Assembly (NCBI GenBank): GCA_021734995.1
Contig: JAIPHX010000001.1
Location: 52,590 to 116,589, forward strand
Direction: 5' to 3'
Source of the DNA: Minisyncoccota bacterium
GTDB lineage: Bacteria; Patescibacteriota; Minisyncoccia; Phycocordibacterales; UBA9973
Length of the DNA stretch: 64,000 nucleotides
In this document: piece after piece, positions 1 through 64,000 of the stretch
How the letters are laid out: every line of letters begins with the position of its first letter
Numbering within the stretch: the first letter of the stretch is position 1
Translations under genes and position numbers: made by a program
The notes under the pieces: generated by a model
The model's database searches: none
What the model was told of the DNA's origin: nothing
The model's input: the letters and a program-made list of their open reading frames with translations, nothing else

Positions 1-759
1 GAAAAAACTGTTAAAAAAGGATTTAGAGTTATTGCAACTACTTTGACAAAAAAGATGGCAGAAGACTTGTCTGTGTATTTAAAAGAAAGAAAACTAAAAG
101 CAGAGTATTTACACAGTGAGATTAAGACCATTGAAAGAATTCAAATCCTTACTAAATTTAGAAAAGGTGATTTTGATATTATTGTGGGGGTAAATCTTTT
201 GAGAGAAGGATTGGACCTACCAGAAGTCGCCCTTATTGGAATTTTAGATGCTGACAAAGAAGGGTTCTTGAGATCAGAAACTTCTTTGATTCAGACTATT
301 GGTAGAGCAGCGCGTAATTCAGAAGGGCAGGTAATACTTTATGCTGATGTTTTGACTGGTTCTATAGAAAGAGCAATAAATGAAACTACTCGCAGAAGAA
401 ATATTCAGATTGCACACAACAAAAAAAATGGTATTACTCCAAAAACTATTATCAAAAATATTAAAGATATTACAGAAGAATTGGAAAGCAATCACCAGAA
501 GACAGTAAATGCGGAGCTTTCTTTGGATGTTGAGATTTTTAAAAAGGCATATAGTAAAGAATTAAACAAAAAAGGAAGAACAGAATCAGAAGACATTAGG
601 AGATTGGCTATGTCTGATGCGGAAAGAGAGACTTTGGTTTATGAAAAAATAATCAAACTGAAAGAAAAAGAAATGAATAAAGCAGTGAAAGAATTGGACT
701 TCGAAACCGCTGCTATTTTAAGAGACGAGATTGGGGTTTTAAGAGAAAAACTAAAATAG
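1..759 (+). CDS. uvrB: Excinuclease ABC subunit B, C-terminal part. Partial: the ORF runs off the window start; frame 1 reads ...[23 protein letters not shown].
   Basis: Helicase C-terminal motifs ([37 protein letters not shown]) and a C-terminal UVR motif ([14 protein letters not shown]). The frame is open back to position 1. Confidence 0.85.
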
Positions 760-843
760 TATTTCTGTGTATTTGTGCTATGATACAGGTATATAAATAT
801 TGATACCCACCCCTATAGAATAATACGGGGTAAGATTTGCGTT

Positions 844-3435
844 ATGACAAACAAAAAACAAGAAAAAGCAATAGAAAGCATTGTGGTAAAAGGGGCTAGA
901 ACCCACAATCTTAAGAATATTTCAGTAGAAATGCCACGCAACAAAATGGTAGCAATAACAGGGGTTTCTGGTAGTGGCAAAAGCTCTCTGGCTTTTGATA
1001 CTATTTTTGCGGAAGGGCAAAGAAGATATGTAGAGTCTCTTTCTTCTTATGCTCGTCAGTTTTTAAATCAAATGCCAAAGCCAGATATAGATGAAATTAC
1101 AGGGCTTTCTCCTGCTATCTCTATTGACCAAAAATCTCGTTCCAACAATCCTCGTTCTACTGTGGCTACGATTACAGAGATATACGACTATCTTCGGGTA
1201 ATGTATGCCCGTATTGGTCATCCTCACTGTCCTACTTGTGGGGAAGAAATTAAAAAACTTTCTAACGAAGAAATTTTTAATTTTGTTTTAGAAAAAGCGA
1301 GTAGTCTCTTGAAAGAAAACAAAAACAAAAAAAGTGTTATGGGAGTTTCTTGGAATGAAACTGAAATAAATATTTTTTCTCCCGTAGTGCGGGGAAGGAA
1401 AGGGGAATACTATCAGCTTCTATACGATCTATTAGGGAAAGGTTTTTCAGAGGTGCGTCTTGATGGAAAAATGAAAAAATTGCGTGAACAAATAATTTTA
1501 TCTAAACAAAAAAAACACAACATAGATATCTTGGTAGATAGATTTTTGTTGCAAGATTTTAATACAGAAAAAGAAGGAAGTAGAATGCGTTTATCTGAAG
1601 CAATAGAAAGAGCTTTGCTTGAATCTGATGGGTTAGTAACTATTGTGATTGGAGACATAGAATTTGTGATGTCTGCAAAGTTTGCTTGTAAAAATGATGG
1701 ATTTTCTTTTCCTGAAGTAGAGCCAAGACTTTTTTCTTTTAATTCTCCATACGGAGCTTGTCCTGCTTGTAATGGTATCGGTACTAAATATTTTGGGGGA
1801 GAAGAGTTGTGTGAGTCTTGTAATGGAGCGAGACTTAGGACTGAAGCACTGAATGTTTTTTTACATTCTGATGTAAATATTCTAAAGGTATCTTCAATGT
1901 CTATCGCCGAAGCATCTGAGTTTTTTAAAAAATTAAAATTAACTGAAAAAGAAAAAGAAATTTCTTTACCCGTAGTAAAAGAAATACAAGCAAGACTTCA
2001 GTTTATGCTAGATGTTGGACTAGACTACTTACAGCTTTCTCGTAAAGCAAATACTTTGTCTGGAGGAGAAGCCCAGCGTATTAGGCTTGCTTCTCAGCTT
2101 GGCTCACGTCTAGTAGGAGCTTTGTACGTATTAGATGAGCCGACTATTGGTCTGCACCAAAGAGATAATGATAGATTGATTAAAACTCTTTTAAATCTTC
2201 GGGATTTAGGGAATACTATTTTAGTAGTAGAACATGACGAAGACACTATTTATGCCTCAGACTATATTGTAGATATTGGTCCTAAAGCAGGAGTGCATGG
2301 AGGAGAAGTGGTAGTCTCTGGGTATTTAGAAGATCTTTTGACTGCTAAAAAAAATCAAAGTGGCTCTAGGACTTTGGCATATTTGCGAGAAGAAATCCAA
2401 ATTCCAATTCCAGAGAAGAGAAGAGAGGCAAAGGGGTTTTTGAAAATAGTAGGGGGAAAGGTTTTTAATATAAAAAATTTAAATGCGGAGATACCTCTCG
2501 GAGTGATCACATCTATTACAGGTGTATCTGGCAGTGGGAAAAGCTCTTTTATGTATGAGATATTGCATAAAAATTTACAAGGAAGACTAGAAAGAAAATA
2601 TCGCACTGCTAGAATTTTTAATTGTGCTTCTTTTACAGGGACAGAATATCTTTCTAGAAATGTTTTGATTGATCAGTCGCCCATTGGTCGCACTCCTAGA
2701 TCAAACTTAGCTACATACACAGGGGCCTTTACCCATATTAGAGATTTGTTTGCTTCTACTGAGGATGCTCGTCTTCGTGGCTGGAAGGCAAATAGATTTT
2801 CTTTTAATGTAAAAGGAGGGAGGTGTGAAGCATGTGAAGGGAATGGGGAGATTGCAGTAGAGATGCACTTCTTGCCCACAGTATATGTTACCTGTGATGT
2901 GTGTAATGGAAAAAGATTTGACAAAGAGACACTGACTGTAAAATACAAAAAAAAGAATATTTATGAAATTTTGAAAATGACAGTGGAAGAAGGCCTACCT
3001 TTCTTTAAAGACATTCCTGAGATACATGATAGATTGAGTACTTTGATGGGGGTGGGGCTTGGGTATTTGGAGCTTGGGCAGACCGCTACCACTCTTTCGG
3101 GGGGAGAAGCACAAAGAGTGAAAATATCTTCTGAACTATTTCGTTCACATGCAGAAAAGACTATTTATATGCTTGATGAGCCTACTGTGGGGTTGCATTA
3201 TGATGATGTGGCAAAGTTGCTTGAAGTTTTGAATAAGCTTGTATCAAAGGGGCATACTGTAGTGTTGATTGAACACAATCTAGATGTTATCAAAAACTCG
3301 GATTATGTTTTAGATATTGGCCCTGAAGGAGGTGTTGGGGGAGGAACATTAGTAGCAAAAGGCACACCAGAAGAAGTAGCCAACAATCCAAAAAGTTATA
3401 CAGGAAAATATTTGAAGAAAGTTTTGAGAAGGTAA
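844..3435 (+). CDS. uvrA: Excinuclease ABC subunit A (863 aa, compact)
   Basis: Two ABC ATPase modules with Walker A ([14 protein letters not shown] and [10 protein letters not shown]), ABC signature (LSGGEAQR twice) and zinc-finger Cys pairs ([28 protein letters not shown]). Confidence 0.9.
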
Positions 3436-3501
3436 CAACTTTTTTGGTGGACTTAAAAAACATTTTTTAAAAGATTAAAGCTGTGAAGATAGTATATAAA
3501 A

Positions 3502-4719
3502 ATGGAAAAGAAAGATTTAAAAAAATATAAGATCCCAGACAGGTCAGGAGTGTATTTCTTTTTGACAGGTAAGAAAACTTTATATATTGGTAAAGCTACT
3601 TCTTTAAAAAGCAGAGTAGCGAGCTATTTTACAGAGGATTTGATTTTTAAAAGAGGACCTTTGGTAAGTGAAATGTTGGCTAAGGCAAATAATATCAAGT
3701 GGCAAGAAACAGAAAATGTGCTGGAAGCTTTAGTGCTTGAAGCGCATTTGATTAAGAAAAATCAACCCAAGTATAATACTGAGGGGAAATCTGATAAAAG
3801 TTTCAATTATGTATGTATCACAAAAGAAGAAATTCCAAAAGTTCTTTTGGTTCGTGAAAGAAAATTAGCTTTTGAAAAAGATTTGTATAAATATTATTTT
3901 GGTCCATTTACCAACGGAGCCCAACTAAAAGAAGGAATGAAGATAGTGCGTAGAATCTTTCCGTATTTTGATGCTGTGTCACAAAAGAAATCAAATTACT
4001 CTTTCTATAAACAAATTGCTTTAGCTCCAGACACAGAAAAAGAAAATTGGCAGGAAATGTATCAAAAGAATATTCAAAACATAAAGCTTTTTTTTGAAGG
4101 TAAAAAACAAACCATTTTGAAAGATTTAGAAAAAGAAATGAAGAGGTTTGCTAAAGAAAAAAAGTTTGAATTAGCAGGAGAAGTAAAAAGACAAATTTTT
4201 GCTTTGAAGCATATAAATGATGTGGCTTTATTAAAAACTGATAATTTATATATAAATAATAATAATGATATATTTAGGATTGAAGCATATGATATTGCTC
4301 ATATGTCTGGTAAAAATATGGTAGGAGTGATGACTGTGTTGGAAAATGGACAAGCAGTCAAAAGTGAATACAGAAAGTTTATAATACGTACAAAGGTACA
4401 AGCAGATGATACAGGAGCCTTGAGTGAAGTGTTGGAAAGAAGAACAGGTCATCCAGAGTGGAGGTTTCCAGATGTGTGGGTGATGGATGGAGGGGTGGCC
4501 CAGCTTAATGTGGCAAAAAATATTTTAGGACAAAAAGGAATAAGGGGGGCTATCGTGTCGGTGATCAAAGATGAGCGACATAAACCAAAAAGTATTGGCG
4601 GAGATGCAAATATTGCTCGCAAGTATCAAAGAGAAATTTTAATGGCAAATAGTGAAGCTCATCGATATGCAATAAACTTCCACAAAGATTTAAGAAATAA
4701 AAACTTTTTAAAAAAATGA
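3502..4719 (+). CDS. uvrC: Excinuclease ABC subunit C, short form (405 aa) with GIY-YIG, UVR and C-terminal endonuclease domains; no (HhH)2 tail
   Basis: GIY-YIG motif (GVYFFLTGKKTLYIGKATSLKSRVASYF), a UVR-like helix (KEMKRFAKEKKFELAGEVKRQIFALKHI), and an RNase-H-like C-terminal region (IEAYDIAHMSGKN...VMDGGVAQLN). Confidence 0.8.
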   Translation: MEKKDLKKYKIPDRSGVYFFLTGKKTLYIGKATSLKSRVASYFTEDLIFKRGPLVSEMLAKANNIKWQETENVLEALVLEAHLIKKNQPKYNTEGKSDKSFNYVCITKEEIPKVLLVRERKLAFEKDLYKYYFGPFTNGAQLKEGMKIVRRIFPYFDAVSQKKSNYSFYKQIALAPDTEKENWQEMYQKNIQNIKLFFEGKKQTILKDLEKEMKRFAKEKKFELAGEVKRQIFALKHINDVALLKTDNLYINNNNDIFRIEAYDIAHMSGKNMVGVMTVLENGQAVKSEYRKFIIRTKVQADDTGALSEVLERRTGHPEWRFPDVWVMDGGVAQLNVAKNILGQKGIRGAIVSVIKDERHKPKSIGGDANIARKYQREILMANSEAHRYAINFHKDLRNKNFLKK

Positions 4720-5207
4720 AAAATAATAAAACACAAAATGATGAACAAGAAAATATTGTAATCGTTCACAATATACGAAGTGCTGAAAACATTGGCTCTA
4801 TTTTTCGGACCTCTGATGCTAGGGGAATCAAAAAGATATATCTAGTAGGGGTCACTCCTTTGCCAGTAGATAAGTTTGAAAGAATAAATCCTAAAATAGC
4901 AAAGACTTCTTTGGGAGCAGAAAAAAGTGTTTCTTGGGAATGGAAGAGAAACATCTTGCCGTTACTTCATAAATTAAAAAAAGAGGGATATCAACTAATT
5001 GCTATTGAACAAGATAAAAATTCTGTAAATTATAAAAAACTCAAATTGAAGAATAAAAATGCTTTTATTCTTGGTACAGAAGTGGAAGGATTGCCCAAAA
5101 ATGTGCTGTCTGCGTGTGATGTGATTGCTGAGATACCAATGCATGGTAAAAAAGAATCTTTGAATGTAGCTGTCTCTTTTGGGATTGTGGTGTTTGATAC
5201 TTTGTAA
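4716..5207 (+). CDS. SpoU/TrmH-family RNA 2'-O-methyltransferase (163 aa)
   Basis: SPOUT motifs (VHNIRSAENIGSIFRTSDARGI ... IPMHGKKESLNVAVSFGIV). Its start overlaps the uvrC stop (ATGA). Confidence 0.7.
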   Translation: MKNNKTQNDEQENIVIVHNIRSAENIGSIFRTSDARGIKKIYLVGVTPLPVDKFERINPKIAKTSLGAEKSVSWEWKRNILPLLHKLKKEGYQLIAIEQDKNSVNYKKLKLKNKNAFILGTEVEGLPKNVLSACDVIAEIPMHGKKESLNVAVSFGIVVFDTL

Positions 5208-5264
5208 TCCCGCAGGGATTTAGGTGTGTTCTTGGTGTAGGATTTTAGTTTTTCAAAAAGTAAA

Positions 5265-6203
5265 TTATTTTTGATGTAGATTACAAAAATGAGCACTTCT
5301 CCCATTTATTACTTTTCTGTGGATTATACCAGAACAATTTTTTAGTAAACATTTTTGTCCTGTGCGTCTATATGCCTTGTGGTGCATTTGGAATTTCCCA
5401 GGGAGTCCATAGATATTGCGATAATCAGACATAGAATCTCCTCCAAAGTCTATCCCTTTTTTTAATATTTTTTGCATCCATGTGTGAATGTTTTTGATTT
5501 CTGTATCAGATAATTTAGAGACTATCTTTTCTGGATGAATGTTTGCGTGAAATAAAATTTCATCAGAATATATATTGCCTACACCTACCAAGACGGATTG
5601 ATCCATCAAAACTGTTTTTATTTTCCCTGTTGGTCTTTTACTCAGACAGACTTTTAATGTTTTGGAGATAAAAGATTTTTCTAGTGGTTCTGGCCCTAGA
5701 TTTTTTAAGTGCTTGCTCTGATAAAGCTTTTCTGTTTCTAGTAAAGTTATTTTACCAAATTTTCGCATATCCGAAAAAGCTAAATGTTTTCCATTTGATA
5801 AAGAAAATACCACGTGCACAAATCTATTGAAAGGATCACTCAAAGCCCCTTCTTTTTCATAGTTGATGTTTTTGATATTTTGAGATTTGGGTATCCATTT
5901 GTTTTCATTTGGAACAAAAACATAAGTACCATACAGGAGATGCCCGGTCATTTTTAAATGTATTAAAATACTTTTTTTATTAGATAAATGAAGCAAAATA
6001 TTTTTTGCCCTCCTTTCTGCTTGAAGTATTTTAGTGTTTAAGATTTCTTTTTTAAAAAGAGGGAAGTGTCTTGGATTGGCGACGGTGTCTGCTTTTCTTT
6101 TGTCTTTTGTTTTTAAATCTGTCCAAACATCAAGGATTTTTAATCCCACTACTTCTACCCGCAATCCTTTTGTGGTTGTTTCTACTTCTGGTAATTCTGG
6201 CAT
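5265..6203 (-). CDS. mutM: Formamidopyrimidine-DNA glycosylase (Fpg/Nei family)
   Basis: N-terminal MPELPEVE with catalytic Pro2 and Glu, an H2TH region, and a C-terminal zinc finger (CLLKNCSGIIHRKVINGRSAHFCNLHQK). Confidence 0.75.
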   Translation of the reverse strand: MPELPEVETTTKGLRVEVVGLKILDVWTDLKTKDKRKADTVANPRHFPLFKKEILNTKILQAERRAKNILLHLSNKKSILIHLKMTGHLLYGTYVFVPNENKWIPKSQNIKNINYEKEGALSDPFNRFVHVVFSLSNGKHLAFSDMRKFGKITLLETEKLYQSKHLKNLGPEPLEKSFISKTLKVCLSKRPTGKIKTVLMDQSVLVGVGNIYSDEILFHANIHPEKIVSKLSDTEIKNIHTWMQKILKKGIDFGGDSMSDYRNIYGLPGKFQMHHKAYRRTGQKCLLKNCSGIIHRKVINGRSAHFCNLHQK

Positions 6204-6204
6204 G

Positions 6205-6774
6205 TTACTTACCCCCTAATATTTTTAAAGCTTTTTTAATTTTTAAATTAGTGTTGTCTTCACTTGGGATGTTTTTTAGAGCTTCTCTTGCTTCGTTTTG
6301 TCCATAACCCAAAGACTTTAATGCTTCCAGAGTATCTATCTCTTCTTGGAGGTATGCATGGTCAGGGTTGTCATCTTTCATTTTATCTCTCAATTCTAAG
6401 ACTATTTTTTCAGCTGTTTTTCTTCCAATCCCAGATACTTTAGTGAGATAAGCAGTATCTCCAGTGCTGATTGCTTTGATAAGAGTATCAGAAGAAGCGA
6501 TGGCTAGTATGCCTAGTGCGCTTTTTGGACCAATACCAGATACATTTAGAAGTAGTTCAAATATTCCCAATTCTTTTCTTTCTGGAAATCCATATAGATC
6601 TAAGGCGTCTTCTCTGGCATGAGTGTAAATCCAAAAATGAGATTCTGTATTTTTGTTTAGCAGTGGATTGTTTATAGTGAATATTTTATAGCCCACCCCA
6701 CCAGTCTCTACAATGACATATTTTTCTGCCTCAAATATTATTTTCCCTCTAATGCTTCCTATCATATAATACAT
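6205..6774 (-). CDS. ruvA: Holliday junction DNA helicase subunit RuvA
   Basis: N-terminal MIGSIRGKI...GGVGYKIF OB domain, HhH motifs (VSGIGPKSALGILA, VSGIGRKTAEKIVLEL), and a C-terminal domain III. Confidence 0.8.
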   Translation of the reverse strand: MYYMIGSIRGKIIFEAEKYVIVETGGVGYKIFTINNPLLNKNTESHFWIYTHAREDALDLYGFPERKELGIFELLLNVSGIGPKSALGILAIASSDTLIKAISTGDTAYLTKVSGIGRKTAEKIVLELRDKMKDDNPDHAYLQEEIDTLEALKSLGYGQNEAREALKNIPSEDNTNLKIKKALKILGGK

Positions 6775-6858
6775 ATTATCACATCCTTATATTTTTAGCT
6801 TTTCTGTCAGCTTGCGTGGTTTGTTGCAAATTAAATGATTTTCTGATAGATTATATCT

Positions 6859-7110
6859 ATGCCAATAACTAAATCAGCTAAAAAAGCGATTAGAGGATCC
6901 CTTCGCAAGAGGGTTTTTAATGATCACAATAAGCGTTCCGTAAAGGAAGCTATTAAGAAGGTTGAAAAGACAGCTAAGACTAGCAAAGAAGAGGCCGTAA
7001 AATTTCTTTCTTCAGCTTATGCCGCGATAGATAAAGCAGCAAAAAGAGGAGTAATAAAGAAAAATACAGCTTCTCGCAAGAAGTCCAAATTAGCTAGATC
7101 TCTAAAATAA
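6859..7110 (+). CDS. rpsT: 30S ribosomal protein S20
   Basis: MPITKSAKKAIRGSLRKRVFNDHNKRS...; typical basic S20 composition and length. Confidence 0.85.
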   Translation: MPITKSAKKAIRGSLRKRVFNDHNKRSVKEAIKKVEKTAKTSKEEAVKFLSSAYAAIDKAAKRGVIKKNTASRKKSKLARSLK

Positions 7111-7374
7111 ATGTCTCATTTATTAGAATTTTATGGTACAGAATGTCCTCATTGTGTGGACATGCATGAGCTCGTGCAAAAACTAGAAAAAGAGGAAGGA
7201 GTCAAGGTGGAAAGATTGGAAGTGTGGCACAACAAAGAAAATGAAAAAAGATTACTTGAGTTAGATAAGGATTTGTGTGGGGGAGTTCCTTTTTTATATA
7301 ACACTAAAACAGATAAATGGATTTGCGGAGAAGTAGATTATTCAGAGTTGAAAGATTGGGCAAAAGGGGAATAG
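7111..7374 (+). CDS. Small thioredoxin-fold (glutaredoxin-like) protein with a CPHC active site
   Basis: 87 aa, YGTECPHCVD redox motif, thioredoxin-fold length. It starts immediately after the rpsT stop. Confidence 0.6.
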   Translation: MSHLLEFYGTECPHCVDMHELVQKLEKEEGVKVERLEVWHNKENEKRLLELDKDLCGGVPFLYNTKTDKWICGEVDYSELKDWAKGE

Positions 7375-7402
7375 TAAAAACAAAAAAATCAAACACAAAA
7401 AA

Positions 7403-7425
7403 ACGGACTTTTGATCCGTTTTTGT
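7403..7425. terminator. Bidirectional rho-independent terminator hairpin between convergent genes
   Basis: aacggac-ttttga-tccgtt stem-loop followed by a T-run (tttttgttgtgg), with an A-run upstream. Confidence 0.5.
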
Positions 7426-7446
7426 TGTGGCACATATGTTGAAGTT

Positions 7447-7570
7447 TTAATGATTTGTCGGTGGTGGTGTTCTTCGCTCGTTGTTGTCATAGTACCCACC
7501 ATTGTTTACATGATTTGTTGGTGGAGGCATTCCATGCCCGTTGTTGTTTTCATAGTACCCACCGTTGTTC
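7447..7570. repeat. About 60-bp tandem duplication encoding the repeated cytoplasmic tail of the surface protein
   Basis: atttgt[c/t]ggtgg...catagtacccacc[a/g]ttgtt[t/c]acatg occurs twice in tandem. Confidence 0.5.
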
Positions 7571-10500
7571 ATGCGAACGTTCTGACGTTCATTTTCTTTA
7601 GACATTGCATACATTCTATTTTCAGCTGACTTTCCATACAACCATCTTACAAGGGCAATCAATAGTAGGATGATAAGGATGAATAGAAGCCATCCGATAA
7701 GAGTAGTTGGCCAAAAACCATATCCAAAGATAGAAGCAGCTCCAAGATTTATACTATTTTGTCCTTCTCTTATGATATTTCTAGAATAAGCGAAGACTTC
7801 TTCTTGGTTTTCATTATCAACAATAGTATATGAAAGGTTTGCAGTTATCACTATTGTTTTGTTTATTTCAGTAGTTTCTCTTACTCTAATTGTGACTCTG
7901 AAAGATCCTTCTTCTTGAGAGAATAGATCTCCAATATTCACAGTAAGGATATTGTCATCAGAATAGTAAGATCCGCGTGTACTTTCTAAGAATTCAAATT
8001 CTCCAGGAAGAGCAACACGAACCACCACACTTTTTAGATTTCTAGAAGATACGTTTTTGTAACGTACTACATAATCCAACACTTCACCTTGTCTAACTGA
8101 TTCTTCATCTCTGGATATATCAAGCCATACCAATGAAGCTCTTGAAGTACCAGAATATGTATTTGAAGAAGAATTACTTACTACAGTGGTATTGCTGTAT
8201 GTTGTGGTTTGACCTCCACCTGTGTAAGAAACAAAGTTACCAGTTCTAAACACTTTATAGTCTCCTCTGTAAGTCCCTGTAGAAGCAGTGACGACACCTC
8301 TGTAATAATATGTAGTATTTGGTGATAAACCACTTACTGAATCATTAAAGGCGATAGATTGCCCACTACCAATAGATTTACTTTGAGTTGTAGAACCTAG
8401 AGAATAACTTGTACCATATTCAAAGTATCCATTTAAGTTTTGAATATTTGAATAGTTGAAAGCGATAGCATTTAATCTTGCACTTGTTTGACCAACATTG
8501 GAAGCAACAATTGTAGATATTGTAATGAGATTATCACCATTGATGATTCCTCCACATGTTCCATAATAAGTACAATCATATACAGGAGGGGGAACATAAC
8601 CACCACCACCGCCACTTCCACCAGAAGATCTTGTTCTAAAGCTTAATATGTTTCCATACTTAGTGCCATTTTCAGAGTTTCTTCCTACTGCACGGAAATA
8701 GTAAGTAGTGCTGGAATTTAAGTTTGAAATACTTTCGCTAAAATTTCCAGAAACATCACTATCATCTTTCACTGTAGTTTTATTAAGAGAGTCTCTGTTT
8801 GTGCCATACTCAAACCAAGTAGTTGTGTCAATTCCAGCTGTATCTACATATCCATTTAAGACTGCAGTAGATCTTTCTATAGAGCTTGCCTCGTAAGTAG
8901 TGATATATAAATCACAATCATCATAAGTGGTGCCACATTCTTCTCCATCATTTAAAGTTCTAAAACTTCTTTCATCACCATACACCACTCTTCCATTAGT
9001 GTTTTGTGCAGCAGCTCGGAAGTAATATGTAGTGTCAGATTGTAAACCATTTAAAGTATAGCTATAATCAGTTCCGGTAGTAGATCCTATATATGTGCTA
9101 GAAGTTTCGTTGTAATAGTTTGAACCAGATTTTTTCCACTCAAACCATCCTTTTGTATCTGTCCCATAATTGGAGTTTACAAAACCTCTTAATGTCCCAG
9201 AGTCTGAATCAATATTTGCAGCAGAGTTTGTGGTTACTAAAGGATTTGTGTTTGTCGCTGAAGTAACTGTAATTGTAAGATCTTCTGAGTCTGTAGAACC
9301 GTTGTTTCCATAACAAGTGATTCTGAAAAGAGTTGTTGCGCTTATTGTTCCAACATAAGTAGATCCAGAAACAGGTTTTTCTATATTAGATGTCCAGTTT
9401 GTCCCACTTCCCAAAGAAGAGATACAGTAGTTTCCATTTTCAGCTGTCCAACTAATAGTAGAATATCCACTTCCATTTGTTAGAACAGAAGGAGAAGCTG
9501 TAAACGTTGTAATGTTTACTCCTTGAGGATTGGGGTCATTCATTGCTTCACAATATGTTCCGTTCCAAGTTGTAGCAGAGGCACAAGAAGCACTAGCTTC
9601 TTTTCTATCAAGAAGATCTGTTCCATTTCTTAATTCAAATAAATTTACCCCTTCATTGATATTTACTTCCAGCCCTCTAGTATTGGAAATTGTTTGAGCT
9701 AATTTTGTTTCTATCCCTTTATATTTTTTGAAAACCCCAGGATTAGAAGCATTGCTTGTACTCCATTTTAGAATTACTTCGCAGGCATTTTGGTCTTTTG
9801 GAATGATACAGCTATTTGTATCAATGTTTAATACACCAGAAGCGACTTGAGTGTTATAGTTTGCTTGGATTGTTCTTGAAGCTGTAGCAGTATCTCCATT
9901 TACCCCCATACATTTTATACTGTATGTAGTATTTGTAGATAAATGTCCTGTATCAAAAGGATTTGATCCGCTGTTTGTTCCAATGTTTAAGTTTCTCCAA
10001 GTAGTAGTTCCTTCTCTTGCTTCACAAGATATTGCATTGGAAGATGTCCATCTTATATATGTAGGAGCTTGAATGCTGTCTGAAGTAAGATTTACAGAGA
10101 CTAGAGGAGTGCTATTTATTGTACAGACACTTCCGTTCCAGTTTGAATTCCCTGCACAGCTTGCAGTGGCAGTTTTAGATGATAGGGTAGTATTGTTGTG
10201 CTTTAATGTAAAGGTAGTATTTGGATAAGAGACTTTAGTGCTTACATAATTACCACTTAAAGAGTTTGAAATATTTCCATATTTATCACTAGTAACACTT
10301 ATTCCTGAATTTGCATTTTGAGTACTCCAGTTGATAGAGATATTACAGAAGCTAGAGTTTGTAGGAATGATACAGCTTGATTGATTTAGAGTTAGATTAC
10401 CTGTAACCACTAATGTAGGAGGAGGGGTTGAATTTACTCTTACTGTAACGCTAGCTACTTGAGAAGCACTTCCAGGAGTATTTGTGTCTTCGCATCTAAT

Positions 10501-17695: not shown

Positions 17696-19423
17696 ATGGA
17701 TACATCAAAAACACCAAAATTTGATAATGCTATAGATAAAATATTAGCAAATCTAAAACCTCACAAAAGAATATGTGAGCAATGTGAAGTAGAGTTTGAA
17801 TTTTTGGATACGGATATTGAATTTTTTAATAAATTTAAGGTTCCACCACCTAGGATGTGTTCAGATTGTCGCAGGCAAAGGAGGTTGGCTTTTGTAAATT
17901 ACACAACTCTTTTTAAGAGAATTTGTAATACACCAACGCATGATGAAAAGATAATTTCTTCAATTCCAGAAGGAACAGAATTTCCAGTTTATGATTTTGA
18001 TTCATATTGGCACGGTGACAGAGATTGGAAAGAATATGGAAAAGATTTTGATTTTAATAAATCTTTTATAAAGCAGTTTAAGGAATTATTTATTAAATCG
18101 CCTCAACCTGCACTTACTCGCAACCCAGAGAGTATTGATAGTGATTATACTTCATATGGGGTTCAACTAAAAAATTGTTATTATGTTTTTGGCGGAATGA
18201 ATGCTGAAAATATTATGTACACTGTCTGGCCTATGATGGTTAAAGATTCTGCAGATTTTCTTATTGCAGTAAACACGGATTTATCGTACGAAGGTGTATA
18301 TCCAGAAAATTGTTATAACTGTAATTTTGTATATTTTTCAAGAGATTGCGTAGATTGTAATTTTACTTTCGATTGCAGGAATTGTAACGACTGCTTTGCT
18401 TGTGTAAATTTGAGAAGTAAAAAATATTGCATTTGGAATAAACAATATTCTAAGGAGGATTACTTTAAAGAAATATCAAAAATTGATTTGGGAGATCAAG
18501 AAACATTAAAAAAATATAAATTAGATTTTATGAGTTTTGTAAAAAAATTACCAGTGAGAGCTACTCGAAATGAACATTCGGAAAATGTATCAGGTAATTA
18601 TCTAATAAATACAAACAATTGTTACAGTACAATGTGGGCAATGAATTCTGAAAATTTAAGTTTTACTGATTTTGTATTAAGATTAAAAGATTCATATGAT
18701 TGTACTGTTTCAGCTGTTGCTGAGAAATTATACAGTACATCAGGTGTCGGGAATAATTGTTTTGATGTAAGGTTTTCTACTTTTGGGAGAGATGTTCGTG
18801 AGTGTGAATATATAATGAATTGTAAAAATTGCACAAATTGTTTTGCTTGCATTGGTCTTGTTAATGCTAAGTTTTGTGTTTTTAATAAACAATATGAAGA
18901 AAGTGAATATTGGAATTTAGTTGATGAAATAAAAACAAAAATGTTAGAAGATAATGAATATGGAGAATTTTTTCCAATGTCAGTAAGCCCCTTCCCTTAT
19001 AATGCCTCTCTTGCAAATATTATTTATCCATCATCTAAAGAAAAAATTCTTAAGTTAAATGGTTGGTGGCATGATGAAGAGTCCGATTTTCCAAAAGGAA
19101 TAGAATTTACAAAAGTTAAAGATATTGAACAAAATATAAAAGATATTTCGGATGTTATTTTAAATAAAGGAATAATAAGCGATAATAATGGTAAACCGTT
19201 TAGAATAACAGAAAGAGAACTTGATTTTTATAAACGTAAGCAAATATCAATTCCAAATATTACTCCATACGAACGTATAATAAATCGCTTTTCTTTTGTT
19301 AATAACTTTAATCTTTTTAAAGATCAGTGTTTCAAATGTAAAACAGAGATTTTGAGTAGCTACGATACAAAAAATGGATTTAAGCCATACTGTGAAAAAT
19401 GTTATCAGCAAGAAGTTTATTAA
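17696..19423 (+). CDS. Cysteine-rich protein family member 1 (575 aa) with N- and C-terminal CxxC...CxxCR zinc-ribbon modules
   Basis: N-terminal CEQCEVEF...FFNKFKVPPPRMCSDCRRQRR; central DCVDCNFTFDCRNCNDCFACVNL...NKQYSKEDY and CKNCTNCFACIGL...NKQYEESEY repeats; C-terminal FYKRKQISIPN...CFKCK...KPYCEKCYQQEVY. Paralogous to the CDS at 32838, 36809 and 38620. Confidence 0.7.
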   Translation: MDTSKTPKFDNAIDKILANLKPHKRICEQCEVEFEFLDTDIEFFNKFKVPPPRMCSDCRRQRRLAFVNYTTLFKRICNTPTHDEKIISSIPEGTEFPVYDFDSYWHGDRDWKEYGKDFDFNKSFIKQFKELFIKSPQPALTRNPESIDSDYTSYGVQLKNCYYVFGGMNAENIMYTVWPMMVKDSADFLIAVNTDLSYEGVYPENCYNCNFVYFSRDCVDCNFTFDCRNCNDCFACVNLRSKKYCIWNKQYSKEDYFKEISKIDLGDQETLKKYKLDFMSFVKKLPVRATRNEHSENVSGNYLINTNNCYSTMWAMNSENLSFTDFVLRLKDSYDCTVSAVAEKLYSTSGVGNNCFDVRFSTFGRDVRECEYIMNCKNCTNCFACIGLVNAKFCVFNKQYEESEYWNLVDEIKTKMLEDNEYGEFFPMSVSPFPYNASLANIIYPSSKEKILKLNGWWHDEESDFPKGIEFTKVKDIEQNIKDISDVILNKGIISDNNGKPFRITERELDFYKRKQISIPNITPYERIINRFSFVNNFNLFKDQCFKCKTEILSSYDTKNGFKPYCEKCYQQEVY

Positions 19424-19467
19424 ATTTAAATAAAATAAAAAATAGAGCTACTTGCAGGGTCTTTCGT

Positions 19468-19579
19468 GGTTTTGCCTGCTGGCAAAACATCGCTCCGGCT
19501 TTCTTCATCTCACCACCATCCCAACACAAGACGCTTTGCCCCCGAGAGCATAAATGCTCTCAGATGCAAATCGTTGCGG
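19468..19579 (+). repeat. 112-bp GC-rich repeat element, copy 1
   Basis: ggttttgcctgctggcaaaacatcgctccgg...gagagcataaatgctctcagatgcaaatcgttgcgg. Identical (one mismatch) to 21644..21755 and contains internal hairpins. Confidence 0.6.
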
Positions 19580-19643
19580 GCCATGTGGATTCAGTCCCAG
19601 AGCGGTAAGGCACCATAAGGGTTGCTCAGTAAATTTTCAGAGT

Positions 19644-20654
19644 CTAAACTGAGGCCTGTGGGACTGTTGCCTTTTTACAAACCAGTAACATGCAAGGGTA
19701 TTTGTTGTTCTTTCTATCGAGAAAATATTCTGTTTGATCTACAACTGTTAAATTATTTTCCTTAAGTAAAGCATCTATCCACCCTTTCTTGTAATAATGG
19801 TAATAATTTTCTGGATCCCCAACACCCACATGATCTTCGTTTCCAGTCTCACCATATTCGTATATGGGCACAACATAATCTCCTTTTAGTTTTTCTGTAT
19901 CCTCCACAGAAATCATAAAACAAAGTTGGCCATCATTTGAGATCATTGATGACATATCCCGAATAAAAGTGTGCATCCCTTCAGGATTAAAGTATGTTGC
20001 AACACCGATAGAAATTATGTTTTTAGGATTAAGATTTCTAAATTTCTTCGGAATACCTTTTTGTAAATCAGAAACAACAAGTTCTTGGTATGTCTCTTTT
20101 ACCACATTATTCTTTAACATCTGTGGAGATATGTCTGTCCCGAATAGTTTTATATTCTTACCTTCTTTTTGGGTTGCTTCAACCAGAATTTTTGCGGAAA
20201 GACCGGTCCCTGTACCTAAATCGAGAACAATATCGCCATCTGAAAGTTCAGCTGTTATAAGAGAAATTTTTTCGGAAAAAACTTTGAGAGAATTATCCTC
20301 TTCAAGAGCCCCATTGCTGTATTGTTCTCCTACTTCGTTTGAAGTCCAGTAATTATTCAATTCTTCCAAGCGTTCAGAGGACTTGGTCTGGATAAGTTCA
20401 AGTATGCAATTTTTTGATTCACTTCCGAGAATACCTTTCTGGCTTAATCCTTCCAGTATTTGAGGTACTTTTCTTTTTAGTTGCTGAGGCAAATTAAGCT
20501 TTAATGTACCTAAAATAAAACGGTATGCGTCCTCACCTTCAGGTGTTTGCAGTAATTCAGTCCTTGCCTCTCGTATTTGTAATTCTTGAGCGGCTAGAGC
20601 TGTCTCTGATGTAGGTTTTATTATAGGTGGTTGTTGTGCGGGTTTAAAAGTCAT
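19644..20654 (-). CDS. Class I SAM-dependent methyltransferase (336 aa) with an extra N-terminal domain
   Basis: Motif I VLDLGTGTGLSA, post-I acidic residue (FGTDIS), Rossmann-fold order. Confidence 0.7.
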   Translation of the reverse strand: MTFKPAQQPPIIKPTSETALAAQELQIREARTELLQTPEGEDAYRFILGTLKLNLPQQLKRKVPQILEGLSQKGILGSESKNCILELIQTKSSERLEELNNYWTSNEVGEQYSNGALEEDNSLKVFSEKISLITAELSDGDIVLDLGTGTGLSAKILVEATQKEGKNIKLFGTDISPQMLKNNVVKETYQELVVSDLQKGIPKKFRNLNPKNIISIGVATYFNPEGMHTFIRDMSSMISNDGQLCFMISVEDTEKLKGDYVVPIYEYGETGNEDHVGVGDPENYYHYYKKGWIDALLKENNLTVVDQTEYFLDRKNNKYPCMLLVCKKATVPQASV

Positions 20655-20709
20655 ATATCTATTCTAGCTTACTAATCCCGATTTGGGTAATCAGGCATTC
20701 GGGTCGGGC

Positions 20710-21507
20710 TTACTTTGTTGCAACAACAATCATATCTTCGGCATTTTCAGAATACTCACCACCCTCCCATCCAGAATAAGTAACTACTGAAGAAAATCCT
20801 ACTTTCCTACACATTTCTTCAAATTCTTCCTTTGTGTAAACTCGAACAGAGTAATCTTTTCTTTCTTCTTTACCATTGCTTTGAATAATCCATGCTCCGT
20901 TAATTCTTTTTGTTTGAGGATCGTATGAATCAATGATTCTGAGAGTTTTTCCTGTGAGAAGATTACGTTGTTCATCCTCTTTATATTTTCCTGACAGAAT
21001 TCTCGGTACATTCACATCAGTGTGCATTAAAAATTTTCCGCCAGGTTTTAGTGCATTAAAGAAATTTTTTAGCACTTTTTCATTTTCCTCATCTGTGTCA
21101 AAAAAGCCAAATGAGTAGAACATATTGATAACACCATCAAACCTTGAGGAGTATTGCAGGTCGAGCATGCTTTCCTTGCTGAAAGTTATATTGAGCGAAT
21201 ATGCTTTCACAGCATCGATCGCCTTTTGCAAATGAACAGAATTGATATCTGAGCCTACCACTTCAAATCCTTGTCGAGCAAGTTCGATGCTATGTCTGCC
21301 GTATCCGCATGGGCAATCAAGAACGCTAGCACCATCTTTTAAGGACAAGAGCTTAACTACTCCAACTACTTCAGTTACAGTTCTTTCTTTTAAACTCTGC
21401 TTCTTTTCAATAAGGTATCCTTCTTGTGATGCGTCTCCATCCATATAAAAATTACCGAAGAAACCATATTCTTCTGACCACCATGGATTTTTTGCGTCTT
21501 GAGGCAT
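20710..21507 (-). CDS. Class I SAM-dependent methyltransferase (265 aa)
   Basis: Motif I VLDCPCGYGRHS, motif II/III (GVINMFYSFGF ... LKPGGKFLM). Confidence 0.7.
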   Translation of the reverse strand: MPQDAKNPWWSEEYGFFGNFYMDGDASQEGYLIEKKQSLKERTVTEVVGVVKLLSLKDGASVLDCPCGYGRHSIELARQGFEVVGSDINSVHLQKAIDAVKAYSLNITFSKESMLDLQYSSRFDGVINMFYSFGFFDTDEENEKVLKNFFNALKPGGKFLMHTDVNVPRILSGKYKEDEQRNLLTGKTLRIIDSYDPQTKRINGAWIIQSNGKEERKDYSVRVYTKEEFEEMCRKVGFSSVVTYSGWEGGEYSENAEDMIVVATK

Positions 21508-21569
21508 ATAGATATTTTAACTTAATTCAAACAATTTAGCAACTCGGGTCATCCGATACTCTATTTTTT

Positions 21570-21591
21570 GTTGCGGAGGCGGTGAGATTCG
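21570..21591 (-). other. 22-nt duplicate of the tRNA-Ser 3' end (att-like fragment)
   Basis: gttgcggaggcggtgagattcg is identical to 21749..21770 inside tRNA-Ser and diverges afterwards. Confidence 0.5.
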
Positions 21592-21643
21592 GTCACAGAT
21601 AATTTCTTCGCCGTCGCTCAGAAATTTCTGCGACCCCGCCTCG

Positions 21644-21755
21644 CGGTTTTGCCTGCTGGCAAAACATCGCTCCGGCTTTCTTCATCTCACCACCATCCCA
21701 ACACAAGACGCTTTGCCCCCGAGAGCATAAATGCTCTCAGATGTAAATCGTTGCG
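21644..21755 (+). repeat. 112-bp GC-rich repeat element, copy 2, abutting and overlapping the 3' end of tRNA-Ser by 3 nt
   Basis: Same sequence as 19468..19579 with one c/t difference. Confidence 0.6.
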
Positions 21756-21837
21756 GAGGCGGTGAGATTCGAACTCACGGTGCCTTTCGACACTCCTGTT
21801 TTCAAGACAGGTGCACTAAACCACTATGCGACGCCTC
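21753..21837 (-). tRNA. tRNA-Ser (anticodon TGA), class II with a long variable arm
   Basis: Reverse complement GGAGGCG-TC-GCA..TGC-A-CCTGT-CTTGAAA-ACAGG-AGTGTCGAAAGGCACC-GTGAG-TTCGAAT-CTCAC-CGCCTCC-G, with discriminator G. Confidence 0.8.
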
Positions 21838-21847
21838 CAATATTATT

Positions 21848-22096
21848 TTATTGCCATCCAGATTTTTTAAAAACATCTAAGAAGGCTTTTTTTGCTTGTG
21901 CTGGTGTTTTCTTAACAACAAGGAAAATATAGACTATCTCTATAATAGCTAAAAAGTTAACCACCATAAATATAGCAAACCATATCTTTTCCTTACGGTT
22001 AACTGCCAACCACACAGCATATGCTTTCCATGGCAACATCCAAACAACAGCCAAAAAAGAAATCAATGTTTTATTTTCTATTAAAAAACTTTCCAT
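21848..22096 (-). CDS. Small (82 aa) two-TM membrane protein, hypothetical
   Basis: Two hydrophobic helices; no recognisable motif. Confidence 0.4.
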   Translation of the reverse strand: MESFLIENKTLISFLAVVWMLPWKAYAVWLAVNRKEKIWFAIFMVVNFLAIIEIVYIFLVVKKTPAQAKKAFLDVFKKSGWQ

Positions 22097-22183
22097 TCGG
22101 CTATCATAGCAAAAAAAGCTCTTTTTCGCTAGTGCTTGCCGATAGCTATCTTGGTATTCATATCTGTGTTAATATCACTATAT

Positions 22184-22624
22184 ATGTATAGGTATTTAGG
22201 AATAGACTATGGAACAAAAAGAATTGGACTCGCTATTTCTGATGAAGAAGCACAGTTTGCCTTTCCAGAGAAGATTTTGTTGAACAACAACAGCACTATT
22301 GATGAAATTGAAAAGATTATAAAACAAAAAAATATTTCTGCTTTTGTAATAGGGGAGTCTTTAAATTTAAAAGGAGAACAAAATGCAGTTTACAATGATA
22401 TTGTACGATTTGGTGACTTGCTCAAGTCTAGATTTGAGCTTCCTGTCTATCAAGAAAAAGAATTTATGACTTCTGTCTTTGCTAGAAGTTCTACTGATCA
22501 AAAAAAAGATTTTAATAAAAGTCAAAAGCATAGTAGAGTAGAGAAGAAAAGATCACCAAAAGCAGATGCTAGTGCTGCTGCTTTGATTTTACAAAGATAT
22601 TTAGATAGAATGAATACAAAATGA
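22184..22624 (+). CDS. ruvX: Holliday junction resolvase-like protein RuvX/YqgF
   Basis: YLGIDYGTKRIGLAISDEEAQFAFP motif. Start trimmed to the internal Met; the ORF-track start at 22136 adds a hydrophobic leader. Confidence 0.7.
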   Translation: MYRYLGIDYGTKRIGLAISDEEAQFAFPEKILLNNNSTIDEIEKIIKQKNISAFVIGESLNLKGEQNAVYNDIVRFGDLLKSRFELPVYQEKEFMTSVFARSSTDQKKDFNKSQKHSRVEKKRSPKADASAAALILQRYLDRMNTK

Positions 22625-22950
22625 TTACCATTGATGATTTTAAAAAAATAGAAATAGTAGTAGGGAAGATATTGTCTGCTGAAAAGATAGAAGATACAGA
22701 CAAGCTTTTGAAATTGTCTGTAGATTTAGGAGAAGAAAGTCCAAGACAAATAGTCTCTGGTATTGCATTGTATTATCCAGATCCTGCTGTGCTAGTAAAT
22801 AAAAAATGTATGTTTGTGGCCAATCTTGAGCCAAGAGTTATTAGAGGACACGAGAGTAATGGAATGATTTTTGCTCTCTCTACGGAAGATGGAAAGTTTT
22901 CTTTACTTGAACCAAGCGCAGAAATACCACAAGGGACCAAAGCAAAGTAG
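22621..22950 (+). CDS. tRNA-binding domain protein (CsaA/Trbp111-like OB-fold, as in MetRS C-terminal domains)
   Basis: FKKIEIVVGKILSAEKIEDTDKLLKLSVDLGEESPRQIVSGIALYY is typical of the tRNA-binding-arm domain. Confidence 0.65.
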   Translation: MITIDDFKKIEIVVGKILSAEKIEDTDKLLKLSVDLGEESPRQIVSGIALYYPDPAVLVNKKCMFVANLEPRVIRGHESNGMIFALSTEDGKFSLLEPSAEIPQGTKAK

Positions 22951-22984
22951 CAAAACAAAATCATATATCATATAATATAGTTGT

Positions 22985-24049
22985 ATGTTTATAAATTCTA
23001 TACTACATTTTTGGAGTGAGATGAAATTTCCATTTTCATCTTCTTCGTCAATATCTTTTTCGGATACTCATGTTAGATTTGTGCGATTCAAAAGAAGCTG
23101 GAACGAAGTCTCCCTTAAAGATTTTGAAGGATATGAATTAACTCGCGGGATTATAGAAGGAGGGAAGATAAAAGATGATGAACAACTAGTAAAAATATTA
23201 AAAAATTTAAAAAAAAGACAAGGGATAAAATCTGTGCGAGTTTCTTTGCCGGAGGACGAAACACATTTGTTTATAATGAATATAGAAAGAAAAAGAATAG
23301 GCAGGATGCATTATCGCAATTTGCGAAAATTTGTTCAATTTTCTTTTAAAAAATATACAAATATTCCTAAAGAAGACGTTGTTTTTGAAATAAAGATCCT
23401 TAGCAAGAATGAAAAGTTTTTTGAAATACAGGTGGCATTGATGGATAGAAAAGTGCTTGCAAGGTATTTTAATATATTCAAAAAAGCAGGGATTACTGTA
23501 AAATCTTTTGAACCAGAGGGGGTTTCTTTAATGCATTCATTAGTTGCTAAAAAAGACAAAAGAGCTTTGATGATAGTGAATGTAGAATATTCCAGAGCTG
23601 GAGTTTTTGTCGTATATGGAAATGCAATTCTTTTTACTTCCACAATAGATTTTGGAGACAAAAGTATTTTTGACATGTTTGAAGAAAAGATAGAAAAGAA
23701 TTCTTTCGTCCTCACTAAAAATATGGTTGTTGCGAATACTGCTTCAGGAGCATTTAGTGGGTTTCATTTGTTAAAAGAAGAAATTTCAAAATACTTTTTG
23801 TATTGGCATACAAGGGGAGGTGAAGAAGGAAAAGAAAGACCAGCAATAAAAGAAATTATTCTTTGTGGTGAAGGTGCTAAAATTTCTGGCTTGTCTGAAT
23901 ACCTCGCGGTCAGTTTGAAAACCCCAGTATCTCTTGCAAATGTTTGGGTAAATGTCCTTGACCCTAGCAAAGAAATTCCAAGTCTCACATATACAGAATC
24001 TCTTTCTTTTGCCCAGCCGATAGGAGCATCTATTAGAGAATTTAAATAA
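22985..24049 (+). CDS. pilM: Type IV pilus assembly ATPase-like protein PilM (actin-like fold); the real start may be Met at 23021
   Basis: MKFPFSSSSSISF (compare IGLDIGSSSIK), and a C-terminal ILCGEGAKISGLSEYL glycine motif. No pilN/O follows. Confidence 0.55.
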   Translation: MFINSILHFWSEMKFPFSSSSSISFSDTHVRFVRFKRSWNEVSLKDFEGYELTRGIIEGGKIKDDEQLVKILKNLKKRQGIKSVRVSLPEDETHLFIMNIERKRIGRMHYRNLRKFVQFSFKKYTNIPKEDVVFEIKILSKNEKFFEIQVALMDRKVLARYFNIFKKAGITVKSFEPEGVSLMHSLVAKKDKRALMIVNVEYSRAGVFVVYGNAILFTSTIDFGDKSIFDMFEEKIEKNSFVLTKNMVVANTASGAFSGFHLLKEEISKYFLYWHTRGGEEGKERPAIKEIILCGEGAKISGLSEYLAVSLKTPVSLANVWVNVLDPSKEIPSLTYTESLSFAQPIGASIREFK

Positions 24050-24098
24050 TACCTTGTTTTTCGGCATTTTTATGCTAAATTATTAGAGCAAGTGATAT

Positions 24099-24171
24099 GC
24101 GCGGTTAGCTCAGTTGGTAGAGCAACTCTTTTACACAGAGAAGGTCGTAGGTTCAAGTCCTACACCGCGCA
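24099..24171 (+). tRNA. tRNA-Val (anticodon TAC)
   Basis: GCGCGGT-TA-GCTC-AGTTGGTA-GAGC-A-ACTCT-TTTACAC-AGAGA-AGGTC-GTAGG-TTCAAGT-CCTAC-ACCGCGC-A-CC. Confidence 0.8.
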
Positions 24172-24184
24172 CCTGTTCTCGAAT

Positions 24185-24256
24185 GCCCCTGTAGTTAAAT
24201 GGATATAACTACGGACTTCTAAGCCGTTATTCGAGGTTCGATTCCTCGCGGGGGCA
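24185..24256 (+). tRNA. tRNA-Arg (anticodon TCT)
   Basis: GCCCCTG-TA-GTTA-AATGGATA-TAAC-T-ACGGA-CTTCTAA-GCCGT-TATT-CGAGG-TTCGATT-CCTCG-CGGGGGC-A. Confidence 0.75.
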
Positions 24257-24260
24257 CAAG

Positions 24261-24974
24261 GTGAATATAAAAAAACTATACGAAGACGATGATATTCTTG
24301 CCATAGAAAAACCCTCTGGTATTTCTATGCATCAAGATGGAAGAAAAAGTGAAGATTTTACCATTGCTGATTGGTTTTCTGAACAATACCCCGCATCAAT
24401 AAATGTGGGCGAACCTTTTGTTTTCAATGGAGAAGAAATTAAAAGACCAGGGATTGTGCACCGACTAGATAAAGATACATCAGGAGTACTGCTTTTGGTC
24501 AAAAGCCAAGAAGCACATCAATTTTTAAAAAAACAATTTCAAAATACTGAAATTAAAAAAACATATATAGCTATTGTCTTTGGGCATATTAAAAAAGATG
24601 CAGGGGTAATTGAAGAGCCAATAGGTAGAAGCCCAAGTGATTTTAGAAGACGGCTTGCAGGAAGAGGAGCAAAGGGGGAGTTACGAGAAGCTACAACTGA
24701 ATACGTTGTGTTAGAGCGAGGAACAAGTAAAGATGGTGAAAAATTTAGCATAATAGAAGCACATCCAAAGACAGGTAGGACACACCAAATCCGAGTGCAT
24801 ATGAAATTTTTAAGTTATCCTGTTCTTTGTGATAAATTATATGCTCCAAAAAACTTTTGTCCTACAAAGATAGGCAGGCTTGCTCTGCATGCCAAATCAA
24901 TAGAGTTTAAAAATCTAAAAGGAGAGGCAATAAAAGTAGAATCCTCTTTGCCTGAAGAATTTACTAATTTTTAA
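24261..24974 (+). CDS. RluA-family pseudouridine synthase (237 aa; GTG start, no S4 domain)
   Basis: Catalytic motif GIVHRLDKDTSGVLLLVKS, plus KTYIAIVFG and a downstream GRTHQIRVH motif. Confidence 0.75.
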   Translation: MNIKKLYEDDDILAIEKPSGISMHQDGRKSEDFTIADWFSEQYPASINVGEPFVFNGEEIKRPGIVHRLDKDTSGVLLLVKSQEAHQFLKKQFQNTEIKKTYIAIVFGHIKKDAGVIEEPIGRSPSDFRRRLAGRGAKGELREATTEYVVLERGTSKDGEKFSIIEAHPKTGRTHQIRVHMKFLSYPVLCDKLYAPKNFCPTKIGRLALHAKSIEFKNLKGEAIKVESSLPEEFTNF

Positions 24975-24986
24975 AAGTGTTTTAAA
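24961..24986 (+). repeat. 26-bp direct repeat, copy A (overlaps the last codons and stop of rluA)
   Basis: ttactaatttttaaaagtgttttaaa matches 25512..25537 at 25 of 26 positions. Confidence 0.65.
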
Positions 24987-25025
24987 GAGTTTGCGTTTAA
25001 GTTTATCTTAAGTTAAACTTAGATT

Positions 25026-25301
25026 ATGTCTCTTAAAACAAAAGAAAAAATAATTGGGTTTAAAGATTTACGAGAAAACGCTGATAAATATATCAACGCC
25101 ATTGCAAAAGGTAAGTCTTTTACTGTTGTTCGTAGATCTAAACCCATTTTTAAAATAGTCCCAGTAGATGAATGGGGAGATGAAGGCGAATGGGATTCTT
25201 TGGTTGATTTTACTAAGTTGTCCAAAAAAAGTAAGGGAATATTAGCAGAAGAAGTCCTTGAGAGCTTGAAACGCATCAAGGATTATGAAAAAAATAGATA
25301 A
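25026..25301 (+). CDS. Type II antitoxin, Phd/YefM-like (91 aa)
   Basis: The small acidic protein KDLRENADKYINAIAKGKSFTVVRRSKPIFKIVP resembles a Phd/YefM N-terminal domain. Its stop overlaps the downstream toxin start. Confidence 0.5.
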   Translation: MSLKTKEKIIGFKDLRENADKYINAIAKGKSFTVVRRSKPIFKIVPVDEWGDEGEWDSLVDFTKLSKKSKGILAEEVLESLKRIKDYEKNR

Positions 25302-25518
25302 ATTCTTACAGAAGATAGATAAAAAGAACAGAAATATCATAGAGCAAATTGTTCATTTAATAATTGCAGGCAATCTATCAATGCTTGATACTAAAAAATT
25401 AAAGGGATCTAATACAATGTATAGGGTTAGGGTAGGGAAAGTTAGAATAATTTTTGGGAAAGAGGGGAATCAAAATATTATATATAGTATTTCACTTAAG
25501 AATGACCATACTTACTGA
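25285..25518 (+). CDS. Type II toxin, RelE/ParE-superfamily-like (77 aa)
   Basis: LKGSNTMYRVRVGKVRIIFGKEGNQNIIYSISLKNDHTY resembles the RelE/ParE core (compare ...LYELRVGDYRIIY...). A 17-nt overlap with the antitoxin gene is typical of TA operons. Confidence 0.5.
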   Translation: MKKIDKFLQKIDKKNRNIIEQIVHLIIAGNLSMLDTKKLKGSNTMYRVRVGKVRIIFGKEGNQNIIYSISLKNDHTY

Positions 25519-25537
25519 TTTTTAAAAGTGTTTTAAA
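25512..25537 (+). repeat. 26-bp direct repeat, copy B (overlaps the toxin gene stop)
   Basis: ttactgatttttaaaagtgttttaaa. Confidence 0.65.
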
Positions 25538-25571
25538 AAAATTGCAAAAATAAAGGGTTTGTGGTAGATTA

Positions 25572-26006
25572 TTGTCTATGACAGTAGCTAAAATAAAATT
25601 CAGTCCAGTAGATATAGAAGCTCGCAAAAAGCTTGATTTTCATTCTGGAGATACAATAAAAGTGTGGTCAAAAATTCCTGAAGATAAAGGCAAGTTTCGT
25701 TTGCAGGCTTTTGAAGGAACAATCTTGGCTCGTAAGCATGGCACAGAAGCAGGAGCTACTTTTACTGTTCGCAGGGTGGCTTCAGGGGTAGGGGTTGAGA
25801 GAATCTTCCCGTTATTTTCTCCGATGATTGATAGAATTGAAATATTAAAAAAATCCAAATCCAGAAAGTCAAAATTATACTATGTTAGAACAAAAGCAGT
25901 GAGAGATGTAAGAAGAAAGTTAAGATCTACTACATTCCAAGCTGAAGCAGAAGACTCTACTGAAGAAGTTGATAACACTGAGGTTGCAGAAAAGAAAGAA
26001 GAATAA
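25572..26006 (+). CDS. rplS: 50S ribosomal protein L19 with an acidic C-terminal extension
   Basis: GDTIKVWSKIPEDKGKFRLQAFEGTILARKHG...FTVRRVASGVGVERIFPLFSPMIDRIEIL. Confidence 0.85.
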   Translation: MSMTVAKIKFSPVDIEARKKLDFHSGDTIKVWSKIPEDKGKFRLQAFEGTILARKHGTEAGATFTVRRVASGVGVERIFPLFSPMIDRIEILKKSKSRKSKLYYVRTKAVRDVRRKLRSTTFQAEAEDSTEEVDNTEVAEKKEE

Positions 26007-26030
26007 AAATATATAAAATGTTTTATTTAA

Positions 26031-26059
26031 AAATCCACTTAGTTTGTGGATTTTTTTAT
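26031..26059 (+). terminator. Rho-independent terminator after rplS
   Basis: aatccac-ttagttt-gtggatt followed by ttttttt. Confidence 0.55.
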
Positions 26060-26088
26060 TTCCTAAAATAGTGCTAGACTTCTAAAAG

Positions 26089-26170
26089 GCCCAGATGGCG
26101 GAATTGGTATACGCGTACGCTTGAGGTGTGTATGGAGCAATCCTTGGGAGTTCGAGTCTCCCTCTGGGCA
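26089..26170 (+). tRNA. tRNA-Leu (anticodon GAG), class II
   Basis: GCCCAGA-TG-GCG-GAATTGGTATA-CGC-G-TACGC-TTGAGGT-GTGTA-(variable arm TGGAGCAATCCTT)-GGGAG-TTCGAGT-CTCCC-TCTGGGC-A. Confidence 0.75.
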
Positions 26171-26175
26171 CATCT

Positions 26176-26673
26176 ATGAATATGAAAAAATTAGATCCAA
26201 AGGCAAAAATAATTTTTGTAAAAGTTCAATACTTCTTTCTTTCATTTTTTGCCGTCTTTTTGTTATTAATGAGAATACCTTCTTTTATCAAATATGATTT
26301 TTCCACAAATTATACTTTCTTCTCCTTTCTTTTTTCTGTTGGATTTAGTATTTGGTTTGTTTTTTTTGTATCAAAACTTGCGTTCTCTAGATTTAGTTAT
26401 GGGTTAGGTGAAAAAGGGCTTGTAATAGAGAAGGGAGTATTTTTTCATACCACTAAAGTTATTCCTTATGAAAAGATATCTAATGTGACGATCTTGTCCT
26501 CACGATTTTATAGATTATATACAGTCAGAGTTTCAACTATGATGGTTCATCCTGTGCTTGAAAATACAATTTCTATGTTTACCGAGCGTTACTTTGAGAA
26601 TATTAAAGGGGTTTCTAAAAAAGAAGCAGAAATATTGCAAAATGAATTAAATAAAAAAATACAAACAATATGA
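26176..26673 (+). CDS. Membrane protein with a bacterial PH-like (YdbS/DUF304) domain
   Basis: Two TM helices, then [46 protein letters not shown]. Start trimmed to MNMKKLD so that it does not overlap tRNA-Leu. Confidence 0.5.
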
Positions 26674-27500
26674 AATGTTCAATATTAGGGGTAGGCACAT
26701 TTGGTAAAGCCATGGCCTCACATCTTCTAAAAAATAATCATGAAGTTTTACTTGATACAGCAAAAGACTCTGATGTTATTTTTTTAATCGTGCCTTCCCA
26801 TGCTTGTGCTTCCGCTTTGTTAAAAGAAAAAGAAAATATTAATAATCAGCCTATTATAGTATGCTCCAAAGGATTTTCAGAGGAAGGAGAATTACTTTAT
26901 ACGGCTATCAAGAAAGTATTTAAAAATAATTTATATTTTTTATATGGCCCTACTTTAGCAGATGAATTGTTGGATGGAAAATTGTCAGGAATGATTCTTG
27001 CTGGAGGGGAAGGGAAAGAACTATTAAAAAAAGAATTAGAATCAGATTATCTTAGAATAGAATTATCAGAGGATGTCGTCGGGGCTCAGATAGGGGCTTC
27101 ATTAAAAAATGTCTTTACTATATTTGTGGGGATTTCTGAAGGTTTAAATATGGGAGAAAATGCAAAGGCATATTTTTTTACAAAAGGATTAGAAGAAATG
27201 CAAAGGATTGGAGTTTCTCTTGGAGCCAAACAGAGCACTTTTGTTGGTTTGAATTGTGCAGGGGATTTGTTGCTTCACTCTAGAAATAGGAAGCTTGGTA
27301 TTTTGCTTGGAGAAGGGAAGACCTTAGAAGAGGCAATAAAAGAAATGGAATACACCCCACAGGGGATTGATAATCTTAAGGACATTAAAAAGATTCTTCA
27401 AAATCAAAAATTGAATCCAATAGAAGCACCGATGGTAGAAGTGCTTCATAAAGTATTGTTTGAAAATTACCCAGTCAAACAAGCAGTCAAAGAGATTTAG
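26670..27500 (+). CDS. gpsA: NAD(P)H-dependent glycerol-3-phosphate dehydrogenase (compact GpsA-like)
   Basis: N-terminal Rossmann motif ILGVGTFGKAMA; C-terminal GpsA-like region (LKNVFTIFVGISEGLNMGENAKAYFFTKGLEEMQRIG...GLNCAGDLLLHSRNRKLG). Confidence 0.65.
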   Translation: MKCSILGVGTFGKAMASHLLKNNHEVLLDTAKDSDVIFLIVPSHACASALLKEKENINNQPIIVCSKGFSEEGELLYTAIKKVFKNNLYFLYGPTLADELLDGKLSGMILAGGEGKELLKKELESDYLRIELSEDVVGAQIGASLKNVFTIFVGISEGLNMGENAKAYFFTKGLEEMQRIGVSLGAKQSTFVGLNCAGDLLLHSRNRKLGILLGEGKTLEEAIKEMEYTPQGIDNLKDIKKILQNQKLNPIEAPMVEVLHKVLFENYPVKQAVKEI

Positions 27501-27573
27501 CTTCACAATAGAAGAAAATATTTTTAGCGATCTCTATTTGTCTTATTTAGACAAAAATTGTTATAATCAAAAC

Positions 27574-28035
27574 ATGATAGAACAAGATTATTTTTTGTCT
27601 CGTTTGGGGATGCTTATTTTTGCTATTGTTGGATTTTTTATTGCTAAATATATATATAACACCAAAAAGGAAAATAAGCCTTTGGTGTGTGCTGTGGGGT
27701 TTGATTGCAATGGAGTAGTCAATAGTCGCTTCTCAAAGCTTTTTGGTATTCCTGTAGAGTTTTTTGGGATGCTTTATTATGCTTTAATGTCTATCGCTTA
27801 TTTGGCTCTACTTTTCATTCCAGCGAGTAGTTTGTCTCCACTTATAATACTATTTCTAGCCTTCGCTCCAATGTCCGCTTTTATTTTTTCTCTGTATCTT
27901 CTATTTGCACAAGTGTTTGTGCTTAAAAAAGGATGTTCATGGTGTTTTATTTCTTCTTTTGTTTGTATTTGTATTTTCATCCTAACATTATTTGTCTATG
28001 ATATTTCAGGAGCTTTGCAATCTTTTTTAAATTAA
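27574..28035 (+). CDS. Vitamin K epoxide reductase (VKOR)-family membrane protein
   Basis: Loop Cys pair (CAVGFDC), SRFSKLFGIPVEFFGMLYY, and a CxxC in a TM helix (GCSWCF). Start set at the internal Met, since the upstream ORF segment overlaps gpsA. Confidence 0.55.
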   Translation: MIEQDYFLSRLGMLIFAIVGFFIAKYIYNTKKENKPLVCAVGFDCNGVVNSRFSKLFGIPVEFFGMLYYALMSIAYLALLFIPASSLSPLIILFLAFAPMSAFIFSLYLLFAQVFVLKKGCSWCFISSFVCICIFILTLFVYDISGALQSFLN

Positions 28036-28044
28036 TTTTTTAAT

Positions 28045-28599
28045 ATGCTATACACAAGAAAAGGAGACAACGGAACGACAAAAACATTTGGATGTGATCA
28101 AAGGATCTCTAAGAGCTCTTTGATTGCGGAAGCATTAGGTTCTATGGACGAAATTAATTCTTTTTTAGGAATCTGTAAAGTAAAGTCAAAAGATGAAAAG
28201 TTTTTAATGCCTGATGGTAAAGAAATAGATATCATTGTGCATGAGGTTCAAAAAAATCTTTTTATTATTCAAGCGGAGTTGGCGGGGTCTAAGATTTCTA
28301 TTACCGAAGAGAAGGTCAAAGAGGTAGAGTTTTTAGTGGATTCTATTGAAAAAGGGTTGCCACCAATAAAATCTTTTTTCATATCAGGGGGGACAGAGCT
28401 TGCTTCTTTGTTTGATATTGCTCGCACGATTGCAAGAAGAGCAGAAAGAAGAGTGATCGGAGTTTCTGAGGAATCAAAAGTAGTAGTGGGGGATTTTACC
28501 AAAGCATATTTAAATAGACTTTCTAGTCTCTTGTATGCACTGGCCAGGTGGTCTAATTTTGAAGCAAAGATAGACGAAGAAAGTCCTGATTATAAATAA
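28045..28599 (+). CDS. PduO-type ATP:cob(I)alamin adenosyltransferase-family protein (MMAB-like)
   Basis: N-terminal YTRKGDNGTTKT motif and a helical-bundle length of about 184 aa. Confidence 0.7.
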   Translation: MLYTRKGDNGTTKTFGCDQRISKSSLIAEALGSMDEINSFLGICKVKSKDEKFLMPDGKEIDIIVHEVQKNLFIIQAELAGSKISITEEKVKEVEFLVDSIEKGLPPIKSFFISGGTELASLFDIARTIARRAERRVIGVSEESKVVVGDFTKAYLNRLSSLLYALARWSNFEAKIDEESPDYK

Positions 28600-28609
28600 A
28601 AAAATAAAA

Positions 28610-31225
28610 ATGAAAAATAATAATATAAATACAAAACCATGGGCGATGACAGAAGAAGAAGTTTTTCTTTCTTTGGGGACATCTAAAGAAGGACTTAGTG
28701 AAAAAGAAGCAGAGTCTCGTCTTTCAAAGTTTGGTACCAATACTTTTCACAATAAAGAAAAAGTTAATCCTTTTGTCTTGTTTTTGAAACAATTTTTAAG
28801 CCCCCTTATTTTTCTTTTAGTATCAGCTTCTGTTATTACCATCTTTTTGAAAGAATGGATGAATACTGCAGGGATTGTTTTCGCTATTTTAATAAATGTT
28901 GGCTTGGGTTTTTGGCATGAATATAATGCAGAAAATACACTTGAAAAATTAAAAGGGTATATAAAAGAGAGGGCTAAAGTTGTGCGAGAAGGAAAAGAAA
29001 AAGAAATAGATTCAGCTATGATTGTGCCAGGGGATTTGATAAAGATTTCTTACGGCTCTCGAGTACCAGCTGATGCTAGGGTTTTGAGTGTCAATAATTT
29101 CCAAACAGACGAAGCTATTCTGACAGGTGAGTCTATTCCTGTATATAAAGAAATTGGTTCTATGAAAGTATCTGCAGAAGTAGCTGAAAGAAAAAATATT
29201 GCACATTCTGGTACTTTGGCGGTGCAAGGTTTTGCTACTGCTGTGGTATATGCTACAGGGAATCATACAGAGATAGGAAAGATTGCAGGGATGGTTTCTA
29301 AGATTGATAGAGTAGATACTCCACTTAAAAGAGGTATGAATAAGCTCGCTTGGCTTATTTTCTGCATCACGTTGTTGATTGTCGTTGGGATTGTAACTTT
29401 AGGGGTAATTCGTGGAGAGTCATTGTTCCCAATGCTAGTCTTGTCTGCTGCTGTCGCAGTGGGAGCTGTCCCAGAATCGCTACCCATTGTTCTTACTGTT
29501 ATTCTAGCTATTGGAGCTACTCGTATTGCTGAGAAAAAAGGAATTGTTCGTAAACTTACCGCGGCGGAAACTCTTGGCTCTACTACTTTGATTATGACAG
29601 ATAAGACAGGCACACTTACTTTGGCGGATATGCAATTGACTGCTATCTATTCTAGAGAAGATATTATTCTAGAGAAGAAAAAAGAAATTAAAGATAATTC
29701 AGAGCTTTCAGGAGAAGAAAAAAATTTATTGAATCTGTCTTTGTCTAATCTTGACTTGTCTGTAGAAAATCCTGAAGAGATTTCATCAAAATGGTCTTTT
29801 AAAGGGAAACCTTTTGAAGTAAATATTGCCAAAACTTGTGTTGCTCATGGAGTATCTTTGGATGAATTGATCAAACCTATTTCTGTCTTAGTGTTGCCTT
29901 TTAATTCTACAAATAAATTTTCTATCGCTCTGGAAGATGGTGAATATATAGTAATGGGAGCTCCTGATATTTTATTAAAAAAATCTAATCTTTCAAAAGA
30001 TGAATATTTAAAAATTGAAAAATGGATTGAAAAGACTAGCGAAGAAGGAAAGAGGTTGATTGGAATTGCTTCTTTCCCTAAAAAAGAAGGGCAAAATAAT
30101 ATAACCGCAGAAGATGTGGAAGGAATAAAGTTTTTAGGAGCTTTTGTGTTTTATGATCCTTTAAGACCAGAAGTTCCTGAAGCAATCAAAAACATAGAGG
30201 ATCATGGTATAAAAATAGTATTGGTTACAGGAGATTTGAAGGGAACTGCTGTTTCTTTGGCTAGAGAGATTGGGTGGAAAATAGAAGAAGATGAGGTGAT
30301 TTTGGGGGCAGATATGCGTACTATGTCTAATGATGAATTATCAAAACTGCTTCCACATATAAAGATTTTTGCTAGAGTTACCCCCGAAGATAAATTTAGA
30401 GTAGGAAAACTATATCAAAAATTGGGAGAAGTAGTAGCCATGACAGGAGATGGGGTGAATGATGCTCCTGCTCTCAAGGCAATGGATATAGGTATCTCAG
30501 TAGGCTCAGGAAGTGATGTTGCAAAAAGCGCTGCGGACTTAGTCTTGCTAGATGATAATTTTCATACTATTAGCATGGCGATTGATGAAGGGAGAAAGAT
30601 ATTATCCAACATCAGAAAAGCAGTAGCCTATATGCTTTCTAGCTCTTTTGATATGGTCTTTGTAATAGGAGGTGGATTAGTTTTTGCTTTACCTCTTCCA
30701 TTGACGGCTTTGCAGATAATTTGGATTAATCTTTTTACAGGAAGTCTGCCTGCCCTCGCTTTTGCTTTTGATAAAGATATTGATAAACAAAAATATTCTG
30801 GAAAAGATTTGAAGTTGGTCTTTTCTAAAGAAGTAAAAATACTAGCTCTTGGAGTGGGAGCTCTTACGTCTATATTGCTATTTGTCCTTTACTATGTCTT
30901 ACATCAAATGGAGATTGAAATGTCTACTATCAGGTCTGTGATGTTTACTTGTCTTTCTTCATATATTTTAGTTATTTCTTTTTCTTTCAGAAGTCTAAGA
31001 AAGCCAATTTTTTCTTATAATATTTTTTCAAATGCTAAATTAAATTGGAGTATTTTTTCTGCTTTGTTGCTACTTATCTTAACCTTCGTTCTTCCTTTTA
31101 TGAGAGATATCTTTGAGATGGATCCATTCCCATTAAATTGGCTACCTTTTGTTTTCTTGTGGTTGGTAGTAAATATCTTACTTGTGGAAGGAGCAAAGTA
31201 TGTTTTTCGCAAGTTAGATATTTAA
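28610..31225 (+). CDS. Cation-transporting P-type ATPase (type II, Ca2+/Mg2+-like), 871 aa
   Basis: DKTGTLT phosphorylation site, TGES (LTGESIPV), TGDGVNDAPALK hinge motif, and about 10 TM helices. Confidence 0.85.
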   Translation: MKNNNINTKPWAMTEEEVFLSLGTSKEGLSEKEAESRLSKFGTNTFHNKEKVNPFVLFLKQFLSPLIFLLVSASVITIFLKEWMNTAGIVFAILINVGLGFWHEYNAENTLEKLKGYIKERAKVVREGKEKEIDSAMIVPGDLIKISYGSRVPADARVLSVNNFQTDEAILTGESIPVYKEIGSMKVSAEVAERKNIAHSGTLAVQGFATAVVYATGNHTEIGKIAGMVSKIDRVDTPLKRGMNKLAWLIFCITLLIVVGIVTLGVIRGESLFPMLVLSAAVAVGAVPESLPIVLTVILAIGATRIAEKKGIVRKLTAAETLGSTTLIMTDKTGTLTLADMQLTAIYSREDIILEKKKEIKDNSELSGEEKNLLNLSLSNLDLSVENPEEISSKWSFKGKPFEVNIAKTCVAHGVSLDELIKPISVLVLPFNSTNKFSIALEDGEYIVMGAPDILLKKSNLSKDEYLKIEKWIEKTSEEGKRLIGIASFPKKEGQNNITAEDVEGIKFLGAFVFYDPLRPEVPEAIKNIEDHGIKIVLVTGDLKGTAVSLAREIGWKIEEDEVILGADMRTMSNDELSKLLPHIKIFARVTPEDKFRVGKLYQKLGEVVAMTGDGVNDAPALKAMDIGISVGSGSDVAKSAADLVLLDDNFHTISMAIDEGRKILSNIRKAVAYMLSSSFDMVFVIGGGLVFALPLPLTALQIIWINLFTGSLPALAFAFDKDIDKQKYSGKDLKLVFSKEVKILALGVGALTSILLFVLYYVLHQMEIEMSTIRSVMFTCLSSYILVISFSFRSLRKPIFSYNIFSNAKLNWSIFSALLLLILTFVLPFMRDIFEMDPFPLNWLPFVFLWLVVNILLVEGAKYVFRKLDI

Positions 31226-31275
31226 GAGTTTGGCTTTTGTCTATTTTTTTGCTATAAATACAAAGTGCCATATAT

Positions 31276-31347
31276 GGTGCCTATGGTGTAGTGGTAACAC
31301 AGAAGCTTGTGGAGCTTTTATCTCCGGTTCGAATCCGGATAGGCACC
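31276..31347 (+). tRNA. tRNA-His (anticodon GTG) with a genomically encoded G-1
   Basis: G(-1)-GTGCCTA-TG-GTGT-AGTGGTA-ACAC-A-GAAGC-TTGTGGA-GCTTT-...-CCGG-TTCGAAT-CCGG-A-TAGGCAC-C. The G-1:C73 pair is the tRNA-His identity element. Confidence 0.8.
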
Positions 31348-31564
31348 CAGCAGTCAGCGACTAAAAAATAGACCGATACGGTATGGGTTTTTCTATATTC
31401 GCCCAAAATCTGGTTCTAGACTCTGAAGGTCTAAAAATCAATTATATCTTTTAATTTCAACTTAAAATATGAAAACTTAAAAGTTCAAGTCCTTGAAGGT
31501 CACCATTAGTAGATGTCTCAAAAGACTGGAGTGTTTTATTGGTGATTTTTGATATAATAAAAAT

Positions 31565-32707
31565 ATGAAAATTCCAATAGTGGATGAAAATGATAATATT
31601 ATAGAATATAGAGAAAGAGATAATCGTGATTTAAATGCTATTTATCGTGTTTCTTCTTTGTGGATTACTGATACTGATGGAAATATTTTACTTGCTCGTC
31701 GTGCTTTTAATAAAAGCCATGACCCTGGTAAATGGGGTCCTGCAGTAGCTGGAACGGTTGAGGAAGGAGAAACTTATGAGCAGAATATAATAAAAGAAGC
31801 AGAAGAAGAAATAGGATTAAAGGATATCAAGCCTATTGTTGGGATTAAAAAACGTAGAAATGCTAAGTGGAATTATTTCGTTCAATATTTTCTACTAACC
31901 CTACCGGTAGGATTTAATAATTTCAAAATTCAAGAAGATGAAGTTGCCGAAATTAAATGGTTTCCTGAAGAAAAACTAAGAAAAGAATTAAAAGAAAATC
32001 CAGATGAGTTTCGAAAAGGTATTCATGAGAGAATGAATGAATCTATTAAACATGTAATAATTTTTTCTCATGGATTTGGAACTCGGAAAGACGATCGTGG
32101 ACTTTTTACTGATATTGCAGAGGGGTTTCCTGGAACAGAATCCATACTTTTTGACTATAATAGTGTTGATGAAACAGAGAATACTCTAACTGCTTGTTTA
32201 TTATCTGAGCAAGCAAGAATGTTAAATGATGTAATTGAAAAAGCATATATAGATAATCCAGAGGCAACGATAGATATTATTGGTCATTCACAGGGATGCT
32301 TGGCGGTGTCTCTTGCAAAACCACAAGGAATTCATAGAACTATTTTTGTTGCACCTTCTTTAGATACAGACATAGAGCATACAATTGAGATGTTTAAGGA
32401 GCGGGCAGGAACAGAGATAAATTTATCTGGTATATCAAGGCTGGCACGTAAAGATGGAACTGTTACGTTGGTCCCTGCTCTGTTTTGGGTAGAAAGAAAA
32501 CAATCTGATCCAATTTCTTTATATAATGAATTATCCAACAAAACTGATTTAATCATTATAAATGCAAAGCAAGATGAAATATTTGGCCATACAAATACTC
32601 AAGGATTAGATAAAAAAATTGAGATTATAAATATTGATGGGAACCATCAGTTTTCAGGGGAATCAAGACAAGTATTGATAGATAAAATAAAGATATTACT
32701 AGAATAG
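31565..32707 (+). CDS. Fusion protein: N-terminal Nudix hydrolase and C-terminal alpha/beta-hydrolase
   Basis: Nudix box GTVEEGETYEQNIIKEAEEEIGL; alpha/beta-hydrolase nucleophile elbow IIGHSQGCLAV, and HGFGT near the domain start. Confidence 0.65.
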   Translation: MKIPIVDENDNIIEYRERDNRDLNAIYRVSSLWITDTDGNILLARRAFNKSHDPGKWGPAVAGTVEEGETYEQNIIKEAEEEIGLKDIKPIVGIKKRRNAKWNYFVQYFLLTLPVGFNNFKIQEDEVAEIKWFPEEKLRKELKENPDEFRKGIHERMNESIKHVIIFSHGFGTRKDDRGLFTDIAEGFPGTESILFDYNSVDETENTLTACLLSEQARMLNDVIEKAYIDNPEATIDIIGHSQGCLAVSLAKPQGIHRTIFVAPSLDTDIEHTIEMFKERAGTEINLSGISRLARKDGTVTLVPALFWVERKQSDPISLYNELSNKTDLIIINAKQDEIFGHTNTQGLDKKIEIINIDGNHQFSGESRQVLIDKIKILLE

Positions 32708-32837
32708 TGTTTCATGGCCGAGGTGGCTTGAACTGCGGTAGTGACCCCCATATTTCTATTCTTGCCAATCTGTACAGTTTATGTAGAGGGTTTTTATAGG
32801 CTACTAGAAATCAAATTTTTTATGATAAAATAAATAA

Positions 32838-34565
32838 ATGACTCCAGAAATAAAGAACTGCCAGAACTGCAAAAAAGACTTCACTATTGAGATAGATGAC
32901 TTTTCTTTTTATGAAAAAATAAAGGTTCCGCCTCCGACTTGGTGTTCAACATGTAGATTTCTCCGAAGAGCAGTTTTTAGAAATGAAAGAAAACTTTTTC
33001 GAACTATTAATGCAGTTACAGAGAAACCAACACTCTCTATTTACCCTGCAGAATCTGGATACACCATATATGATGATAATTATTGGGGAAGTGATAATTG
33101 GGACCCTTTTTCTTATGGAAGAGATTTTGACCGTTCGAGACCTTTCTTAGCTCAACTTTTTGAGCTGAATCAAGAAATTCCACACCCTCGCGTTAGTACA
33201 CTTAATATGATTAGAAGTGAATACTCTGCAAACGCTGTTGATCTTAAGGATTGTTATTTGCTTTTTAATTCTAATAACTCAGAAAATTCAGCATATGGTA
33301 ATGGTATAGATTTTTCGAACAATTGCTTTGATACTTCTCACATTAAACAATCAGAAAGATGTTATGAATCTTTCTGGCTTACCAAATGTTACGAAACGTT
33401 CTTTTCTTCTCAGTGTGAGAATTGTGTATCAGTTTGGTTTTCTAAAAATTGTCAAGGTTGTACAAATTGCTTTGGGTGTGTAAATTTAGTGAATCAATCA
33501 TATTGTTATTTTAATAAACAACTATCGAAGGAAGAATATTTATTAACAATAAAAGAATTGGAGCTTGAGAAATTCTCTAATTTAGAAAAGATTCAAAAAG
33601 AAAGTAGGGAATTCTGGCTTAAATTTCCAGTGAAGTATTTTACTGGAATGAAAAACGTTTTTTCTTCAGGAGAATATATTACTCATTCAAAAAACGTTCG
33701 TAAAAGTTTTCTTGTGAGAGAGGGTGAAGATTTAAAGTATGTGCAGTACTCCCAAGTGGGTTATTTGCGTGATGTGATGGATGTGACTGTTGTTGCAAAA
33801 AGTGAAATTGTTTATGAATCAAGTATCTCTGGCTGGGACTCAGCTCAGCTTAAGTTTTGTTGGGAATGTTGGGATGGAGGAATTGATTTCGAGTACAGTA
33901 TGTTTTGTGGGAGAGGAGCAAGTCATATTTTTGGTTCAGTTGCCATAAGTAGTGGAGAGTATATTATTCTCAATAAACGTTACTCTAAAGAAAATTTTTT
34001 TAAACTTCGAGATGAAATAAAGCAACACATGAATGAAATGCCATATATCGATAATCAGGGTCGTGTATATAAGTATGGAGAATTTTTTCCACCCGAGTTT
34101 AGTCCTTTTGCTTATAATGACACTATAGCCCCCGAGCACTTTCCTTTTTCAAAAGAAGAAATATTATCTTTTGGCGCAAAATGGTACGAAGTTCCAAAAG
34201 GAGAGTATGGAACAACCATAGGTGCGAGAGAGTTACCCGATAATATTGATGATGTAAAATCTGATCTTCTTGAAGAAGTTATATCTTGTGCTGACTGCAA
34301 AAGAGGATATAGAATAATTTCTTTTGAACTAGATTTTTTAAAAAATCACAAAATTCCCATACCTAGATATTGTGTTGATTGTCGTTACAAAAAAAGAATT
34401 TCTCAGAGAAACAAAAATATTTTTTATAATAGATCATGCATGTGTACAAATGAAGAGCATTTTCATGGAGTAAATAAGTGTCAAATTGAATTTGAAACGA
34501 GTTACTCCCCAGAAAGACCCGAGATAGTGTATTGTGAATCTTGCTATCAGAAGGAGGTTTATTGA
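32838..34565 (+). CDS. Cysteine-rich protein family member 2 (575 aa)
   Basis: N-terminal CQNCKKDFTIEIDDFSFYEKIKVPPPTWCSTCRFLRRAVFRNER; central CENCVSVWFSKNCQGCTNCFGCVNL; YGEFFPPEFSPFAYNDTIAPEHFP; C-terminal CADCKRGY...FLKNHKIPIPRYCVDCRYKKR...PEIVYCESCYQKEVY. Confidence 0.7.
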   Translation: MTPEIKNCQNCKKDFTIEIDDFSFYEKIKVPPPTWCSTCRFLRRAVFRNERKLFRTINAVTEKPTLSIYPAESGYTIYDDNYWGSDNWDPFSYGRDFDRSRPFLAQLFELNQEIPHPRVSTLNMIRSEYSANAVDLKDCYLLFNSNNSENSAYGNGIDFSNNCFDTSHIKQSERCYESFWLTKCYETFFSSQCENCVSVWFSKNCQGCTNCFGCVNLVNQSYCYFNKQLSKEEYLLTIKELELEKFSNLEKIQKESREFWLKFPVKYFTGMKNVFSSGEYITHSKNVRKSFLVREGEDLKYVQYSQVGYLRDVMDVTVVAKSEIVYESSISGWDSAQLKFCWECWDGGIDFEYSMFCGRGASHIFGSVAISSGEYIILNKRYSKENFFKLRDEIKQHMNEMPYIDNQGRVYKYGEFFPPEFSPFAYNDTIAPEHFPFSKEEILSFGAKWYEVPKGEYGTTIGARELPDNIDDVKSDLLEEVISCADCKRGYRIISFELDFLKNHKIPIPRYCVDCRYKKRISQRNKNIFYNRSCMCTNEEHFHGVNKCQIEFETSYSPERPEIVYCESCYQKEVY

Positions 34566-34646
34566 TTACTCAGCCATCTTTCTTGTCGTATTTTATAATA
34601 ACATGCTGACATAGTCAGCTGGTTTTGTTTGTGATATTATCATCTT

Positions 34647-35264
34647 ATGAAAAAGAACATAATTATTGCTATTTTGGTAGTTTTATTAGTTGTTTCGTTG
34701 AGCTTTGTGTTTTTTGGAAGTAAATCTTCAAAAGATGAGATTAGTGATTTGTCGCAATTAAATTATCAATTTACCGACAAAGACACAAGAGAGAATAGTG
34801 CTCAAAATAGTATGGAGACATCTAGTGCTGTGGGTAAGGTTACTCCAAAATATGAAGATACAGCAGAATCAAAAATTGTAAGCGAAAAATCTTCTGCCTA
34901 TTTGACAAGTTTTGAACAAAGAAGTGATGGATATTATTATTTAAGTTTTGATTATGTTAGTTTTGGTCAAGATCAAGCAGGTGCTGTGACTCCTGTAAAT
35001 AATAATTCTAAAACAAGAACATTTAGAGCATCTAAAAATTTGAAAGTTGGATACGATTTTACAAATGAATTTAATGGGAATAAATTTTATACAATTTCTC
35101 AATATCTACCTCTTTTGACAAAGAAAGGTAACTTTTTGTGGAATCCAACTATCCAAGAAGATTCTTCTTTCCTGCATAACGGGCTTTATCAGATTAAAAT
35201 TGAAAAAGGGGAAGTTGTACAAATGTATGAAGGAGGAGATTTTTCTAAACCTCAAGGTCTTTAG
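34647..35264 (+). CDS. Hypothetical membrane-anchored extracytoplasmic protein (205 aa)
   Basis: N-terminal TM/signal anchor (IIIAILVVLLVVSLSFVFFG); no motifs. Confidence 0.45.
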   Translation: MKKNIIIAILVVLLVVSLSFVFFGSKSSKDEISDLSQLNYQFTDKDTRENSAQNSMETSSAVGKVTPKYEDTAESKIVSEKSSAYLTSFEQRSDGYYYLSFDYVSFGQDQAGAVTPVNNNSKTRTFRASKNLKVGYDFTNEFNGNKFYTISQYLPLLTKKGNFLWNPTIQEDSSFLHNGLYQIKIEKGEVVQMYEGGDFSKPQGL

Positions 35265-35326
35265 ATGTTGGTTGGAGACTTCTTTATTGACTTAAGCATA
35301 TTCTATTTTTTTGATATAATACACAT

Positions 35327-36787
35327 ATGACAGGACAAGAGGGCTTACCAATTAAAATTAAAGTACCAGAGGCTAATTTGCCTAACGTAGAGGGGTTAAA
35401 GGCTGAAGGGTTATCAAAACCCAAGCTAGATGTTCCTGGCATTATTCAAGCAAATGATGCAAAAATTGCAGAGTTAGGTGCTGTAGCAAAGACTACTGGG
35501 GAAAAAATAGAAGGGCTAAGAGCTCAATTGGGGCTAGATCCAAATTCAAATCCAAACCTAGAAGTTCCACCTAGTATCGCTTACATACAAGAAAAAAGAA
35601 GAGAATTAGAAGAAAAAAATAAAAAGCTGTTGGCTGGATCTCCTAATCAGCAAGGGGTAGAACAAGGGGTAGCAGAACAAGGGATAACAGAAGCGGGTCA
35701 AGCGGGGGAAAAAGGAATGGGAGAAGTTCCTGCAGGAAAACCACGCGAAGATTTACCTGAAAATCCTGAAAACTCTGAAAATGCCCAAAAGCCAGAAGCT
35801 CCAGAAGAAGCCCCTAAGCAAGAGCCGTCACAAGATCAAGAAAAAAATAAAAATCCTGAAGAAAAAGAAGATGAAATATCAAAAGAGGTAATAGAAAGAT
35901 TGTCTGCAGTAATGCAAGCAAAAAAAGCACTGGAAGCAAGGGTGGCAGGACTCAAAGACTCACCAGCTTTTAAAGCCTTTGAAGCAAAAAACAAAGACTT
36001 AGATGAAAAAAGAAAAAAACTAGAAGGTCTAAAGAATACTATAAACAATGGAGGAGGAGGAAGCGGGGGAGGAGTTACTTCATTAGAGGGCTCAATATCA
36101 TTTAGTGGTGCTGTCGATTCAACATCAGGGCAAGAGGATTTACAAAATGGCGAGGCTTCTCCTGAGAAAAGTGCAGTTGATTTAGAACAAGAAGTAGAAA
36201 ATTTAATAAAGAGAACTGAACTTGAAGTTTTAAAATTAGAAAAAGAAGAGATGGAATTTGGGGAAGATGGTTTGCAGATAAAGGCAAAAGAAATGGATCT
36301 TGAAGAAAAAGCTATTGAAACTGAAACAGAAATATGGAGTGCTGGTGGTATGAACCAAGAAACTTTCAACAAAACGTTGCAAAATATCAATAATTCTGAA
36401 TTTGACCAAAGTACCATTAAAAATCGAGACACCTTTGTAAGATTTATGTTGGCTGAAAACGAAATGGAATCTTTTAAACAAGAAAATAATGATTATTATC
36501 AAAGCTTGGAAGTAAAGCAAACAGAAATAGAATCAAAAGAATCTGAGTTGGAAGGAGTAGAATATCCAAATGAAAATAAAATTATAGGGATTTTAGCAGA
36601 GCATGCTATTGAAAAAGAAGAAGGAGAAGAAGGACCAAAAAATCTTGATGGTGAAAAAATAGCTGAGACAGCTGGAGCAGAAAAACCTCCTTCCGATAAT
36701 GGGATAGAAACAAGCGACCCCGCTCAGAATATGGATATTCCTATTGTTGCTGGGGGTGAAAAAAATCCTGGTGAAGTTTATAAATAA
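35327..36787 (+). CDS. Hypothetical acidic, low-complexity/coiled-coil protein (486 aa)
   Basis: Glu/Lys/Pro-rich, PE(N/A)PE repeats, a Gly stretch NGGGGSGGGV, and no TM segment. Confidence 0.45.
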   Translation: MTGQEGLPIKIKVPEANLPNVEGLKAEGLSKPKLDVPGIIQANDAKIAELGAVAKTTGEKIEGLRAQLGLDPNSNPNLEVPPSIAYIQEKRRELEEKNKKLLAGSPNQQGVEQGVAEQGITEAGQAGEKGMGEVPAGKPREDLPENPENSENAQKPEAPEEAPKQEPSQDQEKNKNPEEKEDEISKEVIERLSAVMQAKKALEARVAGLKDSPAFKAFEAKNKDLDEKRKKLEGLKNTINNGGGGSGGGVTSLEGSISFSGAVDSTSGQEDLQNGEASPEKSAVDLEQEVENLIKRTELEVLKLEKEEMEFGEDGLQIKAKEMDLEEKAIETETEIWSAGGMNQETFNKTLQNINNSEFDQSTIKNRDTFVRFMLAENEMESFKQENNDYYQSLEVKQTEIESKESELEGVEYPNENKIIGILAEHAIEKEEGEEGPKNLDGEKIAETAGAEKPPSDNGIETSDPAQNMDIPIVAGGEKNPGEVYK

Positions 36788-36808
36788 TATAAATAAAATT
36801 TTAAACAT

Positions 36809-38509
36809 ATGAAGACAAACTGCCAGAACTGCAAAAAAGACTTCGATATTACAAAAAACGACTTGGGATTTTATGAAAAAATAAAGGTTCCGTCTCCGAC
36901 TTTTTGTCCTGAATGTAGAATGATACGAAGGATGGCTTGGAGAAACGAAAGGCATTTGCACAAAAATAAATGTGATATTTGTAAAGAAAATATAATCTCA
37001 ATATACAGCGAGGATTCCCCATATAAAGTTTTATGTGGCTCTTGTTTCCATGGAGATGCATGGAATCCTTTTGATTATGAGATGGAAATAGATTTTTCAA
37101 AACCTTTTTTACAACAGGTAAAAGAATTACAGTTAAAAGTGCCAAGACTATATTCTTTTGTTTTCCAAAATACAAATAGTGAATACACAAACGGGGCAGC
37201 TTTCAATAAAAATTGTTATCTTATTTTTGTGAGTGACTACGATGAAGATTGTGCATATTGTTACTCTACTACTAATTCCAAAAATTCCCTTGATCTTTTT
37301 AATTCTACTGAAAATGAATTGTGTTATGACTCTTCTTCTTGTGTGAAGTGTTTTGCTGTTTCTTTTTCTGAAGATTGTGCCTCTTCCCAAAATTTAATTT
37401 TTTGTAAAAATTGCAATAATTGCAGTGACTGTATTGGATGTGTAAATTTGAGAAATAAAAAGCATTGTTTGTTTAATGAGCAACTAACAGAAGAAGAATA
37501 CAAACAAAAAAAGAAAGAGTTAAATCTTGAAAATAGGGAAAGTTTGAAATCATTAGAAAAACAAGCGCGAGAAGTTTGGAGTAAATATCCATTGAAATAT
37601 ATACATGGTTTAAAAAACATAGATGTCATGGGGGATTACACAAATAATTCCAAAAACTCTAGTTTTGTTTTTGATTCAAACTCAGTGGAAGATTCTAAAT
37701 TTTTAAATTTTGGTAGTAAAATAAAAGATTCGCAAGATGCGTATGTTTTAGTGGATGGTTCAGAATTATGTAATGAGATTGTAAGTGGTATTACTTTAAG
37801 CAACGCGAAATGTAGCTATTGTGTTTGGGTTGGATTTAATATTTCATATTCTGATACTTGCGAAAATTCCAATAATTTATTTGGCTGTGTGGGAGTTAGA
37901 AAAGGAGAATATTGCATTTTGAATAAAAAGTATTCCAAAGAAGAATATGAGCAACTTGTAGAAAAAATTATAAAACATATGAATGATATGCCTTATGTAG
38001 ATGAAAAAGGGATTGTGTATAAATATGGTGAATTTTTCCCCATAGATTTAAGTCCTTTTTCTTATAACGAAACTATCGCTCAAGAATATTTTCCCTTAGA
38101 AGAAAAGGAAGCTTTAGAAAAAGGATATAGATGGATGAAGAAAAAAGAAAGAGATTATAAAATAGAGATAAAAAGCGAAGAAATTCCACAAGAGATAGAA
38201 GGTGTAGGGGAAGATATTGTAAATAAAGTAATAGAATGTGCTCACAAGGGGGATTGTAATCATCAATGCACGGAAGCTTTTAGAATAAGGAAATCCGATT
38301 TTGATTTTTATAAAAGATTAAAATTGCCATTGCCAGATTTATGTCCAAATTGTAGGCATACAAAAAGATTTAAAACTCATAATCCTCTTCAGTTTTGGGA
38401 AAGAGGGTGCATGAACAAAGGGTGTCAAAATAAATTTAAAACAACATATTCCCCAGATCGACCAGAAGTGGTGTATTGTGAATCTTGCTATCAGAAGGAG
38501 GTGTATTGA
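36809..38509 (+). CDS. Cysteine-rich protein family member 3 (566 aa)
   Basis: N-terminal CQNCKKDFDITKNDLGFYEKIKVPSPTFCPECRMIRRMAWRNER; central CKNCNNCSDCIGCVNL; YGEFFPIDLSPFSYNETIAQEYFP; C-terminal FYKRLKLPLPDLCPNCRHTKR...PEVVYCESCYQKEVY. Confidence 0.7.
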   Translation: MKTNCQNCKKDFDITKNDLGFYEKIKVPSPTFCPECRMIRRMAWRNERHLHKNKCDICKENIISIYSEDSPYKVLCGSCFHGDAWNPFDYEMEIDFSKPFLQQVKELQLKVPRLYSFVFQNTNSEYTNGAAFNKNCYLIFVSDYDEDCAYCYSTTNSKNSLDLFNSTENELCYDSSSCVKCFAVSFSEDCASSQNLIFCKNCNNCSDCIGCVNLRNKKHCLFNEQLTEEEYKQKKKELNLENRESLKSLEKQAREVWSKYPLKYIHGLKNIDVMGDYTNNSKNSSFVFDSNSVEDSKFLNFGSKIKDSQDAYVLVDGSELCNEIVSGITLSNAKCSYCVWVGFNISYSDTCENSNNLFGCVGVRKGEYCILNKKYSKEEYEQLVEKIIKHMNDMPYVDEKGIVYKYGEFFPIDLSPFSYNETIAQEYFPLEEKEALEKGYRWMKKKERDYKIEIKSEEIPQEIEGVGEDIVNKVIECAHKGDCNHQCTEAFRIRKSDFDFYKRLKLPLPDLCPNCRHTKRFKTHNPLQFWERGCMNKGCQNKFKTTYSPDRPEVVYCESCYQKEVY

Positions 38510-38619
38510 TAATTTTTTTTCGGCTGTTGTATTATTTTTTAATCTTTATGGAATTAAGAGAGGAGCTTGCTAAAACTCTTTGATTGAATTATTAAATTTA
38601 TAATGATACCATTATTTCC

Positions 38620-40281
38620 ATGGAGAAGACTTGTAAAAGATGCCTGCAGACTTTTGTAGTGGATAGCCTTGAGTTAAATTTGTCTCAAAAAATGAATATT
38701 CCTGTGACTCATTCATGCCCTGATTGTCGTTTTAAACTTAGAAACGTTTGGCGAAATGAGATGAACTTATATTCAGGAGTAAAGTGCGGGCTATGTGATA
38801 AGAGTATCATTTCTATGTATAACCCTAAACATGGGTATGTAATTTATTGTAACAGTTGTTATGAATCAGATAGTTGGGATAAAAAATCTTATTTTGTAAA
38901 TTATGATGAAAATCGTCCTTTTTTTGATCAGTTCCAAGAGCTTTTCAAAAAGACACCAAAAGCTTCTTTGTATATATCCAAAGCTTCAGGGATAAATCTA
39001 AATAGTGATTATGTAAATTATGCAGGAGGAATTAAAAATTGTTATTTTATTTTCAATGGAGGACCAGCAGAAGACTCTATGTATTCTAGAGGAGTGGTAT
39101 TTTCTAAAGATTCTTCTGATTCATATTTTGGGATGAATGTTGATAGGTGTTATGAATGTGTAAATATTTTTAATTCTTCAGGAGTATTCTGGGGGATAAA
39201 TGTTAATAATTGCTTGGATAGTATGTTTTTAATGGATTGCAGTGGATTGACTAATTGTTTTGGTTGTGTGAATTTAAGAATGAAAAGTTATTGTTGGTTT
39301 AATGAACAACTTTCCAGAAGTGAATACGAAGAAAGATTAAAGACTGTGCAAGGGAGTTATACAAAAATGCAGGCAGAATATTTAAAGTTTCAAGAGTTTG
39401 CATTAAAATTTCCAAATAGAGAAAACCACAATTTAAAAGTTCAAAATTGTCGGGGGGACTATCTGATGGAATGTAAAAATGTTGTTAATTCTTTTGAAAT
39501 TGCTTCTTCAGAAAATGTTATGTTTGCTTTTTCAGCTAAAAAACTAAAAGATTCTCTTGGGGTAGTTGGCTTTGGGTTTAATTCCGAGTCTCTTTTTGAT
39601 TGTGCTGCAGTAGGATATTCAAGCAATGTGATTGGTTCTGTTATTGTTGAAAATTCACAAAATATCTTGAATAGTTTTTCTTTGTATGGATGTAGTGATT
39701 GTATTGGTTGTGCTAGTTTAAAAAATGGTAAATTTTGTATTTTAAATAAAGAGTATAGAGAAGAAGAATATAATAAAATAAAAGAAAAGATTATCCAAGA
39801 ACTAAAAGAGAAAGAATTATATGGTTATATGATACCTTCAGAGATTTCTCCGTTTGGCTACAATGAATCTATTGTCATGGATAATGCTCCATTAAATGAA
39901 ACAGAGGTCTTGGCTTTTGGCTGTAGGTGGGAAGAAGACTTACAAAAAACAGAAGGGAAGGAAACTATTAAAACAGAAGATATCCCTGATAATATAGAGG
40001 AAGTAAATGAATCTTTTCTAAAAGAGATTTGTGTTTGCTTTGATTGTAAAAGAAATTACAAGCTAACCTCTCAGGAATTTTCTTTTTATAAAAAAATGAA
40101 GTTACCAATACCACGAAAGTGTTTTTATTGTCGACACAAAGATAGATTACAAAAAAGAGGTCCATATAAATTTTGGGACAGGGATTGTGCTAAGTGTGGT
40201 AAAAGTATCAGCACCAATTATGATTTAAATAGACCTGAGATTGTGTATTGTGAAAGTTGTTACCAAAAGGAGGTGTATTAG
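38620..40281 (+). CDS. Cysteine-rich protein family member 4 (553 aa)
   Basis: N-terminal CKRCLQTF...CPDCRFKLRNVWRNE; central DCSGLTNCFGCVNL and CSDCIGCASL; ISPFGYNESI; C-terminal CFDCKRNY...FYKKMKLPIPRKCFYCRHKDR...PEIVYCESCYQKEVY. Confidence 0.7.
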   Translation: MEKTCKRCLQTFVVDSLELNLSQKMNIPVTHSCPDCRFKLRNVWRNEMNLYSGVKCGLCDKSIISMYNPKHGYVIYCNSCYESDSWDKKSYFVNYDENRPFFDQFQELFKKTPKASLYISKASGINLNSDYVNYAGGIKNCYFIFNGGPAEDSMYSRGVVFSKDSSDSYFGMNVDRCYECVNIFNSSGVFWGINVNNCLDSMFLMDCSGLTNCFGCVNLRMKSYCWFNEQLSRSEYEERLKTVQGSYTKMQAEYLKFQEFALKFPNRENHNLKVQNCRGDYLMECKNVVNSFEIASSENVMFAFSAKKLKDSLGVVGFGFNSESLFDCAAVGYSSNVIGSVIVENSQNILNSFSLYGCSDCIGCASLKNGKFCILNKEYREEEYNKIKEKIIQELKEKELYGYMIPSEISPFGYNESIVMDNAPLNETEVLAFGCRWEEDLQKTEGKETIKTEDIPDNIEEVNESFLKEICVCFDCKRNYKLTSQEFSFYKKMKLPIPRKCFYCRHKDRLQKRGPYKFWDRDCAKCGKSISTNYDLNRPEIVYCESCYQKEVY

Positions 40282-40338
40282 ATTTTTTGAAATATACTAA
40301 CATACAAAAATTGTTAATTATAAATTAAGTAGTATACT

Positions 40339-41571
40339 TTGTCTATGAATTTAGAAAATCCAAAAAAATTACATCCTGATGGTGTTGAACAGCCTAAAAA
40401 AGTATTAATGGATCCTAAAAAAGATCCTATTGCTGGGAATATGGCAGTTGATGTTGCTGTTCAGAATATTGTTGTTGAACAGATGGGGGTTATTAGAGAT
40501 AAATTAGGGATGCCACCAATTACAGAAATACCACCATCTATACAAGACCAAGCAAATTTATTTTTGGACCAAATTAAAGATAAGGAATTTGATTATATGT
40601 TTCAAAACCCCAATGGAGAAGATACTCCTGAAGAGTATGTTACTACTTTAAAAAATGGTGTTGTTCAACAGTATTTGGATCAAAATAAAGATTTTCAAGA
40701 TTTAAAACCTTTATTGCAAAATGTATACAGGGGCAATTATGCTATTCAAGCATCTAATATTTTTTTTAATAACCCTTTAAATACTGAGAAGTTAAAAAAG
40801 ATTTTAGATTCTTTAATAAAAAATGAAGATAAAAAGTTTTCTGCTATAAAAAATGATGAGACTCTTAAATTATTAAAAAAAAGAGTGGCTAGCTCTAGTA
40901 GGGATTCAGCAGAAAAAGATGGAGTTGAATATTATTCCAAGACAAATCAAACGAGAGAGTTTTTTGCTGACGGTAGGAAAAGTGATTCATATTCTTATGT
41001 TTCAATGATGTTTGGTTTACTTAACAATTTTTCAACAACTGATTTGGGTAAGAAATATATCCATGAGAAAATTGATAATAAAACAATTTTTTTATTTGGT
41101 GGCGGTGATTCTGTTAGAGATTTATTAAATTCAGAAGAGTTTAAACCAAATAAAATACTTAATTTCGATCCTTTTTTAGAAAAAGAAGATCTCAATAAAA
41201 ATCAAAATGGTATTTATGAATCCTATCCAATATCAGCTTCAAATGAAAATATTAAAATAATGGTAGAAAAAGAAGTTATTCCGCAAGCTGATGAGGTGTG
41301 GGCTACATATTCGGTACCATTTTATTTAGATTCTGCCGAAGATATAAAAAAATTAATAAAAAATATGGCTTCAATTATACGAGAAGGAGGGAATGCTCGT
41401 ATTTCTCCGATAGCCGTTCAAAACAAAGATAAAGAAGGGGATACATTTGAAACACGAAAAAAAGCATTAATGGAGGCTATTCAAGATTTGTTAAATGACC
41501 CTAAATTTAATGTGGTTGTTTTCGGTGACACTATTAAGATTCATAAAATTAAAAAAGAAGTTTCTTCTTAA
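40339..41571 (+). CDS. Hypothetical protein (410 aa)
   Basis: Long ORF co-directional with the Cys-rich cluster; no recognisable motifs; hydrophilic. Confidence 0.45.
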   Translation: MSMNLENPKKLHPDGVEQPKKVLMDPKKDPIAGNMAVDVAVQNIVVEQMGVIRDKLGMPPITEIPPSIQDQANLFLDQIKDKEFDYMFQNPNGEDTPEEYVTTLKNGVVQQYLDQNKDFQDLKPLLQNVYRGNYAIQASNIFFNNPLNTEKLKKILDSLIKNEDKKFSAIKNDETLKLLKKRVASSSRDSAEKDGVEYYSKTNQTREFFADGRKSDSYSYVSMMFGLLNNFSTTDLGKKYIHEKIDNKTIFLFGGGDSVRDLLNSEEFKPNKILNFDPFLEKEDLNKNQNGIYESYPISASNENIKIMVEKEVIPQADEVWATYSVPFYLDSAEDIKKLIKNMASIIREGGNARISPIAVQNKDKEGDTFETRKKALMEAIQDLLNDPKFNVVVFGDTIKIHKIKKEVSS

Positions 41572-41650
41572 ATTATATTGAAGGCATGTTTGAGTAAGTA
41601 CTTTTGGTTTAGATTAACAATATTAGATTTTAATAGGTTTAGTGTAAAAT

Positions 41651-43144
41651 CTACCCCAAACTCTTCCTTAAAAGTGCAGCTTCTAGAATCTCTTTAGATG
41701 GGTTTTGATTTTTTTTGATTTTAGCTAGAATCTTTCCAGATAGTTTGGAGTGTTGTATTTCTTCTTTTGTTTTTGGTCCAAACTTGAATCCTGTATATCT
41801 TTCTAAAGATTCTATCTCTTCCAATAACCCTAAAAGTCCCAATTCTTTGATACTTTCTTTTCGTAAAAATCTTCCAGCTCTTTCTAGGTTTTCATTTAGA
41901 TTTTTGTAAAGATTTTTCACAACATCAATCTTGCCATTTTTTAAACATTCTTCTATTCCTTTACCTGTCCCTAAAAATTCTGGGGGGATACCAATAGAAT
42001 AACAGCTTGCAGTAAAACCGATAGCTCTAGGCAATTTGTTTTTCCCTACTTGTCTTGAATATCCAAAAAGACCGATATGTTGCATTCTTTCACGACGCTT
42101 TGGTATGTATTTGCTAACCCTTTGAATTAAAGGGACAAGTTCTTCCACTTTTCTTCTGTATGGTTTTTCAAAGAAGGAGATAACTTTTTTTATCTCTGGT
42201 AACATTTTGTCAGGGAAGATTTCTGTCTTAGTAGTTGCTATCTCTTTGATTATTTCTTGTACCGCTTTTTTAACCTTACTATTGTTGTGGTCATAGCGGA
42301 AAGAAGATTGAATCACTAAAGTTTTCATCCCAGCAAATTCTCTAACGAAGTCCAAGCTAGTGTCAGGGGTAAGTCCACCTCGGAAGGGTAGGGAACCAGG
42401 GGCAATGATAGGGAATGTTGGTATTTTTGTTTTTTTAGTGAATTTTGCATATTCAGATAATGCCCATTTGATTGCAAGAGTGGTGGGCACTATCCCTGAG
42501 TTCATACTAGGATCTGATCTTGCACAAAAAGGTCTTAGGTATTCAGGAGAATGTTTGAATTCTTTTTTATACATTTCTAAATATTGGTTCAAAATGTTAC
42601 CTGATTTTAGAAGGGTGTCCACTCTTTCAAAAAGTGGGATGATTTCAATAGGTTCTTCTTTGTGTTCTGTTTTACCAAAAGAAGTATTTACTACTTTTGC
42701 AAATTTCTTGAATCCTTTTTGTAATTTAAAGATTTCTCCCGCGGTCTCTGTCATAGGTAAAATAATTTCAAATACAGGATTATGAGAAATACTACCTGTG
42801 TCTTTTAATTCTCTGGCAGATAAGATAACCATCAATGCTCTTCCTAGTCGGTATCCTGACTCTACTCTTGGATTAGGAACCCTGAAGGTTAAGAAAAGCT
42901 CTTTGCCTAAAGGTTTTTTTTGGAAAAAGATAGCCTGCTCTGTGAGCAACCTTTCCACCACAGATTCATCTGCTAGTTTGCCTTCCCAATCCCACATCAT
43001 TTCTTCTGCTCCAACATCTTTAAACATCAAGATACATTCTTTTATTTCGTCATGGGTTTTGATTAGTGCTTCGCTGTGCCAGTATGGTTTGTGTGTGTGG
43101 TCAGGGTGTTGGGAAAACATTACAGCTGGTATTTTTCTAGGCAT
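41651..43144 (-). CDS. Archaeal-type phosphoenolpyruvate carboxylase (atPEPC, about 500 aa)
   Basis: N-terminal PRKIPAVMFSQHPDH matches the atPEPC PRxMxTQHPD motif. Its length is about 500 aa, against about 900 aa for bacterial-type PEPC. Confidence 0.65.
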   Translation of the reverse strand: MPRKIPAVMFSQHPDHTHKPYWHSEALIKTHDEIKECILMFKDVGAEEMMWDWEGKLADESVVERLLTEQAIFFQKKPLGKELFLTFRVPNPRVESGYRLGRALMVILSARELKDTGSISHNPVFEIILPMTETAGEIFKLQKGFKKFAKVVNTSFGKTEHKEEPIEIIPLFERVDTLLKSGNILNQYLEMYKKEFKHSPEYLRPFCARSDPSMNSGIVPTTLAIKWALSEYAKFTKKTKIPTFPIIAPGSLPFRGGLTPDTSLDFVREFAGMKTLVIQSSFRYDHNNSKVKKAVQEIIKEIATTKTEIFPDKMLPEIKKVISFFEKPYRRKVEELVPLIQRVSKYIPKRRERMQHIGLFGYSRQVGKNKLPRAIGFTASCYSIGIPPEFLGTGKGIEECLKNGKIDVVKNLYKNLNENLERAGRFLRKESIKELGLLGLLEEIESLERYTGFKFGPKTKEEIQHSKLSGKILAKIKKNQNPSKEILEAALLRKSLG

Positions 43145-43146
43145 CT

Positions 43147-44298
43147 TTATTTTGATTTTTTTATAAATTGATTAATTTTTCGCAATCCTTTTTCTAAAGT
43201 TTTTGTTTTTACTGCATAGCTTATTCGAATATATGAAGGGGAGTAGAAAGCTTCTCCAGGAACTACAGCCACTCCTTCTTCTTCTAGCAAAGCCTCTGCC
43301 CAAGCAGTGGAAGTTTTGTATTTTTTGCCGAGCAGGTTGCTAATATTTGGGAAGATATAAAAAGCTCCTTCGGGTTTTGATATCTTTAATTTTTTAATTT
43401 TATTAAGTGCATCAAAAGCAATGTTTCTATTTTTTTCAAATTCTTTTATCATTTTTCTTATTTCAGTATCATTTCCTCGAAGAGCTTCCAAAGCACCCAT
43501 TTGAGCGATTGAGTTTACTCCTGAAGTTATCTGACTAGCTAGACTTGTGATAGATTTGATTATTGATCTTGATCCACAGGCATATCCAATGCGCCAACCT
43601 GTCATTGCGTATGATTTTGAAAAGCCATTTATAATTAAGGTGTTTTCTTTTATTTTTTCACCCAAAGATGCAATAGAAAAATGTTTTTTTTCATAAATTA
43701 TTTTCTCATAGATTTCATCAGAGATAATAAAAATGTTTTTTTCTCTAGCCAACTTGCCAATCTTTATGATTTCTTGTTCGTCTATTGTTGCTCCTGTAGG
43801 ATTACTAGGAGTATTTAAAAGAATTATTTTTGTTTTAGAGGATATCTTTTTTTGGACATCTTTTGCTTTTAATTTAAATGGTGATTTTAATTCTACAAAC
43901 ACAACCTTTGCCCCTGCCATGTGGATTTGTTCTACATAAGTACTCCAAGTGGGGGAGGCGACAATCACTTCATCTCCTTTTTTGCATAATATTTGAAAAG
44001 CTAAATACAAAATATATTTTGTGCCTGCTCCAACAAAAATCTCTTCTTTGTCATATTTTATTTTATATTCTTCAAGGAATTTTTTTGAAATTGCTTCTCT
44101 GAGTTCGGTGATTCCTGCAGTAGGGGTGTAGTGGGTAAAATGTTTTTTAATTGCTTGGATAGAAGCGTTAGATATGTTTTTGGGAGTATTGAAATATGGT
44201 TCGCCAACTGTCAGATTTATGATTTCTCTGCCTTCTGCTTGTAGTTTTTTTGCTTTTTCATCTAGTGCCAATGTCGGTGATTCTTTAGGTATTTGCAT
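43147..44298 (-). CDS. PLP-dependent class I/II aminotransferase (aspartate/aromatic aminotransferase-like)
   Basis: PLP-Lys motif region FSKSYAMTGWRIGY, SPTWSTY, NTPSNPTG. Confidence 0.8.
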   Translation of the reverse strand: MQIPKESPTLALDEKAKKLQAEGREIINLTVGEPYFNTPKNISNASIQAIKKHFTHYTPTAGITELREAISKKFLEEYKIKYDKEEIFVGAGTKYILYLAFQILCKKGDEVIVASPTWSTYVEQIHMAGAKVVFVELKSPFKLKAKDVQKKISSKTKIILLNTPSNPTGATIDEQEIIKIGKLAREKNIFIISDEIYEKIIYEKKHFSIASLGEKIKENTLIINGFSKSYAMTGWRIGYACGSRSIIKSITSLASQITSGVNSIAQMGALEALRGNDTEIRKMIKEFEKNRNIAFDALNKIKKLKISKPEGAFYIFPNISNLLGKKYKTSTAWAEALLEEEGVAVVPGEAFYSPSYIRISYAVKTKTLEKGLRKINQFIKKSK

Positions 44299-44444
44299 GT
44301 TGTTTTCTTTGTTTTTTTGACCTTGTAGATTATATCATTTTATATAAAAAAAGTGATATAATGCGGGTATTATAAAGAAATTTAAGTTTGTTTTGGCTTT
44401 AGTAATAATTTAACCATTGTTCTGGTCAAGAAAATCTCAGAAAG

Positions 44445-45470
44445 ATGAAAACTAAAAATTTAAAACTAACTGCTGATAATAGAGAAGAAATTTTAAAAGA
44501 AGCTGGAGAAGTAATTCTTTCTGGGGGGTTGGTGGTTTTTCCCACTGAGACAGTGTATGGATTGGGAGCGAATGCATTAAATGAAAGTGCTGTTCAAAAA
44601 ATATTTTTAGCCAAAGGAAGACCATCTGATAATCCCATAATCCTGCATATAGGGGATGAGTCTTGGCTAGATGATCTGGTAGAAAGTGTTTCGGGAACAC
44701 AACAAAAACTAATAGATGCATTTTGGCCTGGGCCCCTTACTTTGATTTTTAAAAAAAAAGAAAATGTTTCTAGTATTGTGTCTGGTGGTCTGGATACTAT
44801 TGCAATCAGAATGCCAAAAAATTCTTTTGCTTTAGATTTATTAAAAAAAGTTGGAGTCCCCATAGGAGCACCTTCTGCTAATATTTCAGGCAAACCAAGT
44901 GCCACAGATGCAAATACTGCTTTTGCAGATTTGTCGGGGCAGGTCTCTTTGATTGTAGATGATGGTTTTTCAAATATCGGCCTAGAATCTACCGTAGTGA
45001 AGGAAGACAATGAAAACATTTTAATTTTACGAGCTGGTTCTGTTACAAAAGAAATGATTGAGGGTGTTGTAAGTAAGCCAGTTTTTTTTGCCACAAAAAA
45101 AGAAGATCTAAATTCTTCTCCAGGGACAAAATACCGACATTATGCCCCAAAGGCCAAGTTGCAAATTATAGCTGGAGATTCTGAGAATATTGGTGAAAAT
45201 CTACTAAAGATAGCAAATGAAAATTTAAAGAATGGGATTAGAGTTGGAATCTTAGGCACAGTAGAAAATATGAATATATATAAAGGGTTTGAGCCAAATG
45301 TTTTTTCTTTGGGTTCAAAAAATGATATGCTTCAAATATCAAGGAATGTGTACAGGGGATTAAGATTTTTTGACGATAAAGATGTAGATCTAATCCTAGT
45401 AGAAGCGTTTGAAGAGAAAGATTTAGGAGTGGCTGTTATGGATAGGTTTAAGAAAGCTTCTGCGGTGTAA
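44445..45470 (+). CDS. tsaC: L-threonylcarbamoyladenylate synthase (Sua5/TsaC family; YrdC domain plus Sua5 C-terminal domain)
   Basis: GGLVVFPTETVYGLGANA...AKGRPSDNPIILHI. Confidence 0.8.
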   Translation: MKTKNLKLTADNREEILKEAGEVILSGGLVVFPTETVYGLGANALNESAVQKIFLAKGRPSDNPIILHIGDESWLDDLVESVSGTQQKLIDAFWPGPLTLIFKKKENVSSIVSGGLDTIAIRMPKNSFALDLLKKVGVPIGAPSANISGKPSATDANTAFADLSGQVSLIVDDGFSNIGLESTVVKEDNENILILRAGSVTKEMIEGVVSKPVFFATKKEDLNSSPGTKYRHYAPKAKLQIIAGDSENIGENLLKIANENLKNGIRVGILGTVENMNIYKGFEPNVFSLGSKNDMLQISRNVYRGLRFFDDKDVDLILVEAFEEKDLGVAVMDRFKKASAV

Positions 45471-45490
45471 AAAAATAAAGACAAAATATT

Positions 45491-46513
45491 ATGACTATAC
45501 AATTTTTAGAAAATTATGATCTGACTCACTTAAATACTTTTGGGGTAAAAGCAAAAGCCAAGTTTTTTGTAGAACTTCAAGAGGAGGGAGATATAAAAGA
45601 ATTATTTTCCTCAGATATTTTTAAAGAAAATAAGAAAATATTTTTAGGGGGAGGGAGTAATACTTTGTTTGTAAATGATTTTGATGGTCTTTTAGTCCTT
45701 AACAGATTAAAAGGAATTTCTATATTAGAAGAAAATGAAGAAAGTATATTGTTACGAGTGATGAGTGGTGAGAATTGGCATGATTTTGTGATGTATTCTG
45801 TAAATAAAGGATTGTGGGGGATAGAGAGTTTGGCACTAATCCCAGGGACTGTCGGAGGGGCTCCTGTACAAAATATTGGTGCCTATGGAGCGGAAGCCAA
45901 GAATACTATAGTAGAGGTAGAGAGTTATGAAATGTTGAATGGTGAAAAAAAGATTTTACAAAACAATGAATGTCAATTTGGTTATCGCGATAGTGCTTTT
46001 AAAAATTCTTTAAAAGGAAAAGTCTTTATTTCTGCTGTTCTTTTTAAATTAAACAAAAAGTCTTCTAGTGTCCCTAAGTATGAAGCATTAGATAAATATT
46101 TAAAAGAAAAAAATTTAGTAATTAAAACCTCTAAAGATATTAGTGAGGCGGTGATAGAAGTTAGGCAAAGTAAACTCCCTGATCCAAAAATAGTAGGCAA
46201 TTCGGGTAGTTTTTTTAAAAATGTTTTTGTTCAAAAAGAGAAAATTGAAGATCTTCAAGTTGGATACCCAGATTTGCCTTTTTTTGAAGATGAGGGGATT
46301 TACAAGATACCTGCTGGGTGGCTGATAGAAAAAGCTGGATGGAAGGGCAAGAGTGAGGGGAATGTAGGAGTGCACGACAAGCAAGCATTAGTCCTTATAA
46401 ACAAAGGTGGGGCGACAGGTATGGAGGTTAAAAATTTCTCAGAAAAAATCATACAATCAATTTTAGAAAAATTCAACTTGAAATTAGAGCGAGAAGTGAA
46501 TATAATAGAGTAA
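45491..46513 (+). CDS. murB: UDP-N-acetylenolpyruvoylglucosamine reductase
   Basis: FAD-binding motifs (FLGGGSNTLF, GIESLALIPGTVGGAPVQNIGAYG) and a C-terminal MurB domain. Confidence 0.8.
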   Translation: MTIQFLENYDLTHLNTFGVKAKAKFFVELQEEGDIKELFSSDIFKENKKIFLGGGSNTLFVNDFDGLLVLNRLKGISILEENEESILLRVMSGENWHDFVMYSVNKGLWGIESLALIPGTVGGAPVQNIGAYGAEAKNTIVEVESYEMLNGEKKILQNNECQFGYRDSAFKNSLKGKVFISAVLFKLNKKSSSVPKYEALDKYLKEKNLVIKTSKDISEAVIEVRQSKLPDPKIVGNSGSFFKNVFVQKEKIEDLQVGYPDLPFFEDEGIYKIPAGWLIEKAGWKGKSEGNVGVHDKQALVLINKGGATGMEVKNFSEKIIQSILEKFNLKLEREVNIIE

Positions 46514-46534
46514 TTAGAATTAATAACATTATTT

Positions 46535-47044
46535 ATGAATAGCAAACAAATAACATATTGGATTATCTTTTTGGTTGTCGTCGTTGCTTTGGTATTTATT
46601 ACAATTAACAAAAAAGAACCAACTTCAGAGACTGAGGAGGTTTCTTTACAAGATTCAAGTATGCAAGATCAAAATACACAAGATTCTGGTGAAGTTTCAT
46701 CAAGTAAGGGTTTTGAATATAAAATTTTAACTCAAGGAACAGGTGAAGTAGCAAAAGCAGGAGATTTAGTTAGTGTAAATTACACAGGTTCTCTTGTAGA
46801 TGGTACAGTCTTTGATTCAAATGTAGATCCAAAATTTAGCCATGTAGAGCCATTTACTTTTGATCTTGGAGCAGGGATGGTTATAAGAGGATGGGATGAA
46901 GGATTGGTTGGTATGAGAGTAGGAGAAAAAAGAGTATTAGAAATTTCTCCAGAGTATGCTTATGGTGAAAGGGGAGCAGGCGGAGTTATTCCACCAAACG
47001 CTACTTTAGTTTTTGAGGTTGAATTATTAGCAATAGAAAAATAA
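46535..47044 (+). CDS. FKBP-type peptidyl-prolyl cis-trans isomerase with an N-terminal membrane anchor
   Basis: GDLVSVNYTGSLVDGTVFDSN...FTFDLGAGMVIRGWDEGLVGMRVGEKRVLEISPEYAYG...ATLVFEVELL. Confidence 0.8.
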   Translation: MNSKQITYWIIFLVVVVALVFITINKKEPTSETEEVSLQDSSMQDQNTQDSGEVSSSKGFEYKILTQGTGEVAKAGDLVSVNYTGSLVDGTVFDSNVDPKFSHVEPFTFDLGAGMVIRGWDEGLVGMRVGEKRVLEISPEYAYGERGAGGVIPPNATLVFEVELLAIEK

Positions 47045-47058
47045 ATAAATAAATTAAT

Positions 47059-47838
47059 ATGGATATATTTAACACACACAAAAAGAATTTGTACGTGATT
47101 GGGTTCGTGCTTTTATTAGTCCTTTCAGTATATGTAATCATTCTTTCAATAAATAGCTTGCGATATGGATCAAATGATTCTATGCAAATACAGAATGTTA
47201 TTACTGTTTCAGGAAAAGGAGAAGTAAAAGTAGTACCAGATGTAGCAAATGTCAATTTTACAATTCGTAAAGAATCAAAAACTGTAAAAGAGGCACAAGA
47301 CGGGGTTTCAAAAGTTGAAGTAAAGGTATTAGAAGTTTTAACAGAAAATAAAATAGATCAAAAAGATATCAAAACTCTATCTGTTGGGTTTAATCCAAAA
47401 TATGAATATGTATATGAAGGATTCAATAAACCAGGAAAAAATATCATAGTAGGGTATGAAGCTTATGAATCATTGGAAGTAAAAATTAGAGATATAGATA
47501 GTACTGGAAAACTTATTCAAGAATTGAGTGCTTTACAGGTAAATGATTTAAATGGACCAAATTTTTCAGTAGATGATGAAGATTTTTTGAAAGCTGAAGC
47601 TAGAAAACTTGCAATAGAAGATGCAAAGAAAAAAGCGAAAGACCTTTCAAAAGGATTGGGAGTAAAATTGGGTAAAGTTGTAAGCTTTAATGAGGGCGAA
47701 TCATACCCAGTGCCTATGTATGATACTGTAATGACAATGTCTGCAAAGACAGAATCTGGTGGAGCAATTCTCCCTCAGTTATCAAAAGGAGAGAATACTA
47801 TCAGTTCAAATGTAACAATCACATACCAAATACACTAA
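47059..47838 (+). CDS. SIMPL/DUF541-domain protein with an N-terminal TM anchor
   Basis: VITVSGKGEVKVVPDVANVNFTIR..., the typical beginning of a SIMPL domain. Confidence 0.6.
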   Translation: MDIFNTHKKNLYVIGFVLLLVLSVYVIILSINSLRYGSNDSMQIQNVITVSGKGEVKVVPDVANVNFTIRKESKTVKEAQDGVSKVEVKVLEVLTENKIDQKDIKTLSVGFNPKYEYVYEGFNKPGKNIIVGYEAYESLEVKIRDIDSTGKLIQELSALQVNDLNGPNFSVDDEDFLKAEARKLAIEDAKKKAKDLSKGLGVKLGKVVSFNEGESYPVPMYDTVMTMSAKTESGGAILPQLSKGENTISSNVTITYQIH

Positions 47839-47877
47839 TTGGATTTGACTTTTTTGGGATAAAGAGTATATTTAAAA

Positions 47878-47899
47878 GAGCCCCTGAGGGGGCTTTTTT
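47878..47899 (+). terminator. Rho-independent terminator
   Basis: gcccc-tgag-ggggc followed by tttttt. Confidence 0.55.
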
Positions 47900-47919
47900 A
47901 AGAGGATTCATTTAATATT

Positions 47920-48099
47920 ATGTCAAAAATAACTAATTATTTTAAAGAAGTACAAGGTGAGTTAAAACACGTTGTGTGGCCTAGTAAATTACAAACAATA
48001 CACTACACTATTATCGTGGTGGTTTTGTCGGTATTAGTAGCATATTTCTTAGGAGTTTTTGATTTTATCTTCTTAAGAATGTTAAATTTGATAGTTTAA
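47920..48099 (+). CDS. secE: Preprotein translocase subunit SecE (59 aa; below the ORF-track length cutoff)
   Basis: MSKITNYFKEVQGELKHVVWPSKLQTIHYTIIVVVLSVLVAYFLGVFDFIFLRMLNLIV has the conserved SecE layout with one TM helix. It sits immediately upstream of nusG as in the canonical secE-nusG-rplK arrangement. Confidence 0.7.
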   Translation: MSKITNYFKEVQGELKHVVWPSKLQTIHYTIIVVVLSVLVAYFLGVFDFIFLRMLNLIV

Positions 48100-48104
48100 A
48101 AAAT

Positions 48105-48650
48105 ATGTCAAAACAAGAAAATCAAGGAGGAAGAAATTGGTATGCAATTCATACATATGCTGGATATGAGAATGTTGTCTTGCGTAATTTAAAACAACGT
48201 ATAGATTCTTTGATGATGCATGAAAAGATATTTAATGTGGTTGTACCAGTAGAAAAGAAAATAAAAATAAAAGGAGGTAAAAGAGTAGAAGTAGAGGAAA
48301 AAATATATCCAGGCTATGTGTTGGTGGATATGGTTGTTACAGATGATTCTTGGTATGTGGTTCGTAATACTCCTCGCGTTACAGGATTCGTTGGAGCAGG
48401 AGTAAATCCTGTACCTCTAAAAAAAGAAGAAGTAGATTTCTTGTTTAAGAAAATGGACGGAGGTCCAGCTAAACACAATATTGACTTAGCTCTTGGAGAA
48501 ATGGTAAAAATCACAGATGGACCATTTAGGGATCTGGAAGGAAAAGTAGATGCAATAGATGAAGAGAGAGGAAAGGTAAAAGTATTAGTTTCAATGTTTG
48601 GTCGAGAAACCCCCGTAGAATTAGATTTCTTGCAAGTTAAGAAAACATAG
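48105..48650 (+). CDS. nusG: Transcription termination/antitermination factor NusG
   Basis: NGN domain (WYAIHTYAGYENVV) and a C-terminal KOW (GEMVKITDGPFRDLEGKV). Confidence 0.85.
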   Translation: MSKQENQGGRNWYAIHTYAGYENVVLRNLKQRIDSLMMHEKIFNVVVPVEKKIKIKGGKRVEVEEKIYPGYVLVDMVVTDDSWYVVRNTPRVTGFVGAGVNPVPLKKEEVDFLFKKMDGGPAKHNIDLALGEMVKITDGPFRDLEGKVDAIDEERGKVKVLVSMFGRETPVELDFLQVKKT

Positions 48651-48682
48651 GGTAATCTGTATTAGTAAATTTATAAAATATT

Positions 48683-49105
48683 ATGGCAAAAAAAGTAACA
48701 AAAAAAATAAAACTTCAAGTTCCAGCAGGTAAAGCTACTCCAGCTCCACCACTTGGGCCCGCTTTGGGACAAGCAGGTATCAATATCGGAGACTTTGTAA
48801 CAAAGTTTAATGCTGCTACTCAAAAGATGATTGGAGATATAGTATCTGTTAATGTTTCTGTATATGAAGATAGAAGCTATGACTTTGTCGTCAAGACTCC
48901 ACCTGTAAGTGGACTTATTCTAAAAGCAGCAGGTGTGGCAAAAGGATCAGGTAAAAATACTGTTACCAAAGCAGGTAAGATCACTAAAGCGCAAGCTCAG
49001 GAGATAGCAGAAAAGAAAATGTCTGATTTGAATGCAAAAGACATGGAAGGAGCTATCAGAATTGTAGCAGGCTCAGCTCGCTCTATGGGTATAGATGTAA
49101 AATAA
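48683..49105 (+). CDS. rplK: 50S ribosomal protein L11
   Basis: [26 protein letters not shown]. Confidence 0.9.
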
Positions 49106-49128
49106 TAAGATATTTTAAACTCAAAAAA

Positions 49129-49156
49129 AACCAATCCAAAAGATTGGTTTTTTTTA
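49129..49156 (+). terminator. Rho-independent terminator after rplK
   Basis: aaccaatc-caaaa-gattggtt followed by ttttttttt. Confidence 0.55.
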
Positions 49157-49185
49157 TTGGAAAACTAGTTTTTCATAGTTTTTAG

Positions 49186-49680
49186 ATGTATAATTTATAT
49201 ATGAAAAGAGAGAGGCCTTCATGGGATGAATATTTTTTAGGAATGGTAGAGTATGTAGGCTCTAGGGCGACCTGTGATAGGGGTAGAAGTGGCTGTGTGA
49301 TTGTCAGAGATAAAAGGGTCATTTCTACTGGATATGTGGGCTCACCTCCAGGAGTTCCTCATTGTGATGATGTAGGGCATGAGATGCATACAGTTGTGAA
49401 TGAAGATGGTACTCAGTCTATGCATTGTATTAGGACTGCTCACGCTGAACAAAATGCTATCTCCCAAGCATCCCGTTTTGGAGTAGCATTAGAAGGAGCA
49501 ACCCTTTATTGTAAAATGACTCCTTGCTACTCTTGTGCCAAAAGTATAATTACTGCAGGTATCAAAAAAGTAGTGACTGCTAAAGACTATCATGCAGGAG
49601 AGAAAAGCAAAGCTATTTTAAAAGAAGCCGGAGTAGAGCTAAGTATATTGGGGGAAATGGAAGCTTATGATAAGCAATAA
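49186..49680 (+). CDS. dCMP deaminase (CMP/dCMP deaminase zinc-binding family)
   Basis: HAEQNAI and PCYSCAKSI zinc-ligand motifs. Confidence 0.8.
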   Translation: MYNLYMKRERPSWDEYFLGMVEYVGSRATCDRGRSGCVIVRDKRVISTGYVGSPPGVPHCDDVGHEMHTVVNEDGTQSMHCIRTAHAEQNAISQASRFGVALEGATLYCKMTPCYSCAKSIITAGIKKVVTAKDYHAGEKSKAILKEAGVELSILGEMEAYDKQ

Positions 49681-49773
49681 GAACAAACAAAATGAGAGAA
49701 TCACCAATAAACAATTTAGTACAGAAAAAAATGATTAAAATAAAAAAATTATTAATAAAAGTACTATACAAAA

Positions 49774-50103
49774 ATGATTGATTTAAAAGAATTACAAAAA
49801 GCAGTAAAGAGGAATAAAGAAGAAAAAGGATTTAATACTAATGATGTGTCTTTAGAATTTTGTCGAGCACACGAAGAGCTTTCTGAGGCTTTTTCAAAAT
49901 ACAATAAAGGTCAAGATGGAGTAGGGGAAGAGTTGGCAGATGTAGCAATCTTCCTTTTAGGAATGTCTGAAATTCTTGAAGTTGATTTAGAAAAAGAATT
50001 AGTTAGAAAAATAGAAATAAATAAAAATAGGAAATATACAAAAAGTATTGCCCCAAATGGGAAGCCAATATTTATTAGAGTTAAAACAGACGAAGATCCT
50101 TAA
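49774..50103 (+). CDS. MazG-like nucleoside triphosphate pyrophosphohydrolase (small all-alpha NTP-PPase)
   Basis: EELSEA ... EELADVAIFLLGM EExxE/D motifs. Confidence 0.55.
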   Translation: MIDLKELQKAVKRNKEEKGFNTNDVSLEFCRAHEELSEAFSKYNKGQDGVGEELADVAIFLLGMSEILEVDLEKELVRKIEINKNRKYTKSIAPNGKPIFIRVKTDEDP

Positions 50104-50180
50104 AGAGACCAAGGCAAGAAGGAGGTTTGTTTTAAAAAAATAAACTAAAAAGAAAAAGGGTGAACAAGAAAATATTTTAA

Positions 50181-50708
50181 TTACACTCTCCTGTAAACAT
50201 TAAAATACATATCGTAGGTATTTTCAGAATTTTTTGGAAAATATTCGTTTTTATCCAATTGCCACTCTTCTTTTTTAAATTCAGGGAAAAAAGTATCTGC
50301 CTCCATAGATGCTTCTACTTCTGTGAGATACAGTTTGTTGGCATAGGGTAGGGCGAGTTTGTAAATTTCTGCTCCACCAATGACAAATACTTCTTCTTCA
50401 GAAATATTTTTTAATACTTCTTCTAGCGAAGAGAAAATGGAAATATTTTTTCTGTCTTCTGTTTTTGTATGCTCTATGTTGTAGTGTGGATCTCTGGTAA
50501 TGATTATATTTTTTCTGTTTGGGAGTATTTTACCAGCTTTTCCATTTGTTTCTCCGAGAGATTCAAAAGTTTTTCGTCCCATAATAATAGTATGCCCCCT
50601 AGTAGTTTCTCTGAAATGTTTCATATCAGCAGGTAAATGCCAAAGAAGCTGATTGTTTAGACCAAGCTCTCTGTTTTTTCCTATGGCTGCAATAATTGAA
50701 ATATTCAT
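50181..50708 (-). CDS. folA: Dihydrofolate reductase
   Basis: ISIIAAIGKNRELGLNNQLLWHLPADMKHFRETTRGHTIIMGRKTFES. Confidence 0.85.
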   Translation of the reverse strand: MNISIIAAIGKNRELGLNNQLLWHLPADMKHFRETTRGHTIIMGRKTFESLGETNGKAGKILPNRKNIIITRDPHYNIEHTKTEDRKNISIFSSLEEVLKNISEEEVFVIGGAEIYKLALPYANKLYLTEVEASMEADTFFPEFKKEEWQLDKNEYFPKNSENTYDMYFNVYRRV

Positions 50709-50713
50709 ATTTT

Positions 50714-51655
50714 TTAAACTGCAATTGGTGCTTTTATCGCTTCGTGTGGATTGTAATCTGTCAGTTCAAAATCATCAATATTAAAATCTTCTAAATCTTT
50801 TTTTACAGGATTGATTTTCATTTTTGGGAGGGGGCGAATATCATTTCTCCTAGAGAGCTGTGTTTTTGCTTGTTCAATATGATTGAGATACAAATGAACA
50901 TCTCCACCAGTCCAGACAAATTCTCCAGGCTCTAGCCCTGTGATTTGTGCGACTATCATAGTGAGAAGGGAATATGAAGCAATATTAAAAGGTACTCCCA
51001 AAAATGTGTCACAGCTCCTTTGGTACAATTGGCAAGAAAGTTTTCCATTAGCAACATAAAATTGAAATAGACAATGACAAGGAGGTAGTCCTGCTTTTGC
51101 CATTTCATCTATGTATTCTACATTCCAAGCAGAGACAATCATTCTTCTACTATCAGGAGTGTTTTTTATTTGCTCAATAACTTTAGAAAGCTGATCTATG
51201 TGTCCGTTGTCTTTTGTCGGCCAAGAACGCCACTGATATCCGTAGATTGGTCCGAGATCGCCATATTCTTTAGCAAAACTATCCTCTTCTTTTATTTTCC
51301 TGACAAATTCTTTGATTCCAGTATTCCATTCTTCACTAGCCACAGCAGGGACTTTTAAATTATTTTTAATTAAATATGCTTTAAATGGCCACTCGTCCCA
51401 TATGTGGACATTGTTGTCTGCTAGATATTTTAGGTTGGTATCTCCACGCATAAACCACAAGAGTTCATGAATGATAGCTTTCATTGGAATTTTTTTTGTT
51501 GTCAAAAGAGGGAAGCCATTTCCTAAGTCAAATCGCATTTGATAACCCAAGACACTTTTGGTGCCTGTGCCTGTGCGATCTGTTTTCTCAGTGCCATTTT
51601 TTAGTAGATGTTCAAGCAATTCAAGATATGATTCATCTGGATGTTTATTTTGCAT
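50714..51655 (-). CDS. thyA: Thymidylate synthase (ThyA, folate-dependent)
   Basis: RTGTGT, LPPCH active-site Cys region ([13 protein letters not shown]), [10 protein letters not shown]. Confidence 0.9.
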
Positions 51656-51770
51656 CTATTCATTATATCAAAAGTAAACTTTTTTAGTAAATTTGGTATG
51701 CTCTTATTTTTTGTATGTATGATGTTTAATGGTCTAAGTGCTCATTAGGTATTAAAGGGACACAAAAACA

Positions 51771-51799
51771 TTGACAAAAACATTGTTTAGTGCTACACT
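51771..51799 (+). promoter_or_regulatory. Sigma70-like promoter (TTGACA-17-TACACT) upstream of the DEAD-box helicase, with a 5' leader of about 140 nt
   Basis: ttgacaaaaacattgtttagtgctacact. Confidence 0.4.
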
Positions 51800-51940
51800 C
51801 TTTTAATCATTCTCATGAGCATTCGGCTCACTAATTAATAAATAACGAGACTGATGCCTTGCTTTAGAAGCAAGCAGTTGTGGAAATCAATGTATGACTT
51901 TTTTGTCGCTTAGTTGATCGCCATGGCAAAAAAGTAATAT

Positions 51941-53398
51941 ATGATACAAAAACGCAATTTTGCGCGTTCCTCTAGTGGAGGAGCACGTCCAGTTTCTCGT
52001 GTTGCACGAGGTAATAAATCAGCTAGTTCTGCTAGTAGTACTTCTTTTAAAAAGAAGAGTTTTTCTGGTGCAAGGACTTCTACCAGTGCTAGGACTTCTA
52101 GTGGTGTAAAAACTTCTAGTGGTAGTGGAAGATCTTTCGGTAGTAGTACACATTCTAGCCATAGTAGCTTTCCAAGAAGGGAAAGTTCTTTTGGCGGTAG
52201 TCGTTCTTTTGGCGGTAGATTTGGCCAAAGGAATAGTGGGGGAGGAAGTAGAGGAGGAAGTAGTTTTGGAGGAGGTAGAAGAGGGGGAGGAAGAAGCGGA
52301 GGAAGGATAGACTTTTCTCGTTTCATTAAAAAGGCGGAAAAAGTAGAAGAAAAAGAATATGTCTCCAAACATACTTTTTCTGATTTTCCATTTCATGCAC
52401 AGATTCAAAAAAATATTGCCAAGAAGGGATATATTCACCCAAGACCAATCCAAGACCAAGCTATTCCTAGTGTTCTAGAAGGAAAAGATGTTTTTGGTTT
52501 GGCAAATACAGGTACAGGGAAGACTGCTGCTTTTTTACTTCCTTTGATTGATAAAGTAATTAAAGATAAATCAGAAAAAGTATTGGTGCTTGCTCCTACT
52601 AGAGAGCTTGCTATTCAAATAGAAGAAGAATTAAGAACTCTTGCTTCTGCTTCTGGTCTGTATGGAGTTGTGGTTGTTGGTGGATTGCCAATAATGAAAC
52701 AAATAAGAGAAGTAGAAAGGGGAGTTTCTTTTGTTATAGGTACCCCAGGAAGAGTAATGGATTTAATAAAAAGAAAAGTTTTAGATCTTAGTACATACAA
52801 AAATGTTGTATTAGATGAAGCAGATAGAATGCTTGATATGGGATTTAGAGATGATATGGTTACGATTATCGGCAAAACTGCTCCAGAAAGACAAACTCTT
52901 TTTTTCTCAGCTACTCTTTCTGCTGAAATTAAAAAACTATCAGTTGATTTTTTGAAAAATCCTGTTTTTATTTCAGTTGTATCTGGAGAGACTGCAAAAA
53001 ATATTGATCAAGATGTTGTCCGCACTAAAAGTAAAGAAGATAAAATAGAAAAATTGCATGAGCTTTTAAATGAAGAAAAAATCAGTAAAGTTTTGATTTT
53101 TAGAGAAATGAAACACAGTGTGGATGACTTAGCCAAAGAACTTTCAGGAAGAGGTTTTAAGGTTGGAGGTATTCATGGAGATAAAAGAAGCAGAGAACGT
53201 ATTCGTATCCTAGAATCTTTTAAAAAAGATCACATAACAATTCTTATTGCTACTGATGTGGCAGCTAGAGGGCTTGATATCCCAGATGTATCTCATGTTA
53301 TCAACTATGACATACCACAAAACTACGAGACTTATGTGCACCGTATTGGCCGTACAGGGCGCTCAGGTAAAAAAGGAGTAGCTCTAACATTTATATAG
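51941..53398 (+). CDS. DEAD-box ATP-dependent RNA helicase with an N-terminal Arg/Gly/Ser-rich low-complexity extension of about 130 aa
   Basis: Q-motif or motif I (GLANTGTGKTAAFLLP), DEAD (VLDEADRMLDMGF), SAT, HRIGRTGRSG. The N-terminus has RGG/SSG repeats (GGSRGGSSFGGGRRGGGRSGGR). Confidence 0.85.
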   Translation: MIQKRNFARSSSGGARPVSRVARGNKSASSASSTSFKKKSFSGARTSTSARTSSGVKTSSGSGRSFGSSTHSSHSSFPRRESSFGGSRSFGGRFGQRNSGGGSRGGSSFGGGRRGGGRSGGRIDFSRFIKKAEKVEEKEYVSKHTFSDFPFHAQIQKNIAKKGYIHPRPIQDQAIPSVLEGKDVFGLANTGTGKTAAFLLPLIDKVIKDKSEKVLVLAPTRELAIQIEEELRTLASASGLYGVVVVGGLPIMKQIREVERGVSFVIGTPGRVMDLIKRKVLDLSTYKNVVLDEADRMLDMGFRDDMVTIIGKTAPERQTLFFSATLSAEIKKLSVDFLKNPVFISVVSGETAKNIDQDVVRTKSKEDKIEKLHELLNEEKISKVLIFREMKHSVDDLAKELSGRGFKVGGIHGDKRSRERIRILESFKKDHITILIATDVAARGLDIPDVSHVINYDIPQNYETYVHRIGRTGRSGKKGVALTFI

Positions 53399-53421
53399 TT
53401 TTTAAAAAAATAGCACAAAAA

Positions 53422-53447
53422 AAGCATCCTCTTGGGATGCTTTTTTT
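53422..53447. terminator. Bidirectional rho-independent terminator between the helicase gene and rpmB
   Basis: gcatcc-tcttg-ggatgc flanked by an A-run and a T-run. Confidence 0.55.
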
Positions 53448-53456
53448 GTGCACTTG

Positions 53457-53705
53457 TTAAGCTTTTAGTAAGCCAGCTTTTTTGAGAGTAGCATAAGCAC
53501 CATTTTTCTTTAGAGTGCGTAGTCCTTGAGTGGATATTGTGACAATTACAGACTTATTTAGTTCAGGTACAAAAATTCTCTTCTTTTGAAGATTTAAGTA
53601 TTTTCTAGATTTACCAGTAGGGTTGAATTTTGTGGCACGAGTACGGTTGGAGTATCCTCCTCCGACAATTGAACCCTTTTTTGTTATTGCGCATGTTTTC
53701 GCCAT
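53457..53705 (-). CDS. rpmB: 50S ribosomal protein L28
   Basis: MAKTCAITKKGSIVGGGYSNRTRATKFNPTG... Confidence 0.8.
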   Translation of the reverse strand: MAKTCAITKKGSIVGGGYSNRTRATKFNPTGKSRKYLNLQKKRIFVPELNKSVIVTISTQGLRTLKKNGAYATLKKAGLLKA

Positions 53706-53829
53706 GATTTTTTTATGCTATCATAAGAATGAAGGAAAAGCAATATTTCTAAATTTGTTTTTGAACGTTTGTTTTTTCTTTAAATTTTTACTTTATCAAA
53801 CTAGAACGTTTACTTTTAAATATATAAAA

Positions 53830-64000: not shown

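Follow-up and report, generated by a model that had tools for sequence, protein, structure and literature searches.

We report that a cysteine-rich gene standing alone in a Minisyncoccota genome, copy 1 of a small paralogous set, probably encodes a working cytoplasmic protein from an old and separate orthogroup of a Patescibacteria-restricted family, rather than being a recent dispersed duplicate. The gene lies in a 64,000-nucleotide stretch of contig JAIPHX010000001.1 (positions 52,590 to 116,589), referred to here as the window, 13.4 kb from the next copy. It matches exactly the NCBI record MCF7833755.1 (K9L98_00295), annotated as "hypothetical protein". Judged from its intact open reading frame and from a dN/dS of 0.105 (dS 0.34) against a 92%-identical ortholog at locus L086, copy 1 is a real gene kept by selection. 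Promoter and terminator scans around it returned chance-level results.

Exactly four family members, and no fragments, are found in the window by tblastn (Table 1). BLASTP aligns copy 1 with copies 2 to 4 over its full length at 30-31% identity (E 1e-75 to 1e-80), which establishes the family membership proposed by a first-pass annotation of this DNA. Since copies 2 to 4 are mutually 33-41% identical, copy 1 is also, as that annotation had claimed, the most divergent of the four, and it does sit outside their main cluster. Many Patescibacteria carry separate orthologs of the individual window copies, at 45-68% identity. In three database searches, the top matches were closest to their own query in 120 out of 120 cases (360/360 overall), with a median identity of 45-55% to that copy versus 30-39% to the other window copies.

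A neighbor-joining tree built with Kimura distances from 80 genome loci and the top-hit lists tells the same story for copy 1. Its clade, which gathers 58 sequences from 54 loci or proteins with a bootstrap of 175/200, branches off before copies 2 to 4 separate, holds about one gene per genome, and divides into subclades that track lineages; the reduced bootstrap set does not return the copy-2 and copy-3 clades as exact splits. The phylogeny that the first-pass annotation had called for bears out a distinct, divergent copy 1 in a separate old clade and does not support the proposed expansion. We show that many Patescibacteria lineages diverged only after the duplications behind the four window copies. 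In agreement with the first pass, a single local duplication does not account for the family, which here comprises four old paralogs, each with orthologs elsewhere.

The protein is predicted by sequence comparison and AlphaFold2 (AF2) modeling to consist of terminal CxxC zinc fingers with two duplicated Cys-ladder β-solenoids between them. It begins with an extension absent from copies 2 to 4, in which a helix is predicted at residues 7-17 (pLDDT 89-97). The ribbon that follows has four cysteines (C27, C30, C55, C58) that are 100% conserved across 121 sequences, while the second N-terminal ribbon present in copies 3 and 4 is missing, with C77 and H82 as the only conserved remnants. The two ladder domains are 35% identical to each other (E 6e-26). 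Their cysteines occupy positions with a strict 3-residue period, the AF2 strand period is 12 residues, and a conserved linker (YGEFFP..SPF.YN) comes after the two predicted solenoids, each of which has a trailing helix. Both of the well-preserved CxxCxxCFxC(V/I)xL modules noted in the first pass are present, and copy 1 is the only one of the four window copies with an intact second module. Copy 1 holds 12 CxxC pairs, where 1.3 are expected (2000 shuffles, maximum 7).

At the C-terminus, a ribbon kept in copies 2 to 4 has lost its cysteines throughout the copy-1 orthogroup, where R527 and R531 are invariant, and is followed by a finger with the CxxC-x17-CxxC ligand spacing of PF23477 (C545-xx-C548-x17-C566-xx-C569). 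Copy 1 itself falls below the PF23477 threshold, with no Pfam match at E ≤ 1; because an ortholog, P0027, passes the cutoff at the homologous position (residues 537-569, 31.1 bits versus a cutoff of 27), copy 1 is assigned to this family by homology only. Copy 1 keeps every invariant residue of the 121-sequence alignment: the eight terminal cysteines, N248, G300, N397, G423, R527 and R531. Three signatures are conserved in the ortholog alignment and absent from copies 2 to 4, namely the N-terminal extension, C77..H82 in place of the second ribbon, and GKPFRI..TPYxRIxxRF in place of the first C-terminal ribbon. The orthogroup is thus defined by its N-terminal helix extension, the loss of one ribbon per end and the retention of both ladders.

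Table 1. Features of the window discussed in the text; positions count from the first letter of the window.
Feature	Position	Strand	Description
Copy 1	17696..19423	+	ATG-started ORF, 575 aa, 28 Cys; C-terminal end ...KPYCEKCYQQEVY
Copy 1, N-terminal extension	17696..17761	+	~22 residues, SKTPKFD..ID.IL..L.PH; conserved in copy-1 ortholog alignment
Copy 1, N-terminal zinc ribbon	17774..17869	+	C27-xx-C30 ... C55-xx-C58-R, basic tail CRRQRR; module comparison
Copy 1, Cys-ladder domain 1	18116..18451	+	residues ~141-252; AF2: narrow β-solenoid, ends in Cys module 1, then helix
Copy 1, Cys module 1	18374-18412	+	CxxCxxCFxC(V/I)xL type, 227-CRNCNDCFACVNL-239
Copy 1, Cys-ladder domain 2	18551..18895	+	residues ~286-400; internal duplicate of domain 1, ends in Cys module 2
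Copy 1, Cys module 2	18821-18859	+	CxxCxxCFxC(V/I)xL type, 376-CKNCTNCFACIGL-388
Copy 1, C-terminal zinc finger	19328..19402	+	CxxC-x17-CxxC, treble-clef type, C545/C548/C566/C569; 100% Cys conservation
R1a	19464..19579		116-nt direct repeat, GC 0.53; minus strand has a degraded tRNA-like 3' end before it
Methyltransferase	19644-20654	-	class I SAM; Pfam Methyltransf_25/31/11, 27.9 bits vs cutoff 27
Methyltransferase	20710-21507	-	class I SAM; Pfam Methyltransf_25/31/11, 59.3 bits
Copy of tRNA-Ser 3' end	21570..21592	-	23 nt, att-like remnant; sequence reading, alignment
R1b	21641..21756		second repeat copy, directly abuts 3' end of tRNA-Ser
tRNA-Ser(TGA)	21753..21838	-	backbone position conserved in relatives; 3'-side interval hypervariable
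Backbone genes	21848..22950		DUF5652 (-), YqgF/RuvX-like (+), tRNA-binding-domain protein (+); conserved in relatives
Copy 2	32838..34565	+	575 aa, paralog (BLASTP)
Copy 3	36809..38509	+	566 aa, paralog (BLASTP); all four terminal ribbons, AF2 pLDDT 90.2
Copy 4	38620..40281	+	553 aa, paralog (BLASTP)

The surroundings of copy 1 combine a stable backbone with a highly unstable interval. The gene order tRNA-Arg, w12566, a variable interval, tRNA-Ser, DUF5652, YqgF, family genes, tRNA-binding gene, w22985 and onward is conserved in six relatives (L020, L023, L026, L027, L031 and L055). Copy 1 lies inside the hypervariable interval 3' of tRNA-Ser, in which no gene recurs from one relative to another. 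Five more distant relatives have the ortholog about 0-2 kb away across tRNA-Ser, between or next to the YqgF and tRNA-binding genes. The synteny comparison proposed in the first pass thus places the ortholog near the same backbone in five relatives, on the other side of the tRNA gene. These orthologs just across tRNA-Ser suggest that copy 1 has kept its old neighborhood and relocated locally; R1 and the methyltransferases would have arrived later at tRNA-Ser as an unrelated islet. Relocation without duplication does occur: across 43 copy-1 orthologs, 27 lie within arrays and 16 stand alone.

A possible, if doubtful, alternative is that copy 1 is cargo of a mobile or recombination-prone segment inserted at a tRNA-Ser hot spot, an old gene transferred horizontally or as an intragenomic cassette; it would then lie close to YqgF on account of the hot spot and not through retained ancestry. 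We keep import by such a segment in play because the flanks differ among all three close relatives, with a serine recombinase in one: at 85-91% nucleotide identity, these relatives share only the gene and ~50-65 bp upstream of it. The absence of genes common to relatives from the interval around copy 1 would also fit, as would the 30-nt terminal inverted repeats in L086, a 24-nt direct repeat bracketing the gene in L087, a large serine recombinase 65 bp upstream in L088, and single family genes at different backbone sites in L055, L069 and L078. At copy 1, however, there is no recombinase and no inverted or other flanking repeat, and the L086 and L087 repeats are absent from the window. The subclades of copy 1 follow lineages with about one gene per genome, the family is absent from viral contigs, and the short Logan contigs may end where they do just because such sites vary between strains. 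The neighbors of the closest orthologs on long contigs (DnaE, RNase HII, TraG-like ATPases and DnaJ/K) are absent from the window. Local relocation remains our preferred reading.

The repeat and the methyltransferases form a separate unit. The first-pass annotation had correctly placed R1 beside copy 1, although the repeat measures 116 nt rather than 112 and starts 40 bp, not 45, after the stop codon. Its two copies, the only ones in the window, are 98% identical. The two SAM methyltransferases are convergent with copy 1, as had been noted, and are generic small-molecule enzymes, not DNA methyltransferases, an assignment with which the NCBI names agree. No homolog of either was found in more than 80 related loci, and both genes are singletons at 90% clustering. 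They are the only genes between the R1 copies, and the islet holds no integrase or recombinase. The GC content of the methyltransferase cargo, 0.378, deviates modestly from the window mean of 0.340 (within the top 4.5% among windows of equal size). The tRNA is the sole Rfam finding; a match to sX4 (29 bits versus a cutoff of 70) overlaps the tRNA and is due to chance. The R1 RNA folds no better than shuffled sequences (z -0.82), and an R1 24-mer is absent from all loci and from the metagenome and viral collections. R1 and the methyltransferases thus form an islet specific to this lineage, at a tRNA-Ser that is a hot spot for insertions, unrelated to copy 1, and because they belong to this islet their proximity to copy 1 is coincidental.

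Beyond the window, the family is large. Copy 1 has 2,331 database matches, and a profile search retrieves 2,425 cluster representatives at E ≤ 1e-30 (~2,400 clusters at 50% identity), of which the best 150 are all 527-612 residues long and align end to end. At least 506 genome loci are confirmed, spanning Paceibacteria-type and Peregrinibacteria/Gracilibacteria-type lineages. Tandem arrays reach 16 family genes, and a ~1-Mb genome can carry up to 16 paralogs, which in one case amount to ~3% of coding capacity. Neither copy 1 nor its paralogs have a meaningful match in Pfam or NCBIfam. The PDB yields nothing by sequence and, by profile, no more than a marginal likeness of the C-terminus to LIM zinc fingers (E ≥ 0.008); Foldseek finds nothing at E ≤ 0.001 in the PDB or in BFVD. 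A defense-system identity was rejected, since PADLOC gives no match for copies 1 and 3, and a phage origin was rejected with no meaningful PHROGs match and no relatives among IMG/VR viral contigs. This is a large, length-uniform, Cys-rich family restricted to Patescibacteria, without a description in Pfam, NCBIfam, the PDB or the portion of the literature covered by our search.

The genomic company of the family offers a lead on its function. A TraG/VirD4-like ATPase is found at 27 of 82 loci, co-directional and at a median distance of 128 bp, and arrays follow a pattern in which a long ATPase precedes a variable number of family genes and a short ATPase. The linked ATPases match TrwB_AAD_bind, T4SS-DNA_transf, TraG-D_C and DUF87, lack an N-terminal membrane anchor and carry the same treble-clef finger as the family, whose members have no signal peptide. 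No such ATPase occurs in the window itself, and only about one-third of loci have one less than 10 kb away, which makes the functional link a case of guilt by association at the level of the family. We tentatively propose that the family proteins may be zinc-stabilized solenoid scaffolds working with TraG/VirD4-like ATPases. Their Arg-rich terminal fingers would dock onto nucleic acid, onto the soluble hexameric ATPases bearing the same finger, or onto both, and the paralogs, old and non-redundant, would either differ in specificity or assemble into a hetero-oligomer. It is conceivable, though we would not call it probable, that the family and these ATPases constitute an undescribed cytoplasmic machine specific to Patescibacteria, possibly a hetero-oligomeric set of solenoid scaffolds or clients driven by an exapted coupling-protein motor and perhaps involved in nucleic-acid handling, with copy 1 as its oldest, near-single-copy subunit type. 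Patescibacteria carry 5,713 VirD4-like genes, of which 148 lie near virB4, and their function has been left open (PMC12102498). If it exists, such a machine would explain the role of most of these ~5,700 "orphan" VirD4 homologs; the operon linkage in any case provides a concrete candidate partner for orphan ATPases in these episymbionts.

The same linkage could be read differently, with the family proteins as substrates or effectors exported by a type IV secretion system (T4SS) and recruited by the neighboring VirD4-like coupling proteins. The adjacency does resemble the usual linkage of coupling protein and substrate, the lack of a signal peptide would fit, and the multi-paralog arrays recall VirB2 pilin arrays (PMC12102498). 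We consider this unlikely: true coupling proteins have a membrane anchor that the linked ATPases lack, VirD4-like genes are mostly not near virB4 (PMC12102498), the paralogs are strongly conserved and uniform in length rather than diversifying, and multiple zinc-bound modules would resist unfolding for export.

Also improbable, and slightly more so, is a metal-centered role in which the CxxCxxCxxC ladders would be functional, as part of an Fe-S/redox protein or a zinc/metal store, and the ATPase link incidental. Cysteine makes up 4.7-6.4% of residues, CxxC pairs are ~9-fold enriched and the Cys period of 3 residues is suggestive, but no Fe-S family match was found in Pfam or NCBIfam, conservation of the ladder cysteines across the family is only 8-87% except at C233 and C385, and entire ladders have decayed in copies 2 to 4. 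Such poorly conserved, degenerating cysteines fit a structural role better than a catalytic one.

The first-pass annotation had taken dispersed and tandem copies together as a sign of an actively expanding family, in which case copy 1 would be a recently dispersed duplicate of the cluster. Both arrangements are present in the window and copy number varies widely, from 1 to 16 per locus, yet we find this reading very hard to sustain. Copy 1 shares 30-31% identity with the cluster but 40-92% with its orthologs elsewhere, with which it forms a supported clade, and it is under purifying selection. No recent duplication is visible in the sampled genomes: the highest within-locus identity across 54 multi-copy loci is 69%, a paralog pair above 60% identity occurs at a single one of these loci, and 199 of 223 array members are more closely related to a gene of another genome. 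Nor do relatives hold a single conserved ortholog and no other copies, the pattern that the first pass had set against expansion; alongside the ortholog they carry many further copies. The dispersed member of a tandem family does not, in this case, speak for ongoing expansion; it represents an old orthogroup under purifying selection. Finally, a left-handed β-helix (hexapeptide) acyltransferase or γ-carbonic-anhydrase-like enzyme is effectively rejected, for although the top Foldseek PDB matches are GlmU, LpxA/D and γ-carbonic anhydrase, these have E ≥ 0.015 and TM ≤ 0.10, and there is no Hexapep or other Pfam/NCBIfam profile match, no invariant His or catalytic constellation, and a strand period of 12 rather than 18 residues.

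Several known systems offer partial parallels. The islet next to copy 1 shares with tRNA-targeted genomic islets a tRNA-Ser location, cargo enclosed by R1 and by repeats of the tRNA 3' end and missing from relatives, and a modest rise in GC; it differs in having no integrase, a 116-nt repeat mostly downstream of the tRNA and a cargo of only 2 kb. Family arrays bracketed by TraG/VirD4-like ATPases are reminiscent of VirD4/TraG coupling-protein loci with adjacent substrate or relaxase genes, but here the ATPases are soluble, without an N-terminal transmembrane segment, and finger-bearing, no relaxase or virB gene was seen in family loci, and ATPases of this kind are absent from the window. In its ligand spacing, the C-terminal module of copy 1 is identical to the treble-clef CxxC-x17-CxxC domains (PF23477 zf_Tbcl_2, PF13451; NCBIfam "CxxC-x17-CxxC domain"), and orthologs and paralogs of copy 1 match PF23477 or PF13451. 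Zinc binding by this domain was shown in small proteins of M. mazei (PMC12704099). Known members are mostly small and single-domain, whereas the fingers described here cap a ~570-residue protein with a ~400-residue core that has no family assignment. With left-handed β-helix enzymes the family shares weak local 3Di similarity, but it has a different coil length and neither the hexapeptide motif nor the catalytic residues. The ladders were also compared with narrow Cys-laddered β-solenoids, namely the insect antifreeze protein TmAFP (1EZG), that of spruce budworm (1M8N), a ryegrass ice-binding protein (3ULT) and the curli subunit CsgA (8C50). Those proteins are secreted, disulfide-bonded or amyloid-forming, single-domain and 4-9% identical to the family, whereas the family is cytoplasmic, lacks ice-binding TxT faces and combines two solenoids with zinc fingers. 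We read this resemblance as analogy, not homology.

Copy 1 is a genuine, selectively maintained open reading frame (ORF) with a soluble product: it begins with ATG, specifies a 575-aa protein that contains 28 Cys and ends in ...KPYCEKCYQQEVY, carries 12 CxxC pairs where 1.3 are expected, and shows a dN/dS of 0.105 at dS 0.34 against a 92%-identical ortholog. The first-pass annotation of the gene holds with small corrections. Both Cys motifs that it described are present (227-CRNCNDCFACVNL and 376-CKNCTNCFACIGL), the second being intact in copy 1 only among the four window copies. By tblastn, the window contains exactly four family members and no fragments. Copy 1 aligns over its full length with copies 2-4 at 30%-31% identity (E 1e-75 to 1e-80), and these share 33%-41% identity among themselves. 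Two Cys-free ORFs, one of 486 aa that is highly acidic and of low complexity and one of 410 aa, lie within and after the cluster of copies 2-4; neither has a Pfam match or a homolog among the loci fetched from other genomes (L-numbers). A NUDIX + alpha/beta-hydrolase fusion is encoded immediately upstream of copy 2, and NUDIX homologs recur ~2 kb upstream of genes of the copy-1 clade in L015, L019, and L028.

Coordinates of features in the window and in fetched loci
Feature	Locus	Position	Remark
Interval w12566 to tRNA-Ser 3' end	window	13094-21752	
500-aa ORF	window	13177-14679	
Copy 1	window	17696-19423 (+)	
R1 and islet	window	19464-21838	
R1a	window	19464-19579	116 nt; starts 40 bp past copy 1 stop codon
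Copy of tRNA-Ser 3' end	window	21570-21592	23 nt
R1b	window	21641-21756	116 nt; directly adjoins 3' end of tRNA-Ser(TGA)
NUDIX + alpha/beta-hydrolase fusion	window	31565-32707	
Copy 2	window	32838-34565	
486-aa Cys-free ORF	window	35327-36787	between cluster genes
Copy 3	window	36809-38509	
Copy 4	window	38620-40281	
410-aa Cys-free ORF	window	40339-41571	after cluster
bAvd + reverse transcriptase pair	L001	18592-20328	
Lone family gene	L055	5803-7524	between w6859 and w12566
Lone family gene	L069	10004-11722	between w3502 and w4716
Lone family gene	L078	10001-11740	between w3502 and w4716
Terminal inverted repeats	L086	1-30, 1883-1912	30 nt, perfect
Direct repeat	L087	1-24, 2234-2257	24 nt
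Large serine recombinase, C-terminal part	L088	1-636	PF07508 + PF13408

Dispersed copies occurring beside tandem ones had been taken as a sign of an actively expanding family. As queries against about 5.8 billion protein clusters, copies 1, 3, and 4 each yielded hundreds to thousands of full-length matches, labeled Paceibacterota, Nomura-, Kuenen-, Giovannoni-, Sung-, Staskawicz-, Yanofsky-, and Liptonbacteria, among others. All 360 matches listed were nearest to their own query, with median identities of 45%-55% to that copy and 30%-39% to the remaining window copies. A neighbor-joining tree built from 290 members places copy 1 within an exclusive clade that comprises 58 sequences, drawn from 54 loci or proteins (bootstrap 175/200 on a reduced data set). 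This clade branches off earlier than copies 2-4 part from one another, and its subclades track lineages, with roughly a single gene in each genome. The 54 fetched loci that contain at least two members comprise 223 genes: the top identity inside any locus is 69%, only a single locus has a pair above 60%, and 199 members resemble a gene from a different genome more closely than any in their own array; there is therefore no sign of recent duplication in the window or in any sampled locus. Active expansion is not borne out, and the earlier interpretation as a whole finds partial support. In its original form the finding is an ordinary one, an old paralog beside an unrelated islet.

Copy 1 is indeed convergent with two SAM methyltransferase genes, both class I and of a generic small-molecule type, and the repeat R1 does lie beside it, with its size and distance amended to those in the table. 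The two R1 copies are 98% identical (GC 0.53), and a degraded T-arm/acceptor-like stretch, resembling a tRNA 3' end, precedes R1a. The 2,061 bp between them encode only the two methyltransferases, which have no homologs in any fetched locus and each remains a singleton when about 15 billion proteins are clustered at 90%; the GC content, 0.378, exceeds the window average of 0.340 and ranks in the top 4.5% of windows of this length. Past the tRNA edge, R1 has no match in Rfam; it folds as RNA no better than shuffles, and is absent from the fetched loci, the metagenome collection, and the viral collection. The arrangement fits best with an att-type duplication enclosing a small integrase-less islet at tRNA-Ser, which has no functional connection to copy 1.

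The window and six relatives have a common backbone, tRNAs included: tRNA-Arg(gcg), the window gene w12566, an interval, tRNA-Ser(tga, minus), DUF5652, YqgF, a tRNA-binding gene, w22985, tRNA-Val/Arg, w24261, w25572, and tRNA-Leu. The interval, apparently a conserved hot spot for insertion, was compared between the window and L020, L026, L027, L031, and L055, and these six otherwise syntenic genomes share no genes there. Its content in the window comprises copy 1, the methyltransferases, an ECF S-component-like protein, two unknown proteins, and the 500-aa ORF, an apparent PyrF-PyrE-type fusion in which an OMP decarboxylase domain is joined to a phosphoribosyltransferase domain. In L020, L026, L027, and L031, YqgF and the tRNA-binding gene have a copy-1-clade gene between them, with or without one other member; in L023 that gene comes just past both. 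In the window these two genes overlap and copy 1 lies across tRNA-Ser, 2.7 kb off. The lone family genes of L055, L069, and L078 separate backbone genes whose window counterparts adjoin or overlap, which shows positional turnover of individual members. Three further relatives (L086, L087, and L088; 85%-91% nucleotide identity) match the window only over the gene and ~50-65 bp upstream of it: one contig ends in inverted repeats, one has a direct repeat on either side of the gene, and one has part of a serine recombinase gene 65 bp upstream, contexts that could reflect cassette-like mobility or assembly breaks at variable sites. In our reading the family genes are old and their positions turn over. 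Re-import of copy 1 into the tRNA-Ser hot spot is rather unlikely, and we prefer a local move within its old neighborhood.

Beyond these genomes, a profile search of 1.84 billion representatives gave 2,425 clusters that pass E≤1e-30. The top 150 of them are all 527-612 aa long and align from end to end, and a genome scan confirmed at least 506 family loci. The family core matches no Pfam or NCBIfam model and has no PDB homolog; PADLOC and PHROG give no assignment, viral contigs hold no relatives, and we found no description in the searchable literature. Arrays in other genomes are tandem and co-directional, with genes often overlapping: L041 and L051 each have 11 members in 21 kb, and L043 and L077, which overlap on contig JALLOO010000001.1 (positions 1-28964, ~29 kb) of a Patescibacteria single-amplified genome, jointly have 16 co-directional members below 60% mutual identity throughout. 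Among copy-1-clade genes, 27/43 adjoin another member and 16/43 stand alone. The family has ancient, non-redundant paralogs, co-directional and often translationally coupled.

An alignment of 121 members has invariant C27/C30/C55/C58, C545/C548/C566/C569, N248, G300, N397, G423, R527, and R531. The canonical layout, that of copy 3, comprises two N-terminal ribbons (CxxC...CPxCRxxRR, then CxxC...CxxCY), two Cys-ladder domains each followed by a helix, a conserved linker (YGEFFP..SPF.YNE), and two C-terminal ribbons, of which the last ends in CExCYQxEVY. The ladder domains are internal duplicates (35% identity, E 6e-26) whose Cys occupancy has a strict 3-residue period. Confident AlphaFold2 models (copy 1, pLDDT 87.3, pTM 0.90; copy 3, pLDDT 90.2, pTM 0.87) predict narrow solenoids built from very short strands, with a clear 12-residue period in copy 3 (pLDDT 90-95). 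The copy-1 orthogroup is a defined variant, with an additional N-terminal helix, both ladders intact, the second N-terminal ribbon lost, and a first C-terminal ribbon without its Cys that retains R527 and R531. The C-terminal finger of copy 1 has the spacing CxxC-x17-CxxC, and at the homologous position its ortholog P0027 matches PF23477 (probable treble clef zinc finger) above threshold; for the same class of domain, ICP-MS has shown zinc binding in small proteins of M. mazei (PMC12704099). No TM-like or signal-like segment occurs in any of 252 members, and the proteins are therefore cytoplasmic.

Clustering of every non-family ORF in the loci identified a TraG/VirD4-like P-loop ATPase as the dominant neighbor (27/82 loci; median distance to a family gene, 128 bp), matching TrwB_AAD_bind, T4SS-DNA_transf, TraG-D_C, and DUF87. 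Typically a long ATPase (620-850 aa) is followed by 1 to ~10 family genes and a short ATPase (~485 aa), and such bracketing is frequent (L001, L011, L014, L024, L025, L029, L033, L034, L037, L040-L042, L056, and L084 included). The long form carries the PF23477 finger of the family proteins directly past its ATPase domain (~residue 450-480). Walker A starts at residue 35-69 in 32/36 ATPases and an N-terminal hydrophobic segment is found in 0/36, hence they are soluble. The window encodes no such ATPase, and the association holds at the level of the family rather than for this locus. Further recurrent neighbors are TrmB-like regulators (10 loci) and PaaX/Cas2-like proteins (8 loci). The former are divergent, beside arrays, in the Peregrinibacteria/Peribacteria-type L049, L057, L058, L061, L064, L067, L068, and L076, genomes whose ATPases have a ~300-aa N-terminal extension (Walker A at ~residue 340). 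The L001 ortholog of copy 1 is ~7 kb away from the bAvd + reverse transcriptase pair, which resembles a diversity-generating retroelement.

We tentatively propose a mechanism in which the terminal CxxC modules would bind zinc, their conserved Arg, which persist even where module Cys are lost, may contact a polyanion or partner, the solenoids would be rigid scaffolds, and the paralogs could either assemble with one another as a hetero-oligomer or be the ATPase's alternative adaptors or clients. A role as T4SS substrates seems improbable, a metal or redox role slightly more so, and an LbH-type enzyme is scarcely credible. A large, uncharacterized, Patescibacteria-specific family that is consistently linked to orphan VirD4-like ATPases deserves follow-up. 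Of the 5,713 VirD4 homologs that a 2025 survey counted across 2,918 genomes of Patescibacteria, only 148 lie near virB4 (PMC12102498). The ATPases linked to this family differ from canonical coupling proteins in being soluble.

Follow-up and report, generated by a model that had tools for sequence, protein, structure and literature searches.

A folded element of about 180 nt at the ends of stable-RNA genes in Patescibacteria, probably a small non-autonomous insertion module

The window, i.e., the whole 64,000-nt (64-kb) stretch of DNA analysed here, carries on its minus strand a tRNA-Ser(TGA) gene, two methyltransferase genes and two copies of a repeat, R (Table 1). A repeat search of the window identified R1 and R2 as a 116-nt direct repeat (19464-19579 and 21641-21756; 98% identity, 2 mismatches), and a 50-mer taken from R occurred exactly twice in the window, against 0 occurrences expected. 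The initial annotation had described a 112-bp repeat with a single differing base, which corresponds to a 112-nt core with 1 mismatch inside the 116-nt repeat. The GC richness ascribed to R was confirmed (51-55% GC against a window mean of 34%), and both of the hairpins named in it are present. R2 adjoins the tRNA gene, as had been proposed, and shares the last 3-4 nt of the tRNA. The exact 22-nt copy of the tRNA 3' end reported 52 nt beyond R2 was likewise found (GTTGCGGAGGCGGTGAGATTCG, at 21570-21591 and 21750-21771). Its copy within the tRNA gene, X copy 1, extends from C56 of the T-loop to the discriminator and includes 4 nt of the trailer. When copies of the 3' ends were sought for all six tRNAs of the 64-kb window, none was found besides this 22-mer. 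The ORFs and their Pfam matches agreed with the claim that two class-I SAM methyltransferase genes alone lie between the 22-mer and R1. The segment 19580-19643 had been called structured, and an 8-nt inverted repeat is present there; however, the 241-nt stretch around R1 folded barely better than its shuffles (z = -2.1) and the segment has no counterpart in the module family described below, so that this claim is poorly supported.

Table 1. Features around the tRNA-Ser(TGA) gene of the window
Feature	Position	Strand	Evidence
R1, truncated second copy	19464-19579	-	CM match only 46.6 bits, without real P3; 98% repeat
Candidate degenerate tRNA-end copy in front of R1 (GAAUCCACAUGGCCCGCAAC)	19573-19592	-	read from sequence, weak
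Second methyltransferase-like gene, 336 aa	19644-20654	-	weak Pfam matches
Class-I SAM methyltransferase gene, 265 aa, outside the X direct-repeat pair	20710-21507	-	Pfam Methyltransf_25/31/23/11
Complete module: 158-nt insert (21592-21749) plus 3' arm	21570-21749	-	CM match 119.9 bits, E = 2.7e-32
X copy 2, 3' arm: exact tRNA 3'-end copy plus CAAC, then A-run	21570-21591	-	22-nt repeat; empty-site comparison with L046
P3, long hairpin, tip GA-GC[GACG]GC-GA	21592-21635	-	family pair changes; CM alignment
Pa-P2 arm, GCC-GGA-GCG-AU-[GUUUUGCC AGCA GGCAAAAC]-C-GC-GA-GGC	21638-21676	-	covarying pairs
P2 hairpin (within the Pa-P2 arm)	21646-21665	-	
X', 5' arm (GUUGGGAUGGUGGUGAGAU), forms P1 with 21570-21591	21684-21702	-	fold; duplex energy
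Variable hairpin, GAGAGCAU-UU-AUGCUCUC	21721-21738	-	sequence, fold
X copy 1, upstream direct repeat (CGAATCTCACCGCCTCCGCAAC)	21750-21771	-	exact 22-nt repeat
tRNA-Ser(TGA), host gene of the module, no encoded CCA	21753/4-21838	-	ARAGORN; Rfam tRNA model 61.6 bits

R by itself makes up only the 5' two-thirds of a structured module of about 180 nt. The unit is composed of R2, the 44-nt P3 hairpin, which had been regarded as a spacer, and the 22-mer. From 5' to 3', a variable hairpin is followed by an antisense 5' arm, a three-way junction with two hairpins, and a 3' arm that is the 22-mer. In the predicted fold (MFE -90.8 kcal/mol, z = -9.0), which is the same as the consensus fold of the family, the two arms form helix P1, and the Pa-P2 arm and the hairpin P3 emerge from the three-way junction. 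X', the 5' arm, runs antisense to the 3' end of the tRNA and to the trailer, and its duplex with the 22-mer has an energy of -30.4 kcal/mol. The variable hairpin of the window occupies the position of a terminator-like hairpin at other loci, but lacks a U-tract. The 22-mer is the 3' arm of the module itself. Its pairing partner is the antisense arm of R, and 158 bp lie between it and the tRNA end. An attL/attR-like signature had been suggested for the duplicated tRNA end. An exact direct repeat of the tRNA 3' part does flank an element, but it encloses only these 158 bp. The methyltransferase genes do not lie within this tRNA-end repeat, nor are they a regular cargo of the module.

Members of the family were collected by an exact scan with a 21-nt hairpin over one genome per species. 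The scan yielded 40 loci, all from Patescibacteria MAGs, of which 38 have the module; at locus L030 the 21-mer was matched by chance inside a coding region, and no module is present. Copies with a different P2 sequence were added by a covariance-model (CM) search. Per genome, 1-2 exact-hairpin matches were found in the one-genome-per-species scan, and the window has one complete and one truncated copy in 64 kb. Comparison of R with related genomes, as the initial annotation had suggested, revealed homologous modules at varied tRNA contexts in diverse Patescibacteria. A member typically adjoins the 3' side of a tRNA gene. In all 29 modules with a tRNA gene within 400 nt, the tRNA is located upstream on the same strand, and more than 12 kinds of tRNA host homologous cores. 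Other host sites are one tmRNA gene (L014), the 16S–tRNA-Ile spacer (L013 and L027) and one protein gene. The arms agree with the local gene end at tRNA, tmRNA, spacer and protein-gene sites alike: the 5' arm is the antisense counterpart of the final 5-20 nt of the host gene together with its trailer, and about half of the members have a sense copy of the gene end downstream, with a direct repeat of about 6 to 44 nt depending on the locus. In the other modules, about half ('short-arm' type), a clear copy of the gene end is missing on the downstream side. The modules do not all conform to one insertion geometry. At most loci the first hairpin of the module resembles an intrinsic terminator. Tandem modules (L004, L010, L017 and L035) and truncated modules were also found.

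The fold is conserved in the family. In the family alignment, 90.3% of the paired cells could form pairs, as compared with 31-48% when the partners were slid, and changes on both sides were observed in 18 of the 31 pairs (14 of 17 in P3). Covariation was also seen in helix P1, where the 5' and 3' arms are in register, and P2 covaries in L033 and L001 (GUUCGGCC/GGCCGAAC, GUUUCUUC/GAAGAAAC) while the AGCA loop is kept. The conservation of P2 is in part an ascertainment effect, because the search demanded that exact 21-mer. The constant parts are the long hairpin P3 with its tandem-G·A tip and the Pa-P2 arm with its AGCA tetraloop. Compensatory changes exceeded both the slid-partner and the shuffle controls, as is the case for a structured RNA under selection. 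The folding strand is apparent from the non-canonical pairs, since G·U outnumbered A·C by 69 to 20 in the core and by 40 to 16 in the upstream palindrome. The initial annotation had listed a structured ncRNA gene in two copies among its readings; covariation supports the core as a structured RNA, but only one of the two copies in the window is complete.

A search of R against Rfam, which had been proposed as a check, matched no family. With Rfam 15, no match was obtained over the core at E up to 10 for the window or at E up to 1 for eight other loci, and matches to sX4 derived from the tRNA-Ser part, not from the core. Described RNA families (ribozymes, omega-RNA/HEARO, retron msr and Y RNA-like) gave no Rfam covariance-model match over the core, and the same was true of the models for hammerhead, HDV and hairpin ribozymes. 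A group II intron domain V or 5' end was rejected, as the wrong strand carries the bulge and GUGCG merely reflects complementarity to the tRNA ends, and a group I intron was dropped, as PMC13011429 concerns introns at position 35/36. The folded element of about 180 nt directly behind tRNA genes in many ultra-small Patescibacteria/CPR bacteria has apparently not been described so far.

No match was found in the viral contigs, either with a window-specific 26-mer located inside the variable part of the module or with the P2 20-mer and a degenerate Pa/P2 pattern, and blastn against phage and plasmid collections also gave none. All-against-all clustering and Pfam analysis of 148 ORFs within 3 kb of the modules showed recurrence of housekeeping families only; protein 'clusters' overlapping the module were spurious antisense ORFs. 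No transposase, integrase or reverse transcriptase was tied to the family among the recurrent Pfam families (at least 2 members) within 3 kb of the modules, and neither an excised nor a circular form was observed. A tRNA-targeting integrative element of the tyrosine-integrase type was rejected on this basis, as there is no ORF between the repeats and no integrase family recurs within 3 kb. A MITE does not fit, since the inverted arms differ by locus and match the local gene, and the direct repeat is not of fixed length. A retron ncRNA would share the closing helix, but the Pfam families that recur (at least 2 members) near the modules do not include a reverse transcriptase. An IS110 bridge RNA or TIGR array was rejected in view of the housekeeping neighbours and the lack of an array of 8-12-nt repeats with 9-nt spacers, and an integron attC in view of the boundary motif, read from the sequence as GTTGCGG, which misfits GTTRRRY (C at an R position). 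A primer-binding site for mature tRNA was dropped, since the partner of the arm is the trailer and not CCA, and so was an exact acceptor/T-arm mimic for RNase Z or for the addition of CCA, since the discriminator and trailer are paired. A dif or DNA-uptake sequence was considered and dropped, and so was kissing of the frequent CUGC loop with the AGCA loop, which is sterically doubtful.

R1 is a truncated duplicate of the 5' part of the tRNA-Ser module. It contains CCGCAAC, the variable hairpin (19544-19561), X' (19507-19525), the 5' strand of Pa and P2 (19469-19488), and it lacks the 3' strand of Pa past CGA, P3 and X; one Pa pair is broken (C·A). The candidate tRNA-end copy before R1 agrees with X at 15 of 21 positions with one gap allowed. 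The initial annotation had also considered a decayed integrative island at tRNA-Ser, with R1 and R2 as the boundaries and the methyltransferase pair as the cargo. The 98%-identical copies of R do flank these two genes. Among 5.8 billion proteins, the 336-aa gene had a single homologue besides itself (51% identity) and is almost an orphan, and the 265-aa gene is widely transferred horizontally, with homologues of 60-91% identity across CPR bacteria, Firmicutes and archaea. Both are also missing from a syntenic relative (L046, see below). We nevertheless regard the island as very unlikely, because the tRNA-end direct repeat spans just 158 bp without the methyltransferase genes, no integrase was found, and R1, being a truncated module, is no attachment site. 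Furthermore, neither cargo nor a third, distal copy of the tRNA end was detected at about 38 homologous modules, where no methyltransferase association recurs either, and the accessory regions that contain the close homologues of the 265-aa methyltransferase are unrelated and have neither a tRNA nor a module in the vicinity. As a general rule, an island bounded by R copies is therefore unsupported. For this one genome, recombination through R may account for the arrival of the methyltransferase pair, and R1 was probably formed when that segment was added.

The comparison with a relative without the methyltransferase pair, as the initial annotation had envisaged, was possible at L046. In this syntenic locus, which is the sole empty site and comes from a moderately distant relative, not from a sister strain, CAAC and an A-run come after tRNA-Ser, and the module and both methyltransferase genes are absent. 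The CAAC and A-run context is kept in the window by the downstream 22-mer. Moreover, homologous cores at more than 12 kinds of tRNA could not arise in place, and the core must therefore have moved. We consider it probable (roughly 0.55) that the family is a small, non-autonomous, structured insertion module, probably acting at the RNA level, that is specific for the ends of stable-RNA genes. A small non-autonomous element targeting tRNA ends, one of the earlier readings, is close to this explanation, but the unit is not R. The element would be mobilised in trans and would enter at the T-loop/3'-end region of stable-RNA genes, leaving the tRNA intact. The direct repeat could be produced in two ways: the target may be duplicated at insertion, or the element may import its own copy of the gene end, and the A-run comparison with L046 favours the latter. 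At most loci the module would also supply a new terminator to its host gene. The active folded form is most likely an RNA that arises by read-through from the host gene, by about 60:40 over the same strand as single-stranded DNA, and the conserved hairpins would then be a platform for protein binding.

The structural evidence can also be read as a resident ncRNA that benefits the host and is not mobile. The module would then form the trailer RNA of tRNA operons and would pair, through its antisense arm, with the 3' end and trailer of the tRNA. Such an RNA could guide 3' processing (e.g., by providing a site for a double-stranded RNase), control termination, or be a stable protein-binding small RNA. 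It would account for the covariation and strand-specific G·U pairs, the strict co-orientation with the upstream gene and the terminators on the module flanks, and the trailer nucleotides included in the antisense arm fit a precursor, not a mature tRNA. However, modules at many non-orthologous genes, their tandem and truncated copies, and their absence from the syntenic relative are difficult to reconcile with residence, and a module is present at only one of the six tRNA genes of the window. We consider this explanation rather unlikely.

Another explanation, which we judge unlikely, is that the functional form is folded single-stranded DNA. The palindrome of gene end, hairpin and antisense arm would be an attachment site that mimics the target duplex and is used by a host or helper recombinase or an HUH enzyme, by analogy with CTX phage and XerCD or with integron attC, and the core hairpins would be sites for protein binding or priming. 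The order of gene end, hairpin, antisense arm, core and gene end is exactly what is expected for single-strand exchange. In addition, the palindrome arms are near-perfect over 22-38 bp, even at irregular bases of the A/T-tract, which suggests templated copying, and DNA hairpins tolerate G·T pairs too. The intrinsic terminators upstream of the core are also consistent with this form, as a good terminator between the tRNA and the core at most loci makes strong co-transcription less likely and would allow for a role at the DNA level. On the other hand, no recombinase or HUH gene was found by Pfam within 3 kb of the modules, and the phage, plasmid and viral collections scanned contained no copy. 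P3 tips without the tandem G·A have a Watson-Crick U-A, and the tetraloops are conserved, both of which are typical features of RNA motifs. The side hairpin that breaks the antisense arm in the long-arm members would also spoil duplex mimicry.

We tentatively propose, as an improbable reading, a new kind of guide-programmed mobile element. The antisense arm would be a long nucleic-acid guide (5-20 nt) for the 3' end of a highly expressed stable-RNA gene, exactly the segment matched by it would be duplicated on insertion, and the arm would be rewritten by templated copying (e.g., fold-back synthesis at the terminator hairpin), with the enzyme encoded elsewhere in these tiny genomes.

Integrative elements that target tRNA and tmRNA genes, and CIMEs, their derivatives without an integrase, insert at the 3' part of the gene, which is regenerated, and tandem accretion is common among them. 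Their direct repeat extends from the T-loop to just past the 3' end, and one integrase uses one site. The module resembles them in its location at the 3' part of the gene, its direct repeat from T-loop to trailer and its tandem copies, but differs from them in being gene-less and about 180 nt long, with an extra inverted copy of the target and a core showing RNA-type covariation, and in that one family uses more than 12 different tRNAs. Like the CTX phage attP(+)/XerCD system and integron attC, in which the hairpin is the recombination partner, the module has inverted repeats that fold one strand, a strand-specific structure and tolerance of mismatches. The known sites, however, are fixed sequences with one recombinase and one target, whereas the module arms vary with the neighbouring gene; no dif-like or attC core motif was found in the module. 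The family is also similar to IS200/IS605 elements and their miniature derivatives (PATEs), which are small, strand-specific, hairpin-rich and orientation-specific and have a guide beside a hairpin that pairs with the flanking target, but the guides of IS200/IS605 are 4-5 nt and make no target copy, and the expected TnpA/TnpB or omega-RNA was not found here.

TIGR-Tas systems have been reported in CPR bacteria, with arrays of 8-12-nt repeats alternating with 9-nt spacers (PMC12045711). The module shares with these and with the IS110 bridge RNA a structured RNA with G·A/K-turn-like motifs and with variable segments that can pair with either strand of a DNA target. It differs in having no adjacent recombinase or Nop-domain gene, in not being a repeat-spacer array, and in that its two arms correspond to a single target segment, over which they complement one another, and not to neighbouring ones. 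HDV-like theta ribozymes are structured RNAs beside tRNA genes (PMC10879173). The module is similar to these and to GOLLD/ROOL as a conserved structured RNA that adjoins tRNA genes and depends on tRNA transcription or processing, but it has no Rfam match, its three-way junction is closed by target-derived arms, and it is found in bacterial chromosomes, not in phages.

Few mobile elements have been recognised in the minimal genomes of CPR bacteria. If the insertion-module reading is true, a conserved, gene-less structured element has spread to the ends of many different genes for tRNA, tmRNA and other products, and its arms are tailored to each of them. By what route could such an element gain sense and antisense copies of each new target? 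The answer could reveal an unrecognised activity of templated or guided recombination. The family provides about 40 examples of a new RNA (or single-stranded DNA) motif for family databases, and it would account for GC-rich islands and fragments of tRNA ends in these genomes, which might be mistaken for the scars of prophages. For annotation, the duplicate of the tRNA 3' end in this window should not be taken as the mark of a genomic island. As for the neighbourhood, gene order around the Cys-rich neighbour gene is not conserved at 68% identity, and a relative with a 92%-identical Cys-rich gene is available as a 1.9-kb contig, the end of which resembles the start of the module, although this is only suggestive.

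The GC-rich repeat pair reported in the initial annotation was confirmed as a 116-nt direct repeat with two mismatches, R1 at 19464-19579 and R2 at 21641-21756, and a 50-mer taken from it occurred exactly twice in the window and in none of the shuffled sequences. As had been claimed, the repeat is GC-rich (51–55% GC, against a window average of 34%), the 22-mer at 21570-21591 matches 21750-21771 exactly, and the two ORFs that separate this 22-mer from R1 resemble class-I SAM methyltransferases. The copied segment runs from T-loop position C56 of the tRNA to the discriminator plus 4 nt of the trailer. Of the six tRNAs in the window, the remaining five have neither a copied tRNA end nor a GC-rich tail. 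The 64 nt beside R1, which had also been described as structured, were unconvincing (z = -2.1). The tRNA strand, folded from the end of the tRNA through the 22-mer, behaved as a single object (MFE -90.8 kcal/mol, z = -9.0). In the predicted fold, the 22-mer (X) pairs with an antisense arm (X') and closes a three-way junction, and therefore the ~180-nt module has R2 as just its 5' two-thirds and the 22-mer as its 3' arm.

Features of the module and its host tRNA gene in the window
Feature	Position	Strand	Remark
tRNA-Ser(TGA)	21754-21838	minus	last bases overlapped by R2
Variable hairpin	21721-21738	minus	from the fold
X', 19-nt arm antisense to tRNA 3' end and trailer	21684-21702	minus	from the fold
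Pa-P2 hairpin arm	21638-21676	minus	tip is the ggttttgcc/ggcaaaac stem of the initial annotation, AGCA loop
P3, 44-nt hairpin	21592-21635	minus	previously taken as a spacer
X, 3' arm of the module	21570-21591	minus	exact copy of tRNA end

Elsewhere in the window, a 227-aa ORF (11413-12096, minus strand) with 55–60% GC in this 34% GC genome is located ~265 nt 3' of tRNA-Arg(GCG) (12361-12434). Its region has no Rfam match and no nearby copy of the tRNA end, and it looks like a foreign gene beside a tRNA.

The empty site was predicted as the tRNA T-arm followed by X, CAAC and an A-run, and this pattern matched one metagenome contig, L046. The contig shares with the window the order tRNA-Ser(TGA), DUF5652 gene, RuvX, tRNA-Val and tRNA-Arg(TCT), and is thus its syntenic counterpart; both the module and the methyltransferases are absent from it. 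The downstream 22-mer in the window retains the CAAC and A-run context, and therefore a 158-nt insert lies between the two copies of the tRNA end.

A search with the exact 21-nt P2 hairpin, using one genome per species, gave 40 loci, every one of them in Patescibacteria MAGs, with record titles of Paceibacterota, Saccharibacteria, and Nomura-, Kaiser-, Uhr-, Falkow- and Gribaldobacteria. The module was present in 38 of these; locus L030 was rejected as a chance P2 match inside a coding region. After a hairpin-anchored line-up the common flanking core was GCCGGAGCGAUG-P2-CCGCGAGGCGG-P3, and the covariance model built on this shared core recovered all loci at 75–118 bits. The model also added copies with other P2 sequences and an unchanged AGCA loop, the variants being GUUCGGCC/GGCCGAAC in locus L033 and GUUUCUUC/GAAGAAAC in locus L001. 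In the window it gave just two matches, the complete copy at 119.9 bits and, over the 5' part alone, R1 at 46.6 bits. Tandem modules (L004, L010, L017 and L035) and truncated remnants (L009, L022 and L038) were observed in other genomes. Among the genes near the modules only housekeeping families recur, and no other protein family does so. No Rfam 15 family matches the core, no description of the module was found in a literature search, and searches of viral contigs, phage records and plasmids yielded no copies.

In a plain MAFFT alignment, 90.3% of the cells pair, as compared with 31–48% with slid partners. Both sides changed in 18 of the 31 pairs, and the observed covariation was reached by no shuffle. 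Pa covaries (C-G in 19 versus G-C in 12 sequences), as does the GCG/CGC step, and the in-register helix P1, formed by X and X', showed significant pairing and covariation. In P3, double changes were found at 14 of 17 pairs, and at its tip Watson-Crick U-A pairs replace the tandem G·A pairs where these are absent. Because G·U exceeds A·C in the module core (69 versus 20) and in the upstream palindrome (40 versus 16), the tRNA-sense strand is the folding strand. These structure data fit an RNA, and would also fit the tRNA-sense strand as single-stranded DNA.

For 29 of 41 modules a tRNA gene was located within 400 nt upstream, on the same strand in all 29 cases, and the host tRNAs were Ser (four anticodons), Lys, Arg, Trp, Leu, Asp, Tyr, Pro, Glu, Ile and Val. 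Other modules lie 3' of a tmRNA gene (L014), inside the 16S–tRNA-Ile spacer (L013 and L027) and behind a protein gene (L015). Nearly all modules have, directly before Pa, a stretch antisense to the local gene's end. Together with the intervening, usually terminator-like hairpin, this stretch makes a palindrome in which the median number of paired positions is 22; some palindromes are perfect over 22–23 bp. In the long-arm members the antisense arm extends to the T-loop (…GGGAUUCGAA) and a side hairpin, often with a CUGC loop, splits it where acceptor and T-stem meet, while in the short-arm members it comprises only the last 5–8 nt. The sense copy is present immediately 3' of P3 in about half of the modules and begins at T-loop C56 in at least seven, with different tRNAs. 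In some modules the repeat runs on through the terminator (44 nt in L039, and similarly in L009).

In many loci (for example L005 6103-6126, L039 ~290-312 and L033 ~5655-5676), the CUGC tetraloop caps the hairpin that precedes or interrupts the antisense arm; the module in the window lacks it. It is complementary to GCAG, that is, the P2 loop AGCA with the closing G, and this match could represent a tertiary contact or a common protein site. At L009 3240-3300, a tRNA-like 3' end (…GGGUUCAAGUCCCGUCCCUCGCGCA) precedes the module where ARAGORN calls no tRNA, and it may be part of a tRNA gene that contains an intron or is unusual in some other way. Near position ~1400 of the 16S rRNA gene an intron was observed (L013 465-1700 and L027 6057-6890), carrying a LAGLIDADG ORF (L013 794-1342) and an Rfam group-II-D1D4-1 match (L013 765-874, 52 bits). 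This intron is noteworthy, since in a recent survey no group II introns were reported from Patescibacteria (PMC13011429). A hairpin-rich stretch of ~270 nt (L027 7030-7300; L013 ~1500-1750), partly N-masked and ending …GGGACAGAAUAGGCGGAACAAAAGAGCGCAC, separates the module from the 16S 3' end and has no Rfam match.

The module has a conserved strand-specific fold and target-derived arms, sits where stable-RNA genes end, and occurs patchily. By analogy, we rate it as a putative small insertion element targeting tRNA gene ends. It is like the tRNA-targeting integrative elements in its site and direct repeat, but unlike them it has no genes and contains an inverted copy of the target. Strand-specific hairpins are shared with the folded-strand recombination sites CTX phage attP and integron attC, and with IS200/IS605 derivatives, but the motifs and enzymes of these systems are absent. 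The module also resembles programmable RNAs (IS110 bridge RNA and TIGR-Tas, the latter present in CPR; PMC12045711), but fails their defining features. The element would be non-autonomous and mobilised in trans, and its insertion would keep the tRNA gene intact and usually supply a terminator. Because terminators precede the core and the palindromes are almost perfect, we keep a single-stranded-DNA recombination site as a live alternative. Judging from sequence, we favour a core that would act at the RNA level, displaying the two conserved hairpins on the arm-closed junction, because the modules run in the direction of their host genes, G·U pairs are in excess and G·A motifs are present. Candidate routes by which the antisense arm would be fitted to every new target are templated copying by fold-back at the terminator hairpin, and guide-directed insertion.

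R1 spans the module from CCGCAAC to P2 and ends there, without P3 and X and with one Pa pair broken. Because R1 and R2 are near-identical up to an abrupt break after P2, recent recombination through R would fit as the event that brought in the methyltransferase segment. In a relative, a contig encoding a Cys-rich protein 92% identical to that beside R1 ends next to this gene in what looks like the 3' strand of Pa and the beginning of P3, a tentative hint that a module formerly occupied the R1 position. A 2138-bp Logan unitig is equal to 19537-21674 of the window, its ends being no more than a break of the assembly graph within the repeat.

The 336-aa methyltransferase-like gene is almost an orphan, and the 265-aa methyltransferase is highly conserved, with homologues in CPR, Firmicutes and archaea. 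Since the closest homologues of the latter lie among accessory or defence genes, with neither a tRNA nor a module nearby, the methyltransferases are not regular cargo. The closest one (91% identity; region L052 1178-3877) lies beside SAVED, SMODS (CBASS-like) and Peptidase_S24 genes, and another, in contig L049, adjoins a ParB-N6 DNA methyltransferase; the 265-aa methyltransferase moves in the company of accessory or defence genes. The Cys-rich gene (17696-19423, plus strand) encodes a 575-aa CxxC-rich protein that has no Pfam match and over 2,300 CPR homologues. DUF87/TrwB/TraG-like ATPases flank it in a relative, and the protein may belong to a DNA-translocation gene set.

Follow-up and report, generated by a model that had tools for sequence, protein, structure and literature searches.

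The locus shown above raises the question of how a two-gene toxin-antitoxin (TA) operon came to lie between rluA and rplS of a Minisyncoccota bacterium, and where the 26-nt direct repeat that brackets it comes from. It is part of a contiguous stretch of 64,000 nt, referred to here as the window. A first-pass annotation had read the repeat as the mark of a recently inserted cassette, possibly through site-specific insertion. The interval comprises the following features:

24261..24974, + strand: rluA-family pseudouridine synthase gene, 237 aa (Pfam PseudoU_synth_2, E=7.6e-29; TIGR00005 rluA_subfam, 189 bits)
24961..24986, + strand: left repeat copy, TTACTAATTTTTAAAAGTGTTTTAAA; similarity reaches 24994; ends 4 nt before the -35 box of the putative TA promoter
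24991..25019, + strand: putative TA promoter (-35 TTGCGT, 24991-24996; 17-nt spacer; -10 TAAACT, 25014-25019)
24999..25020, no strand assigned: palindromic operator-like site of 22 bp, AAGTTTATCTTAAGTTAAACTT, overlapping the promoter spacer and the -10 box
25026..25301, + strand: Phd/YefM-family antitoxin gene, 91 aa (PF02604, TIGR01552)
25285..25518, + strand: predicted minimal RelE-fold toxin gene, 77 aa (family profile, AF2 model); its last 7 nt (T-TAC-TGA) open the right repeat copy
25512..25537, + strand: right repeat copy, TTACTGATTTTTAAAAGTGTTTTAAA; similarity reaches 25545; ends 4 nt before the -35 box of the putative rplS promoter
25542..25570, + strand: putative rplS promoter (-35 TTGCAA, 25542-25547; 17-nt spacer; -10 TAGATT, 25565-25570)
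25578..26006, + strand: rplS, ribosomal protein L19, 142 aa (PF01245, E=7.9e-30; TIGR01024, 97.6 bits), the downstream border of the insertion site

Sequence reading and a repeat finder both placed the repeat, TTACTRATTTTTAAAAGTGTTTTAAA, at 24961-24986 and 25512-25537, over the ends of rluA and the toxin gene as first described, with 25 of 26 positions identical and the copies 551 nt apart from start to start. The longest exact string common to both is the 20-mer ATTTTTAAAAGTGTTTTAAA; extended without gaps, the similarity covers 24961-24994 and 25512-25545 (30/34 identical). Allowing up to three mismatches, the 26-mer occurs at just these two sites in 64 kb, and 100 dinucleotide-preserving shuffles of the window contained no match to it. 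The same rluA-TA-rplS arrangement, with 0 differences, is present in Logan contigs L001 and L002, which come from two additional independent assemblies. An assembly artefact is unlikely because the exact repeat, at 20 nt, does not reach the length of the typical 31-mer assembly word. The AT-rich, low-complexity nature of this DNA might suggest a coincidence, and the 20-mer does occur in three unrelated viral contigs, where the similarity stops at the ends of the 20-mer as expected of chance matches. However, the shuffles, the three identical assemblies and the placement of the copies precisely at the edges of the inserted operon led us to reject chance or artefact, whose probability we regard as negligible. 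The repeat is real and non-random. A terminator or RNA structure within it was also rejected: folded as a hairpin it reaches -2 kcal/mol, no better than shuffled sequence. No terminator was predicted between rluA, the TA genes and rplS, and Rfam returned tRNAs only.

The open reading frames of the two small genes had been correctly placed, and an HMM check upheld their reading as a TA pair. The antitoxin marginally passes the cut-offs of PF02604 (30.9 bits; Pfam cut-off 29.8) and TIGR01552 (26.3 bits; NCBIfam cut-off 20.8). It has 167 homologues, chiefly in Paceibacteria/Nomurabacteria. Its reading frame overlaps that of the toxin by 17 nt, and this pairing of antitoxin and toxin recurs in 51 of about 60 homologous loci. 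The toxin taken alone scores 15 bits against PF05016 (ParE_toxin; E=0.038), below the cut-off of 23, and has no match in NCBIfam. Its family comprises 673 representatives; PF05016 is matched by 29 of 80 members (best 1.1e-7), and the family profile matches RelE3 of M. jannaschii (3bpq, E=3e-8), aRelE of P. horikoshii (1wmi, 1.7e-5) and E. coli RelE (0.02-0.05). The AF2 model (pLDDT 84.8) has the topology H-H-E-E-E-E, and its top five Foldseek matches are all RelE toxins, with TM-scores of 0.71-0.75 and an rmsd of 2.0-2.3 Å to 3bpq. Family profile and predicted structure together identify the protein as a RelE-fold toxin. R47, R54 and Y77 do not vary across the family; at position 72 the family has R and the window protein K. 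The HMM alignment with E. coli RelE pairs R47 with K52, R54 with R61 and position 72 with R81; Y77 would be the equivalent of RelE Y87. The toxin is presumably a ribosome-dependent mRNA endonuclease.

The -35 box abuts the operator (as TTGACA/TTGCAt) in all 47 distinct upstream regions of the cassette family, a conservation that suggests a sigma-70-like promoter. The operon would thus be transcribed from a promoter of its own, with spacer and -10 box covered by the 22-bp palindrome. This site matches itself on the opposite strand and folds into a hairpin of -8.7 kcal/mol (z=-3.1). Its exact motif was found in 75 metagenome stretches, in about 60 of these 27-30 nt upstream of a homologous antitoxin, which is consistent with an operon that the antitoxin or TA complex autoregulates at this putative operator. 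Likewise, the candidate rplS promoter was recognised through conservation, the pattern TTGCnn-(16-17)-TA(G/A/T)A(T/G)T being kept upstream of rplS in L005, L006, L007, L008, L010, L011, L168 and L177. A generic sigma-70 scan flagged neither promoter. We also considered a GTTTTCCACA box as a cassette end common to the whole family and rejected it, as it is present in just 15 of the 47 distinct upstream regions; within the window it is no more frequent than expected by chance.

Taken as a whole, the interval has the appearance of a functional type II TA operon in which a Phd/YefM-type antitoxin would be translationally coupled to a 77-aa RelE-type toxin. As in RelBE and YefM-YoeB, a leading antitoxin gene overlaps the toxin gene behind it, the antitoxin belongs to the Phd/YefM HMM family, the toxin is predicted to adopt the alpha-alpha-beta4 fold and has Arg, Arg, Lys/Arg and presumably Tyr where RelE has K52, R61, R81 and Y87, and a palindromic operator overlaps the promoter. 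Unlike in these systems, the toxin is unusually short, lacks the C-terminal helix and by itself stays below the Pfam ParE_toxin cut-off. Among solved structures, archaeal RelE proteins are closest to it, and the family, with its strictly conserved 22-bp operator, is seemingly confined to CPR/Patescibacteria metagenomes.

The operon had been considered a cassette rather than part of the ancestral core genome, and the comparison of the rluA-rplS interval among relatives agrees with this. In four of them (L005, L007, L008 and L011) the site is empty and rluA is directly followed by rplS, whereas in others the gap holds at least six other, unrelated fillers. Judging from this comparison, the TA module is accessory, and the empty sites together with the unrelated fillers show the rluA-rplS gap of Paceibacteria to be a hotspot where insertions recur. 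Members of this TA family, preceded by the same operator, are also present at sites unrelated to this gap. Across genomes, conservation is limited to a minimal unit that begins with the -35 box and ends with the toxin stop codon, the homology breaking off at both points; copies of this unit are dispersed among many different, unrelated intergenic locations. Exact-protein look-ups of toxin, antitoxin and L19 yielded no strain-level empty-site alleles, and the three available assemblies are identical, with no presence/absence polymorphism of the cassette. Chromosomal TA modules are known between housekeeping genes, e.g. ccdO157 between folA and apaH in E. coli. Like these, the module in the window consists of two genes, is present or absent among close relatives and has no mobility genes of its own; unlike these, it is enclosed by a near-perfect duplication of 26 bp and sits at a site that is used by at least six unrelated inserts.

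How could such a unit have reached this site? Between the repeat copies there are the two TA genes only. A transposon or insertion sequence with target-site duplication was rejected: the cassette ends lack terminal inverted repeats, no ORF for a transposase was found, and the duplication measures 26 bp, compared with 2-14 bp for such elements. An integron gene cassette was rejected because the operon appears to be transcribed from a promoter of its own, lacks an imperfect inverted repeat resembling attC and is not part of an array. A location at dif or the replication terminus was dismissed on account of the uniformly positive GC skew. As to a phage or plasmid vehicle, the operator probe had no match in viral contigs and the viral matches of the 20-mer are due to chance, so this possibility was rejected as well; a tblastn search of plasmids and phages with the antitoxin gave one weak mycobacterial Phd match only. 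The PADLOC defence-system library produced no match. A heuristic phmmer screen of the 64-kb window detected no XerD-like or resolvase-like recombinase ORF. The window contains a second repeat-bracketed cassette without a recombinase, 3 kb away and adjoining tRNA-Ser, which carries a methyltransferase and has a repeat of 116 nt. Given this second cassette, a recombinase encoded elsewhere in the genome may act in trans. In the literature we found no described parallel to repeat-bracketed TA operons in CPR bacteria.

The composition of the repeat is informative with respect to its origin. The last 14 nt of rluA, TTACTAATTTTTAA (T-N-F-stop), form the start of the left copy, which thereby takes in the codons T-N-F and the TAA stop at 24972-24974. 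In L085, the contig that carries the closest relative of the antitoxin, the rluA orthologue ends with TTTTCTAATTTTTAG (S-N-F-stop), and the N-F-stop stretch is therefore native to rluA. The right copy takes in the Tyr codon and TGA stop of the toxin (25516-25518), and its first 7 nt, T-TAC-TGA, are the toxin's own Thr-Tyr-stop codons. The terminal T-Y-stop is native to the toxin, since Y77 is invariant and the toxin of L086 ends with ACTTACTAA; the C-terminal Tyr and stop codons are also present in homologues at unrelated sites. As these are conserved codons of the toxin itself, the 7-nt start of the right copy is not duplicated rluA but a microhomology, TTACTRA, that the toxin end shares with the 3' end of rluA. 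The initial proposal that the repeat duplicates the 3' end of rluA is thus correct in part, the first 7 nt of the right copy being exempt from it. In L168, the sequence upstream of the rplS promoter contains an equivalent of the 3' part of the right copy (TTTTAAA, then an A-run).

According to one proposal, the 26-mer would be an att core (attL/attR) used by a tyrosine recombinase in trans, with the cassette behaving like a cis-mobilisable element or exploiting Xer, and bringing along a replacement 3' end that keeps rluA intact. The repeat indeed coincides exactly with the edges of the cassette and restores the reading frame and stop of rluA; its copies are nearly identical, as after a fresh integration; and the core can be read from the sequence as a 7-7-7 layout, TTTTTAA-AAGTGTT-TTAAAAA, with 7-bp inverted arms around a 7-bp centre. 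In addition, the same cassette sub-family occupies the same site in a second lineage, and the cassette near tRNA-Ser is bracketed in a comparable way. However, the arms consist of A and T only, which is weak evidence in DNA of 34% GC, and the 5' 7 nt of the right copy belong to the toxin's conserved codons. In the 47 other genomic copies of the cassette family, flanking repeats never rise above background: the flanking-repeat score is 23 in the window and at most 12 in the other copies, and the null distribution reaches 12 at its 99th percentile and 16 at its highest value. Nor is there a flanking repeat at the other fillers of the rluA-rplS gap, and flanking repeats as a hallmark of the cassette family were accordingly rejected. 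The left flank of L085 keeps just the rluA-coded part of the repeat, without its non-coding core. The missing recombinase ORF in the window, the GC skew and the viral searches described above point in the same direction. Integrase att duplications, cis-mobilisable elements and Xer-dependent dif modules with TA genes share with our locus a repeat that includes the 3' end of an intact target gene and a small cargo without recombinase. They differ from it in that the repeat in the window is absent at other insertions of the family and consists partly of cargo coding sequence, in that no recombinase was found in the window, and in the absence of a dif or terminus region. The site-specific insertion suggested at first is thus not borne out, and we consider it unlikely. 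Doubtful to a still higher degree is its extended version, namely that a recombinase-less mobile TA mini-cassette of CPR bacteria homes into the 3' ends of housekeeping genes by means of an att-like core of about 26 bp and a host recombinase (Xer-like or other), with the window as a fresh integration and the methyltransferase cassette as a second product of the same machinery.

Exactly 4 nt separate the end of each repeat copy from a TTGC -35 box. The AT-rich 19-mer might therefore be a UP element, a curved-DNA element or a factor-binding site that selection has kept identical. Phased T/A tracts are typical of UP elements, and TTTTAAA also precedes the rplS -35 box in L168, a relative independent of L085. 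On the other hand, the stretch is not conserved in the orthologous left flank of L085, other cassettes have unrelated sequence upstream of the -35 box, and selection on a UP element accounts neither for 20 nt of perfect identity nor for coding bases from two genes. We regard a regulatory duplicate of this kind as very improbable.

A recent insertion, as assumed at the outset, is difficult to reconcile with L085. Its antitoxin is 87% identical to that of the window at the amino acid level, versus at most 75% for all others, and is found at the same rluA-flanking position, although the synonymous divergence of its rluA from that of the window is saturated. Synonymous divergence between window and L085 amounts to dS 1.30 for rluA and 0.87 for the antitoxin, a difference that is not significant. 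A transfer of the TA genes between the two lineages later than rluA was rejected on these grounds, and because the GC3 of the cassette, which is indistinguishable from that of neighbouring genes, gives no foreign signal. The spacer from the rluA stop to the -35 box can be aligned between the two lineages (12 of 15 ungapped positions). If the insertion is ancestral to both lineages, the repeat cannot be the original insertion scar: the probability that a perfect 19-20 nt stretch survived the divergence of window and L085 unchanged is about 0.0005 at d=0.4. The presence of the same antitoxin at the same site despite saturated divergence argues that the insertion is probably old and the near-perfect repeat must be young. 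Relatives carrying the TA pair here without flanking repeats had been named as the observation that would contradict the initial reading, and the left flank of L085 comes close to it, within a comparison that covers left flank and antitoxin, as just 19 nt of the contig follow the antitoxin stop and the right junction lies beyond them.

Conversely, if the repeat is an insertion scar, sister cassettes would have been acquired independently at the same spot by both lineages, which would hint at a site preference. In that case a target duplication of 19-26 bp would have been made when the operon entered, and L085 would have obtained its sister cassette separately at the hotspot. The near-identity of the copies, their sharp boundaries on both sides and the demonstrable repeated use of the gap by different genes would fit such a recent acquisition. 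The RluA proteins of window and L085 are weak sister taxa (exclusive sisters in 73 of 200 bootstrap replicates), and antitoxin dS is nominally lower than rluA dS. Against it stand the closeness of the L085 antitoxin, its identical position with an alignable spacer, a GC3 like that of the neighbours and the lack of presence/absence polymorphism among the three assemblies. We see this as a possible but rather unlikely course of events.

The explanation that we favour, and hold to be probable if only just, is a TA operon residing in a hotspot, with a repeat generated by microhomology-mediated recombination or template switching and not by an att site. The repeat would be a short duplication of target DNA, namely the rluA 3' end and an AT-rich stretch upstream of the rplS promoter, whose copies came to lie at the two outer edges of the operon, with the 5' boundary within the 7-nt microhomology TTACTRA. 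It is this boundary that favours microhomology-mediated illegitimate recombination or replication template switching. The duplication could have arisen when the operon was inserted or later, through templated 'perfecting' or short-patch conversion of a quasi-repeat; given L085, the later origin appears more likely. Template-switch or quasi-repeat 'correction' mutations and microhomology-mediated duplications are known from bacteria and phage T4. As in these, the tract in the window is short and sharp-edged, with a microhomology at its start and a perfect interior; a tract of 20-26 nt whose copies lie 551 nt apart would be at the long end, and the likeness is one of sequence pattern. Against this explanation, 26 bp exceeds typical microhomology-mediated duplications, the 7-7-7 core superficially resembles the core site of a tyrosine recombinase, and the repeat-bracketed cassette near tRNA-Ser leaves room for a recombinase acting in trans. 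Nevertheless, the repeat looks like a scar of sloppy recombination rather than the signature of a dedicated mobile element.

The importance of the finding is modest. The TA pair is of an ordinary type and belongs to an uncultured ultra-small bacterium. The locus documents a large and seemingly CPR-restricted TA family in which a Phd/YefM antitoxin is combined with a minimal RelE toxin and the operator is conserved to an unusual degree. It further shows that streamlined Paceibacteria genomes, too, have a recurrent insertion hotspot, here between rluA and rplS. If the site-specific reading were true after all, the locus would suggest an undescribed cassette-mobilisation system in CPR bacteria. 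As it stands, the near-perfect 26-bp bracket is a rare, datable trace of how small operons are joined into, or rearranged within, genomes without mobility genes.

Between rluA and rplS, this CPR bacterium (labelled Candidatus Pacebacteria at NCBI) carries two small ORFs, in the following gene order (window coordinates).

tRNA-Val
tRNA-Arg
24261-24974, rluA (PseudoU_synth_2, rluA subfamily)
25026-25301, first small ORF, 91 aa
25285-25518, second small ORF, 77 aa
rplS (L19)
tRNA-Leu

Both Pfam PhdYeFM_antitox and TIGR01552 recognise the 91-aa ORF at scores above their curated thresholds. The 77-aa ORF by itself gave a sub-threshold ParE_toxin match (E=0.038). Its family, as collected by an exhaustive HMMER scan, comprises 673 cluster representatives of ~77-81 aa that align over their full length. 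In an alignment of 80 sequences, we found the RelE-type signature KKLKG...YRVRxGxxRIIF...R.D.TY with invariant R47, R54 and C-terminal Y77; 29 of the 80 matched PF05016. Against solved RelE toxins, the family profile hit M. jannaschii RelE3 (E=3e-8), P. horikoshii aRelE (1.7e-5) and, weakly, E. coli RelE. The AlphaFold model of the 77-aa protein (pLDDT 85) adopts the RelE helix-helix-four-strand topology, and its top structural matches are all RelE proteins (TM-score 0.71-0.75). Antitoxin scores, toxin family profile and predicted fold therefore identify the pair as a Phd/YefM-RelE type II toxin-antitoxin (TA) module, in agreement with the first-pass annotation.

Homologues of the antitoxin (n=167) stem chiefly from Paceibacteria and Nomurabacteria. 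In unrelated contexts, for example after clpB (metagenome contig L086) or a cytidylyltransferase gene (contigs L087-L092), they are followed by a 77-78-aa partner and preceded by the palindrome AAGnTTATCTTAAGTTAAACTT, a 22-bp element located at 24999-25020 in the window. Used as a DNA probe, AAGnTTATCTTAAGTTAAACTT retrieved 75 metagenome stretches; in ~60 of these the antitoxin follows after 27-30 nt, and 51 of them encode the toxin too. The palindrome is strictly conserved (L086-L167) although the antitoxins are only 45-75% identical. Conservation of this predicted operator is unusually strong across a CPR-wide Phd/RelE TA family. According to the flank alignment, cassette conservation ends on the left at a -35 hexamer (TTGACA/TTGCAt) abutting the predicted operator, whose right arm includes the putative -10 box TAAACT, and on the right exactly at the toxin stop. 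The conserved unit is thus a minimal operon with a putative promoter of its own, found at many scattered intergenic sites. Only one sub-clade (15 of the 47 distinct upstream regions) has an additional GTTTTCCACA box, located 7 nt ahead of the -35 box.

In four relatives (contigs L005, L007, L008 and L011), rplS directly follows rluA, with a spacer of 50-90 bp containing the rplS promoter. Elsewhere the gap is filled.

Window, 24975-25577: TA operon
L010, minus strand: 168-aa hypothetical ORF
L168: 166-aa hypothetical ORF
L177, minus strand: GNAT acetyltransferase
L006, L172 and P0004 contig: treble-clef zinc-finger proteins, 567-594 aa
L178: SLT transglycosylase

The TA operon is therefore accessory, as had been proposed, and the rluA-rplS gap is a recurrent insertion hotspot in the Paceibacteria. 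A flanking repeat was absent from every other gap filler. The TA family offers a second clear comparison of filled and empty site: on contig L094 (192-1590), a copy that likewise lacks a flanking repeat lies between ruvX and a tRNA-binding-domain gene, two genes with a 4-nt overlap in the window (22136-22950). The window also encodes several paralogous large Cys-rich proteins (17696-19423, 34478-34566, 38422-38510 and 40194-40282) ending in ...C(E/V)xCYQ(K/Q)E(V/F)(Y/I), which share their treble-clef zinc-finger type (weak PF23477) with the L006 and L172 gap fillers. In these genomes the family seems to be mobile and to be gaining members.

In the window, the operon is bracketed by a direct repeat, TTACTAATTTTTAAAAGTGTTTTAAA at 24961-24986 and TTACTGATTTTTAAAAGTGTTTTAAA at 25512-25537 (spacing 551 nt), whose earlier description proved correct base for base by window sequence and repeat finder. 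The copies agree at 25/26 positions, with a 20-mer as the longest exact common string, and at 30/34 in an ungapped extension (24961-24994 / 25512-25545). Allowing up to three mismatches, the 26-mer occurs at only two sites in the 64 kb, and 0/100 dinucleotide-preserving shuffles gave a match to it. An assembly artefact was rejected: two Logan assemblies, independent and from other runs, reproduce this region without a difference, and assembly words are longer than the repeat. A terminator function was likewise rejected, as the repeat hairpin (-2 kcal/mol) is no better than that of shuffled sequence, unlike the operator palindrome, which folds with z=-3.1.

The left copy spans the final rluA codons and TAA stop, the right copy the final toxin codon and TGA stop. 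The proposal that the rluA 3' end was duplicated holds only in part: bases 1-14 of the left copy (TTACTAATTTTTAA) are indeed native rluA codons (the orthologue in contig L085 ends in TTTTCTAATTTTTAG), but bases 1-7 of the right copy (T-TAC-TGA) are the toxin's own, Y77 being invariant and homologues elsewhere ending in ...ACTTACTAA or ...ACATATTAA. Even without a duplication, the native ends of rluA and the toxin gene thus had 7 nt of microhomology in common. Further downstream, positions 31-34 of the extended repeat (TTGC) fall in the putative -35 boxes of two different promoters, both proposed from cross-locus conservation.

TA operon: TTGCGT-17-TAAACT
rplS, 25542-25570: TTGCAA-17-TAGATT

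The rplS pattern TTGCnn-(16-17)-TA(G/A/T)A(T/G)T is conserved upstream of rplS in L005-L011, L168 and L177, and across the clade this putative promoter overlaps the rluA stop or comes immediately behind it. A generic sigma-70 scan flagged neither promoter; that the conserved rplS element escaped it suggests a TTGC-type -35 box in CPR promoters. L168, whose putative rplS promoter hardly differs from that of the window, also has the TTTTAAA and A-run that directly precede the -35 box of rplS, so that the 3' part of the right copy looks native to the target. Only the perfect TTTTTAAAAGTGTTTTAAA stretch truly requires a duplication event.

The first-pass annotation had regarded the bracketed module as a recent, site-specific insertion. 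We compared the 123 nt upstream of the promoter with 180 nt around and after the toxin stop in every cassette with enough flank. The window scored 23 and the other 47 cassettes at most 12, within the null of mismatched locus pairs (99th percentile 12, maximum 16). Flanking repeats are thus not a property of the TA family, and their role as a family hallmark was rejected. The operator probe had no match in viral contigs, the 20-mer had three viral matches, none extending past it, and the antitoxin had no meaningful match among plasmids and phages. Every window ORF of 80 aa or more was screened for recombinases by a heuristic phmmer search with XerD and resolvase queries, and none matched. GC skew is positive throughout, which excludes a terminus or dif site. 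By GC3 (cassette 0.26-0.27, neighbours 0.21-0.26) no compositional foreignness was seen, and the available assemblies showed no presence/absence polymorphism of the operon.

Bearing on the age of the insertion is L085, a Logan contig of an unrelated run on which tRNA-Val, tRNA-Arg and rluA (68% aa identity) are followed by the same antitoxin at the same position. The contig breaks off within the toxin gene, 19 nt past the stop of the antitoxin. Its antitoxin is 87% aa identical to that of the window (next best homologue 75%), and its putative promoter and operator are nearly identical. Synonymous sites are almost saturated (dS 1.30 for rluA and 0.87 for the antitoxin; difference not significant at 55 synonymous sites). 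The spacer from rluA stop to -35 box is alignable but diverged (12/20 columns identical, 5 gaps). The RluA proteins of the window and L085 group as sisters in a neighbour-joining tree, but only weakly (exclusive sisters in 73/200 bootstraps, within a clade of at most four in 117/200). The simplest reading is a single old insertion inherited by both lineages. The spacer from pilM to tRNA-Val (window 24050-24098, L085 40-88) is ~90% identical despite saturated synonymous sites in the adjacent genes; a conserved promoter of the tRNA operon (TTTTTATGCTAAATTATTAGAGC) probably lies within it.

Even at d=0.4, a neutral stretch of 19-20 nt would stay identical in two copies with P ~0.0005, so that the repeat as it now stands must be young. 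The reading as a recent, site-specific cassette holds only in part: the insertion is simplest read as old, and the other 47 cassettes lack flanking repeats. We lean towards the repeat having arisen, or been re-perfected, later in the window lineage, where the TTACTRA(TTT) quasi-repeat would have primed either a template switch or short-patch conversion. Somewhat less probably, both lineages acquired sister cassettes independently at the hotspot, the repeat being the fresh insertion scar of the window. Both routes are microhomology-mediated and non-site-specific.

Nearby, a 116-nt direct repeat (19464-19579 and 21641-21756; 98% identical, 99 nt exact) brackets two SAM-methyltransferase genes on the minus strand (19644-20654 and 20710-21507) adjoining tRNA-Ser(tga), whose 3' end has a perfect 22-nt duplicate 180 nt away (21570-21591 and 21750-21771). 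The arrangement resembles a nested duplication of att type at the 3' end of a tRNA; no integrase lies between the 116-nt copies, and Rfam returned no known RNA in the repeat. Because of this structure, an undescribed cassette system served by a recombinase in trans deserves another look, the chance that it explains the TA locus being small.

The locus is a RelE/Phd TA operon with a probable illegitimate-recombination scar, both of kinds already known. Judging from other members of these families, the antitoxin would repress the promoter by binding the palindromic operator through its N-terminal Phd/YefM domain, and with its C-terminal part it would wrap around the RelE-type toxin and inhibit it. 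Free toxin would cut mRNA in the ribosomal A site via the conserved Arg/Arg/Lys/Tyr set. Through the addiction effect, selection would act against cells in which recombination between the repeat copies had deleted the operon, and this could favour the persistence of the bracket.

Follow-up and report, generated by a model that had tools for sequence, protein, structure and literature searches.

The window analysed here, a 64,000-nt stretch from a Minisyncoccota bacterium (GCA_021734995.1 JAIPHX010000001.1:52590-116589), a candidate-phyla-radiation (CPR) genome, carries four full-length paralogs, P1 to P4, of one uncharacterised CPR family; tblastn detected no others in the window. The four genes are arranged as follows.

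17696..19423, plus strand: paralog P1, 575 aa, 15 kb upstream
32838..34565, plus strand: paralog P2, 575 aa
36809..38509, plus strand: paralog P3, 566 aa
38620..40281, plus strand: paralog P4, 553 aa

The layout of the family, as seen in P2, comprises an N-terminal CxxC...CxxC zinc-ribbon-like domain, a cysteine-rich core that is probably a beta-solenoid, a second zinc-ribbon-like domain, and a conserved C-terminal tail. Neither the four paralogs nor three genes next to them matched a family significantly in Pfam, NCBIfam, PADLOC, or PHROGs. Matches to zf_Tbcl (PF13451) and zf_Tbcl_2 (PF23477) stayed below the Pfam gathering cutoffs, at 15.9–18.8 bits for the N-terminal domain (cutoff 24) and 14.8 bits for the C-terminal domain (cutoff 27). 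Judged from sequence, the CxxC...CxxC spacing together with these sub-threshold treble-clef matches suggests a related fold only. The family comprises about 5,000 clusters at 50% identity, occurs in three to eight tandem copies per genome, and has neither a Pfam nor an NCBIfam model. Its members begin directly with the zinc ribbon and look cytoplasmic.

P2 and P3 share 41% amino-acid identity overall and 37% in the core. The earlier note had reported exact nucleotide runs common to both ends of these two genes, and such runs are indeed present.

P2 32856..32882 and P3 36818..36844, plus strand: 5' patch 1, AACTGCCAGAACTGCAAAAAAGACTTC, 27 nt, exactly identical
P2 32907..32930 and P3 36869..36892, plus strand: 5' patch 2, TTTTATGAAAAAATAAAGGTTCCG, 24 nt, exactly identical
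P2 34527..34558 and P3 38471..38502, plus strand: 3' run, GTGTATTGTGAATCTTGCTATCAGAAGGAGGT, 32 nt, exactly identical
P2 34527..34565 and P3 38471..38509, plus strand: whole 3' patch, consisting of the 32 nt, one T/G difference, and 6 nt including the TGA stop; 38 of 39 nt identical

These are the only aligned exact runs of at least 12 nt between P2 and P3, and all three lie at gene ends. The whole of patch 2 (P2 32907..32940, P3 36869..36902) continues beyond its 24 nt and a single C/T difference for 9 identical nucleotides, not the 10 given in the earlier note, which was otherwise accurate on this run. Patch 1 encodes NCQNCKKDF with seven minor C- or G-ending codons, patch 2 encodes FYEKIKVP[P/S]PT, and the 3' patch encodes VYCESCYQKEVY followed by the stop codon, at which the similarity between P2 and P3 ends. 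Between patches 1 and 2 lie 24 nt, of which 12 differ between P2 and P3. With up to three mismatches allowed, each run matched only its P2 and P3 sites within the 64-kb window, and dinucleotide shuffles yielded zero occurrences. The use of C-ending codons in an AT-biased genome, also pointed out previously, is borne out by the codon counts: AAC, TGC, CAG, GAC, and TTC each make up 17–22% of their own synonymous set in the window and are thus minor codons. The tail peptide ESCYQKEVY is common to P2, P3, and P4, while orthologs mostly carry EKCYQQEVY. P4 encodes the tail serine with AGT as opposed to TCT in P2 and P3, differs from them in its Cys, Tyr, and Gln codons as well, and has no silent-site identity to either gene. 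P1, whose tail is the family consensus EKCYQQEVY, lacks signs of conversion and serves as an internal control.

Can constraint on the protein alone account for identity at silent sites? The earlier note held that it cannot, and the codon statistics lead to the same answer. Within the N-terminal 45 codons, 27 of the 29 residues identical between P2 and P3 use the same codon, a match that none of 50,000 simulations reached, whether codon usage was taken genome-wide or by position in the family (P<2e-5); with the latter, the joint probability of the codon matches is about 1e-10. The length of the 32-nt C-terminal run had a simulation P of 0.001–0.005, with mean longest runs of 11–15 nt in the simulations. 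Same-codon use at identical residues between P2 and P3 (149 observed versus 121.9 expected, z=3.8) owes its excess to the first ~45 aligned codons (20/20 versus 11.9 expected), and in the other five paralog pairs it is at expectation. Nor is synonymous divergence uniform along the gene pair: NG86 dS between P2 and P3 is 0.36 over the N-terminal 42 codons and 0.26 over the final 13, compared with a saturated value of 1.74 in the core, and in the other five pairs dS is saturated everywhere, conserved ends included. Our own implementation of a Sawyer/GENECONV-type permutation, applied to all six pairs in the four-paralog codon alignment, flagged P2–P3 at its two ends, with 19 consecutive concordant polymorphic sites in the 5' fragment (global P<1e-4) and 13 sites in the 3' fragment (global P=0.008). 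It returned no significant fragment in the other pairs or elsewhere in P2–P3. The claim of homogenised ends thus passes the check proposed in the earlier note. A further candidate P2–P3 patch at alignment columns 507–543 (same-codon z=2.97) was discarded after inspection revealed only common codons and no run.

The paralogs themselves are old. Comparison with orthologs in other genomes, likewise proposed in the earlier note, places the nearest relatives of all window cores outside this genome: core identity to the best relative elsewhere is 0.71, 0.50, 0.53, and 0.40 for the four window paralogs versus 0.31–0.37 within the window. The P2 core has orthologs in many other genomes at 0.55–0.71 identity, the best of them at 0.71, but reaches only 0.37 with P3; the P3 core has relatives elsewhere at up to 0.50, again above its 0.37 to P2. 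Given paralogs of this age, the silent identity at the P2 and P3 ends must be recent. The closest relatives in genome scans, metagenome scans, and the protein database have 72% (P2) and 52% (P3) amino-acid identity, and since none is closer than 72%, the conversion events proposed below cannot be dated or oriented.

The same pattern recurs across the family. We compared 352 members in two independent sets, set 1 with 219 members and metagenome contigs with 133. Terminal runs of at least 27 nt are 15–27 times commoner within than between genomes in both sets, although the pairs compared are not statistically independent. At the N-terminus such runs occur in 19/353 within-genome pairs of set 1 versus 86/23157 between-genome pairs (P=1.6e-15; P=2e-10 against GC3-matched controls) and in 17/112 versus 62/8483 pairs of the metagenome contigs (P=1e-16). 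The corresponding counts for the tail are 7/353 versus 34/23157 and 8/112 versus 22/8483. Core runs show no within-genome excess in either set. By nucleotide sequence, 10% of N-termini and 13% of tails have their nearest neighbour in the same genome; the corresponding figures are 1% for the core and 1.8% for the second zinc-ribbon region, with 1.6% expected by chance. Among 207–211 members, P2 has its longest run at either end with P3 (27 nt, next 20; 32 nt, next 23). Tracts in other genomes measure 24–84 nt, vary in position and length by genome, include non-conserved residues, and join different paralog pairs; adjacent genes are more often affected (13/97 versus 8/182, P=0.009), and about one third of the sampled genomes show the end-identity pattern. 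The C-terminal peptides are genome-specific, with ESCYQKEVY three times in the window, ..EVI in JAXOUH01, and ..EVA in MHPU01. Shared codon bias as the source of the within-genome excess is ruled out by the GC3-matched controls and by the lack of excess in the core and second zinc-ribbon region. Baseline nucleotide identity peaks in an internal conserved island (profile columns 371–386), where the within-genome excess is nevertheless only 2.5-fold, and hence baseline identity alone does not explain the preference for ends.

What, then, is the nature of the cores? We found no silent or truncated donor cassettes carrying the end sequences, either in the 64-kb window with up to three mismatches or by tblastn. 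An exchanged or rapidly diversifying middle likewise finds no support, as the cores are conserved across genomes at 0.40–0.71 and lack any within-genome excess of core runs. Because core relatives are nearer in other genomes, core nearest neighbours rarely come from the same genome, and cassettes are lacking in the window, we regard the cores as old, stable orthogroups. The interpretation offered in the earlier note therefore divides: recent homogenisation of the termini by gene conversion agrees with the dS and permutation results, whereas freer divergence of the core in a diversifying multigene family is not supported, given stable core orthogroups and no donor cassettes in the window.

We propose, with a probability of roughly 0.8, that P2 and P3, otherwise ancient paralogs, recently acquired their matching ends through short-tract interlocus (ectopic) gene conversion, with one gene serving as template for the other. 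At least three patches of ~27–39 nt each would have been copied between the two genes. Conservation in the protein is highest at the zinc-ribbon N-terminus and the C-terminal tail, and strong AT-biased codon usage may hold the DNA encoding them at ~70% identity between paralogs, a level that could suffice for occasional homologous pairing of nearby copies on the same strand. Short heteroduplex or repair tracts would then write one sequence over the other. Such exchanges are probably tolerated at the ends because these serve the same job in every paralog, while the 50%-identical cores would neither pair nor tolerate exchange. The 24 nt with 12 differences between the 5' patches exclude a single simple tract, so that either two separate tracts or one heteroduplex with patchy mismatch repair would be needed on this side. 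Unequal crossing-over should have left identical upstream DNA and cores of recent duplicate origin; neither is seen, and we reject this mechanism.

Parallel selection without DNA transfer, in which ends co-evolving with one partner or within a hetero-oligomer independently fix the same residues and preferred codons, accords with genome- or lineage-specific tail peptides and with the enrichment of C-ending NNY codons at all conserved family positions, internal island included. It also accords with P4, whose copy of the P2/P3 tail peptide, with a serine codon from the other codon family, looks convergent; for this tail, convergent selection fits at least as well as conversion. As a full account of P2 and P3 it is unlikely, since it cannot yield 27 of 29 identical, largely minor codons, and P1 and P4 encode the same conserved motifs with unrelated codons. 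Such selection may instead explain why end conversions are tolerated or favoured, making it a complement more than a competitor to conversion. We consider it quite improbable that selection acts on the nucleotides themselves, with the runs functioning as a shared cis-acting element in the coding sequence (for instance one recognised by a regulatory RNA or protein, one that structures the mRNA, or one that resembles a ribosome-binding signal). Genome-specific elements would likewise produce identity within but not between genomes, and a perfect Shine-Dalgarno-like string, AAGGAGGT, occurs in the 3' run as well as in P4. Of the 39 long ORFs in the window, however, just one is preceded by a Shine-Dalgarno-like core, and the tails have no start codon within coupling distance; a Shine-Dalgarno or translational-coupling role for AAGGAGGT was rejected because the genome is essentially without Shine-Dalgarno sequences and has no start nearby. 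Further points against a cis-acting element are that none of the four ends forms an RNA fold of greater stability than shuffled sequence (z of -0.2, -0.55, +0.26, and +1.98), that the runs are confined to P2 and P3 among the four paralogs, that identical tracts in other genomes occupy other positions, lengths, and paralog pairs, and that between-genome codon identity at the ends is at expectation (ratios 0.97–1.05).

A recent whole-gene duplication followed by very fast diversification of the middle, with the ends as leftover identity, bears a superficial resemblance to the identical ends and diverged middles of contingency and antigen gene families. It is very improbable here in view of the saturated core dS, the closer kinship of both cores to relatives in other genomes than to each other, flanking DNA without similarity, and the heavily substituted stretch between two perfect 5' runs. 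Least credible of all are an assembly artefact and chance acting together with AT-biased codon usage on conserved motifs. Where the genome is AT-rich, such motifs do produce runs of 15–20 nt by chance, but the minor codons in the runs, the simulations, the permutation, and the rank among 207–211 comparisons all reject this, and misassembly, which joins sequences at repeats, cannot make three internal identical patches within two intact reading frames.

Identical 5' and 3' ends around a variable middle are familiar from outer-membrane and antigen families such as Helicobacter bab/Hop, Anaplasma msp2, Neisseria pilE/pilS, and Borrelia vlsE. The CPR family resembles these systems in being multicopy, in having conserved, near-identical ends on either side of a divergent middle, and in gene conversion as the process. 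In those families, however, the ends anchor swaps of the middle from silent cassettes and so generate diversity, whereas here the window holds no cassettes, the middles are stable orthogroups, and the proteins look cytoplasmic. Duplicated tuf genes and rRNA operons undergo concerted evolution in bacteria; there, as we envisage for P2 and P3, RecA-type homologous exchange among copies, whether dispersed or close together, maintains identity at silent sites inside one genome. The tuf and rRNA copies are functionally equivalent and homogenised over the whole gene, while in the CPR family only the ends are affected and the cores are ~37% identical. Gene conversion among rRNA operons is described in two reports (PMC8022953, PMC6002687). 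The closest parallel is partial gene conversion between ancient bacterial paralogs in domain 3 of RF1/RF2 (Ishikawa et al.). Both cases involve old, functionally distinct paralogs, conversion limited to the gene part with a shared function, and independent recurrence across lineages in differing pairs. RF1/RF2 conversion reportedly covers a whole domain in rare, isolated cases; the tracts described here span 24–84 nt at both gene ends and occur in tandem arrays of three to eight copies in about one third of sampled genomes. A literature search for gene conversion in CPR bacteria gave no matching paper.

Partial gene conversion between paralogs is a well-established process, and our finding, a new example in a CPR family, is therefore a clean confirmation and extension rather than a surprise. 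One practical consequence is that the gene ends report the genome of residence and not orthology, so that trees and orthogroup calls should use the core only. Within this abundant family of CPR proteins, conversion would identify the two zinc-ribbon ends as modules that are interchangeable and share a function, and the cores as the specialised parts, a starting hypothesis for proteins without any known function. It would also imply that, in these reduced genomes, tracts of identity as short as ~25–80 nt are subject to homologous recombination. More tentatively, and with considerable doubt on our part, we speculate that thousands of CPR genomes could maintain end homogenisation as a property of the whole family. 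Recurrent short-tract, possibly GC-biased conversion would keep the zinc-ribbon N-terminus and the C-terminal tail matched among all co-resident paralogs, because these ends would dock on each other or on a shared partner, and the probable beta-solenoid cores would remain specialised. If this were true, the family would offer a natural test case for biased gene conversion in minimal genomes.

Our analysis supports ectopic gene conversion in short tracts, between paralogs that lie near each other on one strand, as the best explanation for the near-identical ends of two otherwise diverged genes in the window, which is AT-rich (31–36% GC over most of its length). Both belong to a gene family that is abundant in CPR but has been characterised by no one, and of which the window holds four members:

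P1, 17696-19423, same strand as P2, P3 and P4
P2, 32838-34565, same strand as P1, P3 and P4
P3, 36809-38509, same strand as P1, P2 and P4
P4, 38620-40281, same strand as P1, P2 and P3

The encoded proteins (553–575 aa) share 41% amino acid identity between P2 and P3 and 30–34% in every other pair, and none has a meaningful family match in Pfam, NCBIfam, PADLOC or PHROG. Each begins with a CxxC...CxxC zinc-ribbon-like domain that matches the treble-clef family PF13451 below threshold, and has a Cys-rich, repetitive core that is probably a beta-solenoid. A second, related zinc ribbon lies close to the C-terminus (P2 residues 4-54 align with P4 residues 469-519), and the C-terminal tail, ...RPEIVYCExCYQxEVY, is almost invariant among the paralogs. 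A profile search returned 5,030 clusters (50% identity) at E≤1e-3, of which 2,161 reach E≤1e-30, and these are essentially confined to CPR/Patescibacteria; named matches include Paceibacterota, Nomurabacteria, Staskawiczbacteria and similar groups. Full-length members also turn up on two short contigs, one binned with an Aenigmatarchaeota archaeon (L061, JAPLUX010000038.1) and one with a Gammaproteobacteria MAG (L071, CAYJLM010000036.1), and many other loci with family members carry the label 'Saccharibacteria'; these assignments are probably binning or labelling errors rather than a truly wider range. Tandem arrays of the family reach 8 copies. One array, of six genes in a related genome (locus L002, 6537-17137), adjoins two genes for VirD4/TrwB-like ATPases (DUF87, TrwB_AAD_bind; 1579-3780 and 4927-6411), one of which carries a treble clef, PF23477, of the kind that weakly matches the family's C-terminus. 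These ATPases and the family may be functionally linked via this common zinc-finger module.

The earlier note had reported near-identical nucleotide runs at both ends of P2 and P3, and these lie where it placed them. An exact run of 27 nt starts at 32856 in P2 and 36818 in P3; a second 5' run of 24 nt (32907 and 36869) is followed by a C/T difference and a continuation of 9 nt, rather than the 10 nt given originally. At the 3' end, 32 identical nt (34527 and 38471) are followed by a T/G difference and TATTGA, amounting to 38 of 39 positions. A codon-aware alignment of the two genes contains no exact run of at least 12 nt besides these three, and the DNA immediately flanking the reading frames is unrelated. 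The first run is indeed written in minor codons (AAC TGC CAG AAC TGC .. GAC TTC), each making up 17–22% of its synonymous set by window usage.

Family paralogs in other genomes are directly adjacent as a rule, unlike P2 and P3, which are separated by two unrelated genes. One (34647-35264) encodes 205 aa with a hydrophobic segment at the N-terminus, the other (35327-36787) a low-complexity, E/K/G/P-rich protein of 486 aa without a family match. Directly upstream of P2, 31565-32707 encodes a fusion that joins an N-terminal NUDIX domain (E=1e-18) to a C-terminal region with weak alpha/beta-hydrolase or lipase-like matches. The P2 stop codon is followed, 40 nt on, by a terminator-like GC hairpin with a T-run behind it (GCTGACATAGTCAGC TGGTTTTGTT; 34605-34619); the hairpin scores on the minus strand too. 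Several starts in the window have an extended -10-like element, TGATATAAT (or GATATAAT), ending 6–8 nt before the ATG (e.g., 31540-31564, 35302-35326, and at the minus-strand starts at 51655 and 16721), which suggests leaderless or very short-leader mRNAs in the source genome.

Is the silent identity at the ends explained by protein constraint? That it exceeds such constraint, as originally proposed, is borne out by the following tests. Counting identical codons at residues identical between two paralogs, against window codon usage, gave 149 for P2-P3 where 121.9 are expected (z=3.8), with the excess concentrated in the first ~45 aligned codons (20/20 versus 11.9 expected); the five other pairs are on expectation and thus saturated. 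When synonymous codons were resampled from genome-wide usage or from position-specific usage in 215 members of other genomes, 27/29 identical codons were reached in 0 of 50,000 trials under either usage, and the 32-nt tail run had P=0.005 and P=0.001, respectively. Regional dS, which the earlier note had named as decisive, is not uniform along the pair: the Nei–Gojobori estimate is 0.36 for the N-terminal 42 codons, 0.26 for the last 13 and 1.74 for the core, and all other window pairs are saturated in those conserved ends as well. A Sawyer/GENECONV-style permutation of the four-gene alignment, with its 1,194 polymorphic sites, flagged only P2-P3, and only at the ends, with a 5' fragment of 19 consecutive concordant sites (global P<1e-4) and a 3' fragment of 13 sites (global P=0.008).

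A recent duplication whose middle then diverged fast would also leave similar ends, but this reading is contradicted by the saturated core dS and by orthology across genomes. P2 has orthologs in many other CPR genomes (55–72% amino acid identity), and its core is 0.71 identical to its best relative elsewhere versus 0.37 to P3; the P3, P4 and P1 cores likewise have closer relatives in other genomes (0.50, 0.53 and 0.40) than in their own. P2 and P3 therefore separated before these lineages diverged, and their silent sites are expected to be fully randomised, as is seen everywhere but at the ends, where the identity must be recent. True orthologs share 82–87% of N-terminal residues with P2, versus 64% for P3, yet their longest runs with P2 are shorter (14–20 nt); among 207–211 family members, the longest run with P2 at both ends comes from P3. 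This top rank, together with codon resampling and permutation, rules out chance. Unequal crossing-over predicts young duplicate cores and identical upstream DNA, neither of which was found. A cis-element common to P2 and P3 is unlikely to account for the runs: an SD-like AAGGAGGT does occur in the tail, but no start codon is nearby and the genome hardly uses SD sequences (an SD-like core precedes only 1 of 39 long ORFs in the window), none of the four ends folds more stably as RNA than shuffled sequence does, the runs are present in only two of the four paralogs, and tract positions shift in other genomes.

The same pattern recurs across the family. We threaded 219 members, mostly from tandem arrays of 3–8 genes, at codon level onto one profile. 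Besides the window, their sources were 79 loci in species-representative genomes and two contigs that carry P2 orthologs. Run tests on this first set were restricted to pairs below 60% amino acid identity, and a second, independent set comprised 133 members on 79 metagenome contigs.

Pairs with shared nucleotide runs, within and between genomes (runs of at least 27 nt and Fisher P in the first set)
First set, N-terminus: within 19/353; between 86/23,157; P=1.6e-15
First set, tail: within 7/353; between 34/23,157; P=2e-6
First set, core: within 2/353; between 105/23,157; P=0.48
Second set, N-terminus: within 17/112; between 62/8,483; P=1e-16
Second set, tail: within 8/112; between 22/8,483; P=3e-9

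The core of the second set's 133 members likewise showed no within-genome run excess. Against GC3-matched controls (within 0.02), the N-terminal excess of the first set persists (13/2,538, P=2e-10), and between-genome codon identity at conserved residues is on expectation in every region (ratios 0.97–1.07), so that the ends are under no nucleotide-level constraint across the family. By nucleotide sequence, 10% of N-termini, 13% of tails, 1% of cores and 1.8% of second zinc-ribbon regions have their nearest neighbour in a paralog of their own genome, where chance gives 1.6%. Tracts reach 63 nt in the first set and 84 nt in the second, with variable lengths and with positions that vary as well (profile columns 5-14 through 26-37, and 521-553). 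They take in non-conserved residues; in L002, 45 nt encoding CQNCKKDFVIDAEDF are common to two adjacent genes that are 38% identical overall. Adjacent genes are hit more often than non-adjacent ones (13/97 versus 8/182, P=0.009), and one or more terminal runs of at least 27 nt occur in roughly one in three of the genomes or contigs that have multiple copies (19/53 and 10/28).

We propose that conversion would nucleate in islands whose DNA is held ~70% identical by constraint on the protein together with AT-biased codon usage. Between-genome nucleotide identity is 0.66–0.72 in profile columns 6-35 and 0.71 in columns 542-553, versus 0.43–0.50 in most of the core. RecA-dependent exchange in bacteria can proceed with some 20–30 bp of identity, and the P2/P3 patches are of the same order of length. 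The 24 nt with 12 differences between the two 5' patches imply two separate events, or else a single heteroduplex that was repaired patchily. Baseline identity peaks in an internal island around CILNKQY, yet the within-genome excess there is only 2.5-fold, so pairing potential alone does not account for the end preference. Selection probably contributes, in that exchange would be tolerated, even favoured, where all paralogs do the same job; the same argument has been made for domain 3 of RF1/RF2, where exchange falls in the part whose job is the same in both paralogs (PMC4530459).

At the protein level, tails have genome-specific flavours, ending ..EVI or ..EVA in other genomes. The peptide ESCYQKEVY occurs three times in the window, three of only four occurrences in the first set: in P2 (34527-34565), P3 (38471-38509) and P4 (40240-40281). 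P4 encodes it with AGT instead of TCT for Ser and with different Cys, Tyr and Gln codons, reflecting either an old conversion followed by an unusual codon-family switch or convergent selection, and hinting at genome-specific co-selection on the tail peptide itself. Among 339–343 genes of the 352 family members in the window and loci L001-L158, G/C-ending two-fold codons exceed the prediction from each gene's own core at the N-terminus (columns 6-50; 0.321 versus 0.258; e.g., 32856-32882) and in the tail (columns 531-553; 0.358 versus 0.267; Wilcoxon P about 1e-22 each). For Gln and Glu, codons ending in G show an excess at the ends that the internal conserved island lacks. The overall bias is compatible with, though not proof of, GC-biased conversion in a CPR lineage that is AT-rich.

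The original interpretation is supported for gene conversion, but not for a diversifying multigene family: the window contains no extra donor fragments of the runs, and the cores are stable, with no exchange or turnover in run excess, nearest neighbours or cross-genome core identity. A literature search turned up no study of gene conversion in CPR. Conversion between paralogs is an already known process, of which P2/P3 is a fresh example; what is distinctive is that very short tracts are confined to both gene ends, in tandem arrays, and recur throughout an abundant CPR family.

Follow-up and report, generated by a model that had tools for sequence, protein, structure and literature searches.

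Archaeal-type phosphoenolpyruvate (PEP) carboxylase (atPEPC) converts PEP and HCO3- to oxaloacetate and Pi, forms homotetramers and is competitively inhibited by aspartate. As related in a later article (Ettema 2004 / Patel 2004, via PMC8100219), it was first characterised in Sulfolobus and Methanothermobacter. Its monomer of about 55-60 kDa is roughly half that of the bacterial/plant-type enzyme (bpPEPC), and the regions of the bpPEPC allosteric sites are missing from it (PMC8100219).

Oxaloacetate is also a substrate of aspartate aminotransferases (AspATs), and the described systems closest to the aminotransferase considered here are the class Ib enzymes Thermus thermophilus AspAT (1BJW), Rhizobium meliloti AatA (6F77) and the Arabidopsis Asp/prephenate aminotransferase (5WMH). 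Class Ib enzymes can also take prephenate or other keto acids. A Lys specific to this subgroup binds the distal carboxylate, the role that Arg292 has in class Ia enzymes, as is known from the Thermus AspAT literature. Literature searches on PEPC or AspAT in bacteria of the Candidate Phyla Radiation (CPR) brought up passing mentions of these enzymes, in none of which a pairing of their genes is described. In this study, we analyse such a pair, an aminotransferase (AT) gene and an atPEPC gene, within a 64-kb stretch of DNA referred to below as the window. The host is a tiny-genome, groundwater-type bacterium of the CPR.

Organization of the locus

The listing of open reading frames gives exactly two adjacent ORFs at 41651-44298, both on the minus strand. 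These and their surroundings, in window coordinates, are as follows:

40339..41571, plus strand: hypothetical ORF of 410 aa, converging on the PEPC stop
41572..41650, no strand: convergent intergenic region of 79 bp, from the PEPC stop to the stop of the hypothetical ORF; presumed operon end
41651..43144, minus strand: atPEPC gene, distal; 497 aa, 57.0 kDa; predicted archaeal-type PEP carboxylase
43145..43146, minus strand: spacer of 2 nt that separates stop codon TAA of AT from start codon ATG of PEPC, read from the sequence
43147..44298, minus strand: AT gene, promoter-proximal; 383 aa, 43.0 kDa; class I, subgroup Ib AspAT-like
44299..44444, minus strand: divergent intergenic region of 146 bp, common to tsaC/sua5; presumed to contain the promoter of AT-PEPC
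44445..45470, plus strand: tsaC/sua5, across the divergent intergenic region from AT

Since both ORFs lie on the minus strand, AT is upstream and PEPC downstream in transcription order. The initial annotation had described PEPC followed by AT on the same strand with a 2-bp spacer; the strand and spacer stand, and the order holds in window coordinates only. The 497-aa ORF begins with MPRKIPAVMFSQHPDH, and the junction of the two genes reads ...TCAAAATAA-AG-ATGCCTAGA on the minus strand. Such a 2-nt spacer implies that the two genes are co-transcribed and that their translation is probably coupled.

Direct reading of the 146-bp divergent region finds an extended -10-like TGATATAAT at 44337->44329, 30 nt ahead of the AT start codon ATG, as well as TATAAT at 44374->44369. 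A generic two-hexamer promoter scan gave no match in 44299..44444, and its matches across the region were at chance level (10 found against 9.5 expected), so that a promoter of the AT-PEPC operon in this interval is no more than presumed. No terminator-like hairpin was found in 41572..41650. Promoter and terminator prediction by scanning was dropped in view of its chance-level output.

Identity of the two enzymes

The 497-aa protein matches PF14010 over the entire profile (432 bits, cutoff 25; positions 1-493 of 493; E=2.8e-129) and the TIGR02751 PEPCase_arch equivalog likewise (463.6 bits against a cutoff of 146.05, positions 1-506 of 506), so that the profiles assign it at full length to atPEPC and not to another PEP-utilising family. 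Together with the PF00155 match of the AT (261.9 bits, 1.3e-77), the PF14010 match rules out chance ORFs. In the PDB its sequence matches 3odm (3.7e-47), the atPEPC of Clostridium perfringens, and an AF2 model of the protein (pLDDT 81.7, pTM 0.87) has 3odm chains as its top Foldseek matches (E=2.5e-26, TM 0.80-0.83), after which come the PEPCs of E. coli and plants with TM of about 0.53; every top match is a PEPC.

All family-invariant residues are kept, namely Q12, H13, P14, D15, E54-G55-K56, R88, E173, R204, S210-D211, G250, F254-R255-G256, Q279, R351, R353, R364, R373, R493 and G497. Among these, the residues of the catalytic and metal-binding motifs, H13 (QHPD), E173 (PLxE), D211 (RSD), R255 (FRG) and G497 (C-terminal Gly), show conservation of 90% or more in a set of 75 family representatives that includes 3ODM, which answers the call for a check on catalytic His and Arg residues. 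In NCBI, an identical protein from a MAG carries the name 'phosphoenolpyruvate carboxylase [Candidatus Pacebacteria bacterium]'. Family profiles, modelled fold and residues thus clearly point to an archaeal-type PEPC, as had been read from the ORF at the outset.

Compared with 3ODM, the window PEPC is predicted to have the same fold (TM about 0.8), has a monomer of about 57 kDa and shares the family motifs QHPD, EGK, TxR, PLxE, RSD, FRG and a C-terminal Gly. It is, however, only about 25-30% identical to 3ODM, lacks a segment of ~25 residues that 3ODM has after residue 381, and belongs to a large, separate CPR clade with motifs of its own ([MK]WDWEGK, F[LI]TFR[VLI]PNP and RRERxQHxGxFGYSR). With the bacterial and plant enzymes (E. 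coli Ppc; PDB 1JQN, 1FIY) it would share the reaction and the catalytic core (TM about 0.53), but at 497 aa and 57.0 kDa it is about half as long as the 883-aa E. coli Ppc, in keeping with the size relation first noted. An hhalign comparison of the CPR PEPC alignment with full-length E. coli Ppc gave a weak match (probability 6.6%, E=0.0055), and the residue pairs that it suggests, E173~E506, D211~D543, R255~R587 and R373~R699 in E. coli Ppc numbering, are therefore tentative. When only the first 450 residues of the E. coli enzyme, with His138 and Arg396, were compared, hhalign yielded no meaningful alignment; the His of QHPD (H13) is presumably the counterpart of E. coli H138.

The AT belongs to PF00155, and among NCBIfam models it matches NF041091 asp_aminotase_Arch best, with 395 bits where the cutoff is 550. 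It falls under every NCBIfam AspAT equivalog cutoff (NF004769, 342 against 617; NF006229, 294 against 624), which explains the generic name of the identical NCBI protein, 'pyridoxal phosphate-dependent aminotransferase [Candidatus Pacebacteria bacterium]'. Its nearest solved relatives by phmmer are 6f77 (6e-87), then 5wmh and 1bjw, all matched over the whole length with E-values to 5e-78. Like these class Ib AspATs, the window AT has the PLP lysine K228 along with D194, Y197, N166, R236, R358 and K94, and it differs from them in the GEP[D/N]F motif, where Tyr stands at the position that is usually Asp/Asn. K94, W118, N166, D194, Y197, S227-K228 and R236 are invariant in 23/23 PEPC-linked AT orthologues, while R358 is kept in 22 of the 23. 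K94 aligns with K169 of the Arabidopsis enzyme (5wmh); presumably it is the distal-carboxylate Lys of class Ib (K109 in pig numbering), and R358 presumably the α-carboxylate Arg equivalent to pig R386. These observations support a class Ib AspAT-like, fold-type I PLP enzyme with its predicted PLP- and dicarboxylate-binding residues intact, and bear out the earlier reading of a class I PLP aminotransferase of the aspartate type.

Conserved linkage of AT and PEPC

We fetched 80 loci of related species with CPR-type PEPC, 71 of which have enough upstream sequence. AT followed by PEPC, in the same order and on the same strand, was found in 24/80, and the gap between the genes is -4 (an ATGA-type overlap) in 10/22 loci and at most 14 nt in 18/22. 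The arrangement is also present in Woesebacteria RIFCSPLOWO2_01_FULL_39_23. At 11 further loci a non-orthologous class-I AT of the NF005744 subfamily lies within 2.5 kb of PEPC; at 7 of these it follows PEPC directly on the same strand. Roughly half the related PEPC loci have no adjacent AT, and the linkage is therefore frequent, not obligatory. AT is nonetheless the only conserved neighbour of CPR PEPC, every other family occurring in at most 5 of the 80 loci; tsaC/sua5, murB and the two hypothetical proteins tested showed no conserved linkage among these loci.

This gene order sets the CPR enzymes, often encoded directly 3' of an AT, apart from the rest of the family. In other atPEPC clades no class-I AT was found within 5 kb of PEPC at any of 80 loci, which form 38 clusters when grouped at 90% identity, against 35/80 CPR loci with an AT nearby (Fisher p=6e-8). 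Pairwise distances of AT and PEPC, moreover, co-vary (Mantel r=0.765, exceeded in 0/5000 permutations). The 2-nt spacer in the window, taken with the 4-bp overlaps in many relatives, suggests co-transcription and coupled translation, by which the amounts of the two enzymes would be matched. The conserved synteny is a modest new point; both proteins are already annotated publicly.

A predicted route from PEP to aspartate

We consider it likely, on sequence grounds, that AT and PEPC form a bicistronic minus-strand operon that makes L-aspartate from glycolytic PEP, and that the operon is an old CPR trait rather than a recent import. In the proposed pathway, atPEPC with a divalent metal would irreversibly convert PEP and bicarbonate to oxaloacetate and phosphate, and AT would transaminate the oxaloacetate to L-aspartate with formation of 2-oxoglutarate, L-glutamate being the likely amino donor. 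The substrate of AT is assigned from its closest solved relatives, the conserved Ib Lys K94 and the conserved PEPC linkage. The PEP-to-oxaloacetate-to-aspartate module originally proposed thus gains credence from AT being the only conserved neighbour in 80 loci and from the Mantel correlation. The organism probably lacks a TCA cycle.

A different role for the pair, which we regard as unlikely, would have PEPC feed oxaloacetate mainly to a malate/fumarate redox branch or a partial reductive TCA (rTCA) cycle, with AT acting on another substrate and the adjacency only loosely functional. Alanine, aromatic or prephenate substrates and methionine salvage are the alternatives for AT under such a scheme. 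A partial reductive TCA has been suggested for CPR MAGs (PMC12114108), and the CPR literature mentions PEPC either in connection with CO2 fixation or rTCA or as an enzyme that supplies oxaloacetate; scores of AT under the AspAT equivalog cutoffs, bifunctional Asp/prephenate ATs (5wmh) among the class Ib relatives, and the half or so of CPR PEPC loci without an adjacent AT point the same way. Against this, AT is the sole conserved PEPC neighbour, two non-orthologous class-I AT subfamilies each adjoin PEPC, 4-bp overlaps are frequent, the distances of the two proteins co-vary and the dicarboxylate-binding Lys of class Ib is invariant in the linked ATs; malate dehydrogenase, fumarase and other TCA genes were found neither in the window nor among conserved PEPC neighbours.

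Origin of the gene pair

Composition, context and relatives all bear on whether the pair was inherited or imported. The two genes have GC of 0.359 and 0.323 and GC3 of 0.291 and 0.229, and in GC, GC3 and codon usage they deviate by less than 1 sd from the 54 genes of the window (all |z|<1), so that the comparison of codon usage and GC suggested earlier finds both genes native-like. Core genes (tsaC, murB, nusG, secE, L11) flank the pair, and a search of the window around the pair for integrases, transposases or other mobile elements found none. The best 120 homologues of AT and of PEPC alike are CPR-like at 46-62% identity. CPR-type PEPC motifs occur in at least 570 GTDB species genomes, and the named genomes among the best 80 of these are nearly all Patescibacteria/Microgenomates. 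The statement that atPEPC is mainly archaeal and sporadic in bacteria is outdated in light of that number: a large share of the known diversity is in CPR bacteria, and the textbook picture is corrected accordingly.

In a neighbour-joining (NJ) tree, the window PEPC falls among sequences labelled Davies-, Gottesman-, Woese- and Patescibacteria, and a clade with 3odm and Odinarchaeia is distant from it at about 30% identity. The phylogenetic check thus places PEPC among CPR-labelled sequences, in a tree that is sparsely labelled and has many deep nodes with low bootstrap support. Cluster-member names sought for ten tree representatives yielded one, Odinarchaeia for P0188.

A recent import of PEPC from an archaeon or another phylum, with or without AT, is very unlikely. 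The family name 'archaeal-type' and the Odinarchaeia and Clostridium perfringens members of the same broader family speak for it, but they are outweighed by the native-like GC, GC3 and codon-usage distance, the core-gene neighbours and absence of integrases and transposases from the window, the CPR-like best homologues of both proteins, the CPR-specific motifs in at least 570 species genomes and the distance of the 3odm/Odinarchaeia clade in the NJ tree. Recent horizontal transfer of the pair was accordingly rejected on composition, genomic context and relatives, and the 'possibly laterally acquired' of the initial annotation fails as a recent event. That family members occur in Odinarchaeia and C. 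perfringens does imply inter-domain transfer somewhere in the history of the family, and the CPR clade may itself go back to an ancient transfer of this kind. The recurrence of the same pair in many relatives argues that it is inherited, not recently borrowed, and the evidence supports AT-PEPC as an old, co-inherited trait of the atPEPC clade of Microgenomates/Patescibacteria (CPR).

That two unrelated housekeeping genes merely happen to lie side by side in a compact genome is scarcely credible and is effectively refuted by the synteny statistics, for although CPR genomes are gene-dense and short intergenic gaps are common in them, 24 independent species-level loci with differing other neighbours show the pair in this order and on one strand, and the contrast with the other clades (35/80 against 0/80 loci, 0/38 clusters) has p=6e-8.

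Implications for CPR metabolism

CPR/Patescibacteria are usually described as being without most amino-acid biosynthesis. We tentatively suggest, with more doubt than confidence, that AT-atPEPC is a unit specific to this lineage, inherited together and coupled in translation, that gives these otherwise highly auxotrophic, host-dependent Microgenomates/Patescibacteria an autonomous, bicarbonate-dependent supply of aspartate, and that the two enzymes might associate to pass on labile oxaloacetate. The presence of two AT subfamilies beside one PEPC clade, with no linkage in the other sampled clades, would point to selection for the pairing itself. As a conserved and compact route from PEP to aspartate, the operon would be among the few anabolic pathways kept by CPR/Patescibacteria, would connect their glycolytic fermentation with the uptake of CO2/bicarbonate and the supply of nucleotides, and would be useful for metabolic models and cultivation media. 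The enzymes and chemistry of the pair are themselves standard and belong to ordinary metabolism.

The aspartate would probably go into protein and nucleotide synthesis; if the coupled unit operates as suggested, it would feed asparagine, protein and pyrimidine/purine synthesis. The aspartate consumers pyrB, pyrC, asnB and purA were not seen within the 64-kb window. Proteins of nucleotide synthesis that the window does encode are a fusion of PyrF and PyrE, a DHODH-like protein, ThyA, DHFR and dCMP deaminase.

Organization of the aminotransferase-PEPC gene pair

The two adjoining ORFs described by the initial annotation were recovered at identical coordinates, both on the minus strand:

43147..44298, minus strand: 383-aa ORF, class I aminotransferase (AT)
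41651..43144, minus strand: 497-aa ORF, archaeal-type PEP carboxylase (PEPC), N-terminus MPRKIPAVMFSQHPDH

As read from the sequence, two bases separate the AT stop codon (TAA) from the PEPC ATG. The aminotransferase had been said to follow the carboxylase, which is true in plus-strand coordinates but not in transcription: because both genes lie on the minus strand, AT is promoter-proximal and PEPC distal. Upstream, the 146-bp intergenic stretch between AT and the divergent tsaC/sua5 gene contains an extended -10-like TGATATAAT 30 nt before the AT ATG. Since generic promoter and terminator scans gave chance-level results, reading this as a putative promoter element is only a suggestion.

Identity of the two enzymes

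Membership of the 497-aa protein in the archaeal-type PEPC (atPEPC) family, as originally proposed, is established. Profile searches assign it to PEPC, with an end-to-end match to PF14010 (PEPcase_2; 2.8e-129) and 463.6 bits against the NCBIfam equivalog TIGR02751 'PEPCase_arch' (cutoff 146), and its mass of 57.0 kDa falls inside the atPEPC range of 55-60 kDa (PMC8100219). By sequence, only one relative has a solved structure, the archaeal-type PEPC of Clostridium perfringens (3ODM; 3.7e-47). An AlphaFold2 model built with 20 homologues as input (pLDDT 81.7, pTM 0.87) fits the 3ODM chains with TM 0.80-0.83; the next matches are the E. coli, maize and Arabidopsis PEPCs (TM ~0.53), and the list contains PEPCs only.

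When 75 family representatives were aligned (27-60% identity, 3ODM among them), the window PEPC retained every column conserved at ≥90%: Q12-H13-P14-D15, E54-G55-K56, R88, E173, R204, S210-D211, G250, F254-R255-G256, Q279, R351, R353, R364, R373, R493 and the C-terminal G497. Profile alignment to E. coli Ppc, though weak (E=0.0055), pairs E173, D211, R255 and R373 with E506, D543, R587 and R699, residues that in the bacterial/plant-type enzyme act as metal ligands or as arginines for catalysis or PEP binding. The N-terminal His motif, presumably equivalent to E. coli H138, gave no alignment to Ppc by hhalign. We strongly infer PEPC activity for the protein.

Residues 350-363 (~42056-42097, minus strand), the RRERMQHIGLFGYSR segment, are invariant or nearly so across the Candidate Phyla Radiation (CPR) clade and form the lowest-confidence part of the model (pLDDT below 50); C. 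perfringens 3ODM carries ~25 extra residues directly after the matching position. This segment may be a mobile active-site loop.

The class I PLP-dependent character of the neighbouring protein was likewise confirmed. AT matches PF00155 at 1.3e-77, and the PLP lysine K228 is invariant in 23 PEPC-linked orthologues, as are N166, D194, Y197, R236, W118 and K94; R358 is present in 22 of the 23. The top NCBIfam models are aspartate aminotransferases (AspATs; NF041091 first, 395 bits), all scores against AspAT equivalogs are below cutoff, and a strict 'aspartate aminotransferase' label fails this curated score test. The nearest solved structures are class Ib AspATs and Asp/prephenate aminotransferases (6F77 at 6e-87, 5WMH, 1J32, 1BJW and 1O4S). 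K94, which pairs with Arabidopsis K169 in the alignment, is presumably the lysine peculiar to Ib enzymes that holds the distal carboxylate group of Asp or Glu. Because the closest structures are Ib AspATs and the PLP-binding and Ib residues are intact, AT is predicted from its sequence to work like a Ib AspAT. The GEP[D/N]F motif reads GEPYF in the window AT, with Tyr at residue 35; of the 22 other PEPC-linked orthologues, 18 carry Asp there and 4 carry Asn.

Conserved linkage in the CPR clade

Among 80 PEPC loci from related species, 71 of them with ≥1.2 kb of upstream sequence, an orthologous AT (49-57% identity) lies directly upstream on the same strand in 24. The junctions of the 22 loci with called ORFs include ten 4-bp overlaps, and the gap is ≤14 nt in 18. 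The same AT-then-PEPC arrangement exists in the published Woesebacteria RIFCSPLOWO2_01_FULL_39_23 genome. A further 11 loci carry a non-orthologous class-I aminotransferase (25-30% identity) within 2.5 kb of PEPC, which belongs to the NF005744/PRK07568 subfamily (514-561 bits, cutoff 389) and has Ser at the position of the dicarboxylate-binding Lys (K94) of Ib enzymes:

Directly downstream of PEPC, same strand (7 loci): L017, L020, L027, L029, L038, L039, L055
Near PEPC: L051, L061, L071, L076

Its presence beside PEPC in other Microgenomates looks like a non-orthologous replacement that would have preserved the pairing.

When the three genes on each side of PEPC were clustered, aminotransferase was the sole neighbour family in more than five loci; in the related loci, conservation beside PEPC does not extend to tsaC, murB or the flanking hypothetical ORFs. 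On the CPR PEPC tree, loci linked to the AT orthologue are dispersed through both main branches, and in the window's sub-branch they make up 9 of 12 informative loci. The pairwise distances of the one protein correlate with those of the other (Mantel r=0.765, 0/5000 permutations), the pattern that joint inheritance of the pair would produce. No class-I aminotransferase was found within 5 kb at 80 metagenomic loci from other atPEPC clades (38 clusters at 90% identity). The contrast (35/80 in CPR versus 0/38 elsewhere, Fisher p=6e-8) shows that the linkage is real and frequent, and that it is specific to the CPR clade.

Some of the non-CPR loci (L138 and related) have, on reading the sequence, GatA- and GatB-like amidotransferase genes just upstream, and others have homocitrate/isopropylmalate-synthase-like and aconitase-family neighbours.

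The enzymes, their chemistry and their annotation are all known already. Both proteins are in NCBI at 100% identity, as phosphoenolpyruvate carboxylase and pyridoxal phosphate-dependent aminotransferase on a 166-kb contig of a 'Candidatus Pacebacteria bacterium' MAG, organisms that NCBI taxonomy now places in Minisyncoccota, that is, CPR/Patescibacteria. In the open literature searched, PEPC in CPR is mentioned only in passing. The finding is correct but ordinary; what is new, in a modest way, is the conservation of AT-then-atPEPC as a gene pair specific to CPR.

Proposed pathway

The enzyme families, intact active-site residues and conserved operon-like arrangement of AT and PEPC bear out that much of the PEP -> oxaloacetate -> aspartate module envisaged by the initial annotation, which the predicted substrates of AT would complete. 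Glycolytic PEP would be carboxylated irreversibly to oxaloacetate by PEPC, and the Ib AT would convert the oxaloacetate to aspartate by transamination, presumably with glutamate as amino donor. The two cistrons are probably co-transcribed, and their tight coupling would keep enzyme amounts matched. We infer a physiological sink for the aspartate, plausibly pyrimidine synthesis, although neither pyrB nor pyrC was seen within the 64-kb window. The window does carry the following genes of nucleotide metabolism:

13177-14679, plus strand: PyrF-PyrE fusion (OMP decarboxylase and orotate phosphoribosyltransferase-like; TIGR02127 220 bits, cutoff 110.6; PyrE part below cutoff)
58171-59235, plus strand: divergent dihydroorotate-dehydrogenase-like (DHODH-like) protein, below all cutoffs
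49186-51655: dCMP deaminase, DHFR and ThyA

PEPC might instead feed another oxaloacetate route, next to an AT of other specificity. The sub-cutoff AspAT scores and the half of related loci that lack linkage would fit such a reading, but two AT subfamilies lie independently beside PEPC and no TCA-branch neighbour occurs, and we consider it unlikely.

Distribution and native status

The 120 best PEPC homologues are 46-62% identical, and those named among them are Daviesbacteria, Gottesmanbacteria, Woesebacteria or 'Patescibacteria group'. Scanning one genome per GTDB species for CPR-type motifs ([MK]WDWEGK or F[LI]TFR[VLI]PNP) identified a PEPC relative in at least 570 species genomes, at odds with the earlier description of atPEPC as mainly archaeal with sporadic bacterial occurrences. 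Where the label is informative, nearly all of the best 80 are Microgenomates-type CPR, and the lineages include Levy-, Roizman-, Davies-, Gottesman- and Woesebacteria and Paceibacterota. The whole atPEPC family comprises only 494 clusters at 50% identity (exhaustive HMMER search, 1.84 billion representatives). In a sparsely labelled neighbour-joining tree, the window PEPC nests with CPR-labelled sequences, far from the clade that contains 3ODM and an Odinarchaeia protein, a placement that does not support recent transfer of PEPC into this genome.

The window belongs to the core of the chromosome and carries uvrB/A/C, ruvA, ruvX, fpg, L19, L11, nusG, secE, murB, tsaC and the S12-S7-EF-G-EF-Tu-S10-L3-L4 cluster; the surroundings of the pair are free of mobile-element genes. 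AT and PEPC are both within 1 sd of the 54 window genes in GC, GC3 and codon-usage distance, and the window GC profile has no step. Lateral acquisition of the pair, taken as a recent event, is thus rejected as highly improbable by composition, context and CPR relatives. Chance adjacency of the two genes is scarcely credible.

CPR-type PEPC also appears on contigs titled as unrelated phyla, namely Exilispira sp. (L012, a 5-kb contig), Weeksellaceae (L035), Sulfotelmatobacter (L047), Limnocylindrales (L050), Lysobacterales (L072) and many 'uncultured Gammaproteobacteria' TPA MAGs; L012 and L047 have the orthologous AT directly upstream. These are most likely mis-binned contigs or placeholder labels rather than real transfers.

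Other ORFs in the window

A 410-aa ORF (40339-41571, plus strand), convergent with the PEPC gene, has no Pfam/NCBIfam match and is not a conserved PEPC neighbour in relatives. Two tandem paralogous Cys-rich ORFs on the plus strand (36809-38509, 566 aa; 38620-40281, 553 aa) likewise match no Pfam or NCBIfam family. Full-length identity between them is 33%; they contain 36 and 33 cysteines, respectively, have CxxC pairs at each end and share the C-terminus ...VYCESCYQKEVY. A 1313-aa ORF (7447-11388, minus strand) combines purple-acid-phosphatase N-terminal-like and DUF11 domains and is probably a large surface protein.
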